A stretch of 64,000 nucleotides of DNA, from the IMG/VR virus record IMGVR_UViG_3300028610_002211, positions 1 through 64,000 of that record; one strand, 5' to 3'. This document shows positions 1 to 64,000 of the stretch, piece after piece. The translations under genes and the position numbers were made by a program. Under the pieces are notes generated by a model that saw nothing but the letters and a program-made list of their open reading frames with translations, ran no database searches and had not been told where the DNA came from. The stretch's first letter is position 1. Every line of letters begins with the position of its first letter. This stretch comes from a virus.

Positions 1-2448
1 CAAATAAACCCAGATCATGGACAGCCAGAATATGTTTCATTTAGGGATGAAATTGGGGAATCGGCTAACCCAAATAGTGTTACAGATAATGGTGATGGGA
101 CGATCGATTTTCGTGTTGATAGTGTGTTAGAAACCGGGGTTGATAATACGGGGCGCATTGTTTTGGTTTATAAAACGATTCCTGCTTCTGGCGCAATAAA
201 TGAATCGATTGCGATTGAACAATGCGTAGTTTTCTATAGTGGGGGGCAAAATTATATTCAGACAACTGGCGATTTAGGTCAAGGTACCATTAACCCAGAA
301 GAAGATGTTTACACAGTTTTTTGTCCAGGTCCAACAGTTAAACGCTATACCGATTTAAGAACTCAAGCGGGGTATTGTTATGTTGGTTATATAACGGGGA
401 ACGCTGGTACACCAAGCTTGTTTAATTACGACGATCAAAAAGTTATCGACCACAACTGGACTGATATTTTGATATACGGTTTAGATCAAGATTTTTGGCC
501 CAAAGTTGATGCAACATACAAATTAGGAAGGGCAACACACCAATGGTCTGAAATCCATACGGTTGACTTTTTGATGAGTGGTGACTTTCTGCCCGTTTCG
601 GACAACGCGCAGGATATAGGGGCAACTGGTAAAAAATGGGCTGATGGTTGGTTTGGCGGCAAAGTCGAATGTAACGATTTTGTATTAAACGGAACTGCAC
701 CGGGCGGCGGGGTTATGTCACATATCGAACCGAGTGCACATAACGCTTGGGCTATTGGAGATAGTACTTATTGGTTTGGTGAGCTTTATAGCGTTTGGGC
801 TGATATTGACAATTTAACGATTGATGATTCTGGAACCGGGGCCGGAGTCAGGAGTGGACTTGTACCAGAAACAACCGATATGTGGGATCTTGGAATTCCA
901 ACTTACCGTTGGAATGATGTAAACGCCATTGATGGTTATTTCGAATTATTTTCACTTCTTGCAACGTCGGGCGAAGGTTGTGTTACTGACTTTGTACCAA
1001 CCGTAGGTAGATCGGTAGATTTAGGCAATTCATCTTATTTATGGGATAATCTTCATGTTGGTGTTGTTTTTATCGATAATCGTTTAGAATTGACTTATAA
1101 TGATCCTACACCAGTTGCAGGGGTTCATAGCACTTTAGATCCAACAACAGACAACACTTTCAACCTTGGTGTTTTAACAGCACGTTGGGCTAATGTTGAA
1201 TCTAGACGCGGGGCGTTTAACATTTTAAAAGTTGACGATTCCGGTTCTACAACAACCGGGGTTGAAACCGGCCTTTTGCCAAATGCAGACGATACGCGTA
1301 ATTTTGGTTCAATTCCTTATCGTTGGAATGAAGGCCATATCAAAGTTCTTTATCTCGCTTCTGGTGGTGGTGGTCCTAATGGTATTGATTCCGATTGTCA
1401 ACCTGGACAAACGGATCATTGGACTCTTGGAGATAGTTCTTATCGTTGGGATGAAATCGAAGCAAAAATAGTTGATGCGAGGATTTTAGATCTCGATGGC
1501 GGTTCATCTGGTATTGGTTGTATTTCTGACTTTAGACCGGGCGCTTTGGATTTGACCCTTGGCGATTCAAGTTATAATTGGGATATTCTCTATTTAGATG
1601 TTTTGGATATAAATACTGGTCTGGATAGCGGTTGTACAACTGATTTCGAACCGGTGGCAAACGGCGGTTCTGATTTGGGTTCCTTTTCCTATGAATGGGA
1701 AAATCTTTGGGTAACTGGAATCGCTAATATCGATAAACTTGTTTTGGACACAACAGGTGGAACGGGGTTTGGTGTTGGTTCTGATGTTTTGCCGGAAGCG
1801 GATAATACTTATGATTTGGGTTCGTTTTCATTCCCATGGGACGATCTTTGGGTAGGGGGAATCGCTAATATAGATAAACTCGTTTTAGACGCAACAGGTG
1901 GGACAGGGTTTGGTGTTGGTTCTGATGTTTTACCAGAAGATACAAATTTTTACGATCTAGGGAGTATATCGTATTCTTGGGATTATATAAGGGTTTCGGG
2001 TCAACTTTCCGTTGGTGAGATTCTAATCAACACTACTCCTGGAAGTGGTGGTATGGCTTCTTCAATGTTTCCAAAAATAACAGATTCTTATAGTTTAGGA
2101 GATGATACTTATTATTGGGAAAACGTTTATACTAATAACCTGTATTACAAAACAACGTTTACGACTTTTGATGATGTGGATGACTTAAGGTTGATTTCAA
2201 AATATGCCCCAACAGACGAAACTGTCACAATTGTCAAAAATGGCAAAACGAAAATTGTAAAAAAGGCCGATCCAAATACAATACCTTGGCCGATGTTGGG
2301 AACGAAAGACCCAACAAAGGGCGATCACTTTTTGCACGCGGGTGACTCAATTACGTTTTTGCTCGGTGCGATAAAACAACTTCACAAAGAACATAAAAAG
2401 GCGCTAGGAAGAATTGCTCAACTAGAAGCGGTAACTATGCCAATTTAA
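1..2448 (+). CDS. Tail fibre/spike-like protein (5'-truncated) with ~45-47 aa repeats and a C-terminal intramolecular-chaperone-like region
   Basis: Frame is open from base 1. Repeated P-x-x-D-N-T-Y-D-L-G-S-x-S-Y-x-W units; C-terminus FLLGAIKQL...IAQLE resembles the coiled coil of tail-fibre chaperone domains. Confidence 0.7.
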   Translation, partial: QINPDHGQPEYVSFRDEIGESANPNSVTDNGDGTIDFRVDSVLETGVDNTGRIVLVYKTIPASGAINESIAIEQCVVFYSGGQNYIQTTGDLGQGTINPEEDVYTVFCPGPTVKRYTDLRTQAGYCYVGYITGNAGTPSLFNYDDQKVIDHNWTDILIYGLDQDFWPKVDATYKLGRATHQWSEIHTVDFLMSGDFLPVSDNAQDIGATGKKWADGWFGGKVECNDFVLNGTAPGGGVMSHIEPSAHNAWAIGDSTYWFGELYSVWADIDNLTIDDSGTGAGVRSGLVPETTDMWDLGIPTYRWNDVNAIDGYFELFSLLATSGEGCVTDFVPTVGRSVDLGNSSYLWDNLHVGVVFIDNRLELTYNDPTPVAGVHSTLDPTTDNTFNLGVLTARWANVESRRGAFNILKVDDSGSTTTGVETGLLPNADDTRNFGSIPYRWNEGHIKVLYLASGGGGPNGIDSDCQPGQTDHWTLGDSSYRWDEIEAKIVDARILDLDGGSSGIGCISDFRPGALDLTLGDSSYNWDILYLDVLDINTGLDSGCTTDFEPVANGGSDLGSFSYEWENLWVTGIANIDKLVLDTTGGTGFGVGSDVLPEADNTYDLGSFSFPWDDLWVGGIANIDKLVLDATGGTGFGVGSDVLPEDTNFYDLGSISYSWDYIRVSGQLSVGEILINTTPGSGGMASSMFPKITDSYSLGDDTYYWENVYTNNLYYKTTFTTFDDVDDLRLISKYAPTDETVTIVKNGKTKIVKKADPNTIPWPMLGTKDPTKGDHFLHAGDSITFLLGAIKQLHKEHKKALGRIAQLEAVTMPI
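1672..1948 (+). repeat. Recent 141-nt (47 aa) tandem duplication inside the tail-fibre gene
   Basis: DLGSFS..W..LWV.GIANIDKLVLD.TGGTGFGVGSDVLPE occurs twice, starting at 1672 and 1813, with high DNA identity. Confidence 0.9.
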
Positions 2449-2451
2449 CAA

Positions 2452-2922
2452 ATGAAACTTCTAATTGTAAATTTTTGGGACCCTGAAAACACAAAATACT
2501 TTGGAAGGTATTCTGACGCAATTGACATTTTGGTTAGATCGTTAAAAGAGTCTGAAGTTTTTTCGATCGGGGTTTCTAAAGGGGCTGAAGAACCTTTAAA
2601 AGAAAAAATCGGAGGTTTACAAAGAGCAATCAAACACGCAAAAACAAACAATTTCGATCGGTTATTTATTTTAGGTGAAGGGGTTGTTTTAACACCAATA
2701 GAATTTCAAAAAATGGTCGAAGTTGATTCCGAAGTAGTTTTAACAAAAAACGAAGATTTTTCTTGTTGTCTTATCAGAGTAAGAACTTTGGAGGTTTACC
2801 CAATTCCTTATATGGGTGAATTCAGCCCACCTGATAAAATGTGGTTGAAACTTTTAAGACAAAATAGTATAAAAATATCTATCATTGGTGGTGTAAAAAC
2901 CGTATGTTTAAATGAGCTATAA
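2452..2922 (+). CDS. Hypothetical protein, degenerate GT-A glycosyltransferase-like fold
   Basis: NFDRLFILGEGVVL...FSCCLIR pattern resembles GT2-like proteins, but the DxD motif is absent. Confidence 0.35.
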   Translation: MKLLIVNFWDPENTKYFGRYSDAIDILVRSLKESEVFSIGVSKGAEEPLKEKIGGLQRAIKHAKTNNFDRLFILGEGVVLTPIEFQKMVEVDSEVVLTKNEDFSCCLIRVRTLEVYPIPYMGEFSPPDKMWLKLLRQNSIKISIIGGVKTVCLNEL

Positions 2923-2946
2923 CAAAGCCGAAAAGGAGATTAAAAA

Positions 2947-3165
2947 ATGGCACAGAAAAAGCTCAAAAACACGACTTTGTTTCTTTCCGGTGAGCCGGAA
3001 AATTCGTTTCCAGATAAGGCTTTTGTGTCTTATATTGTGAAAGCGGGCAAGGCCGAAAAGAAACAACAAATCTTCGAGATTGACGATCTCGATCCAAACC
3101 AACCGGTTGCGGATATTTTCGCCGCTGCGTTAGTTGAAATCAAACAAGCCGAAGGTGTGGCTTAG
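2947..3165 (+). CDS. Hypothetical protein
   Basis: 72-aa ORF with AAGGAG SD. Confidence 0.7.
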   Translation: MAQKKLKNTTLFLSGEPENSFPDKAFVSYIVKAGKAEKKQQIFEIDDLDPNQPVADIFAAALVEIKQAEGVA

Positions 3166-3180
3166 AAAGGAGCTGTGAAA

Positions 3181-3387
3181 ATGGCACGCGAAATTGGGAC
3201 TCTTCGTTTAGTTGCATCGGGTATTTCGGCTGGTTTGACAAAATTGTGGGCCGAATACAAGATCGAAGACGGCGACATGAGGGAACGATCCGAACCGCTG
3301 AAGTTCAAAAATGTCGACTTCACAAAAACGGCGGCCGAACTTTGGCAAGATGCAAAGGCGGCAATTGCCACAAAAGAAAAACTCTAA
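3181..3387 (+). CDS. Hypothetical protein
   Basis: AAGGAG SD; tight packing with neighbours. Confidence 0.7.
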   Translation: MAREIGTLRLVASGISAGLTKLWAEYKIEDGDMRERSEPLKFKNVDFTKTAAELWQDAKAAIATKEKL

Positions 3388-3433
3388 ATAACCACTGTTC
3401 GACGCAAAACGCGTTTAAACGAAAGGTTAAGAA

Positions 3434-3760
3434 ATGAGCAGCAGATCAAAAACGAAAAAACCCTCTTTGGTCGTTGATGATACCCCAGACAAGTCAACAG
3501 AACAACAAACGCCAGATCAATATATAGTCTCGGTTTTAAAAGGTGAAGTAACTTTGACCGGTATCGAAGCGAGGATCGCAAACAATTTGCGCGGACAAAG
3601 AGAAAAACAATCTCAACTAAAAACCGAAGTCCAAAGACTTTCTGAAGATCTCAGACGAACACAAGACTTGTTGTCACAAATGGGCGGCCGAATTGATGAA
3701 AACACACGTCTATTGCTTGAAACTGAAGGGGAAAGGCGCGGCGCAATAACGAAAGGGTAA
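3434..3760 (+). CDS. Coiled-coil hypothetical protein
   Basis: Heptad-rich C-terminal half. Confidence 0.65.
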   Translation: MSSRSKTKKPSLVVDDTPDKSTEQQTPDQYIVSVLKGEVTLTGIEARIANNLRGQREKQSQLKTEVQRLSEDLRRTQDLLSQMGGRIDENTRLLLETEGERRGAITKG

Positions 3761-3763
3761 AAA

Positions 3764-4093
3764 ATGGAAGCTTGGGGAATTGATGTAAAATCGTTTATCG
3801 GTTTGGTGTTAAGTGCAACAGCGGTTATGACATTTATCGGTTTGATTCCAATCAGCAAAAAGAAAAAACTAAACTCGACTTGGTTTTGGAAAAACTTGGG
3901 AACTTATGTTTTGGTTGCGGTTTGTATCGGCGGCGCATTTGTTCCGGCGATTAAAACTGAAACGCCGGTCATGTTTGGTCTTGTTGCCGCTCTTACAGCA
4001 CATCTTTGTCGTAAAGCGATCCCATCGGCTATCCGCCAAAAGTTTGGATCTTTGATCGGAATCAAACCAAAAAAGAGCGGCGGCGCAAAATGA
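3764..4093 (+). CDS. Holin-like membrane protein
   Basis: About three hydrophobic segments and a basic C-terminal tail; lies directly upstream of spanin-like genes. Confidence 0.5.
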   Translation: MEAWGIDVKSFIGLVLSATAVMTFIGLIPISKKKKLNSTWFWKNLGTYVLVAVCIGGAFVPAIKTETPVMFGLVAALTAHLCRKAIPSAIRQKFGSLIGIKPKKSGGAK

Positions 4094-4506
4094 GTTTTGA
4101 ACCAAAAGCGGTAATCGAGTGGTACAAAGCGAAACCAAAATGGTTGAGGGTGATACTTTTTGTTTTCATTGTTCTTGGTGTGGTTCTGGCGGCGATCTGG
4201 TGGGTTTTGGCGCGGTTGACTAGCCCGAGCCATGGCCCAAAATCGGGACCGTTACAAGCCGTTACAGACGCGCTAGAAGACGAATACAAAGAAGACGTGA
4301 AAAAAACCGTCGAAGCTGTTGAGCGCAACGACAAAAAGATTAAAAAACTGAAAGAGCGACGTGCAGACCTTAAAAAAGGGCGCGTGGATGGGATGAAACA
4401 AAATGAGGACGAACATGAGACGATTGACAGCGCTTCTGACGCTGGTAGTGTTGTTAATGCAATCAATGCCAACCGTCGCCGAAGAAGGCTCACAGACACC
4501 GATTAG
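4090..4506 (+). CDS. i-spanin (Rz)-like protein
   Basis: Single N-terminal TM followed by a charged coiled coil; ATGA overlap with the holin-like gene. Confidence 0.5.
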   Translation: MSFEPKAVIEWYKAKPKWLRVILFVFIVLGVVLAAIWWVLARLTSPSHGPKSGPLQAVTDALEDEYKEDVKKTVEAVERNDKKIKKLKERRADLKKGRVDGMKQNEDEHETIDSASDAGSVVNAINANRRRRRLTDTD

Positions 4507-4900
4507 ACCGCCTTCAGAGCAATTTGAACCCGAAGCGATCACAGTCAAAGATGTGACGGGCGCAAGCTTTGTTTGTTTCACCCCAAAAAATGGTCAAAAA
4601 GTAGGCCACCTTTTCACCGATTATCACACAATTTGGGCCTACATGATAACACTAGAAGCCGAAATTTTGACGCTGAATCAAGAGATCGAGCTTTTGAATG
4701 ATAATGCCGATCGATGGGAAGGTCTTTATCTCGAAGCCGATGAACGCGGTAACACCTACAAGGGTGCATTTGAGTCGACTCATAATCTACTCATGAGCTC
4801 TGAAAAGGCTCGTTATGATCGTGATCGATGGGGCTGGGTCCCGTGGTCTATCACGGCGCTTGTGGCGGTTGTTGCGGGCGCCGTAGTTGTCGCCCAATAG
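4415..4900 (+). CDS. Secreted/membrane protein overlapping the Rz-like gene (spanin partner-like)
   Basis: Signal peptide MRRLTALLTLVVLL..., coiled coil and C-terminal hydrophobic segment; starts inside the upstream gene in another frame. Confidence 0.45.
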   Translation: MRRLTALLTLVVLLMQSMPTVAEEGSQTPIRPPSEQFEPEAITVKDVTGASFVCFTPKNGQKVGHLFTDYHTIWAYMITLEAEILTLNQEIELLNDNADRWEGLYLEADERGNTYKGAFESTHNLLMSSEKARYDRDRWGWVPWSITALVAVVAGAVVVAQ

Positions 4901-4934
4901 TCTTACCTATCCCTGAAAAAATGGCCGTTATAGA

Positions 4935-4988
4935 GGCACCCTAGCGACTTTTACGGGGGGTGAGGTTTGACCAAGTCGCCAGGGTGCC
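4935..4988 (-). other. 16-bp RNA hairpin between the lysis and replication modules
   Basis: GGCACCCTAGCGACTT / AAGTCGCCAGGGTGCC; the single mismatch becomes G-U only on the minus strand. Confidence 0.6.
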
Positions 4989-5055
4989 AAGGTTGGGAAT
5001 GAACTTGGTCGTAGTGTCCATTATGCCAGTTCTAAAACATAAGTCAAGAAAAAAA

Positions 5056-5085
5056 TTGACAAAAGGTAAAAAAAACGAGTAAGCT
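5056..5085 (+). promoter_or_regulatory. sigma70-type promoter, probably leaderless, for the helicase gene
   Basis: TTGACA-18-TAAGCT; ATG 7 nt after the -10; no SD. Confidence 0.6.
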
Positions 5086-5091
5086 AATCGA

Positions 5092-6591
5092 ATGACAAAA
5101 AAGTTGATTTTAAAAGTTGAGAACAAATACACAACAATCAAAAATGCCGATCGTATGATTGTCAAATTATTACAAGATGTTACTTCATATTTAGTTGCCG
5201 GTTCGTATTTTTCGCCAGCGTTTAGGGATAAACGTTGGGACGGGCGCGAAAAACTTTTAAAATTCAGTAAAAAAAGAGGTTACTTTTTTCCAACTGGGCT
5301 TTTACAAGATGTGATGTCTGAACTTGATAAACTCAACTTGCGTTATAAAGTTGATACGAAAAACAGGAGATCTCCAAAAGCGGTTGAACACATTTGGTAC
5401 GCTTGGAATACAAAGATAAAACTTCGACCATATCAAGAAAGAGCTTGTAAACGGTTTTTCAAATCTGGCACTTTTCAAGGTAGTGGGATCTTGAAAATGC
5501 CGATCCGTTCAGGGAAAACAAAAACGGTCGCTTGGATAATAAATTTTTTATCTGTCAAAACCTTGTTTATTGTTACAAGCAAAATGCTTTTACATCAAAC
5601 AAAAGAAAGCCTTGAAGAATCTCTTTTTGAAGATGTTGGTTTGATCGGCGACGGTATTTGGAGAGAAAAAAATATAACGGTTGCAATGGCCCAAACTTTG
5701 TCGAGGTTGCAAGAAGCCGGACACCCAATAAAGAAAAAAGGTAAAGAGAAAAAGAAGCCAGACAAAGACGCGGCGAAGCGTTGGGAAGAGCTTACAGGGC
5801 GTTACGACTTGGTTATATTTGATGAAGCGCATCACTTAACTGCTGAAACGTGGCACAAAGGTATGATGGATTTTGACGCGCGTTATAAGATAGGTTTATC
5901 AGCAACGGCCTATCCCGATCGATCCGAACAGTGGGAAAAGGGCGCGATCTGGTTAAAAGCGTGTTGTGGAAATATTCGATATAGTATTGGAACGTCAAAA
6001 CTAGTCAAATTGGGGTATCTGGTTGCTCCAGAAATTTGGTTATTTAAAATCAAAAAGCCGGATTTACTTGGTAAGGGTTGGAGCCAAATAGTTTTAAATC
6101 GTGCTATTTATGAAAACAAACACAGAAATCGCACAATAACAAAAATTACAAAACACTTTGTAAAGCGCGGTGAACCGGTTTTGGTTGTAACAAATAGACT
6201 TAATCAAGTTGCAATTCTATCAGAGCTTTTCGACAAAGCGGAAATCAGTCACCACACAATCACAAGTAAAGATCCAAGCGGGGAACGAACAAATAAAGTT
6301 GGTGATTTCACAAGCGGCGGTGTCAAAGTGTTGATCGGGACTGTATTAAGTGAAGGAATCGATATTCCAGAATTAGTTGTTGTGATAAACGCCGAAGGTG
6401 GAAAAGACATAAAACCAACAATTCAAAAAATGAGAAATTTGACCCCTTCTGATGGTAAAATGAGAGCTTATTATATAGACTTTCTCGATCTGACAAATAA
6501 GTATTTTGCAAAACATTCCAAAGAGCGGTTGAAGGTTTACCGGGAAGAAGAAGCCTTTAAAATCCGGGTTCGCAGGGTCAAAGACCTGTAG
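5092..6591 (+). CDS. Superfamily 2 DEAD/DEAH-box helicase (UvsW/XPB-like)
   Basis: LRPYQ Q-motif, RSGKT Walker A, DEAH, SAT, EGIDIP motifs. Confidence 0.9.
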   Translation: MTKKLILKVENKYTTIKNADRMIVKLLQDVTSYLVAGSYFSPAFRDKRWDGREKLLKFSKKRGYFFPTGLLQDVMSELDKLNLRYKVDTKNRRSPKAVEHIWYAWNTKIKLRPYQERACKRFFKSGTFQGSGILKMPIRSGKTKTVAWIINFLSVKTLFIVTSKMLLHQTKESLEESLFEDVGLIGDGIWREKNITVAMAQTLSRLQEAGHPIKKKGKEKKKPDKDAAKRWEELTGRYDLVIFDEAHHLTAETWHKGMMDFDARYKIGLSATAYPDRSEQWEKGAIWLKACCGNIRYSIGTSKLVKLGYLVAPEIWLFKIKKPDLLGKGWSQIVLNRAIYENKHRNRTITKITKHFVKRGEPVLVVTNRLNQVAILSELFDKAEISHHTITSKDPSGERTNKVGDFTSGGVKVLIGTVLSEGIDIPELVVVINAEGGKDIKPTIQKMRNLTPSDGKMRAYYIDFLDLTNKYFAKHSKERLKVYREEEAFKIRVRRVKDL

Positions 6592-6638
6592 TCAACTTTT
6601 TTCTTTACTTATATTTTAGGTGGGGTTATGATCTGGGC

Positions 6639-6938
6639 ATGAGGCAGTATAGAAAGAGATACGGTGAACCGATCGAAATCGAAGAAGCAACTGAGTTTTT
6701 GACGCCAAGGGCTTTTGTCTGTTTTGTCAAAATGTTGTCTCAAGGCAAGCGAAAATTTTCACAAAACGAATTGCCCGGACTTTTTGATTTAGGAAGAACA
6801 CAAACGACTATGGTATTGAAAGAGCTTCGTTTGATGAAATATGTTGAGCCGGTGAATAATGGGATAGGAAAGCCGGGTGAAGTTTTTATTCGGCGCCAAA
6901 TCTTAATTCAAAGAAAACAAAAGTTTGTTTATCGTTAA
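6639..6938 (+). CDS. Winged-helix DNA-binding protein
   Basis: SQNEL...GRTQTTMVLKELRLMKYV wHTH pattern; preceded by TTTACT-17-TATGAT with ATG at +7. Confidence 0.55.
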   Translation: MRQYRKRYGEPIEIEEATEFLTPRAFVCFVKMLSQGKRKFSQNELPGLFDLGRTQTTMVLKELRLMKYVEPVNNGIGKPGEVFIRRQILIQRKQKFVYR

Positions 6939-7212
6939 CATGTGGATTAGAATGATTAGGATAAGTTGGATTAATGGCGACATATAAAAAACTCGAAGGC
7001 GCTTCGAGTAGTCACAAGGTCGCTACTCTGATTTTATTTTTTACGATAAATTATCGAATAGTCGTTAAGAAGTGGTCAAAAAAAACGACGGCGTTTAACT
7101 CCGAAACATTTCATAATCAGTTCAAAAAGCACTCTGTTGTAACGAATAGTCGAAAGGTCGAAAAAGTGAACACGAAAAATTTTTTGCGCTTTATATCATC
7201 GGAAAAACCCCA

Positions 7213-8028
7213 ATGAAAAGTAACGACAAGTCGGTAACAAAGCGGAAGGTAAAAAGAGTTAAAAAAGAGAATAGGGGTCATATTATATCTCCTATATCTT
7301 CTGATAATAAGAAGAAGAGAATAAATATTAAGAAGTTAAAAGAAATTAGAGACCGTAGGTCTCTATGCGCGCCCAAAAGAAAAAAGAAAAAACTCGATTG
7401 GTCTCAAGTTGCCCAGAATAAGAAATTATCATTTTCGTTTTCGCCAACTGATGAAGAACGCGAAGAAATGCTTTCTATTTTGAAATTAACAATGCACAAC
7501 CCAGCAAAAAAACTTTTGGTCAAAAAGCTTGGTGATGGTTTCGCGATAGCATATCAAAGATATAGACGGGCGTTAGAACGGGAACAAGGGAAACGTGGTT
7601 GTTTTCTTGTTTCTGATAGTTCAATGAAACATGCCCAACAAGGCGGAATTCGTTGTATTCAAAAAGAGATTACCCCTTTTGAAGTGTTGCGGTATTGGCA
7701 CAAACACATTGGTGATTTTAAAAATGGTTCGCTCAAAATACCGCCGTTGACTTGGGTTGCTTCTGAACAAGCAATTGAGACTGTTGCTTGTAGCGATTTG
7801 AGCGCCAAAGGAGAAAAACCGTCTTTTGGTAATTCGTTTTCAGGAAAAGAATTAGATCCAAAAGTCAGAGAACTTTTGAAAAAGTTTGGAGTTGAAGAAC
7901 AAGAAGAGGAATTTTTATTACAAATACAGAACGCCGCTTGTGCAATTTCTCAAGGCGCTTTATTTTATATCCCAAAAAAAATAAAAAGGGCCGCCAAATA
8001 TTTGGCAAAGGCGCATTTTTCAAAATGA
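7213..8028 (+). CDS. Putative replication initiator protein
   Basis: Basic protein coupled (ATGA) to the DnaC-like loader; purine/AT-rich internal tract at about 7280-7350. Confidence 0.4.
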   Translation: MKSNDKSVTKRKVKRVKKENRGHIISPISSDNKKKRINIKKLKEIRDRRSLCAPKRKKKKLDWSQVAQNKKLSFSFSPTDEEREEMLSILKLTMHNPAKKLLVKKLGDGFAIAYQRYRRALEREQGKRGCFLVSDSSMKHAQQGGIRCIQKEITPFEVLRYWHKHIGDFKNGSLKIPPLTWVASEQAIETVACSDLSAKGEKPSFGNSFSGKELDPKVRELLKKFGVEEQEEEFLLQIQNAACAISQGALFYIPKKIKRAAKYLAKAHFSK

Positions 8029-8708
8029 GAGATTTAGAAGAGGTCGAAGAATTTAAAACTCGGGTTGCTTCAAAACACATAAGTGACGAAAGAAAACATT
8101 TTTTGGTTGGGGCTTTCGAGGGTTGTGTGCCAATGGAGTTTTGGAAAATCAAAAAATCAAGTGTCAAGCAAAATGTTGACGTTTTTAAAAATGTGATTTT
8201 GAAATATTGTGAAAATCTAAATAAAGCTCATAGGCGTGGTTTTGGGCTTTGTTTAGTTGGTGATAATGGGGTTGGTAAAACATATTTTATCAGTTATGTT
8301 TTGACTCAGGCAATCAAAAAAAGGAAGACGGTTTATTATACAACTATGCTGCAACTTGAACATGATATAAAACGCGGATTTGATGACAAAGGAGCGACCA
8401 AATATCTCGATTTGCTTTTGACAAGTGATTGGTTAGCGATCGATGAACTTGGGAAAGAGCAAAGGGTTAAAGGAAGAAAGCAAACTGCCACTTTCATCGA
8501 TAGCCAGTTTGAACGCATTTTAAAAAAGCGTTTCGATGATTCTATGCCGGTTTTGCTCGGTTCGAATTTAGATTATAAAGATTTGTCTAAAACCTATGGA
8601 TCGTCTGTTGTTTCAGTGCTCAAAGGTAAGTATCTTGTGGCGGAATTGGTTGGTGAAGACTATAGAGAGGTGTTAGCGACTCAGACGAGAAAGGAAATGG
8701 GTTTTTGA
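8025..8708 (+). CDS. DnaC/IstB-like AAA+ helicase loader
   Basis: GDNGVGKT Walker A, LAIDELGKE Walker B; lies upstream of DnaB. Confidence 0.85.
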   Translation: MRDLEEVEEFKTRVASKHISDERKHFLVGAFEGCVPMEFWKIKKSSVKQNVDVFKNVILKYCENLNKAHRRGFGLCLVGDNGVGKTYFISYVLTQAIKKRKTVYYTTMLQLEHDIKRGFDDKGATKYLDLLLTSDWLAIDELGKEQRVKGRKQTATFIDSQFERILKKRFDDSMPVLLGSNLDYKDLSKTYGSSVVSVLKGKYLVAELVGEDYREVLATQTRKEMGF

Positions 8709-8791
8709 CCGGCTTTTACACCTTTTGGTGTGGTTTGGTATACATCGAGCACAACGGCTGTCAGAACGGCGCACAAGGACTCTGAGAAGAT

Positions 8792-10174
8792 ATGGATCAA
8801 CCTGTTTTTGACATTGAATTTGAAAAAGAGATATTAGCGCAAGCGCTGAAAGAACCGGAATATACAAAATTAGCTTCTAGGGTTCTAAATGCACATCATT
8901 TTGGGACTTCGGAATTAGCTTGGTGTTGGGAAATAATTTTTGATGTTTGGACAAAAAACAAAGAACTACCATCAAAAAAACTTTTTGTTCAAAAGGCAAA
9001 ATACGCATTTGATGAAAAAGACGAACAATTAAAAAATCTTCGAGTTATCCGAAAATTATTTAAGTTAAAACCAAAAAATCCGCGTTCTACTCTCGAAGAA
9101 TTGACCGATTTTGTAAGATTGGTTGATGCGCAAAGAGCAATGGAACTTGCGGTTGACAAGCTTGGAAAACATCAAATAGACGGTGCTTATAGTGAATTTC
9201 ACAAATTGACAAAGCGCGATTATAGCCCGGTTCAATTTACGCGTGTCAAATGGATTGAAGAATTCGAAGAAAGGCAAATAGAGAGAAAATATCAGCGTGA
9301 TAATCCCGATTTGGTTGTTAAGGTTCCGACAAACATAAAAAAACTAGATCGAATTATTACCGGGTTGCAAATTGGTGAATTAGGCTTGGTGATGGGTACA
9401 ACCTCACAAGGTAAAAGCGCAATGTTAACGAATTTCGCTTATGCAGCTTTGATCGCTCGGGTTAGAAAATACAAAGTTGCTTATTTCGCTTTAGAAATGC
9501 CAGCGCGCCAAATAGCAATGAGACAAGATGCGCGTTGGTTGAGAATGGATTACAACAAATTCAAAAATTATGATTTCACAAAAAAAGAAAGAAGGCGGAT
9601 AGACAAAAAACTAAGGTCGGCAAGAAAAAGGCATAAAGAGTGTTTCGAGATCTTTAGTTTTCCACTTGGTAAGCCAACCATCAACTCTGTAAAAGACGCG
9701 TTAGAAAAATCGTTTGACGATTGTGGTTTTCGTCCTGATTTGGTTTTACTTGATTCGCCCGATCATATGCAACCGACAACAAAACAAGAGTCGACAAGAC
9801 TCAACCACACAGTTGTTTATCAAGAGTGTAAGGCGTTTGCCGAAGAAGACGGCTACGCGGTTTGGGCAAGCGTTCACGCCGGGCGCGATTGGGAAAAAAA
9901 GGTTGCAACAACACAAGCCGCCGGTGAAAGTTACGACAAATCAAGGATTGCCGATTTAGTGGTGACACTAAACACACCAGAAAAGAAAACTAGATCGACC
10001 CGGGTTATTATCGATGATGATGAAGATGAAGATTTTATTGACGACCCAACGACGCTTGCAAAATACCGTTATATTGAATTGTATCTTGCAAAATATCGCG
10101 ACGGCGAAGCGCGGATTTCAATTCCGCTTGATGGTAATTTTGCGAAAATGATCTTTGATGAGTTGGACGTATGA
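8792..10174 (+). CDS. dnaB: DnaB-like replicative helicase
   Basis: GTTSQGKS, FALEM, LLDSPD and LAKYRDG motifs. Confidence 0.88.
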   Translation: MDQPVFDIEFEKEILAQALKEPEYTKLASRVLNAHHFGTSELAWCWEIIFDVWTKNKELPSKKLFVQKAKYAFDEKDEQLKNLRVIRKLFKLKPKNPRSTLEELTDFVRLVDAQRAMELAVDKLGKHQIDGAYSEFHKLTKRDYSPVQFTRVKWIEEFEERQIERKYQRDNPDLVVKVPTNIKKLDRIITGLQIGELGLVMGTTSQGKSAMLTNFAYAALIARVRKYKVAYFALEMPARQIAMRQDARWLRMDYNKFKNYDFTKKERRRIDKKLRSARKRHKECFEIFSFPLGKPTINSVKDALEKSFDDCGFRPDLVLLDSPDHMQPTTKQESTRLNHTVVYQECKAFAEEDGYAVWASVHAGRDWEKKVATTQAAGESYDKSRIADLVVTLNTPEKKTRSTRVIIDDDEDEDFIDDPTTLAKYRYIELYLAKYRDGEARISIPLDGNFAKMIFDELDV

Positions 10175-11178
10175 AATTCGATATCCAAAAGTATGTTTTT
10201 ACCAATCTCGAAGGTTGTAAAAAAGGATCAACTGGGCAGATAAGCGCGGTTTGTCCTTTTTGCGGCCGAAGTAGTCCAATTTCTTTTTACGTAGATATTA
10301 AGACAGGCAATTATATTTGTTTCAAATGCGAAAAGCGCGGGCGCCATTTAGTTGGTGTTGTTGCCGAAGTTGAAAATATAACTTGGCAACAAGCAAGGGC
10401 GTTTTTACTTAAAAATCTTTTAGAGCGTAGAAGAAAAGAAACTCTACCAACCCTAATAGAGAAAATAAAGGGTTTGAGAGAAACAGACGACGAAGACAAA
10501 GAAGAGAAAATCCAACTGTTGCCAGATGAATTTGTGCCAATTTACGAACGCAAAAAATGGAGGTTTCCAACTTATCTAAAAGAGCGCGGTGTTAAACGAG
10601 AAACAGCGCGCATTTGGGGTTTGGGGTTTTGCAATAGAGGGCGATACAGAAACAGAATTATCATTCCGATCGTTTGCCCAATTGGCGAGTCTTTTACTTC
10701 GCGCACTATTATCAAAAAACAACTTCCAAAATATCTAAACCCGGTTTGCCCGTTTCAATCACACCTTTTGTTAGGTTGGCCACAGATTCAAAAAGGTGGT
10801 GATTTGGTGTTAGTTGAAGGGCCTTTGGACGTGATCAAAATGTCGCAAAACGGGTTTAACGCATTGGCGTTAAGTGGTAAGGTTTTACACTCTGAACAAA
10901 TCAGAATGTTGACCACTTTACCAAGCGATACAACGATCACGATCATGCTTGATCCGGAAGAAAAAAAGGCACCTTTGGAGGTCGCTAAACAACTTGTGTT
11001 TGTCTTCGAGGGGGTTTATATTTCTACTTTACCAATCGGCATTGACCCCGGAAGCGCTACCGGGGAACAAGTTGAGAAAGCGGTTGATAACGCTGTTATT
11101 TTTCGAGGCGAGCGGGGCGCTTCTCTTGACATAAACGTTAATTTGTTAAGACAAAAGTTAAAAGAAACTTATTCATGA
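10171..11178 (+). CDS. DNA primase (zinc finger + TOPRIM)
   Basis: CPFC...CFKC zinc finger; LVEGPLD and MLDPE TOPRIM motifs. Confidence 0.88.
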   Translation: MKFDIQKYVFTNLEGCKKGSTGQISAVCPFCGRSSPISFYVDIKTGNYICFKCEKRGRHLVGVVAEVENITWQQARAFLLKNLLERRRKETLPTLIEKIKGLRETDDEDKEEKIQLLPDEFVPIYERKKWRFPTYLKERGVKRETARIWGLGFCNRGRYRNRIIIPIVCPIGESFTSRTIIKKQLPKYLNPVCPFQSHLLLGWPQIQKGGDLVLVEGPLDVIKMSQNGFNALALSGKVLHSEQIRMLTTLPSDTTITIMLDPEEKKAPLEVAKQLVFVFEGVYISTLPIGIDPGSATGEQVEKAVDNAVIFRGERGASLDINVNLLRQKLKETYS

Positions 11179-11190
11179 TCGATTTTTTTC

Positions 11191-11221
11191 TTGACATATG
11201 AATTAGCGATGGTAATATTGT
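11191..11221 (+). promoter_or_regulatory. Promoter carrying the GAATTA box
   Basis: TTGACATATGAATTA followed by TAATAT/TATTGT. Confidence 0.55.
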
Positions 11222-11233
11222 GAGTAGAAGAAA

Positions 11234-12031
11234 GTGGAATGGAGAAAAAAATTGAAAGAGCAAAAATTACCAGCGTGTTTTGGAACTTATGAAGAAGGCG
11301 ATCAAGAGTGTGACGGTGGGCCTTGCGTGTTTAGAAAGCGTTGCGGCGCCTTCACCCGGTATTTAGGTACAACAAGAAAACGCAGTACGGCTTATTTGAC
11401 AATAGAGGATGATAGATCTGTGCCTAAGCACGGTTATGCGCCTTTTATACGTTTTTGTGAGCAACTTCTTAGAGATGAAGCAAGTCAAAAAATCAAAAAA
11501 CAACGCACGAAAGCGGTCGATCCAAACAGAGATAAAAGGAAAGATGGCCCAAGTATAAAAGCGAAACGCCGAAGCCGGATGACAAAAGCGCGGCGTGCAA
11601 GACGCAAACGAAACGAACTTTTGATCGTTTTTGAACAGTTCAAAGTAGACTTTGAAAGTAGGCTCAAAAATAGGACTTTTGCCGCTTCGGATCAAATCAT
11701 ATCCACTGGACAATTTTACCAGTTCGATCGGCTTAAAACATCTGATTACATTGGTATAAGGTGTAAAACAAATCGCGGGGTTGATTTTCCGTTGGTTGTT
11801 CTAAAACTCAAAACATCAACCGAAGCCTTTGACGTAAAATTACCTTTTACGACCAAAGAGTTTAGAAAATTGGTTTCCAAAAGCACATTTAACAAACTTC
11901 AGCTAGAAGACAAAGAAGAGGGACGGTTAAAGTCAATAATAAAAGACGCAAAACAACCCAAACTAGCTTTACTGTGCGAGGAACTTGTAAAAGCGGTAAA
12001 TCAGAATAGAATAGATTTACCATCAATCTAA
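11234..12031 (+). CDS. Hypothetical basic protein with N-terminal Cys cluster
   Basis: CFG..ECDGGPC...RC; K/R-rich middle region. Confidence 0.7.
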   Translation: MEWRKKLKEQKLPACFGTYEEGDQECDGGPCVFRKRCGAFTRYLGTTRKRSTAYLTIEDDRSVPKHGYAPFIRFCEQLLRDEASQKIKKQRTKAVDPNRDKRKDGPSIKAKRRSRMTKARRARRKRNELLIVFEQFKVDFESRLKNRTFAASDQIISTGQFYQFDRLKTSDYIGIRCKTNRGVDFPLVVLKLKTSTEAFDVKLPFTTKEFRKLVSKSTFNKLQLEDKEEGRLKSIIKDAKQPKLALLCEELVKAVNQNRIDLPSI

Positions 12032-12037
12032 CGAGAA

Positions 12038-13123
12038 ATGAAAAAAAGAAGTCTCAAGATCGTCATTGTTGGCGGCGGTGTAACCGGTTTGATGTGTGCG
12101 CATCAATTTTTAAAGTGTGCTGATGTTACCGTGATAGAAAAAGATCGTTTGGGTGGAGATTTTTCAAAAGGTGAAAACAAATATACACAAAGAACTGATC
12201 CTTTTTGTGCTTTGTTGGATTCTATTGACGTTCCATATTCGGTTTTTTTTGTCAAAAATGGCATTTTGTTGAAAAATAAAATAGAGAAAATGGGACAAGA
12301 CTTTTTCAAAAAAAGTAAGATGAACAGACTTGAGCGTTTAAATGACGATCATTTTAGGAAAACGCGTTTATTGGAACCGCCGAAAAATCTAAAAAACTCA
12401 ATGACTGAGCCAGCGCTTTTAAAAGTGTTTGGCGCTATCACAAAAATATCAGAAAGAAAGGCAATCAGAACAGACTCTGTTATGCTTCTTGAAAGTCTTG
12501 TTTATCATCTCGACGGGGTTAAAAGAGTTTTCTCAAAAGTGGTTGGGATTGGTATTAAGAGTTTGAAAGTTGAAAATGGAGAAACCATATATTTTGATTT
12601 TTTAATTTTTACTATTCCATTATGGGAAATCAAAAAAATCGTATGGTGGAAAATTGGTTACTATAACGCAGTTAGGCGAAACGTTTTGTTTGTTCAACCA
12701 AAATTTCCAAAAACATTTTTGAAAAAAAATGGTTGTAAAACCGAAATTGAATTTTCATCAGATCGGTTTGCTGCGTGGGATTACATTTATACTCCATATA
12801 CAATCGGCGGTGTTGTTTATAGGATGTCACCATTTGATAACGGCTATGCAATAGAGGTGAACGGCGAATTGACAACAGAAAGGAAAGAGCGGATTTATTC
12901 AGATCTGTATTTTCTTTTTCCCGATAATTGGCATTTTATAAAAGATCCGGTTGTTTTGAAAGGTCACATGTTACAAAGCGAAAGTGTTGATTTTTCAAAA
13001 TGGCCAAAGAATATTTGTGCGATCGGTCGTTATGCTCGTTGGGATGTTAACGCAACGTTAGACGTTTCTCTTGATAAAGTGTTAGAGGTTAAAACAAATT
13101 GGGGTTTTTGTGACGAAAACTAA
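12038..13123 (+). CDS. FAD/NAD(P)-binding oxidoreductase
   Basis: IVIVGGGVTG Rossmann motif, IEK..LGG, C-terminal IGRYARW (UDP-galactopyranose mutase/protoporphyrinogen oxidase-like family). Confidence 0.75.
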   Translation: MKKRSLKIVIVGGGVTGLMCAHQFLKCADVTVIEKDRLGGDFSKGENKYTQRTDPFCALLDSIDVPYSVFFVKNGILLKNKIEKMGQDFFKKSKMNRLERLNDDHFRKTRLLEPPKNLKNSMTEPALLKVFGAITKISERKAIRTDSVMLLESLVYHLDGVKRVFSKVVGIGIKSLKVENGETIYFDFLIFTIPLWEIKKIVWWKIGYYNAVRRNVLFVQPKFPKTFLKKNGCKTEIEFSSDRFAAWDYIYTPYTIGGVVYRMSPFDNGYAIEVNGELTTERKERIYSDLYFLFPDNWHFIKDPVVLKGHMLQSESVDFSKWPKNICAIGRYARWDVNATLDVSLDKVLEVKTNWGFCDEN

Positions 13124-16100
13124 AAAAGACGATTTCGTCCATTTGCATACTCATAGTGATATGTCACAACTGGACGGTTGCGCGACAATAGACGCCTATA
13201 CAAGGGCCGCAAAGAAGCGGGGTAACCCCGCTATAGCTATTACTGATCACGGGACTCTGAGAGGCTACCACGCGTTACACGAGGCAACTGAAAAACACGG
13301 GGTTAACCCGATTTATGGGATCGAATTCTATGTTGCAAAAAAAATGCGGCGCAAAGGATTAACCGACGAAGAAAAACAAGTTATTAGCGACGGCATGAAA
13401 AAGGCCGAAGCAAAGATCGCGGTTAAGGAGTTTGAGGAACAGGAAGGGATTAGGGACCGTTGGCATTTGACAGTTTGGGCGAAAAACGACGAAGGGTTGA
13501 AAAACCTCTTTTATCTATCCTCAAAGGCCTACACAGACGGGTTTTACTATAAACCAAGGATAGATATAGACGCATTGATAAAACACGGTGACGGGCTCAT
13601 GGTGGGTTCCGGTTGTCTTGCTAGTGTTGTTAATGATCGAGTAATAGCAGGGAAGAAGAAAGAAGCAATTAAGGTATCAGATCAATTATTTGATCGCTTT
13701 GGTTCTGATTATTGGTTAGAAATTCAACCACATCCAATCGATGAACAAGAAATTGCAAATAAATATTGCATGAATTTATCAAAACGGTATGGCGGAAAAG
13801 TTGGATTGTTGGCGACACAAGACGCGCATTATGTTGGCCGCAAAGATGCAATCCATCACGATGTTATGTTGTGTATTGGTACGCATAAGTATTTGTCAGA
13901 TCAAAAGCGTTTTCGTTTTGACGGCGATGGGTTCTTTTTGAAAAGGCGCGGACAAATGCGCCGATCGTTTGAAGATTGCCACCCGCTTTTGACAAAGCGG
14001 CAAATCAAAGAGGCACTTGATAACACAATGGCTTTCGCTGAACGTGTAACGGCCAAAGTGGAAATCGATTACTTAAAAGGAATATTACCAGAAGTTGAAT
14101 TGGGTGAAGGGTTTGATAACGATTGGAGTTATTTCAAATCGCTTTGTTTTCAAGGTTGGATTTGGCGCGCAATGGACAAAAAAATCAAATTTGTCGCAAA
14201 AATGCGTGACGAAAAAAAATCGAGAATAGCAAAGGAATATAAAACCCGTTTAGCGTATGAAATGAACACAATCAAAAAACAAAAATTCATCCCGTATTTT
14301 TTGGTTGTTTATGATATTTATCGTTGGGTTCGAGAGAATAAAATAATGTGCGGACCGGGGCGCGGATCGGCGGCGGGCTCGCTTGTTTCGTATTTACTTG
14401 GTATCACTTCAGTTGACCCGATAGAACACGGGCTTTTGTTTGAACGTTTTATGAACCCGGATCGGATCGACTTGCCTGACATCGATATGGATTTTGAAGA
14501 TTCGCGGCGGCAAGAAATAATCGATTATTTGCGCGATAAATACGGACACGATCGTGTTGCCCAGATTGCCACGATCGGGACACTGAAGGGCAAAGCGTGT
14601 GTGCGGGATGTGAGCCGGGTTTTAGGCGTGCCAATTGCCGCAGTCAATGAGGTGGCAAGCTCAATAATTGAACGCTCTAGCGCGCATCCTAGGACGCATA
14701 AGACCATTGTCGATTCATTCAAAGAATTTGAAGTTTGTCAAAGATTCGATCGAAAGTATCCAAGCGTTGTTCAACATGCAAGTAAGCTCGAAGGTATGGC
14801 TAAATCGTTAGGTATTCACGCGGCCGGTGTTGTTGTTGCACCAAAGCCGATTTGGCGCTATACGCCAGTCGAATCAAGGAAACATAAAGGGCGAGATATT
14901 ATCGTAACAGCGCTTGATATGAACGGCGTAGCGGCGATCGGTTTAGTCAAGCTCGATGTGCTCGGGTTGAAGACTTTGACGGTGTTACGCGAGTGTTTAG
15001 AAGCGATCGAAGAAAGGCACGGTGAAACGATCGACCTTGAACGGGTTGACCTTTACGATCAAACTGTTTTGGACCGTTTTACAGCTCGTGATTTTTCAGG
15101 CGTTTTTCAATTTGATACGCCAAGCGCCGATAAAATGTGTGAAGGGATTGTTTTTGACCGATTTGCAGATTTACCAGCTTTGAACGCGTTGAATCGGCCG
15201 GGTGCTACTCGAAGCGGATTGGCCAAAGAATGGATTGCCAAGAAGAAAAATCCAAAAAAGCGCAAAAAAAGCAAATTTCATAAAAGTGTTGTTGAGATCA
15301 CTTCTGATACTTTGGGCGTTATTACGTATCAAGAACACGTTAATCAAATTTTTATCGATGTTGCTGGTTTTGAACCTGCTCGTGCAGACAAACTTAGAAA
15401 GAAAATTGGAAAGTCAAAAGGCAAAGAGGCGATTGATGAAATACGCGACGAATTTATTAAAGGTGCGGTAAAGAAACACGGTAAAGATGGAATGACAGTT
15501 GAAGCGGCTGAAAAGATAATAAACGCGATTGCTCATTTTGGAGCTTATGGATTCAACCGTTCGCACTCTGTTAGTTATGCGATTATCGCTTATTGGGCGA
15601 TGTTTTTGAAAACGTATTACGCGCTTGAATTTTATTGGTCGCTTTTGAAAAACGAAGAGGATATAACTAAAGTCCAAAAAATCGCGAAAGACGCAAAACG
15701 GCGTGGAATCAAAATCTTACCCCCAGATATTTCAGTTAGTAGAAAAGATTTCGCGATCGATCCGAATGAAGAAAACACGATTTGGGGTAGTTTAGCAGAC
15801 ATCAAAGGGGTTGGTGAAAAAGCGATTTCGACGATAGTTGAAAACCAACCGTTTAAAAGCTTTTGGGACTTTGTAGAAAGAACAAATAGACGCCAATGTC
15901 ACAAGGGCGTTACCAAAGCGTTGGTAAAATCTGGCGCAATGGATTTGTATATCCCAAATATAAAATGGTTATTAGACAACTTCGATAGTTTTTGGGGCAA
16001 TCTTACAAAACACCATGTAAAAAAAGCGTTGAAAAAATCGCGTAAAAAACCAGATTATGATCGCGAAGAACGAAATCTTTTAGCTTCAACGGTCAATCCG

Positions 16101-16925
16101 TTTTCATTCGGTGAACATCCGATCATTGCTTATAGGCGATTTTTGAAAGAGCATATAAAGGTCAAAGTTTCTCCTTTGGGTGGTGATTTTTACGATAAAT
16201 TTAACAACAAACACCCATTTATTTTGGGAATAATTGTTGATTCGAAATTTGCTCGAATTGGTGATTATCACACCGGCGATTTGCCAAATAAACAAGATAG
16301 AAAAAGACAATTTTGGGGCCACAGATACGCCAATGCAAACATTGAAGGGCGCGATGGTGATCAACGCCGGGTTAAATTCGATATAGATATTTTTGAACAA
16401 GCAAGATCTGTTTTAGACTCAGGTTCTGGCACCCCGGTTTTGGTTCATTGTAGCAACGTTAACGCCGCTTATTCATCTGTAAAAGCAAATTTCATTTTAG
16501 ACTTGGAAAGTTTGAGGAAAAGGATTAAAACAGGCGAAGAACTTTCGATGATAGAAAGGCTTGTCACTGGCGATCATCCTGCATTATCTTACCCATGGAA
16601 AAGTGAAAAAATAAAAAACGAAATGACAACTCATGAAAAATTCAAAAAGTCTCGCGGTGGCGGTATTTTTTGTGGGGTGATTACACACATTAGAATCAAA
16701 TACGACAAAAATGACAATCAAATGGCTTTCATTGGCGTTTTTGGCGTTAAAAAACACATAGAGGTTGTTTGTTTTTCTTCTAATTGGTTGCAAGATCGTA
16801 AAAAGATAATCGAAGGATCTAATCGTTTAATCAAAATTGCTGTTGAAAAACAAAGACAAAGAGGGCGCGGTTTGTCGTTTTTTTATAACGGCGGCGGTGT
16901 AAAGGTTTTGGATGGGACCAAATAA
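13110..16925 (+). CDS. dnaE: DNA polymerase III alpha subunit (family C)
   Basis: PHP domain HLHTHS/TDHG/DAHY; GPGRGSAAGSLV; PDIDMD; GIHAAG; KLDVLGL; YGFNRSHS. Confidence 0.97.
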   Translation: MTKTKKDDFVHLHTHSDMSQLDGCATIDAYTRAAKKRGNPAIAITDHGTLRGYHALHEATEKHGVNPIYGIEFYVAKKMRRKGLTDEEKQVISDGMKKAEAKIAVKEFEEQEGIRDRWHLTVWAKNDEGLKNLFYLSSKAYTDGFYYKPRIDIDALIKHGDGLMVGSGCLASVVNDRVIAGKKKEAIKVSDQLFDRFGSDYWLEIQPHPIDEQEIANKYCMNLSKRYGGKVGLLATQDAHYVGRKDAIHHDVMLCIGTHKYLSDQKRFRFDGDGFFLKRRGQMRRSFEDCHPLLTKRQIKEALDNTMAFAERVTAKVEIDYLKGILPEVELGEGFDNDWSYFKSLCFQGWIWRAMDKKIKFVAKMRDEKKSRIAKEYKTRLAYEMNTIKKQKFIPYFLVVYDIYRWVRENKIMCGPGRGSAAGSLVSYLLGITSVDPIEHGLLFERFMNPDRIDLPDIDMDFEDSRRQEIIDYLRDKYGHDRVAQIATIGTLKGKACVRDVSRVLGVPIAAVNEVASSIIERSSAHPRTHKTIVDSFKEFEVCQRFDRKYPSVVQHASKLEGMAKSLGIHAAGVVVAPKPIWRYTPVESRKHKGRDIIVTALDMNGVAAIGLVKLDVLGLKTLTVLRECLEAIEERHGETIDLERVDLYDQTVLDRFTARDFSGVFQFDTPSADKMCEGIVFDRFADLPALNALNRPGATRSGLAKEWIAKKKNPKKRKKSKFHKSVVEITSDTLGVITYQEHVNQIFIDVAGFEPARADKLRKKIGKSKGKEAIDEIRDEFIKGAVKKHGKDGMTVEAAEKIINAIAHFGAYGFNRSHSVSYAIIAYWAMFLKTYYALEFYWSLLKNEEDITKVQKIAKDAKRRGIKILPPDISVSRKDFAIDPNEENTIWGSLADIKGVGEKAISTIVENQPFKSFWDFVERTNRRQCHKGVTKALVKSGAMDLYIPNIKWLLDNFDSFWGNLTKHHVKKALKKSRKKPDYDREERNLLASTVNPFSFGEHPIIAYRRFLKEHIKVKVSPLGGDFYDKFNNKHPFILGIIVDSKFARIGDYHTGDLPNKQDRKRQFWGHRYANANIEGRDGDQRRVKFDIDIFEQARSVLDSGSGTPVLVHCSNVNAAYSSVKANFILDLESLRKRIKTGEELSMIERLVTGDHPALSYPWKSEKIKNEMTTHEKFKKSRGGGIFCGVITHIRIKYDKNDNQMAFIGVFGVKKHIEVVCFSSNWLQDRKKIIEGSNRLIKIAVEKQRQRGRGLSFFYNGGGVKVLDGTK

Positions 16926-17226
16926 AGACATAGGGTTGGTTGAATTGTCGAAAGAATGTGGTTTATATTCTTTCAAATGTAAACATTGCGGGCGCAAAAA
17001 CAAAGGAATTGAAGCGTTGCGATCTCTATTCGATTTAGTTTTGAAAGAGGTTGCAAAGACAAAGGTGGTTAGAATAATGGGATTTGGGTCTTTTCGTTTA
17101 ACTCGTTGGAAAGCTCCAAAAACAGAAATCACAAAAGGTTTAATCTATATTCACAGAATTAGTTTTAAGCCGAGCAAAACAGCAAAAGCGAAAGTGCTTG
17201 AAAGTGTAAAAACAAAGGAGGAATAA
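16912..17226 (+). CDS. HU/IHF-family DNA-binding protein
   Basis: VRIMGFGSF...ISFKPSK signature. Confidence 0.75.
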   Translation: MGPNKDIGLVELSKECGLYSFKCKHCGRKNKGIEALRSLFDLVLKEVAKTKVVRIMGFGSFRLTRWKAPKTEITKGLIYIHRISFKPSKTAKAKVLESVKTKEE

Positions 17227-17231
17227 AAAAA

Positions 17232-17522
17232 ATGCCACGTGGAGGAAATCACCCAAAACACCCCAAATGTCCGAGGTGTAAAAAGGCGTTGTACAAAACG
17301 CAAAAAAAGGGGACGGCTTCAAAAAAAGAAGATCCGTTTGCGCATTGTCGAAATGAGGCTTGCGATCTTTTCGACACTATCCAAGATCCGGAAGTCGAAG
17401 GGGCTGAAGACGACGGGAATCCGAAAAAAGCAGTTGTTGTGACCTTCGAAAACGGCCCGGTTGAATTGGCGTTGTTAGAATGTCAACACGATGATGATTA
17501 TTTCTATGAACCGGCGGAATAA
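17232..17522 (+). CDS. Zinc-finger protein, paralog of 30275..30673
   Basis: HPKHPKCxxC...LYKT...CRNxxC. Confidence 0.65.
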   Translation: MPRGGNHPKHPKCPRCKKALYKTQKKGTASKKEDPFAHCRNEACDLFDTIQDPEVEGAEDDGNPKKAVVVTFENGPVELALLECQHDDDYFYEPAE

Positions 17523-17524
17523 TC

Positions 17525-17959
17525 ATGAAAGCGCCAAAGAAAATTAAATTAGTTGTCAATGGTAAAAAAATCCGTGTTCCATTAACAACTTTGAAAATAA
17601 GAAGCATTGACAAATCTATGCGGCAAATTTCGGCTAAGATCGCCCATTGGGGCACTGTATTAGCCGAAGCCGAACGCGAAAGGGATATGGCAAACGCTTT
17701 TTATAGACAATGGAGGGCAAAAAAAGGAAAACAAGTTTGTGGTGATTCAAAAATGCCAGAGTGGAAACTTAATCAAGAGCTTAATTCTGATGAACTTTTT
17801 ATTAAATTAAAACAAAAGATCGCAGACGCAGAATTTAACGTTTCTGTTTTGGCTCGTTTTTTTGCAGCCTTGGACAGACAGGCGTTTAACCTTCCATCGA
17901 TTGGAGCAAGAAAACGGAGTAGACTCCAATCGGCAGAAATGACAACCAAAAGAAAATAG
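17525..17959 (+). CDS. Helical protein, possible recombination mediator (UvsY-like position)
   Basis: Helical sequence; upstream of SSB and RecA. Confidence 0.35.
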   Translation: MKAPKKIKLVVNGKKIRVPLTTLKIRSIDKSMRQISAKIAHWGTVLAEAERERDMANAFYRQWRAKKGKQVCGDSKMPEWKLNQELNSDELFIKLKQKIADAEFNVSVLARFFAALDRQAFNLPSIGARKRSRLQSAEMTTKRK

Positions 17960-17974
17960 GAGAAAAAAAACAAA

Positions 17975-19348
17975 ATGGTCAATTTGAAGAGAATGAAAAA
18001 AAAGTATGACGAAACGCGCAAGGGCGGCGAATTCTGGCAAGTGCCACAGGGTGATTCTTTGATTTACCTTCACCCGGGTTGCAAAAAGTTTGAAAACTTC
18101 GAACTCACCGAAGGGACAAACTTTTTGCCGGTAACTGTGCATTACATTGGAGGGACCGCCGTCCTTTGTATGGATCCAAAGAAAAACCCAATCATCAAAC
18201 ACCCGGACATTGTCAAAGCGCTCAAGAAGAAAGGGATCAAGGTTAAGGGAAAGTGTCAAATTGATGTTGCGATCGACAAAGAAAAGATCGATAGCGATGC
18301 AGCCGATGATGCGAAACCAACAACACGTTTTCTTTTCGGCATTACACCAATAGGGCAACGAAAGAAGAAAGGCCAGGAGTGGCAAAATCTCGATCCGCGT
18401 CCCGCTCCAATGTTTGTTGGAAAAACCATCTTCGACGGCATTATGAGTGCGTTTATGGAGCTTGACGAAGACATTACCGATCCAAAATCGGCGACCTTTC
18501 TCATTTTGAATCGAACCGGCAAAGGGAAGACAGATACTCGCTACACCGTTCTTTATGACCCCGAAACAACGAAAAAACCCGCGAAGCTCGAAAAAGCGCT
18601 TAGAGCGTTGGTTGCAAAAGCGATTGACGAAGGTGGCGCGGCCGATTTGTTTTCGATCGTTGTTTCATTGGCTAAAACTGAAAGTGAGGTCAAAGCGATT
18701 GTTCAGGGTGTTCCTGTTGAAGATGACGACGATGACGACGATCACGATGACGACGATGATGACGATGATGATAACGACGATGATGATAACGGCGGCGACG
18801 ATGACGACGATGATGATAACGACGACGATGATGACGATGATGACGATGATGACGACGATGATGACGACGATGACGATGATGACGACGATGATGACGACGA
18901 TGATGACGATGATGACGACGATGATGACGATGATGACGACGATGACGACGACGATGATGACGATGATGACGACGATGACGACGATGATGATGACGATGAT
19001 GATGACGATGACGATGACGATGATGATGACGACGATGACGATGACGACGATGACGATGATGACTTAAGTGACATCGACAAAGAGATCGCTAAAGCTTCCA
19101 AAGGGAAAAAGGGAAGGGCAACCAAAGCCAAGGGTAAAGGGAAAAAGGCCAAGGATGAACCCAAAGCCAAGGGCAAAAAGGCCAAGGGCAAAAAGGCCAA
19201 AGATGAACCCAAAAAAGGTAAAGGAAAAAAGGCCAAAGAAGAACCCAAAAAAGGCAAAGGAAAAAAGGCCAAAGAGAAAAAGGCCAAGGATGAACCCAAA
19301 GCCAAAAAAGGCAAAGGAAAAAAAGCCAAAGGGAAAAAGAAGAAATAA
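17975..19348 (+). CDS. gp32-like single-stranded DNA-binding protein with poly-Asp and Lys-rich tail
   Basis: FW..PQG, VHY...C, GKTIF, DITDP...RTGKG..T.Y pattern of gp32-type SSBs; next to recA. Confidence 0.7.
   Translation: MVNLKRMKKKYDETRKGGEFWQVPQGDSLIYLHPGCKKFENFELTEGTNFLPVTVHYIGGTAVLCMDPKKNPIIKHPDIVKALKKKGIKVKGKCQIDVAIDKEKIDSDAADDAKPTTRFLFGITPIGQRKKKGQEWQNLDPRPAPMFVGKTIFDGIMSAFMELDEDITDPKSATFLILNRTGKGKTDTRYTVLYDPETTKKPAKLEKALRALVAKAIDEGGAADLFSIVVSLAKTESEVKAIVQGVPVEDDDDDDDHDDDDDDDDDNDDDDNGGDDDDDDDNDDDDDDDDDDDDDDDDDDDDDDDDDDDDDDDDDDDDDDDDDDDDDDDDDDDDDDDDDDDDDDDDDDDDDDDDDDDDDDDDDLSDIDKEIAKASKGKKGRATKAKGKGKKAKDEPKAKGKKAKGKKAKDEPKKGKGKKAKEEPKKGKGKKAKEKKAKDEPKAKKGKGKKAKGKKKK
18722..19063 (+). 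repeat. GAY trinucleotide tract (114 codons, almost all Asp)
   Basis: Mixed GAT/GAC codons in frame. Confidence 0.95.
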
Positions 19349-19389
19349 CCCTTTAAATCTTTAACGCGAATTTGAAAGGATAGCCGATC

Positions 19390-20523
19390 ATGGCTAAGAA
19401 GAAAAAAATCGGGCTCAATTTGTCGAAGATGAAAAATGAAGCGCCGAAAAAAGCGATCGTTAAAAAGAAAAAGACAAAAGAGAAAAAGCCGGTTTTAGCC
19501 AAACAAAAGCTACAAAATAGGGACGATCTAATCGATTCCTATTTGGTTGCGATTGACGGCGCTCAATTGCTTGGTGGCCATGGCATGGCCCGGAAAATTC
19601 GCGGTGTACTTTCAACACAAGTGCCGGGATTGAATGCTGCTATAGGGCGCGGTGGTATTCCTCTCGGTCGTTTGTCTATTTTAGCGGGTCCGGAAGGGAC
19701 AGGGAAAACAACCCTTGCCTTGCATTTGGCTGCACAATGCCAAGCGCAAGGCGGGGTTGTGATCTATGTTGACACAGAATATAAACTCGATCCGGATTAT
19801 GCGCAAGCGATCGGCGTTGATACAAAACGCCTTGTTATACTTCAACCTCCACATCTCGAAGCTGTTTTTATGGCCGGTGAACATGTGATCGAACAAGCCA
19901 AAAAATATCGAACCGATGTTGGTGTTAGAATACCGATTTTATTTATTCAAGATTCAATGAATTCATCTATTTCTAAAGCGGAATATGAAGGTGAACACGG
20001 CGACGATTTCTATTCACCACAAGCGCGGGTTTACTCCAAAAGTTTACCCAAATTCATGCCAAAAGTTTCAAAAGAAGATGTGGCGTTATTTTTCTTAGGA
20101 CAAGAACGGAAGAAGATCGGCGTTATATTCGGCGACGATTTTAGCTTAATCGGTGGATCGGCTCCAAAACATTATTCTAGTTTGATAATGCGAATTAAAC
20201 GAATTGGATTGGTCAAAAAGGATAATCAGCAAATTGCAAGCCGAGTAACTATTGAATGTGTCAAAAATCAAATTGCACCACCGTTCAGAAAAACAGAATG
20301 TTTGATTGAATTTGGAAAAGGGATCAATCCATATCATTCTTTGGCTCATTCTGCTTTGCAGTTGGGGATAATTGAGCAAAGTGGCGCTTGGTACAGTTAC
20401 AAGGGAAAACAGCTCGGGCAAGGTTTAGATAAAACAGCTTTGTTCCTAAAAAAACACAGAAAGCTTTATGAAAAGATTGAAAAAAAGCTTTATAAAAAAT
20501 CGTTTGTGAAAAGTGCAAAATGA
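19390..20523 (+). CDS. recA: RecA recombinase
   Basis: GGIPLGR, GPEGTGKTT, YVDTEY.LDP.YA, KNQIAPPFR, GAWYSY. Confidence 0.95.
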   Translation: MAKKKKIGLNLSKMKNEAPKKAIVKKKKTKEKKPVLAKQKLQNRDDLIDSYLVAIDGAQLLGGHGMARKIRGVLSTQVPGLNAAIGRGGIPLGRLSILAGPEGTGKTTLALHLAAQCQAQGGVVIYVDTEYKLDPDYAQAIGVDTKRLVILQPPHLEAVFMAGEHVIEQAKKYRTDVGVRIPILFIQDSMNSSISKAEYEGEHGDDFYSPQARVYSKSLPKFMPKVSKEDVALFFLGQERKKIGVIFGDDFSLIGGSAPKHYSSLIMRIKRIGLVKKDNQQIASRVTIECVKNQIAPPFRKTECLIEFGKGINPYHSLAHSALQLGIIEQSGAWYSYKGKQLGQGLDKTALFLKKHRKLYEKIEKKLYKKSFVKSAK

Positions 20524-21647
20524 GAATCGTTTTCACAGCCGATGTTCATATGTCGAATAACCTTCCTTTTTCAACGCCGTTAACCGGTCAACCGGATAAT
20601 TTGAAAGGATACACTGGGCGCCTTTTAGAACAGCGCGATATATGGGACCAAATTTTCAGTTTTATTAAAAAGAAAAATGCAAAAGCGCTGTTTATCTTAG
20701 GCGACTTGTTCGATCATAGCAGGGTTGACGCTGTAACGCTCACAGAGACGGTCAGGAACGTTGTAAATTGCCCGGTACCTGTCTACCTATTACCTGGCAA
20801 TCATGACGCTACAACGACCACTGGGGGGCGTTTTACGGTTGAAGCTTTTGAAGCGATGAATAACGAAAAAATCAAAGTGATCGGTAACACGTTAAAACCG
20901 ATCGAGTTTGGTAAAACAAGGTTTTATTCGGTGTCTTTTCGGACTCATTCAAAAACCGAATTGGCGATTAAAAAAATCAGTAAAAGAATGGATCGCAATC
21001 GGCTTAATGTGTTGTTACTACATTGCAGTATTTTGGGCGCTGAAGCTTATGGGTGGAAATGTGACGACGGGGTTAATCCAAAGCTTTTCGAGCCTTTTGA
21101 TCATGTGTTAGCTGGCCATTTTCACAGAACACAAGCGTTTTCCGAAAACGGGTTTTATGTTGGCGCGCCAATGCAACACAGTTTTGCAGACGAAGGTACA
21201 CCAAGCGGGATTTGGGTTGCGAATTTTCACGGAAAACACAAACCTACATTCTTTCAACATTTTGAAACGACGGCGGCGCGTTTTCATACTTTTGGAATTG
21301 ACGAGTATGCACATTGGGAAGATGATGAATTCAAAGAAATAAAAACCGGCGATTTTGTGCGTTTCGAAGTTAAAACAACTCATGCCGATTGGATAAAGAA
21401 GAAAGTTCAAGTTGATGAACTTTGCGCAAGACTTGCAGAAAAGAAAGGTTGGCAAGTCGATTACAAATTCAGGCCGATTTCACAATCTAGCCAAAGGATC
21501 GCATTGCCAAAAAGCGGCGGCGCGATCTCGCTTAAAAAAACAATCGCGCAATATGTTAAAGCAACCGAAACAGATTTGAATTCGAAAGCGCTTCGAGCGC
21601 TTGGCAAAGATATTTTGGCCAGTGTTGGGAAACAATGGAGAGTGTAA
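20520..21647 (+). CDS. SbcD/Mre11-like nuclease
   Basis: TADVH, GDLFD, GNHD and GHFH metallophosphoesterase motifs. Confidence 0.9.
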   Translation: MRIVFTADVHMSNNLPFSTPLTGQPDNLKGYTGRLLEQRDIWDQIFSFIKKKNAKALFILGDLFDHSRVDAVTLTETVRNVVNCPVPVYLLPGNHDATTTTGGRFTVEAFEAMNNEKIKVIGNTLKPIEFGKTRFYSVSFRTHSKTELAIKKISKRMDRNRLNVLLLHCSILGAEAYGWKCDDGVNPKLFEPFDHVLAGHFHRTQAFSENGFYVGAPMQHSFADEGTPSGIWVANFHGKHKPTFFQHFETTAARFHTFGIDEYAHWEDDEFKEIKTGDFVRFEVKTTHADWIKKKVQVDELCARLAEKKGWQVDYKFRPISQSSQRIALPKSGGAISLKKTIAQYVKATETDLNSKALRALGKDILASVGKQWRV

Positions 21648-21648
21648 T

Positions 21649-22258
21649 ATGGGAATTGAAATAAGTGTTTTAGAGATAGAAAAAAAATATTATGTTCATC
21701 TTGTTGTTGAACATAAAAAACATTCTTGTCTTGGCGTTGGCAATACAAAAACAGAAGTTATGGAGAATGCGTTGAAAAAAATTCTCATAATCGAGAAAGA
21801 ATTGAAAAATGCAAAAGAGACTCTTTTTGGTTTGTTAAAGAAAGACTGAACGGGGGGTGTAAATTGAAAGCAGTGATCATAAACGAGAAGTATTTAGAAG
21901 AACGGTTTGAAGCCTTTATCAATCGGGTGAAACTTGGCGTTGCTGAAATGAGACATTTAAATCAACCTGACAAAGACGCAATTTTTCGGTCATTCAATTA
22001 TCATGCGCATAAGTTTATAAAGGAGTTGTTTACGGGGCCAGACAGGTAAATAGAAGGTGTAAAATGGAAAAAGAAATAAAAGTCAGTGTACGGTGGTTTG
22101 ATGGTTATCTAGAAGAATTCGATTGTACTGAAATTCGGTTTGGATCGGATTTGCTTTGGATGCGATTGTGTGACGGTCAAAATCGAAATATCCCCTTAAG
22201 GCAGGTTCGCTGGTTTTCACAGACACCGGAAAGTCATGCTACCATAACGAAAAAATAA
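21649..22258 (+). CDS. Three small hypothetical genes inserted between SbcD and SbcC (21649-21849, ~21863-22049, 22064-22258)
   Basis: Consecutive short + ORFs. Confidence 0.55.
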
Positions 22259-24220
22259 ATGGAACTTTTAGAACTTAGCGCAACCGATTTTTGTTGTTTT
22301 TCCAGTTTCGCATTGAAGCTGAAAAAAGCCGGTTTGGTGTGGATAACCGGCAGAAACAAGGACACCAAATCAGCGGATAACAACGGATCGGGTAAGAGTA
22401 CCATTTTCAAGGCTCTGACATGGACGCTGTACGGCCAAACGATTGATGGTGAACGCGGGGACGGGGTTATAAAGGACGGCGCTCAGAAGGCCGTAGCGTG
22501 CGTTCTGATAGGTGATCGAGATTCAACTTACAAGGTCACGCGGACAAGAAAACCGGGTTCACCTCTTTTAAAGCTTTCGAAAGACGGCGCGGCGGTCAAA
22601 TTACCAAAAAAAGAATTACAAGCGCGGATCGATTCTCTTTTAGGGCTCGATTACCAAGCGTTTAAAAATACGGTTTTTTACGGTCAAAACGATTCAAGCC
22701 GGTTTGCGGATCCAAAAACAAGAGATAGCGAAAGAAAAGGCGTTTTACACAAAATTTTGGGTCTTGGAATATTGAAACTTTGCCACGAGGAAACAAGGCG
22801 CCGAAGACTTGCCCGGCGAAAAGATTTGACGGCGGTTGAAACAAAAATCGAAGCTCAAAAGGCGCGGATAGAGGAACAGAGCCTTGACGAGTTGCGAAAG
22901 GGAATGAAGCAATTTGAAAGGGTACGCCAACACGAGCTTGAACGCGTTCAACGTGAAATAGATTTAATGTCTGATGATATTGATGAAAGCGAATTGAACG
23001 GATCGACAGAACAGATCGCCGAATTGGCATTGAAGAAAGCGAAACTTGCCAAGAAAATTTATGATTGGGAAGGTGTGCGCGATCTGTTCAATATTCCTTA
23101 TATGGAAGGCACTGAAACGGAAACTAGAAACGAAATCGAAAAGCTAAAAACAGAATTGAGAAAGGTCAAAAGGGATCGAACGATTTTGGGGAGTAACGCG
23201 GCGGTTTATGCCGATCAACTTTCGCTTTTAGAGGGTTCAAATTGTCCAACTTGTTCGTCGCCAATAAAAAAGGGCGTGGCCAAAAAACACAAAAAAGAGA
23301 TACAAGATAAGTTTGAAGATTTTGTGGAACAGATAACGACTAAGGGCCCGATCATCAAATCGATAAAAAAGAAGATCTTGGCACAAAAGAAAATACTCTC
23401 AAAAGTTCAAACCGATTTGGGTAAAGTTGATAAGTTAAAACATTTGATTGATTCCGGCGATAAAAAGATCGCGGGCATGAATCGACAAATCGCGAACCTT
23501 GAAAAACAGTGCGCGGAACAAGATAAACAAGCCGCATTGAGACAAAGAGATCTTGACACGTTGCACGCCGAATTAAAAAAGAATGAAAAAGAAGAAAACC
23601 CGTTTATCGAATTGTTGAAAAAAGCACTTGAAAAAGCAAGATTGTATATTGCTCAACTCAAAACACTAAAAAAGAAAAAGCGGAAAGTTGTTTCTGATTT
23701 GGCCAATATAGAGTACTGGTTTAGGGGCTTCTCAAATCAAGGTTTACCCTCTTTTGTGTTAGACGGGGTTATGCCGATTTTAACAGATAGGGCAAACCAC
23801 TATTTAGAAATGTTAACAGACGGGGATATAATAGTTGATTTTTCAACACAACGCGAAAAGAAAGCCACAAAAGGCGAAATGCGCGACGAAATCGCGATCA
23901 ACTGGACAATTGAAGGTGTTACAGGATACCCACCAAGCGGCGGGCAACTCAAAAAAATCGAGATAGCGACAGACCTAGCCTTAATGGATTTGGCGGTTTC
24001 AAATGGTGGCAAGGCGCCGGATATACTTTGTTTAGATGAAATACTTGACGGGCTCGACGAAAAGGGCGTTCAACGTGTGCTTTTGTTGTTGCAAGATTTG
24101 AGGCGAAAACGCGGATCGATTTTTGTGATCTCGCATGATGATCGTATGTCTGAAATTTTTGAGCGTTCAATTATCGTAAAAAAGAAAAACGGCGAGTCAA
24201 AGTTGAAGGTTGTTGGATGA
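22259..24220 (+). CDS. SbcC/Rad50-like ATPase
   Basis: NGSGKS Walker A, CPTC zinc hook, SGGQ signature, LDEILDGLD, ISH. Confidence 0.92.
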   Translation: MELLELSATDFCCFSSFALKLKKAGLVWITGRNKDTKSADNNGSGKSTIFKALTWTLYGQTIDGERGDGVIKDGAQKAVACVLIGDRDSTYKVTRTRKPGSPLLKLSKDGAAVKLPKKELQARIDSLLGLDYQAFKNTVFYGQNDSSRFADPKTRDSERKGVLHKILGLGILKLCHEETRRRRLARRKDLTAVETKIEAQKARIEEQSLDELRKGMKQFERVRQHELERVQREIDLMSDDIDESELNGSTEQIAELALKKAKLAKKIYDWEGVRDLFNIPYMEGTETETRNEIEKLKTELRKVKRDRTILGSNAAVYADQLSLLEGSNCPTCSSPIKKGVAKKHKKEIQDKFEDFVEQITTKGPIIKSIKKKILAQKKILSKVQTDLGKVDKLKHLIDSGDKKIAGMNRQIANLEKQCAEQDKQAALRQRDLDTLHAELKKNEKEENPFIELLKKALEKARLYIAQLKTLKKKKRKVVSDLANIEYWFRGFSNQGLPSFVLDGVMPILTDRANHYLEMLTDGDIIVDFSTQREKKATKGEMRDEIAINWTIEGVTGYPPSGGQLKKIEIATDLALMDLAVSNGGKAPDILCLDEILDGLDEKGVQRVLLLLQDLRRKRGSIFVISHDDRMSEIFERSIIVKKKNGESKLKVVG

Positions 24221-24542
24221 AAGAGCGTTGGAAAAAATTACATTTGTGGTTGGGGGTGAAGGGATGAACCAAAACAGTGCAGGTGCAGTAAGAACCCCTT
24301 TTGGGCATTGCGATTGGTCGTTTGAGGGTGATTATGTACATATCTATAATTTGTTCGTACAGCCTAAATTTAGGAGGGCGGGCGTGGCTAGTGAGATTTT
24401 GCAACAGGCAATAAACGAGATACGAGCGACAGGTTATGTAGGTAAGATAAGCATTGTCGCGGATTCGAAAAGTAGCTTTGTAGAAAGGTTAGCGTATTTC
24501 TACGAACGGATGGGATTAGAAGTGTATGGTTACTATGGTTGA
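24210..24542 (+). CDS. GNAT acetyltransferase (alternative start 24264)
   Basis: LFVQPKFRRAGVA...FYERMG motif A/B. Confidence 0.8.
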   Translation: MLDERALEKITFVVGGEGMNQNSAGAVRTPFGHCDWSFEGDYVHIYNLFVQPKFRRAGVASEILQQAINEIRATGYVGKISIVADSKSSFVERLAYFYERMGLEVYGYYG

Positions 24543-25227
24543 ATGTTGGCCGGTTATGCCACTGTGCAAACGACAAATGCGCGACGTTAGAAAAGAAGAT
24601 GTTTTGTATAATGGTCTTTACAGGTTGTGTGATATTTATCGTGGCGGCGGCGGTTATGATCGTTTTGGAGTAATTTTTAAAAAACGTTTTGGATTTTTAC
24701 CAAATCCAATTCAGTTTGTAGTTCAATTAAAAGGTTGTCCTTTGAGTTGTAATTATTGCTATGTGACCGTTGACGGGGTTCACGGGGAAGCGGTTAACCT
24801 TTCGACAAAAAAATTGTTGACCGATTATTATGATACCAGGGTTGATGTTTTTCATTTAATGGGTGGTGCTCCGGCTTTATATTTAACGAAATGGAAAGAA
24901 TTGTCTTCAAAGGTTAAGGTGTTTCATAGTGATTTTTTACTTATAGAACATTTATATGATATTGAGAGTTTAAAACCATTGAAAGGACTTTTTGCGATTT
25001 CGCTGAAAGAAAATAGATTTTATACAAAGGATCATTTTGATTTAATGTGGAGGAACTTAGAGACGATAAAAAAATCGAAAATAGAATTTTATATAACTTT
25101 TACCGGCCAATGTAAAATTAGGAGCGAAGTTGTTAAGAGGTTTGGGGAGTTGATTTTAGAAGATTCTTTTTCAATAGAGGTGGTTGAATACAATGCATTG
25201 AAGTCGATTTCAAGGGGTTTATCGTGA
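24526..25227 (+). CDS. Radical SAM protein (short)
   Basis: CPLSCNYC (CxxxCxxC) and LMGGAP. Confidence 0.75.
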   Translation: MVTMVECWPVMPLCKRQMRDVRKEDVLYNGLYRLCDIYRGGGGYDRFGVIFKKRFGFLPNPIQFVVQLKGCPLSCNYCYVTVDGVHGEAVNLSTKKLLTDYYDTRVDVFHLMGGAPALYLTKWKELSSKVKVFHSDFLLIEHLYDIESLKPLKGLFAISLKENRFYTKDHFDLMWRNLETIKKSKIEFYITFTGQCKIRSEVVKRFGELILEDSFSIEVVEYNALKSISRGLS

Positions 25228-25934
25228 AGAAGCAAAAAAAACAAATCGTTTGTCATGGTTGGGATCTTGCTTTGAATCATTCTGGTTATATAGAGTTGAC
25301 CAACGGTAAATTAACCAATTTTTTCTATATAACGAACAAGGCGGGCGCGGCAAAACAATCGAATCGTGGTTTTCGGTTGATTACTCCAAAATACATCAAC
25401 GTTGATGGTAAAAGAAAAGTTGAAAAACAATTTTACGGTGTCGAGCGCCTTTCGTTTATCAAAAATTTCATAACCGAAACGGTGATCGCGAAAAAACCAG
25501 ACTATGCCGGAATCGAGGATTATGCAATTAGAGCCGAACAGGGGGCGCATTATATGGGTGAAGTTGGCGGTGTTGGTCGTTTGATTTGTTGGGAAAACGA
25601 AATCCCTTTGAGACTACACGATCCGATTTCGGTTAAAATGTTTGCAACCCATGATGGGACTTGCCAAAAAGACCTTGTTGAAGAAGCTGTTTTAGAAAGG
25701 TGGGGTTATGATTTCAGCGATTTCAACCAACCCGCGCCAAGCAACAACAGGGAAGTGAGTGAAGATCTTTGTGACGCTTTCGTAATTGCTCAATTGGTTT
25801 GGACAGAATACCAACTTAGAAATGGGTTGATTTCAATGTCGGATTTGCATCCGAAGGAAATACAAGTGTTCAATCGTATTACGAAGTCATATCCGATTTC
25901 TTTGTTGTCTCGTGAATGGATACAAGTATCGTGA
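25224..25934 (+). CDS. RuvC-like Holliday junction resolvase
   Basis: GWDLALNHSG, IEDY, KMFAT..G...K, DLCDA. Confidence 0.75.
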   Translation: MKKQKKQIVCHGWDLALNHSGYIELTNGKLTNFFYITNKAGAAKQSNRGFRLITPKYINVDGKRKVEKQFYGVERLSFIKNFITETVIAKKPDYAGIEDYAIRAEQGAHYMGEVGGVGRLICWENEIPLRLHDPISVKMFATHDGTCQKDLVEEAVLERWGYDFSDFNQPAPSNNREVSEDLCDAFVIAQLVWTEYQLRNGLISMSDLHPKEIQVFNRITKSYPISLLSREWIQVS

Positions 25935-26866
25935 TGAAAATTGATCCCTGGATTTTGGCAGAATATCAAAAGTTACCACTATCTGTCAAAATAAAAATGA
26001 CATTGAATAGAATAGAAGAATGGCACAGAAAACATGATAGTAAAATTTATGTTTCGTTTTCTGGCGGTAAAGATTCGACTGTTTTGTTAGACTTAACCAG
26101 AAAGATTAATAAAAGTATTGTGGCTGTTTTTTCGGACACTGGGTTAGAATATCCCGAGGTCAGAAAGTTTGTGAAAGGGATTGAAAATGTAATTTGGATC
26201 AAACCAAAAAAAACTTTTCGGGTTGTTATAAAAGATTATGGTTTTCCAGTTGTATCGAAAGAAGTGTCCCAAAAAATATATGAAATAAAAAACACAAACT
26301 CAGATAAATTAAGAAACAAAAGGTTGTTTGGTGACGAAAAGGGTTATGGTAAATTACCAAACAAATGGCGATTTCTTTTAGAATCTGATTTTAAAATTTC
26401 TGATAAATGTTGCGATTGGTTGAAAAAAGCGCCATTTAAAAAATACGAAAAAGAAAGTGGTAATTTTCCGATCGTTGGAACGATGGCGTCTGATTCGCAT
26501 AGTCGTAAAACGTCTTATCTTAGAAACGGCTGTTTATCTTTTGGTGGCGAAAGACCAATGGCTACACCGATCGCTTTTTGGTTAGAAAAAGATATTTGGG
26601 ATTACATTAGAAAGGAAAAACTCGACTATTCACCAATATATGATCTTGGTTACGATAACACTGGTTGTATGTTTTGTATGTTTGGGGCTCATTTAGATCC
26701 GCCAACGAGAAATAAATTTATTATAATGAAAAGAACACACCCTGCTCAATGGCGCTATTGTGTTGAAAAACTTGGTTGTGGTGATGTTTTAGATTTTGTA
26801 GGTGTCAAAAGTGGTAGAAAATTTGGTCCATTGCAAGCTCTTTTGGCTTGCAAGAACGATAATTGA
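25934..26866 (+). CDS. PAPS reductase-family (PP-loop) protein
   Basis: SFSGGKDS, DTGLEYPE, CC..LKKAP, TGCMFC. Confidence 0.88.
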   Translation: MKIDPWILAEYQKLPLSVKIKMTLNRIEEWHRKHDSKIYVSFSGGKDSTVLLDLTRKINKSIVAVFSDTGLEYPEVRKFVKGIENVIWIKPKKTFRVVIKDYGFPVVSKEVSQKIYEIKNTNSDKLRNKRLFGDEKGYGKLPNKWRFLLESDFKISDKCCDWLKKAPFKKYEKESGNFPIVGTMASDSHSRKTSYLRNGCLSFGGERPMATPIAFWLEKDIWDYIRKEKLDYSPIYDLGYDNTGCMFCMFGAHLDPPTRNKFIIMKRTHPAQWRYCVEKLGCGDVLDFVGVKSGRKFGPLQALLACKNDN

Positions 26867-26904
26867 TAGGTGTAAAGTAAAATGGATACAAAAGGCGGCG
26901 TAAA

Positions 26905-27102
26905 ATGTATGAATTTGACGTTATGGTAGTTGGAAAAACACCTAAAGGGCTTTGGCTTCAATTTGATGAAGTTGACGAAGATTTGTTTATTCCGGATAGC
27001 CAAATTTCAGATGATAGCCCGATCTATCTGAAGAGTAAAAAAGGCGAAACCGGGACGATCATAATTACAAGCTGGATTGCAGAAAAAAAGGGGTTGTTAT
27101 GA
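26905..27102 (+). CDS. Hypothetical protein
   Basis: TPKG...FIPDSQI...WIAEKKG small beta-rich phage family. Confidence 0.65.
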   Translation: MYEFDVMVVGKTPKGLWLQFDEVDEDLFIPDSQISDDSPIYLKSKKGETGTIIITSWIAEKKGLL

Positions 27103-27659
27103 AGGCGTTGACACTATGGCCAGAGTGGCTTTGGGTGATTCGTTACCTTGGCAAACGAGTTGAAAACAGACGGTGGAAACTTCCAACAAATATGTTTTGG
27201 AAACCTGTTTTACTTCATGCTGGAATGTGTGTTGGTGGTGGCAAAGTGATCCAGGGCTTGGAATGGGTGAAGGCGATGGCCATTAATGCAAATGTCGATT
27301 GTGTCCGCGATGGTGATTGTCTTCATTTCACCAAAAAGATTTTTTCATCATTATCTTTGCTGCCGAGTGGGCTTGTTACATCACAGATCGCCGATGTTAA
27401 AACGACGTTACAGTTACACCTTCGGGAACTTAATCTTGGAAAGATTGTTGGAGTGACGGTTTTTTCCAATTGTCACCAAAGATATGGGAAGTGGTGTGTT
27501 GATGGCCAGTGGCAGTGGGAAATGGCGTATGTTCGTTTTTTCTTAGAACCGGTGCCGTGTAGAGGCTGGCAAAAATTATGGAATGTCAGTCCGGAAATTA
27601 TGTCACTGGTCGAAAAACAGCTTCTTGGATTTTCGCTTTTAGACAAAGGTTGGGAATAA
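27099..27659 (+). CDS. ASCH domain protein
   Basis: MKALTLWPEW...GKRVENR.W...LHAG...GWQKLW. Confidence 0.8.
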   Translation: MKALTLWPEWLWVIRYLGKRVENRRWKLPTNMFWKPVLLHAGMCVGGGKVIQGLEWVKAMAINANVDCVRDGDCLHFTKKIFSSLSLLPSGLVTSQIADVKTTLQLHLRELNLGKIVGVTVFSNCHQRYGKWCVDGQWQWEMAYVRFFLEPVPCRGWQKLWNVSPEIMSLVEKQLLGFSLLDKGWE

Positions 27660-27879
27660 TGATTCAACTATCTAACGGTAAATGGTGTTCCGAAGATGGT
27701 TATTGTTTTGTTAGTGATGACGAAACTCATTGTGAGTGTTGGTGGGACGGCGACGGTTGTTGTTTATGTGATGCGCCACCAATGACAGAAGAAGAAAAAA
27801 GAGAACAGGGGATGATCGAGACATTAACAAAACCGACACCAAAAGCAAAACTTGAATTGGATCGACTTGGGGTCAAAAA

Positions 27880-28818
27880 GTGACAATCAAGTTTTGGAAA
27901 CACAAGTCAAAGCTTTTGATCATTGACGGTCGGAATTTGCTTTGGAGAACAACAGACGCGTTTTCCGATTTGCACGTTAAAAAGAAAGCTGGCCATATTG
28001 CAACGGGCGGGGTTTATGGTTTCCTGTCAACAATGATTAGAATTTGGGATCGGTATGGTGGCAAAACGGTTGTTGCGTGGGAAGGTAAGGGAAACTTTCG
28101 CTTTGAGCTTTTCCCGGGTTACAAAGACAGGGGTGAACCCACCGAAGAAATGATCGATCTTATTGATGAAGTCAATGACCAACAGAAGCGCGTACAAGCG
28201 ATTCTGAGACGTGCCGGGATCGAGCAATACAAAGGGGTTGATTGTGAAGCGGATGACGTTATGGGGCGCTTGGCGTATCTCTGGACACGACGGGGGGAAG
28301 ATCAGGCGGTCATCTATACGGGCGACTCTGATTTGCGCCAATGTGTAACGGCTTACACATGGGTTGTATCTCCACAACGCAAGGCAAAAGAGGTTGTTTA
28401 TGATGTTAACGGGGTCAAGGAGAAAGACGGCGTTTACCCTCACTACATTCCCGATTTAAAGGCGCTAGCAGGCGACACAAGCGATAAAATACCAGGGTTG
28501 CCGGGTGTGGGTCAAGTAACAGCGGCGAAGCTTGTAAACGCTTTTGGGGACGTTGAAGAGATAATCACAGCGGCGAAGAAAAAAGCGACTTGGAAAGACC
28601 AAAACGAGCGGTTTCGATTATTGGTCAAAGGTAATAAAAATGAACTTCGGCTTTACAAAAAACTCACAAAGATAAAAATCAAAGCCAAATATCACGAGAT
28701 AGAAACAAAAAAAAGTCGAACGGAAACAAGAAAACATTTGATGTTTTATAGATTTCATTCTTTGATTATTCCAAGCGAATTACAAAAGTTGATGACAATG
28801 GGGAATAATGACCAGTAA
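27880..28818 (+). CDS. 5'-3' exonuclease / flap endonuclease
   Basis: IIDG.N, EADD, GDSD, GDTSDKIPG.PGVG. Confidence 0.93.
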   Translation: MTIKFWKHKSKLLIIDGRNLLWRTTDAFSDLHVKKKAGHIATGGVYGFLSTMIRIWDRYGGKTVVAWEGKGNFRFELFPGYKDRGEPTEEMIDLIDEVNDQQKRVQAILRRAGIEQYKGVDCEADDVMGRLAYLWTRRGEDQAVIYTGDSDLRQCVTAYTWVVSPQRKAKEVVYDVNGVKEKDGVYPHYIPDLKALAGDTSDKIPGLPGVGQVTAAKLVNAFGDVEEIITAAKKKATWKDQNERFRLLVKGNKNELRLYKKLTKIKIKAKYHEIETKKSRTETRKHLMFYRFHSLIIPSELQKLMTMGNNDQ

Positions 28819-29401
28819 AAAGAGAAAAAAGAGAGTTGAAAAACTGTCAAACCTTCAAGATCGTTGGATCGGTTGCAAACGTTGTGATTTGCACAAAGAA
28901 AGGAATAACGTTATTTTTTGGCGTGGTAACCCTTGCGCAAAAATAATGTTAATTGGAGAAGCGCCGGGCGAAACAGAAGATCTTGAAGGGGCGCCATTTA
29001 TTGGCGCTTCTGGCAAACAACTTGATTTGATGCTTAAAAAATGCGGACTCAAAGAAAAGCACATTTTTGTGTCAAATGTTTTGGGTTGTAGGCCACCAAG
29101 AAACGCCAATCCCGAACCTAAACAAGTTAAAGAATGCAGACCTCGAATTGAGCGTTTAATACAAATCGTTAAACCGGAGGTGATCGTTTTATTGGGTGGG
29201 CAAGCCGCTTTGTATATGGCCGGAATAACAATTTTAAAACCTTGGAAAGGTAAAATTGTCGAAATGTCGATTTCGAAAGATAATTATAGTGCGATTGTTA
29301 CATATCACCCTTCTTATTACCTAAGAAGAGGAAAAGATAAAACGATTTGGAAAGAAATAGTTTCGCATATTAAAATGGCGATCAAGGTTGCAAATGGATA
29401 A
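28808..29401 (+). CDS. Uracil-DNA glycosylase, family 4
   Basis: CxxC, GEAPG, PFIG.SG, CRPP.N, TYHPS. Confidence 0.92.
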   Translation: MTSKKRKKRVEKLSNLQDRWIGCKRCDLHKERNNVIFWRGNPCAKIMLIGEAPGETEDLEGAPFIGASGKQLDLMLKKCGLKEKHIFVSNVLGCRPPRNANPEPKQVKECRPRIERLIQIVKPEVIVLLGGQAALYMAGITILKPWKGKIVEMSISKDNYSAIVTYHPSYYLRRGKDKTIWKEIVSHIKMAIKVANG

Positions 29402-30926
29402 GAAAAAGAGAAAAAAACTTACTGCTAAAAAGCTTGAAATACGGCGCCAAAAACGTATGAAAGAAGAAGAAAAGGAACGCGCAAAGACGGCTGTTTATCA
29501 TAAATATCCTAATGGTAAGAACGTCCATGAGTGTATGGTTGGAGCTGGTTACGGTGGGGATGTTCGCGATTATATGGTTTTAGTTGGCAATCGTATGGTC
29601 GATTATAAAGGATCTTATGATATGGTTCTTGAAGGCGGCGGTAAAGTTGGCGTTGGTGATGACGAAATAAGGGTTATGCATAAAAAACGGTTGAAATATA
29701 TAATCGGCGAAACAGCCGCTTTGCGATTTTGGCATCCAACTTTTGGCAGATTGATTGATGTCAAACAAGGTACGAAACCGAAACCAAAAAAATAATGTTT
29801 GATCACAACAGAAAAAAACCTCCCATTCGTCCAGATTTGCCTTATATGTTGGTTAATGAATATGGTATGATGAAACGCGATATTAAAACAAGTCGATTAA
29901 CGATTTTTCGTCTTGGTATATGTCAACATTGTGGTGAAGATGTGATAAAAGGAAAGAAATTTTGTTCCCTTAAGTGTTTTAATGGTTATAACGAATTGCC
30001 AATCGTAGAGCGGTTAAGAAAAATATTGAAAAGAAAGAGGTGTTCAAAATGAGGGCGGGATTATTTTTTGAAGCGTTGGAAAGGCTTTTGGAGACAACGA
30101 TCGATATTGAAACGAAAGCCGGGGTTTTTAGAACTGCAAAAATAACCGGGTTTACACATAGTGAAATAACGTTTGGCCGATCAAAAGTCGAGCTAGTGCA
30201 AGAGATCGAGTTAAACGGCGATCCTTCAGATCGTATTCCTATAACCGAAATTGTAAGGATAGAAAAGGTCTAAAATGGTACACCCAAAACACCCTAAGTG
30301 TGAAAAGTGCGGCGGGACACTTTATAAAACAAGAGTGAAAGGACAAAGCACAAAATCGACTGATGAATGGCGTTGGTGTAGAAACCCGCGTTGTGAAAAT
30401 TTCACGATTGATGCATTGACCGGCGAAAAAGTTTACAATCTTGAAAAACAACAAAGAGAAGCGGTTGTAAAAACATCCTTTGTTGAAAGTCCGGTTGTAA
30501 AAAAGACAAGAGAAGAAGTGAAAAACAAGTTGAACGGTGAAGTGTCTTTAAGCTATACGCTTTTACTTGTTGTTGTTGCTCAAGAACTCGGTTATCACGA
30601 TTTGGGTGAAAAATTAATTGAACGTTTTGGACTCGACGAAATATACAACATACAAAAACGTTTAGATAGGTAGGGGGGGGTATATGTCGATTTGTACAGA
30701 ATGTTTAGTATTGCAGAAAAAACTTGCCGATTTGCAACTAAAGTATGATGAGCTTTTGATTAAACACGGCAAATTGATAACAAACTCGACTGAATTTTTG
30801 GAACAATATGCGGCGATTGAAAGACGGGAGCGAATTGGCTTGACTGACTCGGTTTTGAAGTCTTTTGATAGAAGCCCGATCACACTACGCACTACTTTCC
30901 CAGTGAAAGATGACGACGATGGATAA
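29388..30926 (+). CDS. Five small hypothetical genes (29388-29795, 29795-30052, 30049-30273, 30275-30673, 30684-30926)
   Basis: Tightly packed + ORFs; 30275-30673 is an HPKHPKC zinc-finger paralog. Confidence 0.6.
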
Positions 30927-31506
30927 AAAAACACTTAAAGTACTTATGTCAACCGGTAACGGTGAATATTCAACACCACAATGGTTGTTCGATTTGTTAA
31001 ACTCGATTTTTCATTTCGAGGTTGATCTTTGTGCGATAAAGGAAAACGCGAAATGTGAAAAATATTTTTCGTTATCGAAGAAAAGCGCTTTCAAAAAGAA
31101 GTGGAACAAAACGAGTTTTTGTAATCCTCCTTATAGTTTACCCCAAAACCCTTGTGTTGAGGATTGTGAAAAAGTGATTTGCGAAAAGCGCGGTTTCCAC
31201 CTCGATAAGTATTTGCCCGGGTTGATCGATTGGGTTGAGCGCGGTGTTAAACAGTCCAAAAAGCACGGTAGCATGATTGTTTTTCTTTTACCTGCCAGAA
31301 CAGAAACAGAATGGTTTGGGCTCGTTTGGAAACATGCAACGGCTATTTGTTTTATTGAAGGTAGGTTATCTTTTAACGAAAATGATAAAAATATGACGGT
31401 TGCTCCTTTTCCTAGCGCAATTGCTGTTTTTGGGCGACAATTGAAGCAAAAAGAGATTTTAAAACTTTCAAAATGTGGGCCAGTTGTTAACAGCTGGCAT
31501 ACGTAA
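30910..31506 (+). CDS. Phage DNA N6-adenine methyltransferase (Dam-like)
   Basis: STPQWLF, DLCA, CNPPYS, LLPARTETEWF, GRLSF, APFPS. Confidence 0.9.
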   Translation: MTTMDKKTLKVLMSTGNGEYSTPQWLFDLLNSIFHFEVDLCAIKENAKCEKYFSLSKKSAFKKKWNKTSFCNPPYSLPQNPCVEDCEKVICEKRGFHLDKYLPGLIDWVERGVKQSKKHGSMIVFLLPARTETEWFGLVWKHATAICFIEGRLSFNENDKNMTVAPFPSAIAVFGRQLKQKEILKLSKCGPVVNSWHT

Positions 31507-31519
31507 AGGAGTAAAAAAA

Positions 31520-32652
31520 ATGACAATCGAAATCAAAGCGGCGGTTCCGAATCTTGTAGAATTCAAGATTTTCGATGAAGCTTGGGGGATTCTCAACGAA
31601 AACCCAGGAATCGAAGAAAGTTCGGTCGTTGAGACGGTTGCTGTAAAATGGTTTAGAACAACGGAGCAAATTGACACGATCTTGACCAAGGTTTTGATCT
31701 ACAAAGAAGAGATCAACGGTGTTATGTTCAGAACTGCAAATATCAAGATCGTTGGTAAAGTAACACATTACGGATATGAGCCCACAAACGACACCGTAAC
31801 GGTTAAAGTTCGATACGGTAAAGGTGAATACACTTTGGCCGCTTCGCAGAAAGACAGTGATTTGTTAAGTCGTCACACCTTTAATAACCTGTTAATGGTC
31901 AAAACGTTGGTTGTTGGGTTTTATGATGAACAAGAAAACAGGATTGATGAACGGATTTTCAAAAAAGACCAATAATCAAAAAAAATCTTGACTTCTAAAT
32001 TAGTGTGGGTTAGTTTTGGTTTAAGATGAAAACGTGCAAAGTGAATAAATGCCCAAACCATGCTCCAAATTTAATTATTATTTGGAATGGTTTGAATGAA
32101 AATTGTCCACTTTGTGCGGCTTATAAAGCGAATAGGAGGCTTGCCAAAAGGGTTGAAAAACTGAAAACGGTGAAAGTGCAACTTTTAGAAAGATTTGAAA
32201 AACTTTTGCCAAACCTAAAAAAAAGAAACAAAAAACGAAAAAAGGATGATATACCTTTCTAGTTTTGAGTTTCAACAAACCAAAAGGAAACAGAGAAAAT
32301 GACAAAAGAAAAAGAAAAGAAACCACGGAAACCACAAGAAGTCAAACTTGCGAACCAAATCAAGAAAAAAGTCGGGTATAGCACAGACCCGCACACTTGC
32401 GAAAACTGCAAACTCCACACAGAAGATGTGCCAGAACTGTTCAAGGGTTTCGATCTCGCCTGCACAAAGTTCAAAGAATTGGTTATCTTCGGAGTTGACG
32501 AAGATGGTTCTTGCCAGGCGTGGATAAGGAGACCCAAACCGCGCACGGCAAAGGACGAAGAAACCACCAATTCCGAAGGATCGTCAAAGCCGCCGACATC
32601 GCCGACATCGCCGACACCGCTGAAAAAGAAACTACCTGGCAAAAAGAAGTAA
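31520..32652 (+). CDS. Three hypothetical genes (31520-31975, 32026-32262, 32299-32652)
   Basis: ORFs with SD or promoter; the last is Cys-rich (CxxC..C..C). Confidence 0.6.
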
Positions 32653-32704
32653 AACCCATCAAACAGCGGATATTCTAACCTTATACAAATAAAGGCGGAT
32701 TGAA

Positions 32705-33361
32705 ATGATTGGCAAACACAGGGGTGAAAAAGTTTTGGTTGTGCATGCTAACTTTTTGGATCAAATGGGCCTTAAAGAGGGTGTTAACGGATTGTCGTCA
32801 ACTGAGAAGTTGAAGGTGATATTTGATTTTGGTAACGCTTTCTTTTGTGATCGGGCTTTGGCTGAAAAAAACGAAAACCTAAAACAGATTATACCATACG
32901 CGATTTTTAAACACGATCACACGGTGTTTTCATATGTACGTGGCAAGGGCACCGATGAGAAGCGCTTGAAAGGTAATAGGTCAATTGGTATAGGTGGACA
33001 CATCAACCCGATTGATACAGTTGGCGTTGATGTAAGCCTCGATTTTAATGCTTATCGACGAGCGCTTACGCGGGAGATCAACGAAGAAGTCGAGTTTTTC
33101 GCGGTTGGCACTTACGATCAACCAAAGCCGATCGCTTTTATCAACGACAACACCAACCCGGTTGGGCGCGTTCATCTTGGTATTGTTCATCTTTGCGAAT
33201 TACCTTCGAAATGTGTCAGAAGAAAAGAAGAACAGATTTCCGAAAGTGGGTTTTTGCCGTTAACCGAACTTGATCGACACAGTGCAACCCAAACGGGCGG
33301 CGGAAAACGAGAACAACTTGAGTCGTGGTCACTGCTTTGTGTTGATTATCTCACCGGTTGA
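32705..33361 (+). CDS. NUDIX-like predicted phosphoesterase
   Basis: KQIIPY, E.RL...SIGIGGHIN, REINEEV, VG.VHLG, LESWS. Confidence 0.85.
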   Translation: MIGKHRGEKVLVVHANFLDQMGLKEGVNGLSSTEKLKVIFDFGNAFFCDRALAEKNENLKQIIPYAIFKHDHTVFSYVRGKGTDEKRLKGNRSIGIGGHINPIDTVGVDVSLDFNAYRRALTREINEEVEFFAVGTYDQPKPIAFINDNTNPVGRVHLGIVHLCELPSKCVRRKEEQISESGFLPLTELDRHSATQTGGGKREQLESWSLLCVDYLTG

Positions 33362-33532
33362 TCTTGGAAGGTTTCGCCCTAGTACTTGCCTTTTGTCTTT
33401 TTGCGTTTAACGTCTGTTGCACAATTTTAAAACTACAGAACAAAGAATATGTCAATTCGCTAGTCTTACTTGTGTTTGGTTGGTTGTTGTTTTTTGCTTT
33501 TTTTGTTTTAACAAAAAGGAGAAAGATCAAAA

Positions 33533-34366
33533 ATGAATAATATATCAATTTTTGACGATATACCGGGGCGCCATAAAAGGGATGACAAAAAAGGAAAAGA
33601 GCCGGTTGAAGACATTGGCGAAGTCTTCAAAGAGCCGATAAGGCACAAAACGTATGCAAAGCTTTTGCATCATACGCCGATTTGGATTTTGCCCCATGCG
33701 ATCCGAAAGTGTACAAGTACGGTTGAAAAAAGAGATACAAGTGATGATGCCAAAGATTTTGGCCCGAAAGACAAACGCATGATCGCAAAGAGGTGTTTGA
33801 AGCTTGGGCGTCCGTTTGATCCACTTGATCCACCTCATGAGAGTGTTTTAGAACACATCAGTTATACTTTTGAGATGTTTTTTTCGCGCACTGTTTTACA
33901 AGAACTGTCTAGGACAAGGATCGGAATTTCGCTCAGTATAGAATCAACAAGGGCCGCGTTGAAAAAACTACTCGAAGGGCTTGGTCCCGAAGATTTAGAC
34001 AAAATTAAAATGTTGATTCATAATACGGGCGATGACGAAATTGACACCGAAGCGGCTAGACAAATTTCAAATGTTGCAGGATACAAAGAGCGCGAAGTTA
34101 AAAACGACGTTGCTAAATATGGCTTGCCTGAGTGTTTTATGACAACGGGCGTTGTCACGATGAATATCAGAAGTCTTCGACACTTGTTCGCACTGCGCAC
34201 AAGTCCTCGGGCGCTCGAAGAATATCAACAGCTTTGTTTTTCAATGGCCGCTTGTATCCCAGAAACTCACCGCTTTCTGTTTCAGGATAGGATCCACTTT
34301 GGCGCGGCTCCACAGGCATTTCTGGACGTTTGGCCAGATCCAAAGGTAGATTGGTTTGACGAATAA
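33533..34366 (+). CDS. thyX: Flavin-dependent thymidylate synthase
   Basis: HESVLEH, SR.VLQELSR.R..S.S.ESTR, Y.LPE, MNIRSL.H..LR. Confidence 0.92.
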   Translation: MNNISIFDDIPGRHKRDDKKGKEPVEDIGEVFKEPIRHKTYAKLLHHTPIWILPHAIRKCTSTVEKRDTSDDAKDFGPKDKRMIAKRCLKLGRPFDPLDPPHESVLEHISYTFEMFFSRTVLQELSRTRIGISLSIESTRAALKKLLEGLGPEDLDKIKMLIHNTGDDEIDTEAARQISNVAGYKEREVKNDVAKYGLPECFMTTGVVTMNIRSLRHLFALRTSPRALEEYQQLCFSMAACIPETHRFLFQDRIHFGAAPQAFLDVWPDPKVDWFDE

Positions 34367-34499
34367 AAGCGACCGTTCAGAGCCGTTCTGGCCCCTTTCA
34401 GAGCAAAATTTATTTTTCAGGCAATCGTAGGTTATCACGGCTTCACTTGGTACGATTTTGGTTGAAGCTTGGCAATTTCTCTGTTTTTGCTTCTCTGGG

Positions 34500-34531
34500 C
34501 TCGGTCGTTTAACGGCGACCGAGTTTTTTTT
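34500..34531 (+). terminator. Intrinsic terminator ending the replication/nucleotide module
   Basis: CTCGGTCGTT-TAAC-GGCGACCGAG followed by T8. Confidence 0.85.
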
Positions 34532-34561
34532 ACTTTTTCTTGCGAATGGTCGTTTTTTTTG

Positions 34562-34631
34562 TTGACAACTGAATTAGAATGATTAAGCTTATAGTATGAG
34601 CAGCGCAACACACAAAGGAGAAAACAAAATG
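34562..34631 (+). promoter_or_regulatory. Promoter-leader cassette, copy 1
   Basis: TTGACAACTGAATTA..TAAGCT TATAGT ATG..AGCGCAACACACAAAGGAG..ATG. Confidence 0.85.
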
Positions 34632-35450
34632 AACGCCAAAGACAGAAATTTCGCAGAAATCACGGACAAAATCATTGCCAAACTCGAAGAAGGTACGGTG
34701 CCTTGGCATTGCCCTTGGGGAATGGCCGTTAACTTGAAATCGGGTAAGTCATATACAGGGATCAATAGCTTGGTGCTCGGTATGGCCGGTCATGAGTCCA
34801 AATTCTGGGGGACTTACAACCAAATCAAAGCGTTAGGCGGATACGTCAAAAAGGGCTCGAAGGCCCAAACAATCATTTATTGGGGTTGGGTCGAAAAAGA
34901 AGAAATTGACGAAGAGACCGGCGAAAAAGAAGTGGTTCGCCGCTTCCCAATTCTCAAAACGTTCAAGGTTTTCAACTTCGAGCAAACCGCTAATTTGACT
35001 GAGCCCAAAGTTGACACTGAAATAGTTAATGTTGATTCGATTGTAGACGGTTATGAACACTGCCCGGTCATCAATTACGGTGGTGAAAAAGCTTATTACA
35101 GACCGTCTACCGATTCGATCGGCATGCCACCGCGCGGCAATTTCGATAGTGACGCGGAACACGCTTCGACGTTGTTTCACGAGATGGTACACAGCACCGG
35201 TCACGAAAGCCGCTTGAATCGTGACGGGCTCAAAAACATCAACTTTGGCTCACAGAATTACAGCCAAGAAGAATTGGTAGCCGAACTGGGCGCAGCGTTT
35301 CTTTGTAACCAGGTTGGGATCGTTGAGCGTACGATCGACAATAGCGCAAACTACATTGCCGGTTGGCTGAGAACCCTGAAAAATGACAAAAAGATGATTG
35401 TTTTCGCCGCTGCACAAGCCCAAAAAGCCGCCGATCAGATTCTTGGTTAA
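34629..35450 (+). CDS. ardC: ArdC-like antirestriction / ssDNA-binding protein (in-frame upstream ATG at 34596)
   Basis: ITDKII..LEEG.VPW..PW, Y.GIN, VFN.EQ, AYYRPS.D.I.MP, FHEMVH.TGH, YS.EELVAELGA. Confidence 0.9.
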   Translation: MNAKDRNFAEITDKIIAKLEEGTVPWHCPWGMAVNLKSGKSYTGINSLVLGMAGHESKFWGTYNQIKALGGYVKKGSKAQTIIYWGWVEKEEIDEETGEKEVVRRFPILKTFKVFNFEQTANLTEPKVDTEIVNVDSIVDGYEHCPVINYGGEKAYYRPSTDSIGMPPRGNFDSDAEHASTLFHEMVHSTGHESRLNRDGLKNINFGSQNYSQEELVAELGAAFLCNQVGIVERTIDNSANYIAGWLRTLKNDKKMIVFAAAQAQKAADQILG

Positions 35451-35465
35451 TTCTCGCCTTTTTTG

Positions 35466-35494
35466 TTGACTTCTGAATTCAACCCCCTTAAAAT
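35466..35494 (+). promoter_or_regulatory. Promoter carrying the GAATT box
   Basis: TTGACT-17-TAAAAT. Confidence 0.7.
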
Positions 35495-35521
35495 CAAACT
35501 GTCTGACACAACAAAGGAGTA

Positions 35522-36726
35522 ATGATGATTGTCAACATTCAACTGAAAAAAGTGTTTCGGGTCGAAAGAGACGTTTCAACGAAAGAGGGCGATCCTATTT
35601 TAGAGTTTGCTTTCGAAAATGGTTACGAAATGAGGTTGCCGATCGAACATGTTGATTTTGTCGGTATCAACTTTGAAACCGATGACGACGAAGAAAAAAC
35701 TTCAGAACAAACAATAAAAGAGGTTGATGCATAGTGACTAGTGAGCAGAATACAGACACAGACCGTCTAATAAAGCGCTGTGCCTCTTTGATTGAAGAAA
35801 ACAAGGTGTTGGCCCAACGAAGAAAAGAAGCGCTTAGAAGCCATTTAGACGAACGCACAATAAACCTTAAATTAAGAGAGTCTATGATCCGAGCCGGTCA
35901 ACTTTTGGGTGAACGGTTTGGTTCTTGCCCTCTTGACGTTTTTGAATGGAGTCACCCGAACACTTGCGATCGTCAATGTGGAAAAGACGGCGGAATTGAA
36001 AAAGGCGGCGTTTGTATCGGTTACGGTGTAGACAGAAAAACGGCGACGGATCAACAGATTGAAGTTTGTTGGAACCTCTACTTGATCGAATATGGCAAAA
36101 AGGCATATGTAAAAAAAATGAAAGGTTGATCCGAATGAAAAAGCTATTTTCAGAAGAAAGAAAAGCTGGATTCAACTCTGTTTTTGAAAGTGTTGAAAAA
36201 GGCGGTGTTTGTATCGGTTGCGGCGCAGACAGAAAAACGGCGCTCGAAGCCGCATTGAAAAACACTAACGAAGAATTACAATACTTGACAGAATTGAAAG
36301 AACAATTAACGATAGCGGCCGGTAAAAAACGGCGCGTTGTCAAAGAAATGAGCCGAAAACTGAGCCAAAAACGAAAGCGAACCGCTATAAATCAAATTGT
36401 TACTTTAATGGATAGCGAAAGAGTAAAAGAATAACCAAACCCGATCGGCAAAACTGTTTATCAAGGGGTGAAAAATGGCAATCGAAATCAAAGTAACTCG
36501 GATTATCTATAAAGCCAAACAAGGCAAAAATTGTTACACAATTGAAGAAAAAAAACACAAAAATAAAAGTGTTTTTTATATTGGTGAATACGGCTGTAAC
36601 TGTATTAGAGTACCCAACACGATTACAACGCCGGAAGAAGCGGTTTTGTGGTTCAAGATCATTTTAAGAAAGCGAAACACGATTGTAACGATCGAAGAAT
36701 TGGAGCTGTTAGGGGTTAGAACATGA
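35522..36726 (+). CDS. Four small hypothetical genes (35522-35734, 35734-36129, 36135-36434, 36475-36726)
   Basis: Packed + ORFs. Confidence 0.6.
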
Positions 36727-37250
36727 GTGATTTTGTGTGTCGACGTTGCGGTGATTGTTGTAGCGCTTTCGAGTTGTCCACGGTGAAAGATAAAGAAGCA
36801 GAACGCCTTGACCCTACAAAGCTCTGCAAACCGTCTGTAGGCTCTGATAGACAGATCATAAAGCTAGCCCGGGACTGGTTGTCCGAGTGGTTCAGAGACG
36901 GTGTCTGCTCATTCTATGACCAAAATGAAGGGTGTACAGTCTACAACGATCGGCCAAACCTTTGTAAAAGGTTTGAATGTGGTGGAAAATTCTTTATCGG
37001 GTTGGTTACTGCGGTATCGGGCGGGATTTATCACGATCGGCGACTCAAACCCGAAAGGAAAAAAGAGCTGTTTCTTGAATTCTTAAAAGATCGATATGAG
37101 TTTAAAAACCCGCTGATTGTTGAACCATGTCACTATTGCCTAAAACAGGCCAGACCGTGTCATATTGTTTATGAGGGGAAACACTATTGTTCTATTGATT
37201 GTCACTATCGTGAAAATTTTCCCGAAAAAGGGGGCGAAGATGGCAACTAG
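36723..37250 (+). CDS. YkgJ-like Cys-cluster (Fe-S/Zn) protein
   Basis: C.RCGDCC...C.FYD....C.VY.DRP..C..F.C. Confidence 0.8.
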   Translation: MSDFVCRRCGDCCSAFELSTVKDKEAERLDPTKLCKPSVGSDRQIIKLARDWLSEWFRDGVCSFYDQNEGCTVYNDRPNLCKRFECGGKFFIGLVTAVSGGIYHDRRLKPERKKELFLEFLKDRYEFKNPLIVEPCHYCLKQARPCHIVYEGKHYCSIDCHYRENFPEKGGEDGN

Positions 37251-37872
37251 GCGTGAAAAATACGACGCATATATAAAATGGAAAAGTGGCGATGAAAGGA
37301 TCAAGGTTTTAGCCGAAGAACTTGGGATGAGAAAAGTTACTTTAAAGGACTTTTTCAAAAGGGTTTCTTCCAAAGACAAACCTGGTTTTGAAGAATACCT
37401 TCAAAAATGGCTAGATTTCGAAGTTGGAACCGAAAACAGCCCAGATGCTATTAGAGAAGTTGTTTTGCGTCTTATACATAGGGATGAAAACGATATTAAA
37501 GAAACAACGTTACTACTCAATAAGTTGAAAATGCAAGCCATTGTCAAAATAGCAAAAATGATTGGTGTTAGTAAGTACGGCAAAAAAATAAAATTGATCA
37601 AAAGAATTCTAAAAGCAGACGGCTTTTACCATTTTATTTTGGAGGAAAAAATGTGCGAAGAAGTAAAAGAAGAAGTAAAAAAAGAAATGAAAAAACCATC
37701 GATTTCTTTATCTGTTGAAATTGACAGGTTAGAAATCGGCGAAGTGATATTGATAAATAGAACCAAACATGTCTGTATTGAAAAAGACGATTTGAATTAT
37801 AAATATAAATTGGTCAAATTGATACCACAAAAACGGCAAAAAAAAATAAAGAGGAAGGCAGCACTTAAATGA
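37240..37872 (+). CDS. Nucleic-acid-binding protein (HTH plus Rho-N/HeH-like motif)
   Basis: LAEELGMRKVTL; L.KLK...IVKIAK.IG.S.YGKK..LI.RIL. Confidence 0.45.
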   Translation: MATRREKYDAYIKWKSGDERIKVLAEELGMRKVTLKDFFKRVSSKDKPGFEEYLQKWLDFEVGTENSPDAIREVVLRLIHRDENDIKETTLLLNKLKMQAIVKIAKMIGVSKYGKKIKLIKRILKADGFYHFILEEKMCEEVKEEVKKEMKKPSISLSVEIDRLEIGEVILINRTKHVCIEKDDLNYKYKLVKLIPQKRQKKIKRKAALK

Positions 37873-40143
37873 GCGGGGAGGGTAAAACCTACAAAGCGTT
37901 GTTCGACAATGTTGTATATTTGAGCAAGGTTAATGTGTCAATTGCACATATCGAAAGGCTTTGCGCGATTCTTGATAAGCAAGACGAAGAATTTCAGCAT
38001 TTGAAAAAACAGATTGGCGAGTTAGAAACGCGTATTGAAAGAATGGAGAAAAGTTTTGGTGGCGAATCGGTAAAAAAGCGGTATTGTTTTGAAAATGGCG
38101 TTAGTAGGAGATAGGTAAATGACCTATAAAATAATTTGGAGAAATGAAGCGGATAGATATTCGAGCCAAAGCGCCTTTTTGGCCGAAGTTGTTGGAATAG
38201 ATTGTTACATCTTTCAGATTGCGCCTTATGACGAGCGCAAGCGCAAGCGGTTAAGTCACTATTTCGATTTAGAGGCTTTAAAGGCATTACAGACCAAACT
38301 GAACAAGTATTTAAAGGAATAAGGGGAATGAAAAAGACAATTATCATTGTTGACGATCCATTAGAAGATACAGACCAAGACGACTTTAAAAAACGGCGCG
38401 AAGCGCTCAAAGATTGGTTCAGAAAACCAAATTGCCTGCCACTACCATCACCATATCACAGCAGGGATTTGGTACTTCAACATACCAAATACTGTGTATT
38501 CCACAAAGATACACAGCTCAATGGGGACGGGTTGTGTTCGGACTGCTTAGGAATGGTTAAAAAACGTACAAAGAAAAAAAGATGAAAGTAAGAAGAATTA
38601 AACCAAAAAAGGGCCAAGTGCTTTGGTTGTGCTCAGTCTTTGATGGGAAGATTGAGTTTGAAGAGTGGATCGTTAGGTCGATTCAAAACAGAACATTTAA
38701 ACCTATGATTCTTCGATTGCTTGGCGCACCTCGAAAAGCCGTTGTCGTTTATCTTGTTCGCAAGGTGAAAAACGACACTTGGATTAAAATCTCAAAAAAG
38801 CATTTTGATTGGGGTTGGTCCAAAAACATACCATCGATTTATCGGTTAGAATTCTATTTGAATGAAGACGGGACAATCGATGGTTGGCACTTGCCATACA
38901 CAACCCGGTTGCAAGCGGCCCGAGCTTGTCTCAAGTTTGAAAAAGAGATGTTGACCGAACACGAAAAACACCTTGAACACGCTTTGACGGCCGAAGAAAC
39001 CGCCGAAATAGAAGAAGACATAGCAGATTATAGGAAAGGGGTAACAGCGGCAAAAAGGGCGATTACTTGCGAACAAAAAAAGGATAAAAAATGAGAAAAC
39101 TGTCGCTATGGTTAGAGCGCTTTTACGACAAACGAGGGAGAATTCTTTACGGCCTACAACTTTTGACTAATTGCGGTTCTGTCAATCATTGTATCGGTGA
39201 TTTTAATGAAAAGGTGTGTCTGACACGGCTCAGAGCTGAGATATTGCGCGGTGACCACAGGGTGACACCCAAAGAGGCGGATACCGTTCTAAGGGCGCTC
39301 AACGAGCGCTTAAAGGTACCATATAACGAGAGTGACGCCGGTTATAGTGGTTTGGTTAAACCTTGCGGAGTTGAGACCCAAATTTTGCGTTTGGTGGTAA
39401 GATACGAATACAATTGTTGACGAATTTAAAATAATAATTGGTGGTAAAACAATTTTTCATTAAAAGGGATAAAAAACAATGGAAAAAACAACGGAAGAAA
39501 CAAAAGTAAAAAGACTCAGAAACGGGCAAACGGCTTTTATTGTTTGGCCAGATCTTAATATAAGAGACATTTATAAACACAAATACGATTTTGGCGTAGA
39601 ATTCGAAATTATTGAAGTCAAAATCTATTCAAGGGATCTTAAGTTTAACGATAGTTGGGTTAGAGATTATTATTTTTATTCCTATAAAATCTGTTTTGCG
39701 CGGAAAGAAGACGCGGATCGTTTAATGCCAAATAGGGATGGTGATCCGAATTGGGATCGACCATATGAGTATAACGAACCGTCAATCGGTGAAACACCCG
39801 AAGAAGCGATAAAAAACGCTTGTGCTGAAATCGAGCCGATGGTTTCGGGTTATGCAAGTATGTTTAGGCGATTACAACGAATTTCGTGGTAAAAATGTCA
39901 TTCATAATACAAGAAAATAGGGTTTGGGAAGTAACGGACCAAGACGGTAGAAAATACATATTGAAGAAGGCGCCTGATGGGTTGTTTATAGTCGGTCAAA
40001 TGTTGGAATACGAAACAGACGAGCTCGTTGCCCAAGTCGTAAAAACTCGAAAAGCGCCGATTTGGATAAAGACACCAACAGAAGCGGTTTGCTGGTATCA
40101 AACCAAGGTTGAGGGAACACCCAAAGGAGAAAAAACAAAATGA
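37869..40143 (+). CDS. Run of small hypothetical genes (37869, 38119, 38328, 38582, 39091, 39479, 39895)
   Basis: Packed + ORFs. 39479 resembles 42323 (W.RP/KP.EY..P) and 39895 resembles 36475 (I.TP.EAV.W). Confidence 0.6.
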
Positions 40144-40796
40144 CGAATTTCGAAGAATTGTATCAAGAAATGATGGCTTTCGAAACAGAAGAAGAATGTC
40201 GCAAATTCTTATCGACTTGGGAAAAAGACCAATTGGTAGAATTTGCTAAACACCTTCAAGTTTATTACTATAGTTCTAAAAAAGGCTTGATTTTTGACAT
40301 TGTGGGCGCAACCAAAGGCGCCGAAATCAGATCGAGGATTATCAGCGATGAAGACACCATAAAACCACTAAAATTAAAAGAAGAAAGCTACATCACACTG
40401 AGGGAAGGCGCAAGGGCGTTCTATCAATTGATTGAGGATACCGTGCCAAGCTCCCCAGAACGGACTGAGGCGCTTAAAAAGGTTGAAGAGGCGTTGATGT
40501 GGGCAAATACGGCTTTGTCGCGTTATATGGCCTTACAGTCGAGCCCGGGACGGTCTATGAAAAGAAATGAAGAGCTGTTTTTAGACTATAGAGGGGAAAC
40601 CGGGCTCGATTGGCGCAATTTCACATTGAATCCCCTGGCCAAAACGCAACCAAAACAAGTTTGTCTAGGTTGTAAAAAACACCCTTGCGAATGTAAATTT
40701 TCAAATCGCATATGGGATGAAAAACATTGCACGTGTGGATCGTTGCGTATCGGGATTAATGCTGAATGTCCAAACGAAGATTGTGATCAAAGATGA
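40140..40796 (+). CDS. Mosaic protein: HeH-like N-terminus, Acb2/Tad1-like hairpin, Cys-rich C-terminus
   Basis: PSSPERTEALKKVEEALMWANTALSR matches 42799..43047. Confidence 0.55.
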   Translation: MTNFEELYQEMMAFETEEECRKFLSTWEKDQLVEFAKHLQVYYYSSKKGLIFDIVGATKGAEIRSRIISDEDTIKPLKLKEESYITLREGARAFYQLIEDTVPSSPERTEALKKVEEALMWANTALSRYMALQSSPGRSMKRNEELFLDYRGETGLDWRNFTLNPLAKTQPKQVCLGCKKHPCECKFSNRIWDEKHCTCGSLRIGINAECPNEDCDQR

Positions 40797-40922
40797 AGCC
40801 GAGCACGATACCAACCATTTTGAAGGCGTTGGCGGACAAGAAACAAGGTCCAATAGTTGCTGGTTACTTGATCGTGCTGATTATTGTTGTTTTTATCGAA
40901 CTTAGACGAAAAAAGGCGAAAA

Positions 40923-42778
40923 ATGGACAAAACACAAAAAAGTAATCCATCAGTAACAGAGATTGTGAAAGATTGGTTGAAAGAACACGGCTTTGACGGG
41001 CTTTATAATGTTGATTCACAATGCGGTTGCGCGGTTGACGATTTTGCGCTTTGTGGTCAAATTTATTTAGACTGTCAAGCCGGTTATAAAGCTAAAATGG
41101 GTAGCGATTCTGAAGACGATTATGGTATTGGTCCAGAAAAAGACCTGTGGTATTGGTCCACAAGAGCTCAAAAGGTAAAAACAAAAAAGAAATAAGGGGT
41201 TGATTTATGCATTTAGAAACAAAGGAAGTGTCAGACAAAGTGATTGAGGGGTTCGAGCCGGTACCAGAGCGCCTTTCTGACGCTGCAAAACAGGTTTTGG
41301 ATGGTTTCACCCGGGTAACCGCTACACGAGCAACACAAGGCGGTAGAGACCTTATAACTTGGGCCAAACACGAGCTAAAAACGAAAAAACACAAAAAGGC
41401 CAAGCGCAAGCAAAAAAAGCAATCGAAACGAAAAAACAGGTCGAAAAAATGAAAAAAATTGATCTGATAAGAGCAAAAAGGCCGATAGGATCGATAAAAC
41501 AACATGAAATGTTGGCAGGCGGTTTGCAGTCCTTGGCAGATTTGATAATAATGCTCGCCAAAGGTCAAAGAACGGTTTGGATTTTAACGATAGTTAACTT
41601 TTTGTTGTTTATTTTACATTTTTACCACTTTCACTAAACGTTTTGAACAAAAAGAGCTCAAAAATGACAAAAGAACCGAAAAAAGACCAATTTGAAGAAA
41701 CGTTGTGTAAGGAGATAGTGAAAAAATTCGGTGAAGACTGGGCGGCAATAGAAGATCGATATTATGAACGGTTGCAAAGACAATTAATAGCATACGAAGA
41801 TGAAAAAAAAGACAAATTGAAGATCGCGAGCCTTGAAAAGCGCGTTTTAGAGCTCGAATTAGCAATTGATCGACTTGCTAGAGCGACCGATGGAAATAAT
41901 TGGGCGGGGGTGCCTCGCTATCGGGACCAAAAACACGAAAATGAAAAAAAAGACAAAAAACAAGAAAATAAAAGTTAAAAAAAGCTTGGTTATCAAGTTT
42001 GAAGTGTCAGAAACAGAAGACGGCGGTGTAAATGGAACTATCAAGCTAGTTTATATTGATTACGACACTCAAAAGGATGAAAAACAATGCCTTCTTTCAA
42101 AATAACTCAAAAAACTGATAACGAATGGAACCTTCACGTAACGTTTATTATCGGTACCACGCAAATTTATGCGAGATATGTTGATAAAACTAAAACAGAA
42201 GTTGTTGCCAAAGCGCTAAATGGACTTAGGAACATGTGTGATAAAATAAGCGAGGTCCGAAGCCAGTTGTTATCAGAATATGACAAAGAATGACCAAAAA
42301 CCCCTAGAAAGGAAAAAACAAAATGAAGGACTTGAGCGAAACAGATTTGAAAGAAAAACTGTTGGTTGGAACAAAGGCATATGTGTTGATAGAAAGTATA
42401 GACCCGTACGACATAGAAGCGGGCAAACTTGTCCAGTTGGACAAACTGACGGTTATGGGAGTGATTGTTTGCGACCGTTTAGAAGAGGAAACAAGGAGTC
42501 TTGTGACGGATCGGGTGTTTACCACTTACAAAATAGCTCCAACTAGCTTAGAAGAAGCAAACAAACTTCCCAAACCAAACCCAAACGAAAAGGATTGGGA
42601 CAAGCCGCTTGAATATGACGGTCCGATCGCTTGCACCGAACGGCAACTGTTAGAGATAATCGAAGATGAGTTTGTTGCGTTTGAAGCGTTTTATGCCGGT
42701 CTGGTTAACATGACCAGGGCTTATATAGCGCACAAAAAACACGCTTTAACTGAACAAGAGCTTTTTAACACTCTTTAA
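40923..42778 (+). CDS. Run of small hypothetical genes (40923, 41207, 41449, 41664, 42087, 42323)
   Basis: Packed + ORFs. Confidence 0.55.
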
Positions 42779-42798
42779 CGCAAGAAAAGGAGAAAAAA

Positions 42799-43047
42799 AT
42801 GGGATTTAACATTGAAAACAACTTTACTTACCACCCCCCAGGAAAATGGGACATTGAAGTTTATCAAAAGATCCGAGACAAGGCAAAAGAGTTTGCAGAG
42901 CTCATTGAAAAGCTTTGTCCAGACTCGCGAGAACTATCAATAGCCTTTGGGAAGGTCGAAGAAGCGGTAATGTGGGCCAATGCGGCCCGAGCTCGTTACA
43001 AAGTATCCCCGACCGGTCCGGAGCCTCACAAGGGAAAAAAACAATGA
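42799..43047 (+). CDS. Acb2/Tad1-hairpin family protein (candidate nucleotide-signal sponge)
   Basis: NNFTYHPP...IRDKAKEFA..I...CPDSRELSIA..KVEEAVMWANAARAR resembles the Tad1 SRE..AL..VEEA.MW helix. Confidence 0.65.
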   Translation: MGFNIENNFTYHPPGKWDIEVYQKIRDKAKEFAELIEKLCPDSRELSIAFGKVEEAVMWANAARARYKVSPTGPEPHKGKKQ

Positions 43048-43244
43048 AAAGACAGGTAAGAATATCCAAGAAAGAGGTAGAAGCGCTTCAAAATGACGGT
43101 TTAGACAAACCACAAATGGAAGCGATAAGACTGGCCCGAGCTCGGGCGGGTTTGTGTCTGTACGATGCTGCAAGATTGATAAACGGTTATCGACGAAACG
43201 GCCAAATGTCGATCATGGTATCATGGATGCGTAATGATGCGTGA
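43044..43244 (+). CDS. Small protein with ribosomal L7/L12 C-terminal-like motif
   Basis: MEAIRLARARAGLCLYDAARLI. Confidence 0.4.
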   Translation: MKRQVRISKKEVEALQNDGLDKPQMEAIRLARARAGLCLYDAARLINGYRRNGQMSIMVSWMRNDA

Positions 43245-44103
43245 CACTCTTTAACACATGTATAACGATCGAGTTATACTCAGAAAGGAATTGTAAAATG
43301 GGTGAACGTTCAACGATAGTTTTAAACGATAAATGGTGTTGGGTCAATATAGAAATGAAGGATATAAAAAAGGGCGATATATTCCGATCACTAGAAGCGA
43401 ACAAAACACCAGTTTGGGGCGACGGTGCCTTTAAGAGCATTAGAACGTTTATCGCTCTTAAAGACGCAGAAATAAAAAAGGGTGTTGCCGGTGTCGTATC
43501 GGACGGGGTTCCGTGTGTGAATGAATACACACGAACATACATCGATATGGAAAACAACGAACACGCGTATAACGGCCGAACTATCCTTTAACACGTTTTA
43601 ACGCAAAAAGGAGAAAAAACGATGAAAAAAGTCAATATTTTGTTAACTTTTGAAGTTGATGACGATTGTGATACAACTGCATTAACAGATTGTATACGTT
43701 GCATGACTGATGACTTCGATTACGAATTTATCAAAGAAGATACCGGTTCGAGTGCGACTTTATCCGGAATAAAAGAAGTTCAAAGTCTTCTTTAACGTGT
43801 TTTAACAACCACAGAAACAAAAAAAGGAGAAAAACGATGAACGAAAGTAAAATGAAGCTTTTTTTAGTATCGGACAAACCGAAAGAACAGTTCAATAGTT
43901 CAAGAGACGATCACATAATCATTTTGGCAAAAACAGAAGAAAACGCACTAAAGCTCGCAAAAGAAGAAAATCCGGCTTTGTGTTTGAGAGGTAGTATTGC
44001 TGTATTGGAAGATGAGAAACACGAAAGGATATTAGTATCCGTTAAATACAACAAGCATTATAATCCGCTGATTGGCGCGACAGCACTCCTTAAACACGCT
44101 TAA
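43241..44103 (+). CDS. Three hypothetical genes (43241-43591, 43622-43795, 43837-44103)
   Basis: The last two have AAGGAG SDs; 43622-43795 (57 aa) is below the ORF-track cutoff. Confidence 0.6.
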
Positions 44104-45014
44104 CACGCGGTCGGTTATTCGAACACACACGAACACGCAGCAAAACACCCCCAGAACACCAACACATCCCCTAAAACGCTCGATTACACGCTAAGGTATA
44201 CCCTAGCCTACCTAACGCTCCAACACGCTTACAGACACTTACAGACATGTTTAACGATATAACGACTTGTCTTTAATTTATGAGGGTGATTATTCTAGTC
44301 TTTTGAGTACAGGCATGTTGAAATTCCCCCTATATAGACAGCGCCTTAAAGGAATACTTTAACACGCTAATTCATATATCAGAAAATCTTTAAAACACTC
44401 AAAAAACCCAAAAACCTCCAAATAGACTGAAAAAAAGGATCTGTTTCTCGTTCGAGTACTTAATTCAGATGTCGCCACAATCCCCCAAAAATCCCCCAAA
44501 CAAAAAACCACACCAAGAGCACCATAGGGGTCACAAGAGCCATAACGATAACAACAGAGATAGTAACAGCCACATATACCTCTAATCGTCCCCAGAACAC
44601 CCCTAGAATTCGGTATATGCCGATATACACGCATACACGTAGGCACGTGTAGAAGCGTAACAGAAAGCAGATGAGAGGACATACACGTGATATAGCGTTT
44701 AACGTAATTTAGATGTTTAAGAGGGAATGAGTTAGAGCGTGTTAGAGGGGATTAGTTAAACGGATTAAGGGAGTTAGAGTTGAAGAATAGATATAGCGAC
44801 CGATATAACGACCGATATAACGACCCGTGATAGTTTCGAAAGGCGGCGCGCTCCCGACCTGGGAAAACTCAAAATCAGCAGCACACCTAAACAAGAAACG
44901 TACCAATCCGAGGGGAGTTAAAGCCACGACCCCAGAAACCTTTAAACGGTTTAAACGCGTTTGTCCTCATACGCACATACACACATATAATACAAATCAT
45001 TTGTCGCTTTTATC

Positions 45015-45043
45015 TTGACATATGAGTTAGAGGTGGTTATATT
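45015..45043 (+). promoter_or_regulatory. Promoter, probably leaderless, for 45050..45292
   Basis: TTGACA-17-TATATT; ATG at +7. Confidence 0.7.
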
Positions 45044-45049
45044 AGTAGT

Positions 45050-45292
45050 ATGGCAAGAACAACAGCAATCGAATCGAAAGGAGTAACGGGAATGAAAAGG
45101 GCCGTCTGCTGTAAGTGTCGGGTCATGCGCAACACTGACGAGATGGATCGGACTGTGGGGTGTTTGGGTCAAATCGTTTGGTTGTGTCAACGGTGCAGCA
45201 ATGCACAGCACAAAGAGCAAATTCGCGAAATCTTAATTGATGCTGAATCACAAGGTGTCGATATAGATAAGTGGAGACACCTGCTCGACTAA
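45050..45292 (+). CDS. Small zinc-finger protein
   Basis: CCKC...CQRC; own promoter and a downstream GC hairpin (45302-45324). Confidence 0.6.
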   Translation: MARTTAIESKGVTGMKRAVCCKCRVMRNTDEMDRTVGCLGQIVWLCQRCSNAQHKEQIREILIDAESQGVDIDKWRHLLD

Positions 45293-45919
45293 TCCCCAAC
45301 GGGGCGCGGGTTAAACCGCGCCCTACTTCTTTAGTTCGAGTTAAAGCCGTCTTAAACCCGTTCTAACGCTCTAACTCTTTAACTCAACCCGTGGGTATTA
45401 ACTAGGGTTAGAAAGGAGCACAGAAGGGCGTATAACGGCATCACAATCGATCCTACCCCCACTGGCAATCCGATGTGGGCCGGGGGGCGGTCTGGACCCA
45501 TGTCTTACTGCCGCGCCCAACGCTCAACTTTTTCACCAAAAGCCGTTTTTAACCCATATAATCGAGTTAGAGACCTAACTATTTCACAAAAAATTTTTAA
45601 CTCGCAAAGCCAAACTTTCCCAACATCTGAGTTAGACACTACCTAACGACTTAACGACTTAACGACCTAGCGACCCAACCGCCACCCCCCTTTTAACCAA
45701 TGCCCACCTACAAAACCACAGAATAACCCACAAGCCGCTTTAACACCCTAAGACAACCAACCCTATACCCAGATGTTAGAAAGGCACACACAAAGCCCTA
45801 ATGCGACTCCAGGCCTTCGGCCTACCTACGCGCTCGGGCGCGCGCGTGGGAAACGAAGAAAGGGAAACAAAAAAGCTTCCGGAGGTGCCGGGAGGGGGCG
45901 AAGAAAAGTGAGAAAAATG

Positions 45920-45948
45920 TTGACATATGAATTCGGTGTGTCCATACT
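45920..45948 (+). promoter_or_regulatory. Promoter carrying the GAATT box
   Basis: TTGACA-17-CATACT. Confidence 0.65.
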
Positions 45949-46065
45949 TGAGAAAGCGAGGGGGGTTGAAAGGAATGAGCCTATGGACGTTTAAGGAACT
46001 GGCTTGGTATAATGGGCGTTTAGATGGTTTGGTGTGGATACTTAAGAAGATGGTGGAGTGAAATA

Positions 46066-49000
46066 ATGGTTGAAGTAATTTCAAAAGGAAAACTCAAAGT
46101 CGTTTGTAAGGTTTGCAGTTCTTTGTTGTGTGCCGAATTTGGGGAAGCGCAAGTTCTCGATTCATACCCTACAACTTGGCGCATAAAGTGTCCGGTGTGT
46201 TTTAATTGGGTCGTGTTGTCGGCCGTAGAATATGTAAAAGCGGTTATTGAACGATCCGAAGAGGCGAAGAAGGAACCCATACTTTTGTGTAACGCCAAAA
46301 TGAGTCGTTGTAACCCAGAGTTTACAAAAAACGAAAAGTTATATATCGATGGTGAGAAGTTCATAGACGAAGACGATGAACTCGCAATCGAAAAACTTAT
46401 AGAAGAAGACGAGAAAAAGGAGCAAGCCAATGAACAACGTTAAAGAGATGATCGAGAAAATCAAAGCTGAAATCAAACGTAGTGAGAAGGAGAAAGCGGC
46501 GTTACCCACTTGGAACAAGACTGAGTTATCACGGCGCGTTAATGCTCGTTTGGTTGGTAAGTTGAACGGATTGCGTTTTGCGTTGGACTTGTTGGAAGGG
46601 AAGAAAGAGGTTGACCCGAAAACGTTTACAGTTCCGAAAAATAGAGGTGACTGATGAACGAGGAAATCAAAGCTGAGATCAAACGTGTTGAGGAAAGGCA
46701 GGATACGCATTCTATTCTTTCTGCTTGGAATAGATCCGAGTCATCATGGCGTATATCATGGCGTATTACTGCGGCGCATTTAATTGGTGAGTTGAACGGG
46801 TTGCGTTTTGCGTTGGGTTTGCTACAAGGAAAAATCGAGGAAATCGAGACCGAGATCAAACGTGTTGAGAAAAAACAAAGTGACAATTTTGCCTTTTCAT
46901 CATGGCGCATCGTTGCTCGTTTAAAGGGTAAGTTGAACGGGTTACGTTTTACGTTAGATTTGTTGAAAGGAAAAGGGGATGAACGATAAGCAATGTGAAG
47001 AATTCAGAAGGTTAGCAGAAGAAAGCTCGATGTCAATTGGTGGAATGGATGGTGTGAATGACTGCGAAAATATGCTTTTAAAGTTCATGACTCCGGAGTT
47101 TATTATTGGATACTCGAAGTGGAAAGAAAAGCGTGATAGGTTGGTGAAAGTCGCAAGAGAAAAGCTGTTGACAGAAGGGAAAGAACGAAGGCAAACGCGC
47201 GATCCACCAAAATTTAATCGTCCGAAGATAAGACCACAAAAAGAAGGAAGGAAAGAGTGACTGATGGTTGAATATAAAAAGGTAGAGTGTTTATGTGGGG
47301 AAATGATACACACTAGCGTTTGGGGGACGTGGGTTGATGACCAGTGGTTTTGTGGAGAATGTCTAGTTAAAGCAGTTAGTAAAAACAAAAAAACAATCAC
47401 CAAAATCGAAGAAGAGATAATTGGTATTGAGGAAAGTTTGTTAATCACTCAAAACAACGGAACAAGAAACTTAAGAGAACACGAAAACAAAATCAAGTTG
47501 GTTGGGTTTGGGAAAGGTGAATTAAGAGGGTTGCGTTTTGCTTTAGGGTTGTTGAAAAGTGAAAAATAGTTGACCTGAAAACGAAAGGTGGAAGGGATGA
47601 ACATTGAACAAGGACTTCAACGTTTAAAAGAATTGTACGGGAATCCGGGAACTTTGTTCTTGGGTGATGCTACAGGTTCACGAGCTCGACTCACTCCGGG
47701 TCAACAAGTGGCAATCCTCATTGATGGTCCTTACCTAATAGGTACGGTTCAACGTCATCGTACACAGCGCGGGAAAATGATGATTAAGTACCACGATGGA
47801 CGAAGAAATTGGATAATCTCACCTGACAAAAACCAGGTGTTGATCGAATGGTATGATCAAATGGTAAAAAGAAAGGTGTAAAAACTAATTGACCCGAAAA
47901 CGAAAAAAGGGTTGTAAGCACGATCACAGCGTTAAGGTGAACGGCGTTTGCTGGGCGTGCTTAAAAAAGGGGTTAATGGTTTGCTTGTGTTTGGGGTGTG
48001 GGCACAAGTGGAAAGAAAAACCAGGCCCAACCGAGTGCCCAGAATGCGCCGGATTCTATGTCAAAAAGGGGTGGTAAGAATGAGATGGGAAAATATATCT
48101 TTGTTGGATGAACCAATTGAATCTAAATTAGTTTTGTCTAAAGCCGAAACAAAAGTTTTGAAAAGAGCATATGATCTTTTAAGTAAAATTAAAAACAAAT
48201 TAGAAGAAACTTACGGTGAAGATAAGGCCGAAAAAATACCATCTTGCGAACCTTGGATTTATGCAGAATCTTGGTTTAGATGTGCAATTGACGATTTGAG
48301 AGTTGATGGAATTAAATTTCCGTTAAAGGATAATAAAAACCTCGTTTTCATTCCAAAACGAGTGAGACTTGGGTTTGAAATGAGAGAATTACCATTTAAC
48401 CAAAAGCAGTTTATTGAAGTGACCGGATACATTGAAGGTGGTGACACATTAGACGCTTGCGTGTTTTGCGATTATTCGCGTGATAAGGAGTTTATCGAAA
48501 AAGGTTGCTCAATTGTCAAACTCGTTTGCGCGTTTTATCATCATCAGAGTTTTGAGGTTTCGTCAATCGGTTGTTGTCGAAAGTTCAGAGGATAAAAATG
48601 AGCAAGTATTACGTTTATTTGATAGCAAAAAAGCCGGGTTTTTTTCGTCGTTTGTTCAAGTTGCGCGGTAAAACATCAACCGTAATGAGTGACAATCCGG
48701 TTAAACCAAAATTACCGAAAGGATATATCTTCTTTTCACTTATCGGTGAAGTGAGGGATAATGAGTAAAATTGACGAAAGCGTAAAAGACTCTACGTCAA
48801 AAAAGGATGGTAAGAAATGACACGTTTAGTGGAAACGTTGCTCGATATGTTAAGAACTGTCGAAAGAGTTTGGCCCGAGCTTGGCAAAACGGCCGAATGG
48901 TTTCAAGGGTATAAAGACGGGATCGAAGTGTCGATCCAAACGATCAAAACTAAATATAGAGAACGGGCGATGAGTCTGCAAAACGCCACTGATTTGCAGC

Positions 49001-50699
49001 GCGAACAGTTAGTTGCAGCTCCACAAAAATACGATGTACTAGGCAACCTCAAAGACAAAGAGAAGCGGATAGCACGCGGGTTTGTTGATATTGGCGATTT
49101 GAGAATCGGCGACGTTGTCCAGTTTTATCAATACGGATCGCTATTTGTTGACGAAATCGGTTGTTTTACCTGGTTGGTTATTCACTTGCCGGTTAGGGGA
49201 GCTGTTCAACTATCCCGATTGCACTTTGACGCTTTAAAGAACCGCACTACAGACGAAAGACGGGGATAATGAAATCCATACAACCATTATGGTGTTTACA
49301 ATTACCTCTTCAACAACAATCCGTTTTGTTTTTGGCTTCTAGGGGGCCGGATGGAATTGACAAGGCTCACCCCTGTAAAGATGTTCAGCGCGCGTATAGA
49401 GCTACGGTATTGATTGGAGCCAAACAGGGTAGGTTGTTACATTGGGGTGAATGTGGTGATGGTTTTATAAGTTTAGATCTTTTTAGCGACGATAAAAAAT
49501 GGTCTCAAGTTTGCAATCGGTTTTTTCCATTTGTCGACAGTCTTCCCCATCATTATTATATGCATCTTTTATATGGAGTTGAAATACTTGGATATAAACA
49601 CCCTGACATACGATTCAAAAATCGGTGGAATGACTTTTACAAACGAGGAATAGAGGAATTACACTTAATGCCGGAGTCCGAACTTCAAATGGAATTGCGC
49701 CTTAATGATTGGGATCAAAAATGGTGGTAATTTTAAAAAGGAGACAGAATGAAAAGTGAAAAAAGAAGACGACTTTATAAAGGCGATTCTGTAACAATGA
49801 TGTTAGGAGAAATGGGTTATACCGAAAGATGTTGTTCAAATTGCCTTTGTTTTGAAATCGAAGAAGACGAAGAAGAAGAAGAAAGCGATTTGGGTTGGTG
49901 TAAAGCCAATCGGATTTGGCTTCAGATAGATAGCAAAGGGCGCGGTTGTTGCGAAATACACACTAAAAAAAACCCTAATCCAAGCGAAACAAGATCCCAA
50001 AAAGGTGAAAAAATGAAGTGTCCAGATTTGAGCCCGCCCGGCATGAGGGTAAGTTGAACGGGTTATGTGAATACTGCGAAAAGCCGATCGGCGCTAATCG
50101 CGTATCGCGTGATGGTTTTGATTTTTGTTCGGCGAAATGTTCGGAACAATCCCGCGATTCTGATACTTGCGAACATTGCGGGAAATCAATCGACGGTGAA
50201 CCGGTTATTTTTCGTTCCCCTGTCCACGCTCCTTTGTTTTTTTGTTCTGTTACTTGTCAACAAAAATTTGCCGAAGAAAAACGATGAAAGTCAAAATCCA
50301 CATAACGCGTGGAAGGTTTATTGAACTAAGCGACGATCTTTCATGGGAGATCTTCATTATGCGCGCCGCTCAAGTTGTGAAAACGAAAAGACACGAACAA
50401 GGATTACAACATACTGTAACCCTTGATTGGATAGCTAACATGTTTGGGTTTGACAATTGGGCGTTGTTAACGAAAAATAGAAAGACGAAATAATGAGTCA
50501 ATACCAAAAAAAATTGTTCACCGTTGTTGTCGAACAAAGGCAAAGGCTTGAAATCGAAGTAGAGGCGTTTGATGCGCGCGGTGCGCGCGGGCAAATCCAA
50601 GACAAGGGTGTAGTCGAATATGAGAAACATCGGCCAGACTGGCGCCTTGTGGGGGCGCCTGAGTTGATTGTGGTAAACACCTATGAGACGAAAAAATGA
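46066..50699 (+). CDS. Run of ~15 small hypothetical genes, including LNGLRFAL paralogs (46430, 46654, 47264), Cys-rich proteins, a conserved phage protein (49269-49730) and a glyoxalase_8-like ORF (50284-50493)
   Basis: Packed + ORFs with overlapping start/stop codons. Confidence 0.6.
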
Positions 50700-50968
50700 T
50701 TTATCAAAATCGAGACTTAATCATGAGTGCCTTGTATGGCGCAGCGCTTTTTGTAGGTGGCAAGCCCAATCCTGCTACCCTTGCCCGGGTTATGGTCGTT
50801 CAACGGTCGCAAGTTGGACGCTGGATTGGGGGCGAAGCGGTTCCTAATCAACGTAATCTCGATCAACTTAATTTACTTTGTAAGTTTTGGAAAAATCACT
50901 TGTTAGAAGTCAAGAAATTAAGAGACGATCTTGATGTGGTTTTGCTACTAGACCGTTTGAAGCGGTAA
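50696..50968 (+). CDS. XRE/Cro-like HTH regulator
   Basis: PATLARVMVVQRSQVGRWIGGEAVP. Confidence 0.65.
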   Translation: MIYQNRDLIMSALYGAALFVGGKPNPATLARVMVVQRSQVGRWIGGEAVPNQRNLDQLNLLCKFWKNHLLEVKKLRDDLDVVLLLDRLKR

Positions 50969-51012
50969 CGAATCCCCTAAATAATTTTTTTAAAATAAAA
51001 GTGAGAATTTTC

Positions 51013-51086
51013 TTGACATCTGAATTAAGAGGTGTTAAGCTTATAATATGAACAGCGCAACACAAAACACGGGAGCAAGCAAAATG
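51013..51086 (+). promoter_or_regulatory. Promoter-leader cassette, copy 2
   Basis: TTGACA-17-TAAGCT TATAAT ATG...GGGAG..ATG. Confidence 0.85.
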
Positions 51087-51638
51087 AACACGGTAACACA
51101 CAGCGAAATCAAAAATGAAATTTGTGCCCAAACCCCCCGTTTTGTAGTGGCCAAAGTTGCCGGGCGCTTTGTTCAATTCACGATCCGCAGTAACGGCCAA
51201 TGGATCGAAAAAGGCAAAAAAATCGGGCTCGGGCTCGAATTGGTTTGGAGCTAAAACGATGAAAAACGAAAGCGTAAAAGTCACCAAAGACGTTGAAATC
51301 ATACCTTGCGCGGGCAAGTGGTATGCTCACGTTATAGGTTCGCGCAAACACAACATTGGTCATCTTTGGAGTCGTCCGGTTGCACGCAAGCGCGCGATCG
51401 AAATTCAAAGTGAGATCGACGAAGGACTTATCAAAATCGTTCAACAAGGTGTAAAATGAAAACTGAAACCGATAAAGAAATCAACAAGAAGAAGGTTGCA
51501 AGGTTGCGCGAAGAAATGGCCGAACTATACAAGAAGTACACGAAGATGCAAAACGGTCCTGAACGCGAAAAACTTTGGCGCAAAGAGCGGGCATTGTTAG
51601 AGGAAATACACGGATTAGAACAACATTTGTCTTTTTAG
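51048..51638 (+). CDS. Three small early genes (51048/51084-51254, 51259-51459, 51456-51638)
   Basis: Downstream of cassette copy 2. Confidence 0.6.
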
Positions 51639-51648
51639 GGTGATCTTC

Positions 51649-51740
51649 AAAAATAAATGTCACTTTTTTCTTGACTTCTGAATTAAGCGTGTTAAACTTA
51701 TAATATGAGCGCAACACAAAACACAGGGGACAAGGCAATG
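51649..51740 (+). promoter_or_regulatory. Promoter-leader cassette, copy 3 (70 bp identical to 52081-52150)
   Basis: Exact direct repeat 51649-51718 = 52081-52150. Confidence 0.9.
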
Positions 51741-52088
51741 AAAAGTCAAATCGAGAAAAAAAGTCGCGAAATCAAAAGTCTTTTTGAGACCAGCACTGTT
51801 TCAATTACTATCGCACAAGGGAGTATTTATTTTTCGATTTGGGACAACAGAAAAGAAGATCGCGAAGAAATGGCAATCGTCAAAGCGAAAGCGGTTAAGT
51901 GGATTATGGAAAACGACGATCGCAAATGGTTGCATGCGAAATCTCGCGGTTATCGTGTTTGGTGGTGGGGCGGAAACCAAACACGCAATATGGGTTTGCG
52001 TTGTGGTATTAAAACCAAATTGACAGACGCTGAGCACCAAGCTGTTGTCGCTGGACCGGATGCGTGGCGCGCGATACAGGAAAAATAA
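51705..52088 (+). CDS. Hypothetical early protein (second start 51738)
   Basis: Flanked by identical cassettes. Confidence 0.7.
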   Translation: MSATQNTGDKAMKSQIEKKSREIKSLFETSTVSITIAQGSIYFSIWDNRKEDREEMAIVKAKAVKWIMENDDRKWLHAKSRGYRVWWWGGNQTRNMGLRCGIKTKLTDAEHQAVVAGPDAWRAIQEK

Positions 52089-52169
52089 ATGTCACTTTTT
52101 TCTTGACTTCTGAATTAAGCGTGTTAAACTTATAATATGAGCGCAACACACAAAGGAGCAAGCAAAATG
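52081..52169 (+). promoter_or_regulatory. Promoter-leader cassette, copy 4
   Basis: Same organisation as copy 3. Confidence 0.9.
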
Positions 52170-52430
52170 TTTGGACAAAACAGAATTGAAATAGTCAAAG
52201 AGACCCGTGATGATGGAACCGGCGCTTTTGAACGTTTGACCGATTCAGCGTTTTACTCGGTTAATCCCGAGCGTTGGACTAATGAAGCCGGGCGCCGATC
52301 TTGTCAGTTGGTTCTTTACTTCGAGATCCCGAGCGGGACAAAAGTTCCTGTGTTGGTAGCCGAACAAGATGATAGCTTTGGCCGGGCGCAGCTGTGGGCG
52401 CATGTCGCCGAATGTACCGCGCTAAGGTAA
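52137..52430 (+). CDS. Hypothetical early protein (second start 52167)
   Basis: Cassette-led ORF. Confidence 0.7.
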   Translation: MSATHKGASKMFGQNRIEIVKETRDDGTGAFERLTDSAFYSVNPERWTNEAGRRSCQLVLYFEIPSGTKVPVLVAEQDDSFGRAQLWAHVAECTALR

Positions 52431-52497
52431 ACCTTAACCCCCAATTTTGGGCGCCTTACGGGGCGCCCAGGGGCGTCTCGATTGTCTAACTTTTTTC

Positions 52498-52526
52498 TTG
52501 ACATGTAAAATGGCTTGGTTCATAAT
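52498..52526 (+). promoter_or_regulatory. sigma70 promoter
   Basis: TTGACA-17-CATAAT. Confidence 0.7.
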
Positions 52527-52542
52527 TGAGACAGGGTGAAAA

Positions 52543-54935
52543 ATGGCTAGTATTTTAGATCTCAGAATCTGTTTAGAAAAAGATGGTTGGGCGTTATACG
52601 ATCCGAGCACAAAACAACATATTGAGCGCGGTTTAGACGAAAATGGTTTGATTGATCTCTATGGAAAAACGTTTGAACGTGTGGCGCGTGAAAGTGTAAG
52701 AATCGCGATCGAAAAAGCAAAAAAACAGTATTTAAAGGACACAAACTAAATGGGTTATCGAATTTACGATCTAGGTGTTTTGCCAAATGAGTTTTTACCT
52801 GAATTTGTTGCCGCTTTTTGCGATCAAAAACACAAAGGCGATCTACTTTTGGTTCACCCGATAAAAAATAACACCGAAAAACTTTTGATGATAAAATGTA
52901 AAAAGAGTCGTTTGGTATGTTATGCTAGTTGGCTCGATGGTTGGAAAACTGCAAAAGGGTTAATGGGGTTATCTCCCAAATGACCAAAATTGATTTTCTA
53001 AAAGTGTTTGTCACCAGAGAAAGAATTTATCGTTCGAATTCACATTATAGGGGCGATTTGAGAGCTATTAAACACGCGGTATTATTAAACGGGTGGACGA
53101 TACCGATCCAAATGTTAACGGCGCTCAAAAAGATTCTACCGGACTCCACACAAGTAATTATACACAATCCGCTTTGTGGTTTTGATATTGCGTTAGAGTT
53201 TAGATATGAAAGTGGTCAAATGAATGAAAGTGGTCGAATAACATTTTATAAAAGCTTTGTTGATGAGAAAAGTTACTTTTATAGCGATCCAAAATCAAAT
53301 TTGGTGGATAAATAGGAGCGATAAAGAGATGAAGTTAAAAGATTTTACAGTGATACAAGTTTGGGGGGTTGATAAAAATGACAAAATTTTTATTTTAGCT
53401 CAAATTATCCCACAAGACGACGAAAGAACAATTATCGATTTGAAGAAAATCGTTGAATCATTTAAACCTAAATCAAAAGAAGAAATGGAGTTTTTGAGAA
53501 AATGATTTTTACAACTTTGAAAAGCGCTTTCGAAAAGTCACCAAAAATAGAGAGGCCTGAAACAATCGCTTTGCTATCTGGGGTTGATTGTTTTGTAATT
53601 ATTGCAAATCGCGTTTGGTTAAAAACCGTTGGTGAATTTTCGATCTGTGATCATAATTGGAAATCTTGGGTTAAAGATAGTTTGCCAATGGCGTATTGTG
53701 ATGATGAACTTGACGATTGTGACGATTTGGTATTGAGCAGTTGCAACTTTTTGGTATTGCCAAACGAAAAACGTAAATTGGCCCAAAGACAATTGGATCG
53801 AATTTGGCGTAATATCCCAAAGCCACAAAAACCAGGTTCTGTTAATTTGCCGGTTGCTCTAAAGTGTGGTGAATGTAATGATCCATTATCTGGTACCGTC
53901 TATTTTTTAAAAGGCGAAGAACCGGAGTTTGTGATTTTTGTTGAGCGTTGTCGTTGTAACGATAACGACGAATAAACAGAGGAGCAAAAAAATGACTATA
54001 GAAGCAATCGAAAAACTACACCTTTCACAAAAATTGACACGGGAAGAAATCGATTTTGCAAAAGAGGTTGCAAGGGTGAAGCGGTGTTACTCTGATTGTT
54101 TGAAAGCTGCAATGTCAAATAAAGGTTGGAAACTCGATCCAATCAAAAGTCAGTTCACTTTACAAAAGAAGAAAAAAAATAAGAATTTTATTGATGTTGA
54201 TGTTTTGAACGGGATAACAAACCCACAAAGCGGCAAAGTTTTGGTTGAAGCTGGGTTTATCGATCAACGGATTTGGGATCTTGCTCAATATGCTTTTTTA
54301 AGTATTCCATCGTGGGACAGGTTTTTTGGATCTATTGCCGCCGCACTTAGGTAAAAAAATGGATCCGAAAAAACTTGACATAACATTGAGCTTTAAAGGT
54401 AGTGCTGCAAACGGTGGGACAAAGATAACCGGGCGCGATAACATCATTGCTTGGATGGCAGAATGCAAAACAATCCTCGACAAACTCGATCAGATAACCA
54501 ACGATCACGATCTCGCTGCTTTCTTCGGTGTTCTTTGCGAGTTTGAATTTACCGATTTTAGAAATGAACTTGAGCGAGCGTTTAAAGCCTGCAAAAATGT
54601 TTTAGAAAGCCCATTTTAGAAAGGGGTTGTAAATGGATAGTGAATCGATTGCAACTTTGATTGCAGGATTTTTTATGGGTGGATTTTTTGGAGTTTGTTT
54701 GACCGCGCTTTGGCTTAAAACGAAAAGCGGTTTTGCTTCGTTGTCTTTGTCTTTCAAACCGAAAGACAAAAAACAAGTTCCCACCCTTTTTTCTCCGGTT
54801 ACTAGTTGCAGACATTGCGGATCGAATAATATTTTAATCGAACAAGCAAAAGGTTTGTACCGCTGCGAACATTGTTTTTTCTTGGGTCGCTTGTTTGTTG
54901 ATCCTACAACCGGAGAACCCCGCAAATTTTCCTGA
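52543..54935 (+). CDS. Run of eight small hypothetical genes
   Basis: Packed + ORFs (52543, 52750, 52980, 53329, 53502, 53992, 54359, 54633). Confidence 0.6.
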
Positions 54936-55248
54936 AAGGAGTTTTTAATGATTCCAACATACACAGAAATCGATCTTGAACCTTGGCTTGGCGCTTCGGG
55001 CGTTGAACGCTTCTCAACGTTAGACACACTACAAGGCTATTTCGAGCCCGAAAACCTCAAAGCAATCCTTGGGCCCGGATGTTGACCTTGAAAGGGCACA
55101 GCTGGCTTGTGAGCAAGCTACAACGCAATGGAAACAGCAACACGAAGACGATCCGTGCAGTTCTTGCCCGGTTGGGCGTTGGATGTCATAAAAGAACCGA
55201 TCAAAACCAGGTTGTAAAAATTATTTTAAAATAAATGTCGTTTTTTTC

Positions 55249-55319
55249 TTGACATCTGAATTAAGGGGTGTTAAGTTTATAGTATGAACAGCGCAACACA
55301 CAAAGGAGCCAAGACAATG
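55249..55319 (+). promoter_or_regulatory. Promoter-leader cassette, copy 5
   Basis: TTGACA-17-TAAGTT TATAGT ATG..AAAGGAG..ATG. Confidence 0.85.
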
Positions 55320-55736
55320 AAAAGCGAAGAAATGATAGCCAAAATTGAAAGTGAAAAGAGGGAAGTTAATCGGCGCCTTAAGGATTACGATCTGGCGCAA
55401 ACTACACCAAATAATTTGACAATCAGGGTGATAAGCCGTTTAAAAGGCAAGTTGTCTGGATTAGAGTTTGCCTTAAAACTGTTGAAAAAATAAATGAAAG
55501 AGGCAAGCAAAATGAAAATCCAAATCGCTAGTTTATACGCAAACGAGAAAAACAAAAAAAAGGCCGATCGGATCAAAAAGGCACTACAAGGAAAAACGTC
55601 TTTTAATTTGCAAGTGTCGGCGGTCAACAAGGGTGGAAACCTCATTATCACAGTTTCGAGTAGCTTTGCCGAAAACATGGTTGAATTGGCTGAGATGGTT
55701 ATGACTCTTCTTGTTGACTTGATCGACGGTGAATAA
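55284..55736 (+). CDS. Two small early genes (55284/55317-55493, an LNGLRFAL paralog; 55494-55736)
   Basis: Cassette-led ORFs. Confidence 0.65.
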
Positions 55737-57015
55737 AATGAAAAACGTAACACAAGAAAGAAAAATTTTTTGGTACAATCGTTTCGATTTTTTGGCGGTA
55801 GCAATTCTTTTTTGGGCCACTATCAAAAAGAGCGCTTTCAACAATGCGCGCTTGGTTTTCAACGGCGAAACCCGCGTTGTTAGGGGTCGGACCGAATATT
55901 CACCCAACATCACAGAATACGGTTTTGAAGTTGTTTGCGACATCAACGATCATATCGAAATCCCTGGACACCGCTTTGTTGGAATCGCCGTAAACAAAGG
56001 ACCGGGTTGGATCGTTACCAACTTCACTGACGATTTCAAATTCACCAAAGAGGTTGTTGACTCTTTGGATCCACAACGTTGTGATATGTGCGGACACAAA
56101 AGAGACCGGGTTCGTTTGATGATTCTCGAAAACACCGATACCAAAGAGCTTGTGATCGTGGGTGGCAGCTGCGCAAAGAATTTTCGCAACGTCAATCTTG
56201 AAGACTTGGTCCGCAAAATGACAATTTTCTCAAGCAACTTTGGCTGTATGGACCCTGATGAATTGGGCGGTTTTGGCGGCGGCGGTCGTAGAATTTTGGA
56301 TTTGGTTGAGTCGATCGCGGTTGGCGAATTGTTGATCTCTCGACTCGGGTACACCTCAAGAAAAAAAGCAGATATAGGAATGACTTATGCTACTTCAGAT
56401 TTGATCGCCGATTATTTCGCGAGCAAGGGTAAGTCTTACAAATCCATCAAAGCCGTTATGGACCGCTCAAGGTTAGACCTTGCTCAGCGCATTAAAGAGC
56501 TTACAAACGGCGGTCTGAAGGCGCTTAGGGCTCATTTCGAGCGCGCTAACGAGCGCCGTTGGTCTGAATTCAACAGCAACATGGTTGTTTGGTTGTCTTG
56601 TAAAGAAGACGTTCCGCTTGGTGTCGCTGCTTACCTCGCTTTTGTCAACCTCGAAGGCGCCAAAGAATCGGACCGGACCGATCAGAAAGTTGCCGGCTTC
56701 GACGGTGCACCGATCAAAAAAATGTCAGATTTCGGTTGGTTCAAAGTGGTAAACGTTAGAGCAAAGGAGAATGATTACACTGGTAACACTGATTTTTGTT
56801 TCACTTGTTTGAACGCCGATTCACAAAAACTTTGGTTCAAGGTTGGCGAGAATAGCGTTGCAAATAAAGCTTATGATCAAGTTGTCTCGGGTGATGGGGT
56901 TAACCAAGATCAAGAGATCTGGATCGATGTTCGTGGCAAATTGACCCGAAGCAAAAGTGAAATTGCTTTTGCTTCGCACATCAAATTCAAAAAAGTTGAA
57001 ATCCGCACAATCTAA
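55729..57015 (+). CDS. Hypothetical protein with zinc ribbon and possible C-terminal OB-like domain
   Basis: CDMCGHKR.R...VGGSC; 428 aa. Confidence 0.75.
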   Translation: MNKMKNVTQERKIFWYNRFDFLAVAILFWATIKKSAFNNARLVFNGETRVVRGRTEYSPNITEYGFEVVCDINDHIEIPGHRFVGIAVNKGPGWIVTNFTDDFKFTKEVVDSLDPQRCDMCGHKRDRVRLMILENTDTKELVIVGGSCAKNFRNVNLEDLVRKMTIFSSNFGCMDPDELGGFGGGGRRILDLVESIAVGELLISRLGYTSRKKADIGMTYATSDLIADYFASKGKSYKSIKAVMDRSRLDLAQRIKELTNGGLKALRAHFERANERRWSEFNSNMVVWLSCKEDVPLGVAAYLAFVNLEGAKESDRTDQKVAGFDGAPIKKMSDFGWFKVVNVRAKENDYTGNTDFCFTCLNADSQKLWFKVGENSVANKAYDQVVSGDGVNQDQEIWIDVRGKLTRSKSEIAFASHIKFKKVEIRTI

Positions 57016-57211
57016 ACAATTTCGAAAAGCAAACAAAGGGTGCGGGAAACCGCGCTCTTTGTCTTTGCAGAATGTCCAGGGCGCCCTTGTGCGCGCGCCC
57101 GCGCGCGGGCGCATACTCGGGCAAGGGTTAAACACAACGGCCGTTAGAACGGCGCACAAAGGTTCTGAGAAGGAAGTGAGATAAACAGATCCTAAAGGAT
57201 AATATCTAAAT

Positions 57212-57227
57212 TGCAATCTGCGTGCCA
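57212..57227 (-). promoter_or_regulatory. sigma54 -24/-12 site
   Basis: TGGCACG-CAGA-TTGCA. Confidence 0.7.
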
Positions 57228-57268
57228 AAGGAAAAATAATTTTTTTTAAAATAAAAGTGAGAATTTTC

Positions 57269-57332
57269 TTGACATCTGAATTAGCTGTGTTAAGTTTATA
57301 ATATGAGCGCAACAATAAGGAGCAAGACAATG
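57269..57332 (+). promoter_or_regulatory. Promoter-leader cassette, copy 6
   Basis: TTGACA-16-TAAGTT TATAAT ATG..AAGGAG..ATG. Confidence 0.85.
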
Positions 57333-57476
57333 AACGTTAAAATGAAAAAAGGAGAAACAGGTTATTTCAAGGGTGACAAAATACAATTCACCGGAAAAGA
57401 AGAAGTTCTTTACGGTGGGCTTTTCGATGAGTTTGTTTATCTCGAAGGTTATAAAAAAGCAGCTAAAAAAGCATAA
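57303..57476 (+). CDS. Small early protein (57 aa, second start 57330; not in the ORF track)
   Basis: MSATIRSKTMNVKMKKGETGYFKGDKIQFTGKEEVLYGGLFDEFVYLEGYKKAAKKA. Confidence 0.65.
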   Translation: MSATIRSKTMNVKMKKGETGYFKGDKIQFTGKEEVLYGGLFDEFVYLEGYKKAAKKA

Positions 57477-57817
57477 TGCACAAAGGAGCAAGTAAAATGA
57501 ACACCACTAACAATAATAAAAATACTGTCGAAGAAAAAAGAACAACAATCGAGGTTTTCGACCCTAAAAAATTCGATCACAACCAAAGGTGGTTTCAACC
57601 GATCAACAATTTTGCTTTTCTTGGACAAGCTTCCGGTATGGCGCTCGCTCACGATCCGATTTATAGGGATAGTCTATGGGCCGAAACAGTACCGCACCCT
57701 AATTTTTTGCGCGATGTCGAGAGAAAATTTCCCGGTCATGTGTTGGTTTATGATGATATGGGTCATGGACGCGATTGGATTCTCTCGATCAAAGGTTCTA
57801 TTCCTTCGAACGAATAG
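57476..57817 (+). CDS. Hypothetical protein
   Basis: TAATG-coupled; carries the partial leader CACAAAGGAGCAAGTAAAATG. Confidence 0.7.
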   Translation: MHKGASKMNTTNNNKNTVEEKRTTIEVFDPKKFDHNQRWFQPINNFAFLGQASGMALAHDPIYRDSLWAETVPHPNFLRDVERKFPGHVLVYDDMGHGRDWILSIKGSIPSNE

Positions 57818-57818
57818 C

Positions 57819-57924
57819 GTTCAACGCCCTTGTGCGCGCCCCTGTGGTAACTTTTGTTTGTCTCCTGTGTTGCGCTAACCATGGGGATTTGAGTCGAACA
57901 GGAGCGCGCACAAGGGTGTTGAAC
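57819..57924. ncRNA. Candidate structured RNA: 27-bp stem enclosing an inverted copy of the cassette leader/SD
   Basis: Inverted repeat 57819-57845 / 57898-57924 (25/27); the loop at 57851-57882 is the reverse complement of ATGGTTAGCGCAACACAGGAGACAAACAAAAG. Confidence 0.5.
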
Positions 57925-57985
57925 CCGTTCAACAGCTTCAATGAACCTGCCAAAATAAACAGATCCTAAAGGATAATATCTAAAT

Positions 57986-58001
57986 TGCAATTCACGTGCC
58001 A
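57986..58001 (-). promoter_or_regulatory. sigma54 -24/-12 site
   Basis: TGGCACG-TGAA-TTGCA. Confidence 0.7.
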
Positions 58002-58043
58002 AGAAAAAAACCACTTCTGTTTAATTTAAATGTCGTTTTTCGG

Positions 58044-58114
58044 TTGACATCTAAATTAGAATGATTAAGCTTTATAGTATGAGCGCAACACAAAACACGG
58101 GAGAAAACAAAATG
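58044..58114 (+). promoter_or_regulatory. Promoter-leader cassette, copy 7
   Basis: TTGACA-16-TAAGCT TTATAGT ATG..GGGAG..ATG. Confidence 0.85.
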
Positions 58115-58698
58115 ACAAAAATCGAAATGGCTCAGTATATTGTTGAGGTCTTGTATCAGTTGGACCACGTACCTGCCCGAGATCACATCCATGTCCAGCG
58201 AATAGCTCGCAGGCCGAAGGTTGCCTTGGAGAATTTGTACGAAAGAGCTTTCGTGGTCGAAGAAGAGCTGAAGGCGAAAAAAACCATAGCTAGCCTGTAA
58301 ACCAAAACTGCAAACGGGGGGGGTAACACTCCCCGAAAGGGTGTCCGATGAACGACAAAATAAAAAAAATACTGTTCGAATTGTCGGCCGATTTCACTTT
58401 GGCTGGTATCCAACAAGGGCGCAAATCGTTACACGAGGATAAAGCGCTTTGCCTCAAGGTTTCGAAATTACGAAACGCGATCGATCTTTTGTCACTCCAA
58501 AGAGCGCAACTTGCGCGTTGTTGGGAAGGTGTTTCGATTACTTCTATCGTTGAAACGGTCAAAGAATGTTTGGGCGCAGCGCTTGAATTGGGATCTTTTT
58601 TGGGTAATAACTACCCCGCCGAGTATATCGAAATCGAGTTGCATGGTACAAAATACGTCGAAAAATGTTGGGCCTTGATTGGCGTTTTGTCCGTTTAA
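58079..58698 (+). CDS. Two hypothetical early genes (58079/58112-58300; 58348-58698)
   Basis: Cassette-led; followed by a terminator. Confidence 0.65.
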
Positions 58699-58720
58699 AA
58701 TCGTATTTCATCCCGGTTTA

Positions 58721-58750
58721 AAGGTGTTTCGAAAGGGGCGCCTTTTTTTA
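58721..58750 (+). terminator. Intrinsic terminator
   Basis: AAGGTGTTTC-GAAA-GGGGCGCCTT followed by a T-tract. Confidence 0.8.
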
Positions 58751-58782
58751 TTTCTGTGTAATTCACAAGTCAGGATAATCTT

Positions 58783-58798
58783 TGGCACGTAAATTGCT
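58783..58798 (+). promoter_or_regulatory. sigma54 -24/-12 site
   Basis: TGGCACG-TAAA-TTGCT. Confidence 0.7.
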
Positions 58799-58923
58799 AC
58801 GCGTGTTGTAAATATTATCCTTTAGAATCTGTCCATCCGTTTCGGCGTCCGAATTAACCGCTTATTTTTGTTGGCGTTAGGCTTTGTGTTTGAAAACGAG
58901 TTCAAGGGCCTTGTGCGCCTTCT

Positions 58924-58990
58924 CAAGGCGTTTTAACGGGTCAACCTATACCAGGGGTTGAGTTAAAAAAACGGTCGTTAAAACGCCTTG
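58924..58990. repeat. Perfect 15-bp inverted repeat within a phased element
   Basis: CAAGGCGTTTTAACG ... CGTTAAAACGCCTTG with an inner TCAACC/GGTTGA stem. Confidence 0.85.
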
Positions 58991-59029
58991 TGGATATCTT
59001 GTGTTTAATTCACATGTTGATAAATAGTT

Positions 59030-59045
59030 TGGAATGAATATTGCA
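59030..59045 (+). promoter_or_regulatory. sigma54-like -24/-12 site
   Basis: TGGAATG-AATA-TTGCA (GG-N10-GC). Confidence 0.55.
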
Positions 59046-59142
59046 ACGCGCGCTTGTTTACATTTAGAATCTGTACATCCGCTTCAACCTTCGATATAAA
59101 TTGCGTTTTGACTTTTTAGTTAAAGAGTGTTAAAACCTGTTC

Positions 59143-59643
59143 ATGAAAATTCTAAGACGAAAAAACATAAAAAGCTTTCCGGGTTATCAAATTTCAAACT
59201 TTGGAACAGTTAGGAGAGAAGTTTATAAATTGTACGGGATTAAGGAAACGAGGATATTTCCTCATATCAATAATGGTTATCAAATTGCCAATTTAAAAAG
59301 CGAATCTGGGGAGCAAAAGAAAGTGCCTATTCACAAACTTGTTGCAAAAGCTTTCGTTTCCGGCTGGTTTGAGGGCGCAATTGTTGATCATATCGACGAG
59401 AATAAGCAGAATAATTTTTTCAAAAATCTTCGCTGGGTAACTCATCGCTTTAATTCCTCTCGACGTAAGCGCGATCTGCCTTTGAATGTTTCAAAATTTC
59501 GAAATCGAAATAGTTATATTGTTCGAGTTTATTTCGGTGGTGAAATCGTTTATTTGGGCTCATATAAGACGGTTGAAGAAGCTTCGAGGGTTGCTGAAAG
59601 GGCGCGCAAGCAAGCGGAAAAAGGGGAAAAACCAACTCGTTAA
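59143..59643 (+). CDS. NUMOD4-HNH homing endonuclease with AP2-like C-terminal domain
   Basis: IKSFPGYQISNFG.V, IHKLVAKAF, VDHIDENKQNN...NLRWV, YLGSYKTVEEA. Confidence 0.9.
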   Translation: MKILRRKNIKSFPGYQISNFGTVRREVYKLYGIKETRIFPHINNGYQIANLKSESGEQKKVPIHKLVAKAFVSGWFEGAIVDHIDENKQNNFFKNLRWVTHRFNSSRRKRDLPLNVSKFRNRNSYIVRVYFGGEIVYLGSYKTVEEASRVAERARKQAEKGEKPTR

Positions 59644-59710
59644 TTTTTTTAGTTTCGGCGAAGCTAAATCAGAGGGTTAAAATTCTTCTAATTTAAATGT
59701 CGTTTTTCGG

Positions 59711-59739
59711 TTGACTTCTGAATTAAACAGGTATACAAT
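59711..59739 (+). promoter_or_regulatory. Promoter carrying the GAATTA box
   Basis: TTGACT-17-TACAAT. Confidence 0.75.
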
Positions 59740-59775
59740 CAAACAAGAGGTGTTCGACTAAATGGAGGTGTTTAA

Positions 59776-60168
59776 ATGGCAAGGGTTAAAATAATCGACT
59801 TTGACGCGTTGCGCAGCGCGATCGAAGATTTCAAAGCGGGGTTGCTCGAATTTGCCGAAAATGGGGGTGATTTAAACAAGCTTGTTAAAAATTCAGAAAT
59901 GGTATTGAACCGTTTGACCGGCGAAGAAATGGAAATCTGTATTGTTGTCCAGCACGAAAAAACCCCACAACCAGAATTTGCGATTGTGAAAGGCGCTGTT
60001 TATCGTCAATCAAAGCGGGGCAAAACACACCTATTTCTTTTGACTGGGCACCGTGGCAAGGCGTTTTGTGGAGTCTCGATTGTTGATACAAGCCTTGTTT
60101 TATCTCCAAACGTAGCGGATATTTGCTCCGATTGTGCTTTAGCTGTTAACGATTTAGATGATATTTAA
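59776..60168 (+). CDS. Hypothetical protein with C-terminal zinc finger
   Basis: H...FCG...CSDC; GGAGG SD. Confidence 0.7.
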   Translation: MARVKIIDFDALRSAIEDFKAGLLEFAENGGDLNKLVKNSEMVLNRLTGEEMEICIVVQHEKTPQPEFAIVKGAVYRQSKRGKTHLFLLTGHRGKAFCGVSIVDTSLVLSPNVADICSDCALAVNDLDDI

Positions 60169-60206
60169 CAGTTTTTATTTTCATATATCTGTATTTTCTT
60201 AACATA

Positions 60207-60229
60207 TGTTTCACATTTCACGTGAAACA
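60207..60229. other. parS-like ParB binding site
   Basis: CATTTCACGTGAAACA (14/16 to TGTTTCACGTGAAACA) with an overlapping extra half-site TGTTTCAC; intergenic. Confidence 0.55.
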
Positions 60230-60280
60230 TTTCTTGATTTATAAATTGGATTGTGTAAAGCTCACAAAATGGAGGTATCA

Positions 60281-60739
60281 ATGAACGAAAACAGAAAAAC
60301 AAAAGAAAAGTCAGAAGATAGCGGGGCGCCCGAACAGGTCGAAAATGAGCTCAAAAAAGAAGAACCATCGTTTACACCAAACGAAATTTTGGAACCGCTT
60401 GGGTTTGTTGAACAACAATTGACCGATGATCAGAGTAATTTGCTCGCTTTTTTTCAATTAACACTGTACGAAAAACCGCGAAAAATCGATCTTGACGCGT
60501 CTGTAACAGCTGGATTTGACGAAAATGGGACTTATCTTTTAGTTTTTGATTTTGAGATTACGGTATTTATTGACGTTTGTGATGTTCATATCGGGTCTTA
60601 TGACATTATTTTAGACTACGAAAACAGAAATAAGTTTGCCATAATCTTTAAAGCCATTGTAACCTTTTTGTCACAATCGGCAAAACTCTATGTTGCAACA
60701 CAGGCTTTACTTGACGAGAAAAAAGAAAAACCAAACTAA
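60281..60739 (+). CDS. Hypothetical protein
   Basis: GGAGG SD before ATG 60281. Confidence 0.65.
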   Translation: MNENRKTKEKSEDSGAPEQVENELKKEEPSFTPNEILEPLGFVEQQLTDDQSNLLAFFQLTLYEKPRKIDLDASVTAGFDENGTYLLVFDFEITVFIDVCDVHIGSYDIILDYENRNKFAIIFKAIVTFLSQSAKLYVATQALLDEKKEKPN

Positions 60740-60755
60740 GCAAGGAAGACGGCCG

Positions 60756-61484
60756 ATGAGTGAGAAGCTTTTGAAACGGGTTGCGGCACTGTTCGCCTTA
60801 TCCGATAACAACCCGAGCCCAGAAGAGGCACAAAGCGCCCTAGAGCAAGCCAGGGCGCTGTTGCAAAAGCACAACCTTACAATGATTGATGTTGAGTCTG
60901 TCGAGGATCACAAAGGGGCTCAGGGCGGTTACAGCGAAACAGCGACGGTTGGAGAAAAGATCGCCCAATGGAAAAAATCTGTTGCCGCTGTTGTTGCCGA
61001 ATATTTAGATATAAAAGTTGTTACTAGAAAATATGTGCGTAAAAGAGATGTTAGTTTTTTGTTTTATGGTTTGGTGTTAAACACCGAAATCGCGATCGGT
61101 ATTTTTTTATCTTTATTGAGACAAATTGAAACAATGACAAAAAATTACCATGGTAAAGGTCATTACGCAAAAAGCGTATATCGCCAGGGCATTTTATACG
61201 GTTTGGATCAACGTTTGGAAATTTTGAAAATTAGACAAAATTCAAAATGTACTGCGTTGGCTATTTGCTCTAACAAAGTTGCAGATAATTGGATGGAAAA
61301 CGAGGGTATAAAAGTTGAACGAGCGAGGGTAAAAACCAAAAAAGAAAAAACGAAAGAGCAACAACGTAAAGATCGAAATCTTTTTGGTTGGGATCGTCAA
61401 CTCCATTTTTCAAGGGGTTTGAGCGATTCTTATTCATTGGTTTTAGAGAAAGTGTTAGACGGTAAAACAAAAGAAGAAAGTTGA
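60756..61484 (+). CDS. DUF2786 domain protein
   Basis: KLLKRVAALFALS.NNPSPEEA..AL..A..LL.KHNL. Confidence 0.8.
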   Translation: MSEKLLKRVAALFALSDNNPSPEEAQSALEQARALLQKHNLTMIDVESVEDHKGAQGGYSETATVGEKIAQWKKSVAAVVAEYLDIKVVTRKYVRKRDVSFLFYGLVLNTEIAIGIFLSLLRQIETMTKNYHGKGHYAKSVYRQGILYGLDQRLEILKIRQNSKCTALAICSNKVADNWMENEGIKVERARVKTKKEKTKEQQRKDRNLFGWDRQLHFSRGLSDSYSLVLEKVLDGKTKEES

Positions 61485-61522
61485 AAAAATTGTATCTTGT
61501 AAATTAGGGAGATAAAACAAAA

Positions 61523-61789
61523 ATGAAAAAGAATATCGAGATTGAAAAATTCAGAAAACACGTCGAGAATACGTATAAACGCCAACCAACGGGTTGTGGT
61601 GGTTCTTTCGGAGAGATCCTATGTTTCGAAATACACGATCAACCCGTTAACTCCAGAATGAGAGCTAAGTCATTCAATGACGGATATACTACAGGACTAA
61701 CTTTTACTGAGCTAGCAGCAAAATGGGGAATATCCGTTAGCTTTCTGGGTGAGCTAATTCGAGACCATTGTATTAAAATGGAATCGTAA
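61523..61789 (+). CDS. Hypothetical protein
   Basis: GGGAG SD; codon style differs from its neighbours. Confidence 0.7.
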   Translation: MKKNIEIEKFRKHVENTYKRQPTGCGGSFGEILCFEIHDQPVNSRMRAKSFNDGYTTGLTFTELAAKWGISVSFLGELIRDHCIKMES

Positions 61790-61860
61790 TTGTTATTTCC
61801 CTGCGTCGTTTAATCTTTTACATTCACTACACAACGAATGACACCCTCCATCAATATAAA

Positions 61861-61885
61861 AAGGGGAGGCTAAACGCCTCCCCTT
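61861..61885 (-). terminator. Terminator hairpin (U-tract on the minus strand, possibly bidirectional)
   Basis: AAGGGGAGGC-TAAAC-GCCTCCCCTT preceded by an A-tract. Confidence 0.7.
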
Positions 61886-61985
61886 ACTTGTATCGTGCCC
61901 GGGACGCACCCAAGCTGTCTTTTACAAAACAATGGTGTATCAGATACTCTATTTTGTCAATAGAAAAATGAATAGCCCAAAAGCA

Positions 61986-62021
61986 CAAAAGCCTTGGGTG
62001 ACACAACACCCAAGGCTTTTG
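61986..62021. terminator. Perfect 15-bp bidirectional terminator-like hairpin
   Basis: CAAAAGCCTTGGGTG-ACACAA-CACCCAAGGCTTTTG. Confidence 0.75.
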
Positions 62022-62370
62022 AATTGGCGGGTACATTTCAGACACACCAAAGATACAGTAGGAAATATACCGCAGGTGTCGCCAATTTTCAAGTAAAAAA
62101 TATAACTTTTTTGACTTTTGTTTTAGGGTCGGATAACATCAAATCATGACCAGAGTCCAAGGTCAATCGCTAGTTGTCTTTACGCGCTCTCATACGGGCG
62201 CTCAAGAGACGTTTTTCACAAATGTACACTTGACTTCAACCTTTTATATGTGGCGTGCTATCCCCTTGCCAGACACCTGAGAAGCGTATGAAACAAAACC
62301 CGTTATAAAAACAGTGACGTGTTTCGAGCACTGTTCAAAAAAATATTTTTTTCGAAAACTGACAGTGAGG

Positions 62371-62402
62371 GACGACGGCTCTAAAAGGGCCGTCGTTTTT
62401 TA
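62371..62402 (+). terminator. Intrinsic terminator/attenuator just upstream of tmk
   Basis: GACGACGGCTCT-AAA-AGGGCCGTCGTT followed by a T-tract. Confidence 0.7.
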
Positions 62403-62417
62403 TAAAAGGGGTGAAAA

Positions 62418-63047
62418 ATGGTAAGGGGGAAATTTATTGTTTTAGAGGGGGCAGACGGGGCGGGGACAACGACGATTGCGAATTATTTAACGGATAAACT
62501 AGAAACTAAATTTGGCAAAAGGTCTGTTGTGTTAACTCATGAACCATCAGATTTTGATACTGGTGTTTTTATTCGTGAAATTTTACGAAGTGAAAAAACG
62601 GTTTCGCAAGGTTTGGCAATGGCTTATCTGTTTATTGCGGATCGTATCGATCACACAAAACGCCGAATTATTCCAGCGCTCGAAGCTGGCAAAATGGTTG
62701 TTTGTGATCGTTATTACTTTTCAACTCTGGTTTATCAATCTGTCAAAGACGATTTTTCAAGTTCATGGAAAGAGTTAGAGGGTTTATCTCCTTTAATGCG
62801 GGGGCATATAGAGCCGGATTTATCTTTGCTTTTGGATTGTAGAATTGACACTTTGCGAGATAGGCGTGAAAATCGAAATGAAGTAAAAGAGATTTATGAA
62901 AACGATGGTTATCAAAAGATAGTTGTTGATCTTTATCGTGCTTTGTTTTCTAGGTATAGATATAATTCCGAGATGATTGACGCCGAAGAAAGTCTTATTT
63001 CCGTAAAGGCTAAAACGTGGGCAGTGACTAAAGAACTTTTTTCTTGA
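62418..63047 (+). CDS. tmk: Thymidylate kinase
   Basis: FIVLEGADGAGTTT, THEPS, LFIADR.DH, VVCDRY..ST.VYQ, PDL..LLD, EIYE. Confidence 0.92.
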   Translation: MVRGKFIVLEGADGAGTTTIANYLTDKLETKFGKRSVVLTHEPSDFDTGVFIREILRSEKTVSQGLAMAYLFIADRIDHTKRRIIPALEAGKMVVCDRYYFSTLVYQSVKDDFSSSWKELEGLSPLMRGHIEPDLSLLLDCRIDTLRDRRENRNEVKEIYENDGYQKIVVDLYRALFSRYRYNSEMIDAEESLISVKAKTWAVTKELFS

Positions 63048-63080
63048 CTTGTGAAATAGAATCTGATAAAATCCCTTCCA

Positions 63081-63986
63081 ATGTCTAAAAACATTAAGAG
63101 AATTTACTGTGTTGACTGTGCTTTTTGTCTTGTCGAACAGGGAAAAAAGCAAGTTATTTATACTTGCCGTTGCCGAGAAAGCGAGAAATACGATAAATGT
63201 GTTGATCCTTGGGATACGTGTACGCAATTCAAACAACGAGTTTGTACAATGTGCCATGTTGAAGGTTTGAAAAACCCTTGTCCACTTTTACACGGTGGAG
63301 AAAGTTAGAGGTTTGTTTTGGAAACTAATTCAAAAATATTTTGTGATAACGAAAAACACAGAATTACAAAAACCGCAAATGGCAAATTTAAAGTTTACGA
63401 CAAAGAGAAAAAGACAACGATCGGTGAATTTGACACTTTGCGAAAAGCAACAAATTCAACAAAGGTTGTCGAGGAAACTGAGATTAAGCCCGAATGGGTT
63501 GAACCCAAACCGCCGAAGAAAAAACCAAAAAGAAGATAAAAGTAATTTGTTGACTTCTGAATTAGAAATTTTATTGACTTGTAATCGAAACCGATCTATA
63601 TTGGATCTGTTACAGAAAGCCATTTTGTGAAAAAACCTCCTACTAGCCCGGTTAACGCCGGGCACTATCAAGAGGTTTCGTGATTTTTATTGACTTCTGA
63701 AATCGAGGGGAAAATGCAAATTGATCTATTTGAACGAATCAAATCTGTTTTGATACAGAAAGGTTGGCAGTATTACCGAAATGAGGATATGTGGACCACT
63801 GAAAAAACGTTAACGTTTGAAAGTGTCGCTGTAACAAATGAAGCTTTGATCTCGATTATGAATACAGACAGCCCTGGCTTAATTGGTCTCTTTTTCACCT
63901 ATATATTGAAAAAACCAGATGTGTTAAAAGATATTTTTGATCTTTTACCAAATAGTTTTTTTAACGAAAATTGGATCCAAGCATAA
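63081..63986 (+). CDS. Three small hypothetical genes (63081-63308, 63318-63539, ~63714-63986)
   Basis: + ORFs; promoters TTGACT-17-TAAAAT (63044) and TTGACT-17-TATATT (63574). Confidence 0.55.
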
Positions 63987-64000
63987 AAAAATTTTATAAC

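Follow-up and report, generated by a model that had tools for sequence, protein, structure and literature searches.

Putative sigma-54-type promoter modules on an early-promoter chassis in a phage genome from IMG/VR

The genome of an uncultured phage, represented by IMG/VR record IMGVR_UViG_3300028610_002211, contains four paralogous intergenic modules, named s1 to s4, whose cores match the -24/-12 consensus of bacterial sigma-54 (RpoN) promoters exactly or nearly so. Judging from their alignment, these modules appear to have been remodelled from the sigma-70 early promoter that the phage itself uses. The best explanation, to which we give a probability of about 0.45, is that these modules would act as RpoN-type promoters for the host machinery, yielding short leader-tagged transcripts and forming a second promoter class of the phage. 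What is new here is the location of the modules on the chassis of sigma-70 cassettes, with five changes that, as aligned, point toward the sigma-54 consensus. The window comprises positions 1 to 64,000 of the record, and whole-genome scans took in 104,305 bp.

Four intergenic modules and their surroundings

Enhancer-dependent sigma-54 (RpoN) promoters of bacteria, of the glnAp2 and pspA type, share the consensus TGGCACG-N4-TTGCW. Perfect matches to this sequence occur three times in the 104,305-bp genome, all within 1.6 kb, against about 0.01 expected by chance according to our own arithmetic, and a fourth, paralogous site (s4) matches at 10 of 12 positions; all four are intergenic. Genome-wide, 109 sites score 9/12, 18 score 10/12, one scores 11/12 and three score 12/12 and, thus, the perfect sites represent an excess over the tail of the distribution. 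The 12/12 and 10/12 scores refer to the bacterial RpoN consensus. Moreover, a profile of the module recovers exactly four copies across the genome. The earlier note on this DNA had seen no comparable match elsewhere in the window, an observation that now extends to the complete genome, and its coordinates and sequences all hold, with two mismatches in s4. It had also pointed to a sequence shared by all four sites on their downstream side, and exact TTTAGRATCTGT is indeed found only there, 15–22 nt after the core; with one mismatch allowed, it gives seven matches versus 0.73 expected, a number reached in none of 100 shuffles. Such site statistics partly reflect duplication, since the four sites are paralogous copies and not independent events. 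The modules and their flanking features are as follows:

57212..57227, (-): s1 core, TGGCACG-CAGA-TTGCA, perfect -24/-12; predicted start near 57201
57185..57205, (-): conserved leader block of s1, ATATTATCC+TTTAGGATCTGT, which begins at about +1 to +5
57986..58001, (-): s2 core, perfect -24/-12, N4 = TGAA; predicted start near 57975
57959..57979, (-): conserved leader block of s2, same sequence as the s1 block
58783..58798, (+): s3 core, perfect -24/-12, N4 = TAAA, ending in TTGCT; predicted start near 58809
58812..58832, (+): conserved leader block of s3, TTTAGAATCTGT, shifted 7 nt because ACGCGTG is inserted behind TTGCT
59030..59045, (+): s4 core, TGGAATG-AATA-TTGCA, weaker paralogue with two mismatches, GG and GC kept; predicted start near 59056
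59063..59074, (+): s4 leader box, TTTAGAATCTGT, continuing into the HNH gene
58751..58770, (+): UP-like 20-mer of s3, 11 nt before TTGG, 75% identity to the cassette UP element at 58014-58033
58998..59017, (+): UP-like 20-mer of s4, 11 nt before TTGG, 85% identity to 58014-58033
57269..57314, (+): sigma-70 early cassette back to back with s1 (TTGACA, TCTGAATTA spacer, TGnTAAGTT -10, conserved leader)
58044..58090, (+): early cassette of the sigma-70 type in a back-to-back arrangement with s2
57030..57068: hairpin 3' of gene 55729-57015, with a T-run on both strands; candidate end of a ~170 nt s1 transcript
57819..57924: hairpin with a 27-bp stem, downstream of s2; folding in the sense of the s2 transcript gives z = -6.95
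58895..58990, (+): non-coding segment with secondary structure that follows s3, with an arm homologous to the s2 hairpin arm followed by a 15-bp perfect stem
59143..59643, (+): HNH homing-endonuclease gene, without SD and without a good sigma-70 promoter; the nearest promoter-like element is s4

Conservation within the modules is specific to the motif. The N4 spacer varies (CAGA in s1, TGAA in s2, TAAA in s3, and AATA in s4), while the GG and GC doublets, exactly 10 bp apart (GG-N10-GC), are kept in all four modules. A 37-nt stretch reaching up to TTGCAAT is the same at s1 and s2 (57181-57217 and 57955-57991, as had been noticed before); the N4 of these two sites differs at three of the four bases, and CGTGCCAA is shared again amid otherwise diverged sequence. 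This pattern supports the earlier assignment of the motif to the RpoN -24/-12 consensus, with selection probably falling on exactly the bases that are critical for RpoN.

The modules follow the order s1(-), s2(-), s3(+), and s4(+), spread over 1.9 kb with genes between them, and the first two oppose the gene order, which is uniformly plus-stranded. All four sit in terminator-to-promoter gaps, in a locus where about 0.9 kb of non-coding DNA falls within 2 kb, which is unusual for a dense phage genome. Folding and repeat analysis agrees with the earlier description of three of the sites, here s1, s2, and s3, as facing non-coding structured DNA, and s4 lies 97 nt before the ATG of the HNH gene. 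A hairpin arm follows the module whichever way it is oriented in the genome, as s2(-) and s3(+) show, and the loop of the hairpin at 57819..57924 holds a leader-like copy on the s2 strand. A terminator-like end is present at s1 alone, intrinsic terminators being absent for s2 and s3. In addition, s1 and s2 display an AT-rich stretch between -12 and +1. Small ORFs on the s1/s2 strand (e.g., 57798-57953, 51 aa) were rejected as by-products of the palindrome.

The early-promoter chassis of the modules

The phage carries about 13 sigma-70 early cassettes with a common UP element, core, and leader. The modules share this chassis, with the same UP-like element in the same register, and in an anchored alignment they occupy the register of the -35 element plus the spacer of the cassettes. 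Comparison of the cassette core with the modules reveals five fixed differences, each of them toward the sigma-54 consensus and all at positions that sigma-54 specifies. On this common chassis, the cassettes score 5–7/12 and the modules 10–12/12 against the sigma-54 consensus, with none at 8 or 9. The only feature besides the core that is common to all four modules is the block starting at about +5 to +13, which parallels the conserved leader starting at +1 in the sigma-70 cassettes. Thus aligned, a sigma-70 core of the form TTGACATC-TGAA-TTAR would have become a sigma-54 (RpoN) -24/-12 core of the form TTGGCACG-N4-TTGC.

This architecture also bears on a GAATTA box that the earlier note had placed opposite each site at 12, 12, 44, or 45 bp. 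These distances are correct. At s1 and s2, the box is simply the spacer of the neighbouring sigma-70 promoter; at s3 and s4, a direct-orientation alignment of the adjacent sequence to the UP element of the cassettes (75% and 85% identity, respectively) is as good or better. The three-helical-turn phasing that had been proposed for the box largely follows from the cassette architecture. Moreover, the geometry lends no support to the suggested sigma-70/sigma-54 divergent switch: the predicted starts lie about 100 bp apart, back to back and, therefore, polymerases at s1 or s2 and at their sigma-70 neighbours would not overlap.

Trans-acting factors, relatives, and known systems

The phage encodes no sigma-54. 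The earlier note had proposed to look for a bacterial enhancer-binding protein (bEBP) carrying the GAFTGA motif, and a PF00158 search and a motif scan detected none in this genome. The genome also contains neither a sigma-70-family factor nor a T7-like RNA polymerase and, thus, host holoenzymes must be used. The HU/IHF homologue announced at 16912 gives only a sub-threshold Pfam match (21.7 bits versus a cut-off of 22.4). Within 56800-59400, no consensus sites for NtrC, LuxO, or IHF were detected, and the single NifA-type match (58342-58357) is near none of the modules. Regarding the host, DnaE compared with GTDB genomes retrieved only cellular DnaE at 32–37% identity, and TerL compared with cultured phages reached about 25% identity. 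A tRNA search of the phage found none, and no lysin was recognized among ten late proteins.

Perfect sigma-54 sites are absent in 16 relatives. The nearest relatives have no homologous counterpart of the early region, and the genes at 43–65 kb have no homologue in the three relatives that were fully compared. A nucleotide search with 56000-60000 against cultured phages and a search of IMG/VR with the module patterns gave no match. One module match on a metagenome contig (L103) lies at the 3' end of an apparently frameshifted histidine-kinase gene and was judged unrelated, because about one chance match was expected by estimate and the gene belongs to a bacterial contig. The flanking 428-aa protein has no relative in IMG/VR, and a protein 86% identical to that of 55729-57015 (P0001) is found on a 1,256-bp JGI contig. 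The sigma-70 cassette pattern yielded 39 single, chance-like matches in IMG/VR and none in the records of the relatives. No Rfam 15 covariance model matched at E <= 1 in 55000-61000, and the seed of the shared leader found targets in phage mRNAs only at the s1/s2 loci and in one 12-mer inside a gene.

The modules resemble bacterial sigma-54 promoters in the exact consensus of three copies, the GG-N10-GC arrangement of all four, and the AT-rich region between -12 and +1 of s1 and s2. Unlike those promoters, they reside in a virulent-looking phage genome without a recognizable activator, enhancer, or IHF site, three of the four have no gene behind them, and two run counter to the direction of the genes. 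Sigma-54-dependent small-RNA genes include glmY/glmZ, with overlapping sigma-70 and sigma-54 promoters, Qrr1-5 of Vibrio, and CrcZ of Pseudomonas. The modules are similar to them in that non-coding units occur as several paralogues, every one of which has a sigma-54 core to itself and, as in glmY/glmZ, s1 and s2 also permit an overlapping sigma-70 reading. However, they share no sequence or Rfam similarity with these genes, only s1 has a terminator-like end, and no activator is known for the modules. Lastly, three other uncultured viral contigs that were checked use perfect sigma-54 cores as repeated gene promoters without encoding their own bEBP or sigma-54, and they likewise show several perfect -24/-12 cores with a conserved leader after each. 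In one of them (G017), the sites precede ORF start codons by about 30–41 nt and form one major promoter class. These contigs have no sequence relationship with the present phage, in which there are only four modules, mostly geneless and apparently derived from sigma-70 cassettes. In our search of the phage literature, no work on sigma-54 promoters in genomes of virulent-type phages came up.

A possible second promoter class and its alternatives

From the sequence, we infer binding of the host RpoN, firing, start sites, and RNA roles as follows. Host E-sigma54 would dock at the modules as a closed complex, and an active host enhancer-binding ATPase, or an unrecognized phage activator, would lead to a start about 12 nt after the GC. 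Each module RNA would begin with the shared leader containing UUUAGRAUCUGU. The s1 transcript, of about 170 nt, would oppose the operon upstream, being antisense to its 3' end, and stop at the two-way hairpin, while that of s2 would include the very stable hairpin with the 27-bp stem and then continue antisense into gene 57497-57817. The module s3 would produce a structured non-coding RNA of about 190 nt, and s4 would serve the HNH endonuclease gene. A more far-reaching version, which we regard as possible and rather doubtful, is that the phage re-tooled copies of its chassis into sigma-54 promoters that stay silent unless a signal-sensing ATPase of the host is active; this would amount to a host-state sensor obtained by promoter-class conversion, which would respond with leader-tagged non-coding and antisense RNAs and a homing endonuclease. 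Several findings weigh against the RpoN-promoter reading: most of the sites lead to no gene and two face the wrong way, the phage offers no bEBP, GAFTGA motif, recognizable enhancer, or IHF site, s2 and s3 lack intrinsic terminators, the copies are paralogues, and neither the 16 relatives nor Rfam provides a counterpart.

An unlikely alternative is that the sites bind the sigma-54 holoenzyme without firing, either as insulators or roadblocks between a terminator and the next promoter, or as decoys, four strong ones on every replicating genome, that titrate scarce sigma-54 and blunt RpoN-dependent responses of the host. Sigma-54 holoenzyme sits inactive at many non-promoter sites, and the roles proposed for the intragenic and antisense E-sigma54 sites in Salmonella and E. 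coli are transcriptional interference, production of antisense RNA, or parking of inactive holoenzyme (PMC4591121, PMC3844500). The phage modules are, like these, strong sites away from operon heads, although the bacterial sites are mostly inside genes, single-copy, and chromosomal, whereas the modules are intergenic and paralogous and have a shared leader. Their position in terminator-to-promoter gaps in both orientations, and the failure of the search to find an activator or enhancer, would suit such a role. However, a decoy needs neither the conserved block TTTAGRATCTGT on the transcribed side nor the orientation-preserving link to downstream hairpins.

It is less likely still that promoters of the sigma-70 family, or binding sites of some other factor, are what the modules represent, and that their likeness to sigma-54 promoters is a coincidence, one made easier because the parent cassette already matches 5–7 of 12 positions. 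Both s1 and s2 can be read as TTGGCA-18-TATTAT (10/12) and s4 as TTGCAA-18-TAGAAT (9/12), TTGGCA represents five of the six bases of a -35 hexamer, and the modules contain the UP-like element of the cassettes. Nevertheless, no -35/-10 pair at 16–18 bp is consistent across the copies, which would require different hexamer pairs, and s3, the best-scoring copy, has no sigma-70 reading at 9/12 or better owing to its 7-nt insertion. Moreover, such a reading leaves unexplained the CG after TTGGCA, the TTGC at a fixed distance, and the agreement of the modules with the sigma-54 consensus at each of the five positions where they consistently differ from the cassette core.

Equally improbable is that the modules were left behind by recombination that shuffled regulatory cassettes, possibly with a captured sigma-54 promoter, and have no present function. 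The region is a mosaic of repeats with a tandem unit of about 775 bp (part of it with looser spacing), a piece from downstream of s1 recurs upstream of a DnaB-like helicase gene, an inverted leader copy lies in the hairpin loop, and the HNH endonuclease gene adjoins. The PeSL cassettes of T4-type phages, which combine a repeated early promoter with a stem-loop, mediate such shuffling (PMC2839356, PMC4122927). The present genome has a similar layout, with its numerous sigma-70 cassettes, hairpins after genes, and tandem unit, and here too repeated promoter and hairpin units flank small variable ORFs and may be recombination-prone; PeSLs, however, contain sigma-70 early promoters only, whereas a subset of the phage chassis has a sigma-54 core. 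Against this reading, a conserved motif on a diverged background with variable N4 points to purifying selection on the core, and the locus has an unusual amount of non-coding DNA for a dense phage genome.

Finally, replication-origin iterons or sites for a recombinase, invertase, or HNH nuclease are very improbable, despite the outward-facing layout of two leftward and two rightward copies and two DnaA-box-like 9-mers, 26 bp apart, just upstream of s4: GC skew has its sole break at 44–46 kb and no inflection at the locus, the copies are scattered among genes with no recombinase nearby, and a homing nuclease with four target sites in its own genome would destroy that genome.

To our knowledge, nearly all accounts of phage transcription programmes invoke the takeover of sigma-70, sigma factors made by the phage, or phage polymerases. 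Under the preferred reading of the modules as RpoN-type promoters, a small number of short transcripts of this phage may depend on a stress or nutrient signal of its host. If the sites work, a phage can place some of its early transcription under an enhancer-binding protein of the host and, thus, under a stress or nutrient readout, and a few substitutions on a chassis that is otherwise conserved can change the class of a promoter. Along with the sigma-54 arrays on other viral contigs, these modules would point to a neglected mode of transcriptional interplay between phages and their hosts.

The four modules and their conserved parts

The phage contains four sigma-54-type -24/-12 modules (s1–s4), whose reported sequences and coordinates all hold on re-check, thus confirming the observation made in the earlier note.

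s1: core at 57212-57227, minus strand; predicted start near 57201, with about 170 nt to a hairpin with a U-run on this strand too.
s2: core at 57986-58001, minus strand; predicted start near 57975, leading into a hairpin with a 27-bp stem (z = -6.95).
s3: core at 58783-58798, plus strand; predicted start near 58809, leading into a structured non-coding stretch of about 190 nt.
s4: core at 59030-59045, plus strand; predicted start near 59056, 97 nt ahead of the ATG of an HNH endonuclease gene.

The perfect sequence TGGCACG-N4-TTGCW is found only three times in the whole genome, in s1, s2, and s3. When sites are scored by the number of positions matching this consensus, the genome contains 109 sites at 9/12, 18 at 10/12, and 1 at 11/12, after which the count rises to 3 at 12/12, and the only intergenic sites with intact GG and GC and a score of at least 10/12 are the four modules and 62256-62271(-) (TGGCAAG-GGGA-TAGCA, 10/12). 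A genome search with a profile of all four modules found no fifth copy. A second, degenerate -24/-12-like site (TGGCAGG-TTCA-TTGAA) follows s2 on its strand after 34 nt, at 57937-57952(-).

The GG-N10-GC spacing is invariant across the four modules, while the N4 spacer is different in each copy. The TTTAGRATCTGT block is located 15, 15, 22, and 17 nt past TTGCW in s1, s2, s3, and s4, respectively, preceded in s1–s3 by ATATTATCC, and an upstream AT-rich element forms a third conserved island in s3 and s4. Modules s1 and s2 are identical over 37 nt up to TTGCAAT, differ in three of the four N4 bases, share CGTGCCAA, and then diverge. This retention of the core next to a variable N4 points to constraint on the bases read by sigma-54 and not on the whole repeat.

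A chassis common to modules and early cassettes

Between 45 and 64 kb, small genes are preceded by approximately 13 near-identical cassettes, the sigma-70 early promoters of this phage, each comprising an AT-rich UP element, TTGACW, a conserved TCTGAATTA spacer, an extended -10 (TGnTAAGNT) 16-17 nt past the -35, a conserved leader, and a strong Shine-Dalgarno sequence. This style (UP element, TTGACW, extended -10, and strong Shine-Dalgarno) is at odds with a Bacteroidota host. In the cassettes at 51013, 51671, 52103, 55249, 57269, 58044, 59711, and others, the -35 hexamer is flanked by an inverted pair of half-sites, a TAATTTAAATGT-like element followed after 13 nt by ACATCTRAATTA, resembling an operator that overlaps the promoter and would bind a dimeric regulator.

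When all cassettes and modules are aligned by anchoring on TTG, the module register corresponds to the -35 plus spacer of the cassettes. A 20-mer located 11 nt upstream of s3 and s4 is oriented like the cassette UP element at 58014-58033 and is 75% and 85% identical to it, respectively; s1 and s2, read on their own strand, carry the same T-run ahead of TTGG. The cassette core (TTGACATC-TGAA/TAAA-TTAR) and the module core (TTGGCACG-N4-TTGC) show five fixed differences, all five toward the sigma-54 consensus. On this chassis, cassettes score 5-7/12 and modules 12, 12, 12, and 10, with none at 8 or 9. Therefore, the common register and UP-like element, together with the split in core scores, define two promoter-like classes that share a chassis, and each class has its own conserved block starting at or just past the predicted +1.

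The distances of 12, 12, 44, and 45 bp between the modules and a sequence box, reported earlier, are correct but largely a by-product of cassette architecture, since the box beside s1 and s2 is the spacer of the adjoining sigma-70 promoter, and an UP-element alignment is at least as good beside s3 and s4. The proposed divergent switch is not borne out: the predicted sigma-54 and sigma-70 starts lie back to back, about 100 bp apart, so the polymerases would not overlap.

Genomic setting and other viruses

The 104,305-bp IMG/VR virus record (listed as linear, GC 41%, CheckV completeness 100%), of which the window is the first 64 kb, has all its credible genes on the plus strand, including those for a DnaE-type polymerase, a DnaB-like helicase, RecA, SbcCD, ThyX, thymidylate kinase, ArdC, terminase, and portal. 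GC skew is positive except in a C-rich, gene-free stretch at 44100-45800, which probably corresponds to the ends of the physical genome or to a region for packaging or replication. Within this stretch, CGACCGATATAA units near 44796-44826 and TAACGACT units near 45647-45680 form short direct repeats, and the promoter box occurs three times on the minus strand (44379, 44472, and 44716).

No cultured relatives were found (no nucleotide match; identity of at most 36% for the polymerase and about 25% for TerL), and 16 IMG/VR relatives, with polymerases about 37-58% identical, contain neither a perfect site nor a cluster. Three of them, compared in full (GC 50-61%), have replication and structural modules in common with the phage and no homologue of any gene in 43.0-65.4 kb, and, thus, offer no homologous locus for a conservation comparison. 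The best indication of a closer relative is a protein with 86% identity to the product of 55729-57015.

An IMG/VR scan with TTGGCACG-N4-TTGCAA gave mostly single matches, with multiple matches in several contigs. Three unrelated uncultured viral contigs carry seven or eight perfect cores each, mostly on one strand. G017 (L301; 110 kb, GC 28%) contains eight, seven of them on one strand, and in the three copies inspected a conserved leader comes after the core, with an ORF starting about 30-41 nt past the core. G018 (L303) contains seven perfect cores on one strand, and G019 (L243) tandem non-coding core copies about 89 bp apart; an upstream AGTTATGTAAA box is common to the copies inspected in these two. 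None of the three contigs encodes a bEBP or sigma-54. Such clusters raise the prior probability that phages exploit sigma-54 cores, of which phage-directed literature searches turned up no description.

Downstream sequences and candidate functions

Part of the s1 downstream stretch is a plus-strand element recurring upstream of the DnaB-like helicase gene and, thus, is not module-specific; 57120-57180 is homologous to 8745-8792, immediately upstream of that gene, and both contain a CGCACAARGG arm and CTGAGAAG. The loop of the s2 hairpin carries, on the s2 strand, a leader-like copy, and no terminator follows this hairpin. The stretch downstream of s3 includes a perfect 15-bp stem and an arm that is homologous to that of the s2 hairpin and keeps its relative orientation. 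The HNH gene lacks both a Shine-Dalgarno sequence and a sigma-70 promoter above the scan threshold; a weak TTGACT-17-TAAAAC at 59109-59143 has its predicted start at the HNH ATG, so that a message from it would be leaderless. Just upstream of s4 are two DnaA-box-like 9-mers (58989-58997 and 59015-59023, minus strand; one mismatch each, 26 bp apart), a kind found 24 times in the whole genome. Rfam gave no match in the module region.

The phage genome shows no Sigma54_activat domain, GAFTGA motif, or sigma-54 DNA-binding domain, and neither sigma-70 region 2 nor a T7-type polymerase. Therefore, any transcription must rely on host holoenzyme, and a host bEBP or an unrecognised phage protein would have to supply any sigma-54 activation. 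A scan found no NtrC, LuxO, or IHF consensus near the modules, and the single NifA-type match lies away from all four.

The modules may be host RpoN-type promoters giving activator-gated, leader-tagged transcripts (probability about 0.45), a reading supported mainly by selection on the core bases, the conserved block on the transcribed side, and the maintained module-hairpin orientation. Parking or decoy sites for sigma-54 holoenzyme, which is known to bind DNA in an inactive state (PMC4591121), would be consistent with the absence of a detected activator but would leave the leader block unexplained, and seem unlikely. A sigma-70 reading is doubtful: it fits s1 and s2 (TTGGCA-18-TATTAT) and s4 (TTGCAA-18-TAGAAT) but not s3. 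Recombination relics in a PeSL-like mosaic, similarly doubtful, and origin or recombinase sites, very improbable, agree less well with the conservation pattern and the skew.

The interpretation in the earlier note is partly supported: the sites are candidate sigma-54 promoters on a phage, putatively derived from its own sigma-70 cassette. With their tight off state, sigma-54 promoters would be well suited to driving a nuclease gene and antisense RNAs.

What the first reader, a model, noticed from the sequence alone, without database searches (positions are those of the whole stretch)
57819..57924. Hairpin-displayed anti-leader: a 27-bp stem whose loop is the reverse complement of the 5' leader/SD shared by seven early cassettes
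Seen: right after the stop of 57476..57817, a 25/27 inverted repeat encloses CTTTTGTTTGTCTCCTGTGTTGCGCT. Its reverse complement, (ATGGTT)AGCGCAACACAGGAGACAAACAAAAG, is a copy of the leader AGCGCAACA(CA)...GGAG.A..CAAAATG found at 34596, 51048, 51705, 52137, 55284, 57303 and 58079, but with the downstream ATG lost (AAAAGT). Inference: on the + strand (3' UTR, stem suitable for RNase III release) it would be a trans-acting antisense RNA able to block the SD of every cassette gene, including ardC. This is analogous to, but not homologous with, the P1 C4 and P4 CI RNAs. On the - strand, driven by the sigma54 site at 57986-58001, it would be a sense decoy of the leader (an ACA-GGA motif like CsrA/RsmA sites) or an anti-antisense RNA. 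Either way it suggests a one-RNA, many-targets switch for a dispersed early regulon.
Basis: partly seen in the sequence, partly recalled or inferred. Interest (0 to 1): 0.85.

Follow-up and report, generated by a model that had tools for sequence, protein, structure and literature searches.

The report
Phage hairpin holding inverted early-leader copy
The longest hairpin in this 104-kb uncultured phage really does carry, in its loop, a backwards copy of the shared start of the early messages. No expression data or close relative was available, so it may be an RNA switch or a leftover of cassette shuffling, and I lean towards leftover.

Summary
OBSERVATION: confirmed. Arms 57819-57845 and 57898-57924 pair 25/27 around a 52-nt loop. 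This is the longest inverted repeat in the 104,305-bp genome. On the minus strand the loop (57882-57850) is a promoter-less, start-less copy of the early leader. No other minus-strand window and none of 5000 shuffles scores as high.

NEW CONTEXT: the hairpin is one of three paralogous hairpins (A 57084-57162, B = this one, C 58920-58994). Each lies about 40-110 nt downstream of a sigma54-type -24/-12 site and points the same way as that site. These units sit back to back with early sigma70 promoters, and inverted, decayed copies lie nearby. The loops of A and C are unrelated to the leader. Early promoters without a sigma54 site have no such hairpin.

INTERPRETATION: partly supported.
- For: the plus-strand loop can pair with all seven leaders (-27 to -34 kcal/mol, about 10 kcal/mol to open), and cassette starts rank top among 180 gene starts.
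- Against: the module layout favours minus-strand transcription, where the loop is a sense mimic. Distant relatives with their own cassettes lack anything similar.
- Untested: near relatives exist, but their DNA could not be fetched.

VERDICT AND ODDS:
- Shuffling by-product in a structural hairpin: about 0.4.
- Plus-strand antisense RNA: 0.2.
- Minus-strand mimic: 0.17.

Other first readers in this scan noted the same stretch on this same genome; no look-alike stretch was found on other DNA.

The parts
57819..57845 (.). Left arm of the hairpin (27 nt). It contains the motif CCCTTGTGCGCGC, which is shared with paralog A.
57846..57897 (.). The 52-nt loop. As plus-strand RNA it folds into an inner helix; as minus-strand RNA it is more open.
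57898..57924 (.). Right arm of the hairpin (27 nt, 25/27 paired). It is followed by a second palindrome, GTTGAAC-CC-GTTCAAC, at 57918-57933.
57850..57882 (-). Promoter-less copy of the early leader. It runs ATG (57882-57880), AGCGCAACAC, AGGAG (57866-57862), A-rich tract, then AGT (57852-57850) in the in-frame slot of the second ATG.
57986..58001 (-). Sigma54-type -24/-12 site TGGCACGTGAATTGCA (12/12). It can also be read as a sigma70-like TTGGCA-18-TATTAT. It points into the hairpin, with the predicted start about 50 nt upstream of it.
57955..57991 (-). Conserved box around the predicted start site, identical to 57181-57217. The core TATTATCCTTTAGRATCTGT is also present at units A, B and C; unit D keeps only TTTAGAATCTGT.
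57084..57162 (-). Paralog A hairpin. Its stem core is CCYTTGTGCGC/GCGCACAAGGG. It lies downstream of the sigma54-type site at 57227-57212. Its loop is unrelated to the leader, and its right half is homologous to the dnaB 5' UTR.
58920..58994 (+). Paralog C hairpin (19-bp stem, 37-nt loop). It lies downstream of the sigma54-type site at 58783-58798 on the plus strand.
59030..59045 (+). Fourth, weaker -24/-12-like site (TGGAATGAATATTGCA). It has no hairpin and lies 98 nt upstream of an HNH endonuclease gene (59143-59643).
57269..57332 (+). Early sigma70-type promoter plus leader c57. Its transcript reads through genes 57330-57476 and 57497-57817 into the hairpin.
58044..58114 (+). The next early promoter plus leader c58, back to back with the minus-strand site. 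An operator-like inverted repeat lies at 58022-58058.

Best explanation
The palindrome is the structured core of one of three paralogous small units (A, B, C).

SHOWN
- Each unit consists of a sigma54-type -24/-12 site, a conserved 20-37-nt box over the predicted start, and a long hairpin about 40-110 nt further on.
- Units A and B sit back to back with an early sigma70 promoter. C and D carry only a decayed, inverted copy of its -35 box.
- The units have been duplicated (A and B, 774 bp apart) and inverted (C and D) within 2 kb.

INFERRED
- The strand for which this hairpin was built is therefore the minus strand. On that strand the loop carries a sense copy of the first 33 nt of the early messages, without a promoter and without the second start codon.
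- This copy is most likely a by-product of the recombination that shuffles these repeated regulatory cassettes, as shown for the promoter/stem-loop cassettes (PeSLs) of T4-type phages.
- It became trapped in a hairpin whose own job is structural. The hairpin is a stable double-stranded RNA at the point where the plus-strand early operon from 57269 meets the minus-strand transcript from 58002.
- There it would protect RNA ends, offer an RNase III site, or both.
- On this reading the leader copy does not itself regulate the early genes.
For: - All three perfect -24/-12 sites are followed by a long hairpin in the same orientation, whichever strand they lie on.
- The five other early promoters of the same class have no such hairpin upstream.
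- A and B share stem sequence (17/18 and 14/17 identical) but have wholly different loops. C's loop is also unrelated.
- Stem-only energies favour the sigma54-sense strand in A (-18.2 against -15.6) and in C (-25.2 against -23.9). B is neutral.
- Dead copies of translation start regions occur elsewhere in these units. The right half of A is a 35/40 copy of the dnaB 5' UTR, on the plus strand, followed by a 2-codon ORF.
- Decayed, inverted -35 boxes of the early promoter lie at 58773(-) and 59020(-), 0.9-1.2 kb away.
- Relatives G005 and G008 have their own repeated cassettes but no inverted leader and no comparable hairpin.
- The hairpin is not an intrinsic terminator, because no T run follows it on either strand.
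- PeSL cassettes recombine and shuffle early genes (PMC2839356).
Against: - Two rare features coincide: the only minus-strand leader copy in 104 kb sits in the 52-nt loop of the genome's longest hairpin.
- The copy starts at the ATG that marks the predicted +1 of the cassettes, shows no promoter homology, and keeps the cassette reading frame. This fits a constraint at the RNA level.
- Pairing of the plus-strand loop with the leaders is energetically favourable, and the leaders themselves are unstructured.
- The hairpin has no demonstrated structural role. No transcript ends are known, and sigma54 use by this phage's unknown host is unproven. The phage encodes no activator, sigma factor or RNA polymerase.
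Confidence: 0.4

Rival explanations
1. Plus-strand antisense regulator. The hairpin is transcribed as the 3' part of the early operon from 57269. It may be trimmed by RNase III. Its loop pairs with the shared 5' end and SD of early messages, its own in cis first, and shuts off their translation.
For: All genes and the early promoters are on the plus strand, and no terminator lies between 57269 and the hairpin. Duplex energies with the seven leaders are -27 to -34 kcal/mol, against +10 to open the loop. Cassette starts are the top 4 of 180 predicted targets. The 27-bp stem suits RNase III.
Against: The anti-SD and GUUG stretches are paired in an inner helix, with unpaired probability near 0. 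Only UUUGUU and a 3-nt apical loop are free to nucleate pairing. One antisense per transcript faces seven leader-bearing promoters. The paralog hairpins carry no antisense to the leaders. Distant relatives have no equivalent. There is no Rfam match.
Confidence: 0.2
2. Minus-strand mimic. The promoter at 58002 (sigma54-type, or its sigma70-like reading) makes a small RNA whose hairpin loop displays a sense copy of the early 5' end. This titrates whatever binds that sequence: a translational repressor, a CsrA-like protein, or an anti-leader RNA.
For: A perfect -24/-12 site lies about 50 nt upstream, and the module family implies that this strand is used. The spacer N4 differs between A and B while the flanks are identical, which indicates constraint on the promoter elements. 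On the minus strand the A/C-rich part of the loop is mostly unpaired, and opening costs only +5.5 kcal/mol.
Against: There is only one decoy site, whereas CsrB-type sponges carry many. No leader-binding factor is known. The AUG is internal, so the loop cannot mimic a leaderless 5' end. No bEBP is encoded by the phage and the host is unknown. No terminator follows on the minus strand.
Confidence: 0.17
3. DNA-level element. The palindrome, its GTTCAAC/GTTGAAC half-sites and the four repeated boxes form a protein-binding or cruciform site, for example part of a replication origin or a recombination site. The leader similarity is incidental.
For: It is the longest palindrome in the genome. Repeated boxes in both orientations, A-tracts and a parS-like palindrome at 60199-60237 lie within 3 kb. 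The phage carries its own replisome genes.
Against: The boxes are 250-780 bp apart, unlike iterons. The bases conserved within them are exactly the -24/-12 positions. No initiator gene was identified next to the region.
Confidence: 0.1
4. A real small minus-strand gene. A 39-codon ORF runs from ATG 57882 to 57763 and begins MVSATQ, like the cassette N-termini.
For: The ORF is open and in the cassette frame. N-terminal MSATQ extensions appear to be translated in the cassettes.
Against: No SD or promoter precedes this ATG, which lies inside a 27-bp stem. The conserved arm motif is read in different frames in the A and B ORFs (derived by hand from the sequences). No such protein occurs in 5.8 billion (83-aa frame) or 1.8 billion (51-aa frame) predicted proteins.
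Confidence: 0.03

Closest known systems
PeSL cassettes of T4-type phages (promoter-early stem-loops; PMC2839356, PMC4122927)
   Same: They are repeated modules of about 100 bp, each with a strong sigma70-type early promoter and a stem-loop, bounding small genes of unknown function. Recombination between copies shuffles, deletes and duplicates segments. Relative G005 has a terminator hairpin directly before each promoter copy.
   Different: Here the long hairpins occur at only three junctions and are not followed by a T run. They go with a divergent -24/-12 site, and one of them carries an inverted leader copy. None of this is described for PeSLs.
P1/P7 C4 antisense RNA and P4 CI RNA
   Same: The P1 c4 RNA is a trans-acting, processed 77-base antisense RNA that represses synthesis of the Ant proteins (PMC8546580, which cites Citron and Schuster 1992). 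From my own knowledge, not checked here: it is cut from the transcript that also carries its targets and pairs through exposed loops.
   Different: There is no sequence or structure match to the Rfam models. C4 and CI act in the immunity of temperate elements and on one or two sites, not on a dispersed set of seven lytic early cassettes. Here the complementary stretch is largely buried.
RNase III sites between T7 early genes and the lambda sib retroregulator (from my own knowledge)
   Same: They are long imperfect hairpins in intercistronic or 3' regions of early phage transcripts, and cleavage there sets mRNA stability.
   Different: Those hairpins carry no copy of other genes' leaders. Cleavage here is untested.
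Sigma54-dependent small RNAs (Qrr, GlmY) and CsrB/RsmZ-type sponges (from my own knowledge)
   Same: A -24/-12 promoter drives a short structured RNA, and sponges display protein-binding motifs (A-GGA) in hairpin loops.
   Different: There is no Rfam match. Only a single motif is present. The setting is a phage, with an unknown host and unknown activator.

Membership tests
Rfam C4 antisense RNA family (P1/P7 C4, P4-like CI) | Match to the family covariance model | tested here: not met
   No Rfam family matches at gathering score over the whole window. None matches at E up to 10 over 56900-59200 apart from chance hits to unrelated families.
PeSL-type regulatory cassette | Repeated strong sigma70-like early promoter fronting small ORFs | tested here: met
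   Seven near-identical promoter-leader modules are present. A relative contig, L213, has four more.
PeSL-type regulatory cassette | The adjacent stem-loop acts as an effective transcription terminator | tested here: not met
   No T run follows the hairpin on either strand, and the terminator scan finds nothing at 57819-57924. Terminator activity itself is not testable here.
Sigma54-dependent promoter | -24 GG and -12 GC elements matching TGGCACG-N4-TTGCW | tested here: met
   The sites at 58001(-) and 57227(-) match 12/12, and 58783(+) matches 11/12. The genome has 6 hits of at least 10/12, against 1.0 in shuffles.
Sigma54-dependent promoter | A host sigma54 and an enhancer-binding activator are available | not testable with these tools
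   The phage encodes no Sigma54_activat, Sigma54_DBD or Sigma70_r2 domain. The host is unknown.
RNase III processing site | A double-stranded RNA stem of about 20 bp or more | tested here: met
   The stem is 27 bp with one non-pair and one G-U on each strand. Cleavage is not testable.
Intrinsic terminator | G+C-rich stem, short loop, then a T run | tested here: not met
   The loop is 52 nt, no T run follows, and the terminator scan reports nothing here.
CsrB/RsmZ-type protein sponge | Many GGA motifs displayed in loops | tested here: not met
   The loop holds a single AGGAG.
MITE or REP-like mobile palindrome | Many copies with the same terminal inverted repeats | tested here: not met
   The phage has a single full copy. 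The arm 18-mer gives 100 scattered single hits in bacterial genomes, and none has the partner arm within 150 nt.

The most novel reading that the evidence does not exclude
The loop is a working RNA regulator of the whole dispersed early regulon. Either it is a plus-strand antisense released from an early transcript, giving RNA-based shut-off of early translation. Or it is a sigma54-controlled minus-strand mimic of the shared 5' end of early messages, which would tie early-gene translation to a host sigma54 signal. In both cases one hairpin-displayed 33-nt sequence would address seven or more cassettes, including ardC.
Probability: 0.3. Interest if true: 0.75.

Novelty: new variant of a known kind. 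Interest (0 to 1): 0.42.

Why it matters
If the loop works as an RNA, this would be a lytic phage that coordinates a scattered set of early and anti-defence genes, ardC among them, through one small RNA aimed at their common 5' end. It might do so under host sigma54 control. That would be a new layout for early-gene shut-off, a job done by a protein such as RegA in T4.

If it is a leftover, it still documents how repeated promoter-leader cassettes are duplicated, inverted and fragmented in an unstudied group of DnaE-encoding phages of about 100 kb. It would also caution against reading function into the complementarity such shuffling creates.

The phage is known only from metagenomes and has no known host, so direct tests will be hard.

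Tried and rejected
SEARCHES FOR RELATIVES
- There is no nucleotide match to cultured phages or plasmids.
- The neighbouring proteins have no relatives in IMG/VR, whether queried singly or as an alignment.
- Promoter, leader and box patterns gave only chance hits or nothing in IMG/VR and in bacterial genomes.
- One metagenome contig, L213 (1955 bp), carries four cassettes but not this region.
- Relatives of the upstream 106-aa protein exist at 95% and 74% identity.

INDIRECT ROUTE
I looked for predicted proteins from ORFs that overlap the hairpin, hoping to read relatives' hairpin sequence that way. Nothing was found. The single hit to the 51-aa ORF is an unrelated repetitive protein.

READINGS REJECTED
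- Intrinsic terminator: no T run.
- MITE/REP element.
- Known RNA family.
- Stop-codon read-through: it would add only 10 codons (my own reading of the sequence).
- Minus-strand sigma70 promoter placed directly before the loop ATG: at best 7/12, and inside the stem.

OTHER
- The background is inflated by self-hits. Only the scores of the hairpin loops themselves are usable.
- The 428-aa upstream protein has no assignable function.

Full report
WHAT THE WINDOW IS

The window is the first 64 kb of a 104,305-bp IMG/VR virus record, rated complete by CheckV. All long ORFs lie on the plus strand. The phage encodes a DnaE-type polymerase, a DnaB-like helicase, a primase, a UvsX-like recombinase and SbcCD-like nucleases. 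ArdC is at 34629-35450. There is no nucleotide match to cultured phages or plasmids. The nearest DnaE sequences among cultured phages are below 37% identical. IMG/VR holds relatives at 50-58% DnaE identity.

- The arms 57819-57845 and 57898-57924 are 27 nt long and 93% complementary, and they enclose 52 nt.
- The repeat starts one base after the TAG stop of gene 57497-57817.
- It is the longest inverted repeat in the whole genome.
- Both RNA strands fold far better than shuffled sequence: -65.9 kcal/mol (z -8.0) on the plus strand and -58.0 (z -6.7) on the minus strand.
- AGCGCAACA occurs eight times in the window against 0.5 expected. Seven copies follow a strongly conserved promoter, TTGAC(A/T)TCTGAATTA, then an extended -10, then ATG. 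The eighth copy is on the minus strand inside the loop.
- The loop's minus strand aligns to the leaders over AGCGCAACAC, AGGAGA and AAACAAAA with score 32. No other minus-strand window of the genome exceeds 26 (20,804 windows). None of 5000 shuffles of the loop reaches 32.
- On the plus strand, only true gene starts score as high.
- Profile searches alone are weak: E = 0.57 with a leader model and E = 14 with a whole-cassette model. The similarity is therefore confined to the leader and excludes the promoter.

WHAT THE 'LEADER' IS

In all seven cassettes an ATG lies 7 nt after the extended -10 element and is in frame with the SD-led ATG. The distances are 27-36 nt. The one related metagenome contig found, L213, has four more cassettes with in-frame distances of 39, 36, 36 and 39 nt.

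A relative of the upstream gene at about 75% identity was called with the N-terminus MSATQTNQTGDKKM. Differences in length between copies are always multiples of three. The shared sequence therefore probably serves both as the 5' end of leaderless messages and as a short coding extension with an internal SD.

A promoter-less copy at genome position 74566, beyond the window, sits before an in-frame ATG. The leader can therefore be used as a portable translation start module. The hairpin copy keeps the first ATG (57882-57880) and the frame, but reads AGT where the second ATG should be.

THE CONTEXT CHANGES THE PICTURE

A scan for TGGCACG-N4-TTGCW finds six sites of at least 10/12 in the genome, against 1.0 in shuffles. 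Four of them lie within 1.9 kb around the hairpin: 57227(-), 58001(-), 58783(+) and 59030(+).

- Each site is followed by a conserved box: the core TATTATCCTTTAGRATCTGT at A, B and C, and only TTTAGAATCTGT at D. The stretch 57181-57217 is identical to 57955-57991, while the four spacer bases between the -24 and -12 elements differ.
- In A and B the same bases can also be read as a sigma70-like TTGGCA-18-TATTAT. In C that reading fails, while the -24/-12 spacing is kept.
- Each of the three perfect sites is followed, about 40-110 nt after the predicted start and in the same orientation, by a long hairpin. These are A (57084-57162), B (the finding) and C (58920-58994).
- A and B share stem sequence (CGCCCTTGTGCGCGC, 17/18; GCGCACAAGG..TGA, 14/17) but have unrelated loops. 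B and C share AACGRGTTCAA...CCTTGTGCGC.
- The five other early promoters of the same class have no such hairpin upstream.
- Stem-only energies favour the sigma54-sense strand in A and C, and are equal in B.

The hairpin therefore belongs to the -24/-12 units, not to the early cassettes. For unit B the sense strand is the minus strand.

The phage encodes no sigma54, no activator, no sigma70-family factor and no T7-type polymerase. Any use of these sites depends on an unknown host.

SIGNS OF SHUFFLING

- Units A and B are a tandem duplication 774 bp apart.
- Units C and D are inverted relative to A and B. On the minus strand they carry decayed copies of the early -35 box, at 58773 and 59020.
- The right half of A is a 35/40 copy of the 5' UTR of dnaB (8750-8789). 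It lies on the plus strand and ends in a two-codon ORF.
- The arm motif GCGC(G/A)CACAAGG itself resembles the leader core GCGCAACAC..AAGG.

Fragments of translation start regions thus occur in both orientations in these units. Recombination between repeated promoter/stem-loop cassettes is documented in T4-type phages (PMC2839356).

- The plus-strand loop can pair with every leader. Duplex energies are -27.2 to -33.9 kcal/mol, and the leaders are essentially unstructured.
- Among 180 predicted gene starts, cassette starts take ranks 1-4, and all seven are in the top 14. The z-scores are only about -3, because the U/C-rich loop pairs with purine-rich start regions in general.
- In the plus-strand fold, the anti-SD CUCC and the GUUG stretch are paired in an inner helix with unpaired probability near 0. 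Opening costs +10 kcal/mol, against +5.5 on the minus strand.
- The antisense idea is therefore feasible in energy terms, but the sequence is not 'displayed'.

COMPARATIVE TESTS

- Relatives at 53-58% DnaE identity (G005, G006, G007, G008) were read in full.
- G005 has nine copies of a promoter of the same kind, each preceded by a terminator hairpin, and its own conserved leader. G008 has eleven copies of AAGGAGAACCGGCCATG.
- No inverted copy of G005's or G008's own leader was found. None of the four relatives has a hairpin of comparable size, or one whose loop resembles its own gene starts.
- None has the hairpin sequence, leader enrichment or a cluster of perfect -24/-12 sites.
- These relatives are too distant to decide the matter.
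- Closer relatives exist. Their DNA could not be reached, and no sequencing runs could be queried.

OTHER READINGS

- No Rfam family matches.
- The hairpin is not an intrinsic terminator.
- It is not a host-derived mobile palindrome.
- The 39-codon minus-strand ORF starting MVSATQ has no promoter and no SD, and lies inside the stem. No matching predicted protein was found for the hairpin-overlapping frames tested.

VERDICT

The proposed one-RNA, many-targets switch remains possible on either strand, at about 0.3-0.4 in total.

The best-supported reading (about 0.4) has two parts. The hairpin is a structural part of a duplicated and inverted -24/-12 unit. The leader copy in its loop is a by-product of cassette shuffling.

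What argues most strongly for function is the coincidence of the only inverted leader copy with the loop of the longest hairpin, together with the fact that the copy starts at the predicted +1. The alignment of near relatives and strand-specific RNA data would settle the question.

Noticed in passing
window 57212-57227(-), 57986-58001(-), 58783-58798(+), 59030-59045(+): A cluster of four sigma54-type -24/-12 sites lies in a phage that encodes no sigma factor or activator. Each is followed by a conserved box. Three lead into long hairpins and the fourth into an HNH endonuclease gene. The N4 spacers vary while the flanks are identical.
   Followed up: partly
window 34596, 51048, 51705, 52137, 55284, 57303, 58079; L213:1-1955: In all seven cassettes here and all four in relative contig L213, the ATG at the predicted +1 is in frame with the SD-led ATG. 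Length differences are multiples of three. A relative's protein (P0008) was called from the first ATG (MSATQTNQTGDKKM). This suggests leaderless and SD-led dual starts.
   Followed up: partly
G000:C1:74566-74597 (beyond the window): A promoter-less sense copy of the leader (AGCGCAACACAAAAAGGAG, then ATG) lies inside a plus-strand coding region and may act as an internal start.
   Followed up: no
window 8750-8789 and 57133-57172: The 5' UTR of the DnaB-like helicase gene is 35/40 identical to the right half of hairpin A. A minus-strand RNA from unit A would therefore be antisense to the dnaB start region.
   Followed up: partly
window 58022-58034 / 58046-58058 and the same layout at other early promoters: An operator-like inverted repeat (AATTTAAATGTC ... 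GACATCTAAATT) straddles the -35 box. It is also kept in relative contig L213.
   Followed up: no
window 60199-60237: An 18-bp palindrome contains a parS-like TGTTTCAC..GTGAAACA core. No parA or parB gene was seen nearby.
   Followed up: no
L342-L347 (G005), L328-L333 (G008): Distant relatives have their own highly repeated regulatory modules. G005 has nine copies of a terminator hairpin followed by TTTTTTCTTGACTTCTGGA..TATAAT and the leader AATAGGGCAAAGGAGAACGGACATG. G008 has eleven copies of AAGGAGAACCGGCCATG.
   Followed up: partly
window 44350-44750: Several decayed minus-strand copies of the early -35/GAATTA box lie in the only stretch of the window with negative GC skew.
   Followed up: no
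window 57476-57499: The start region of gene 57497-57817 is a truncated leader (CACAAAGGAGCAAGTAAAATG, 20/21 identical to cassette c52). An alternative upstream ATG at 57476 overlaps the stop of the previous gene.
   Followed up: partly
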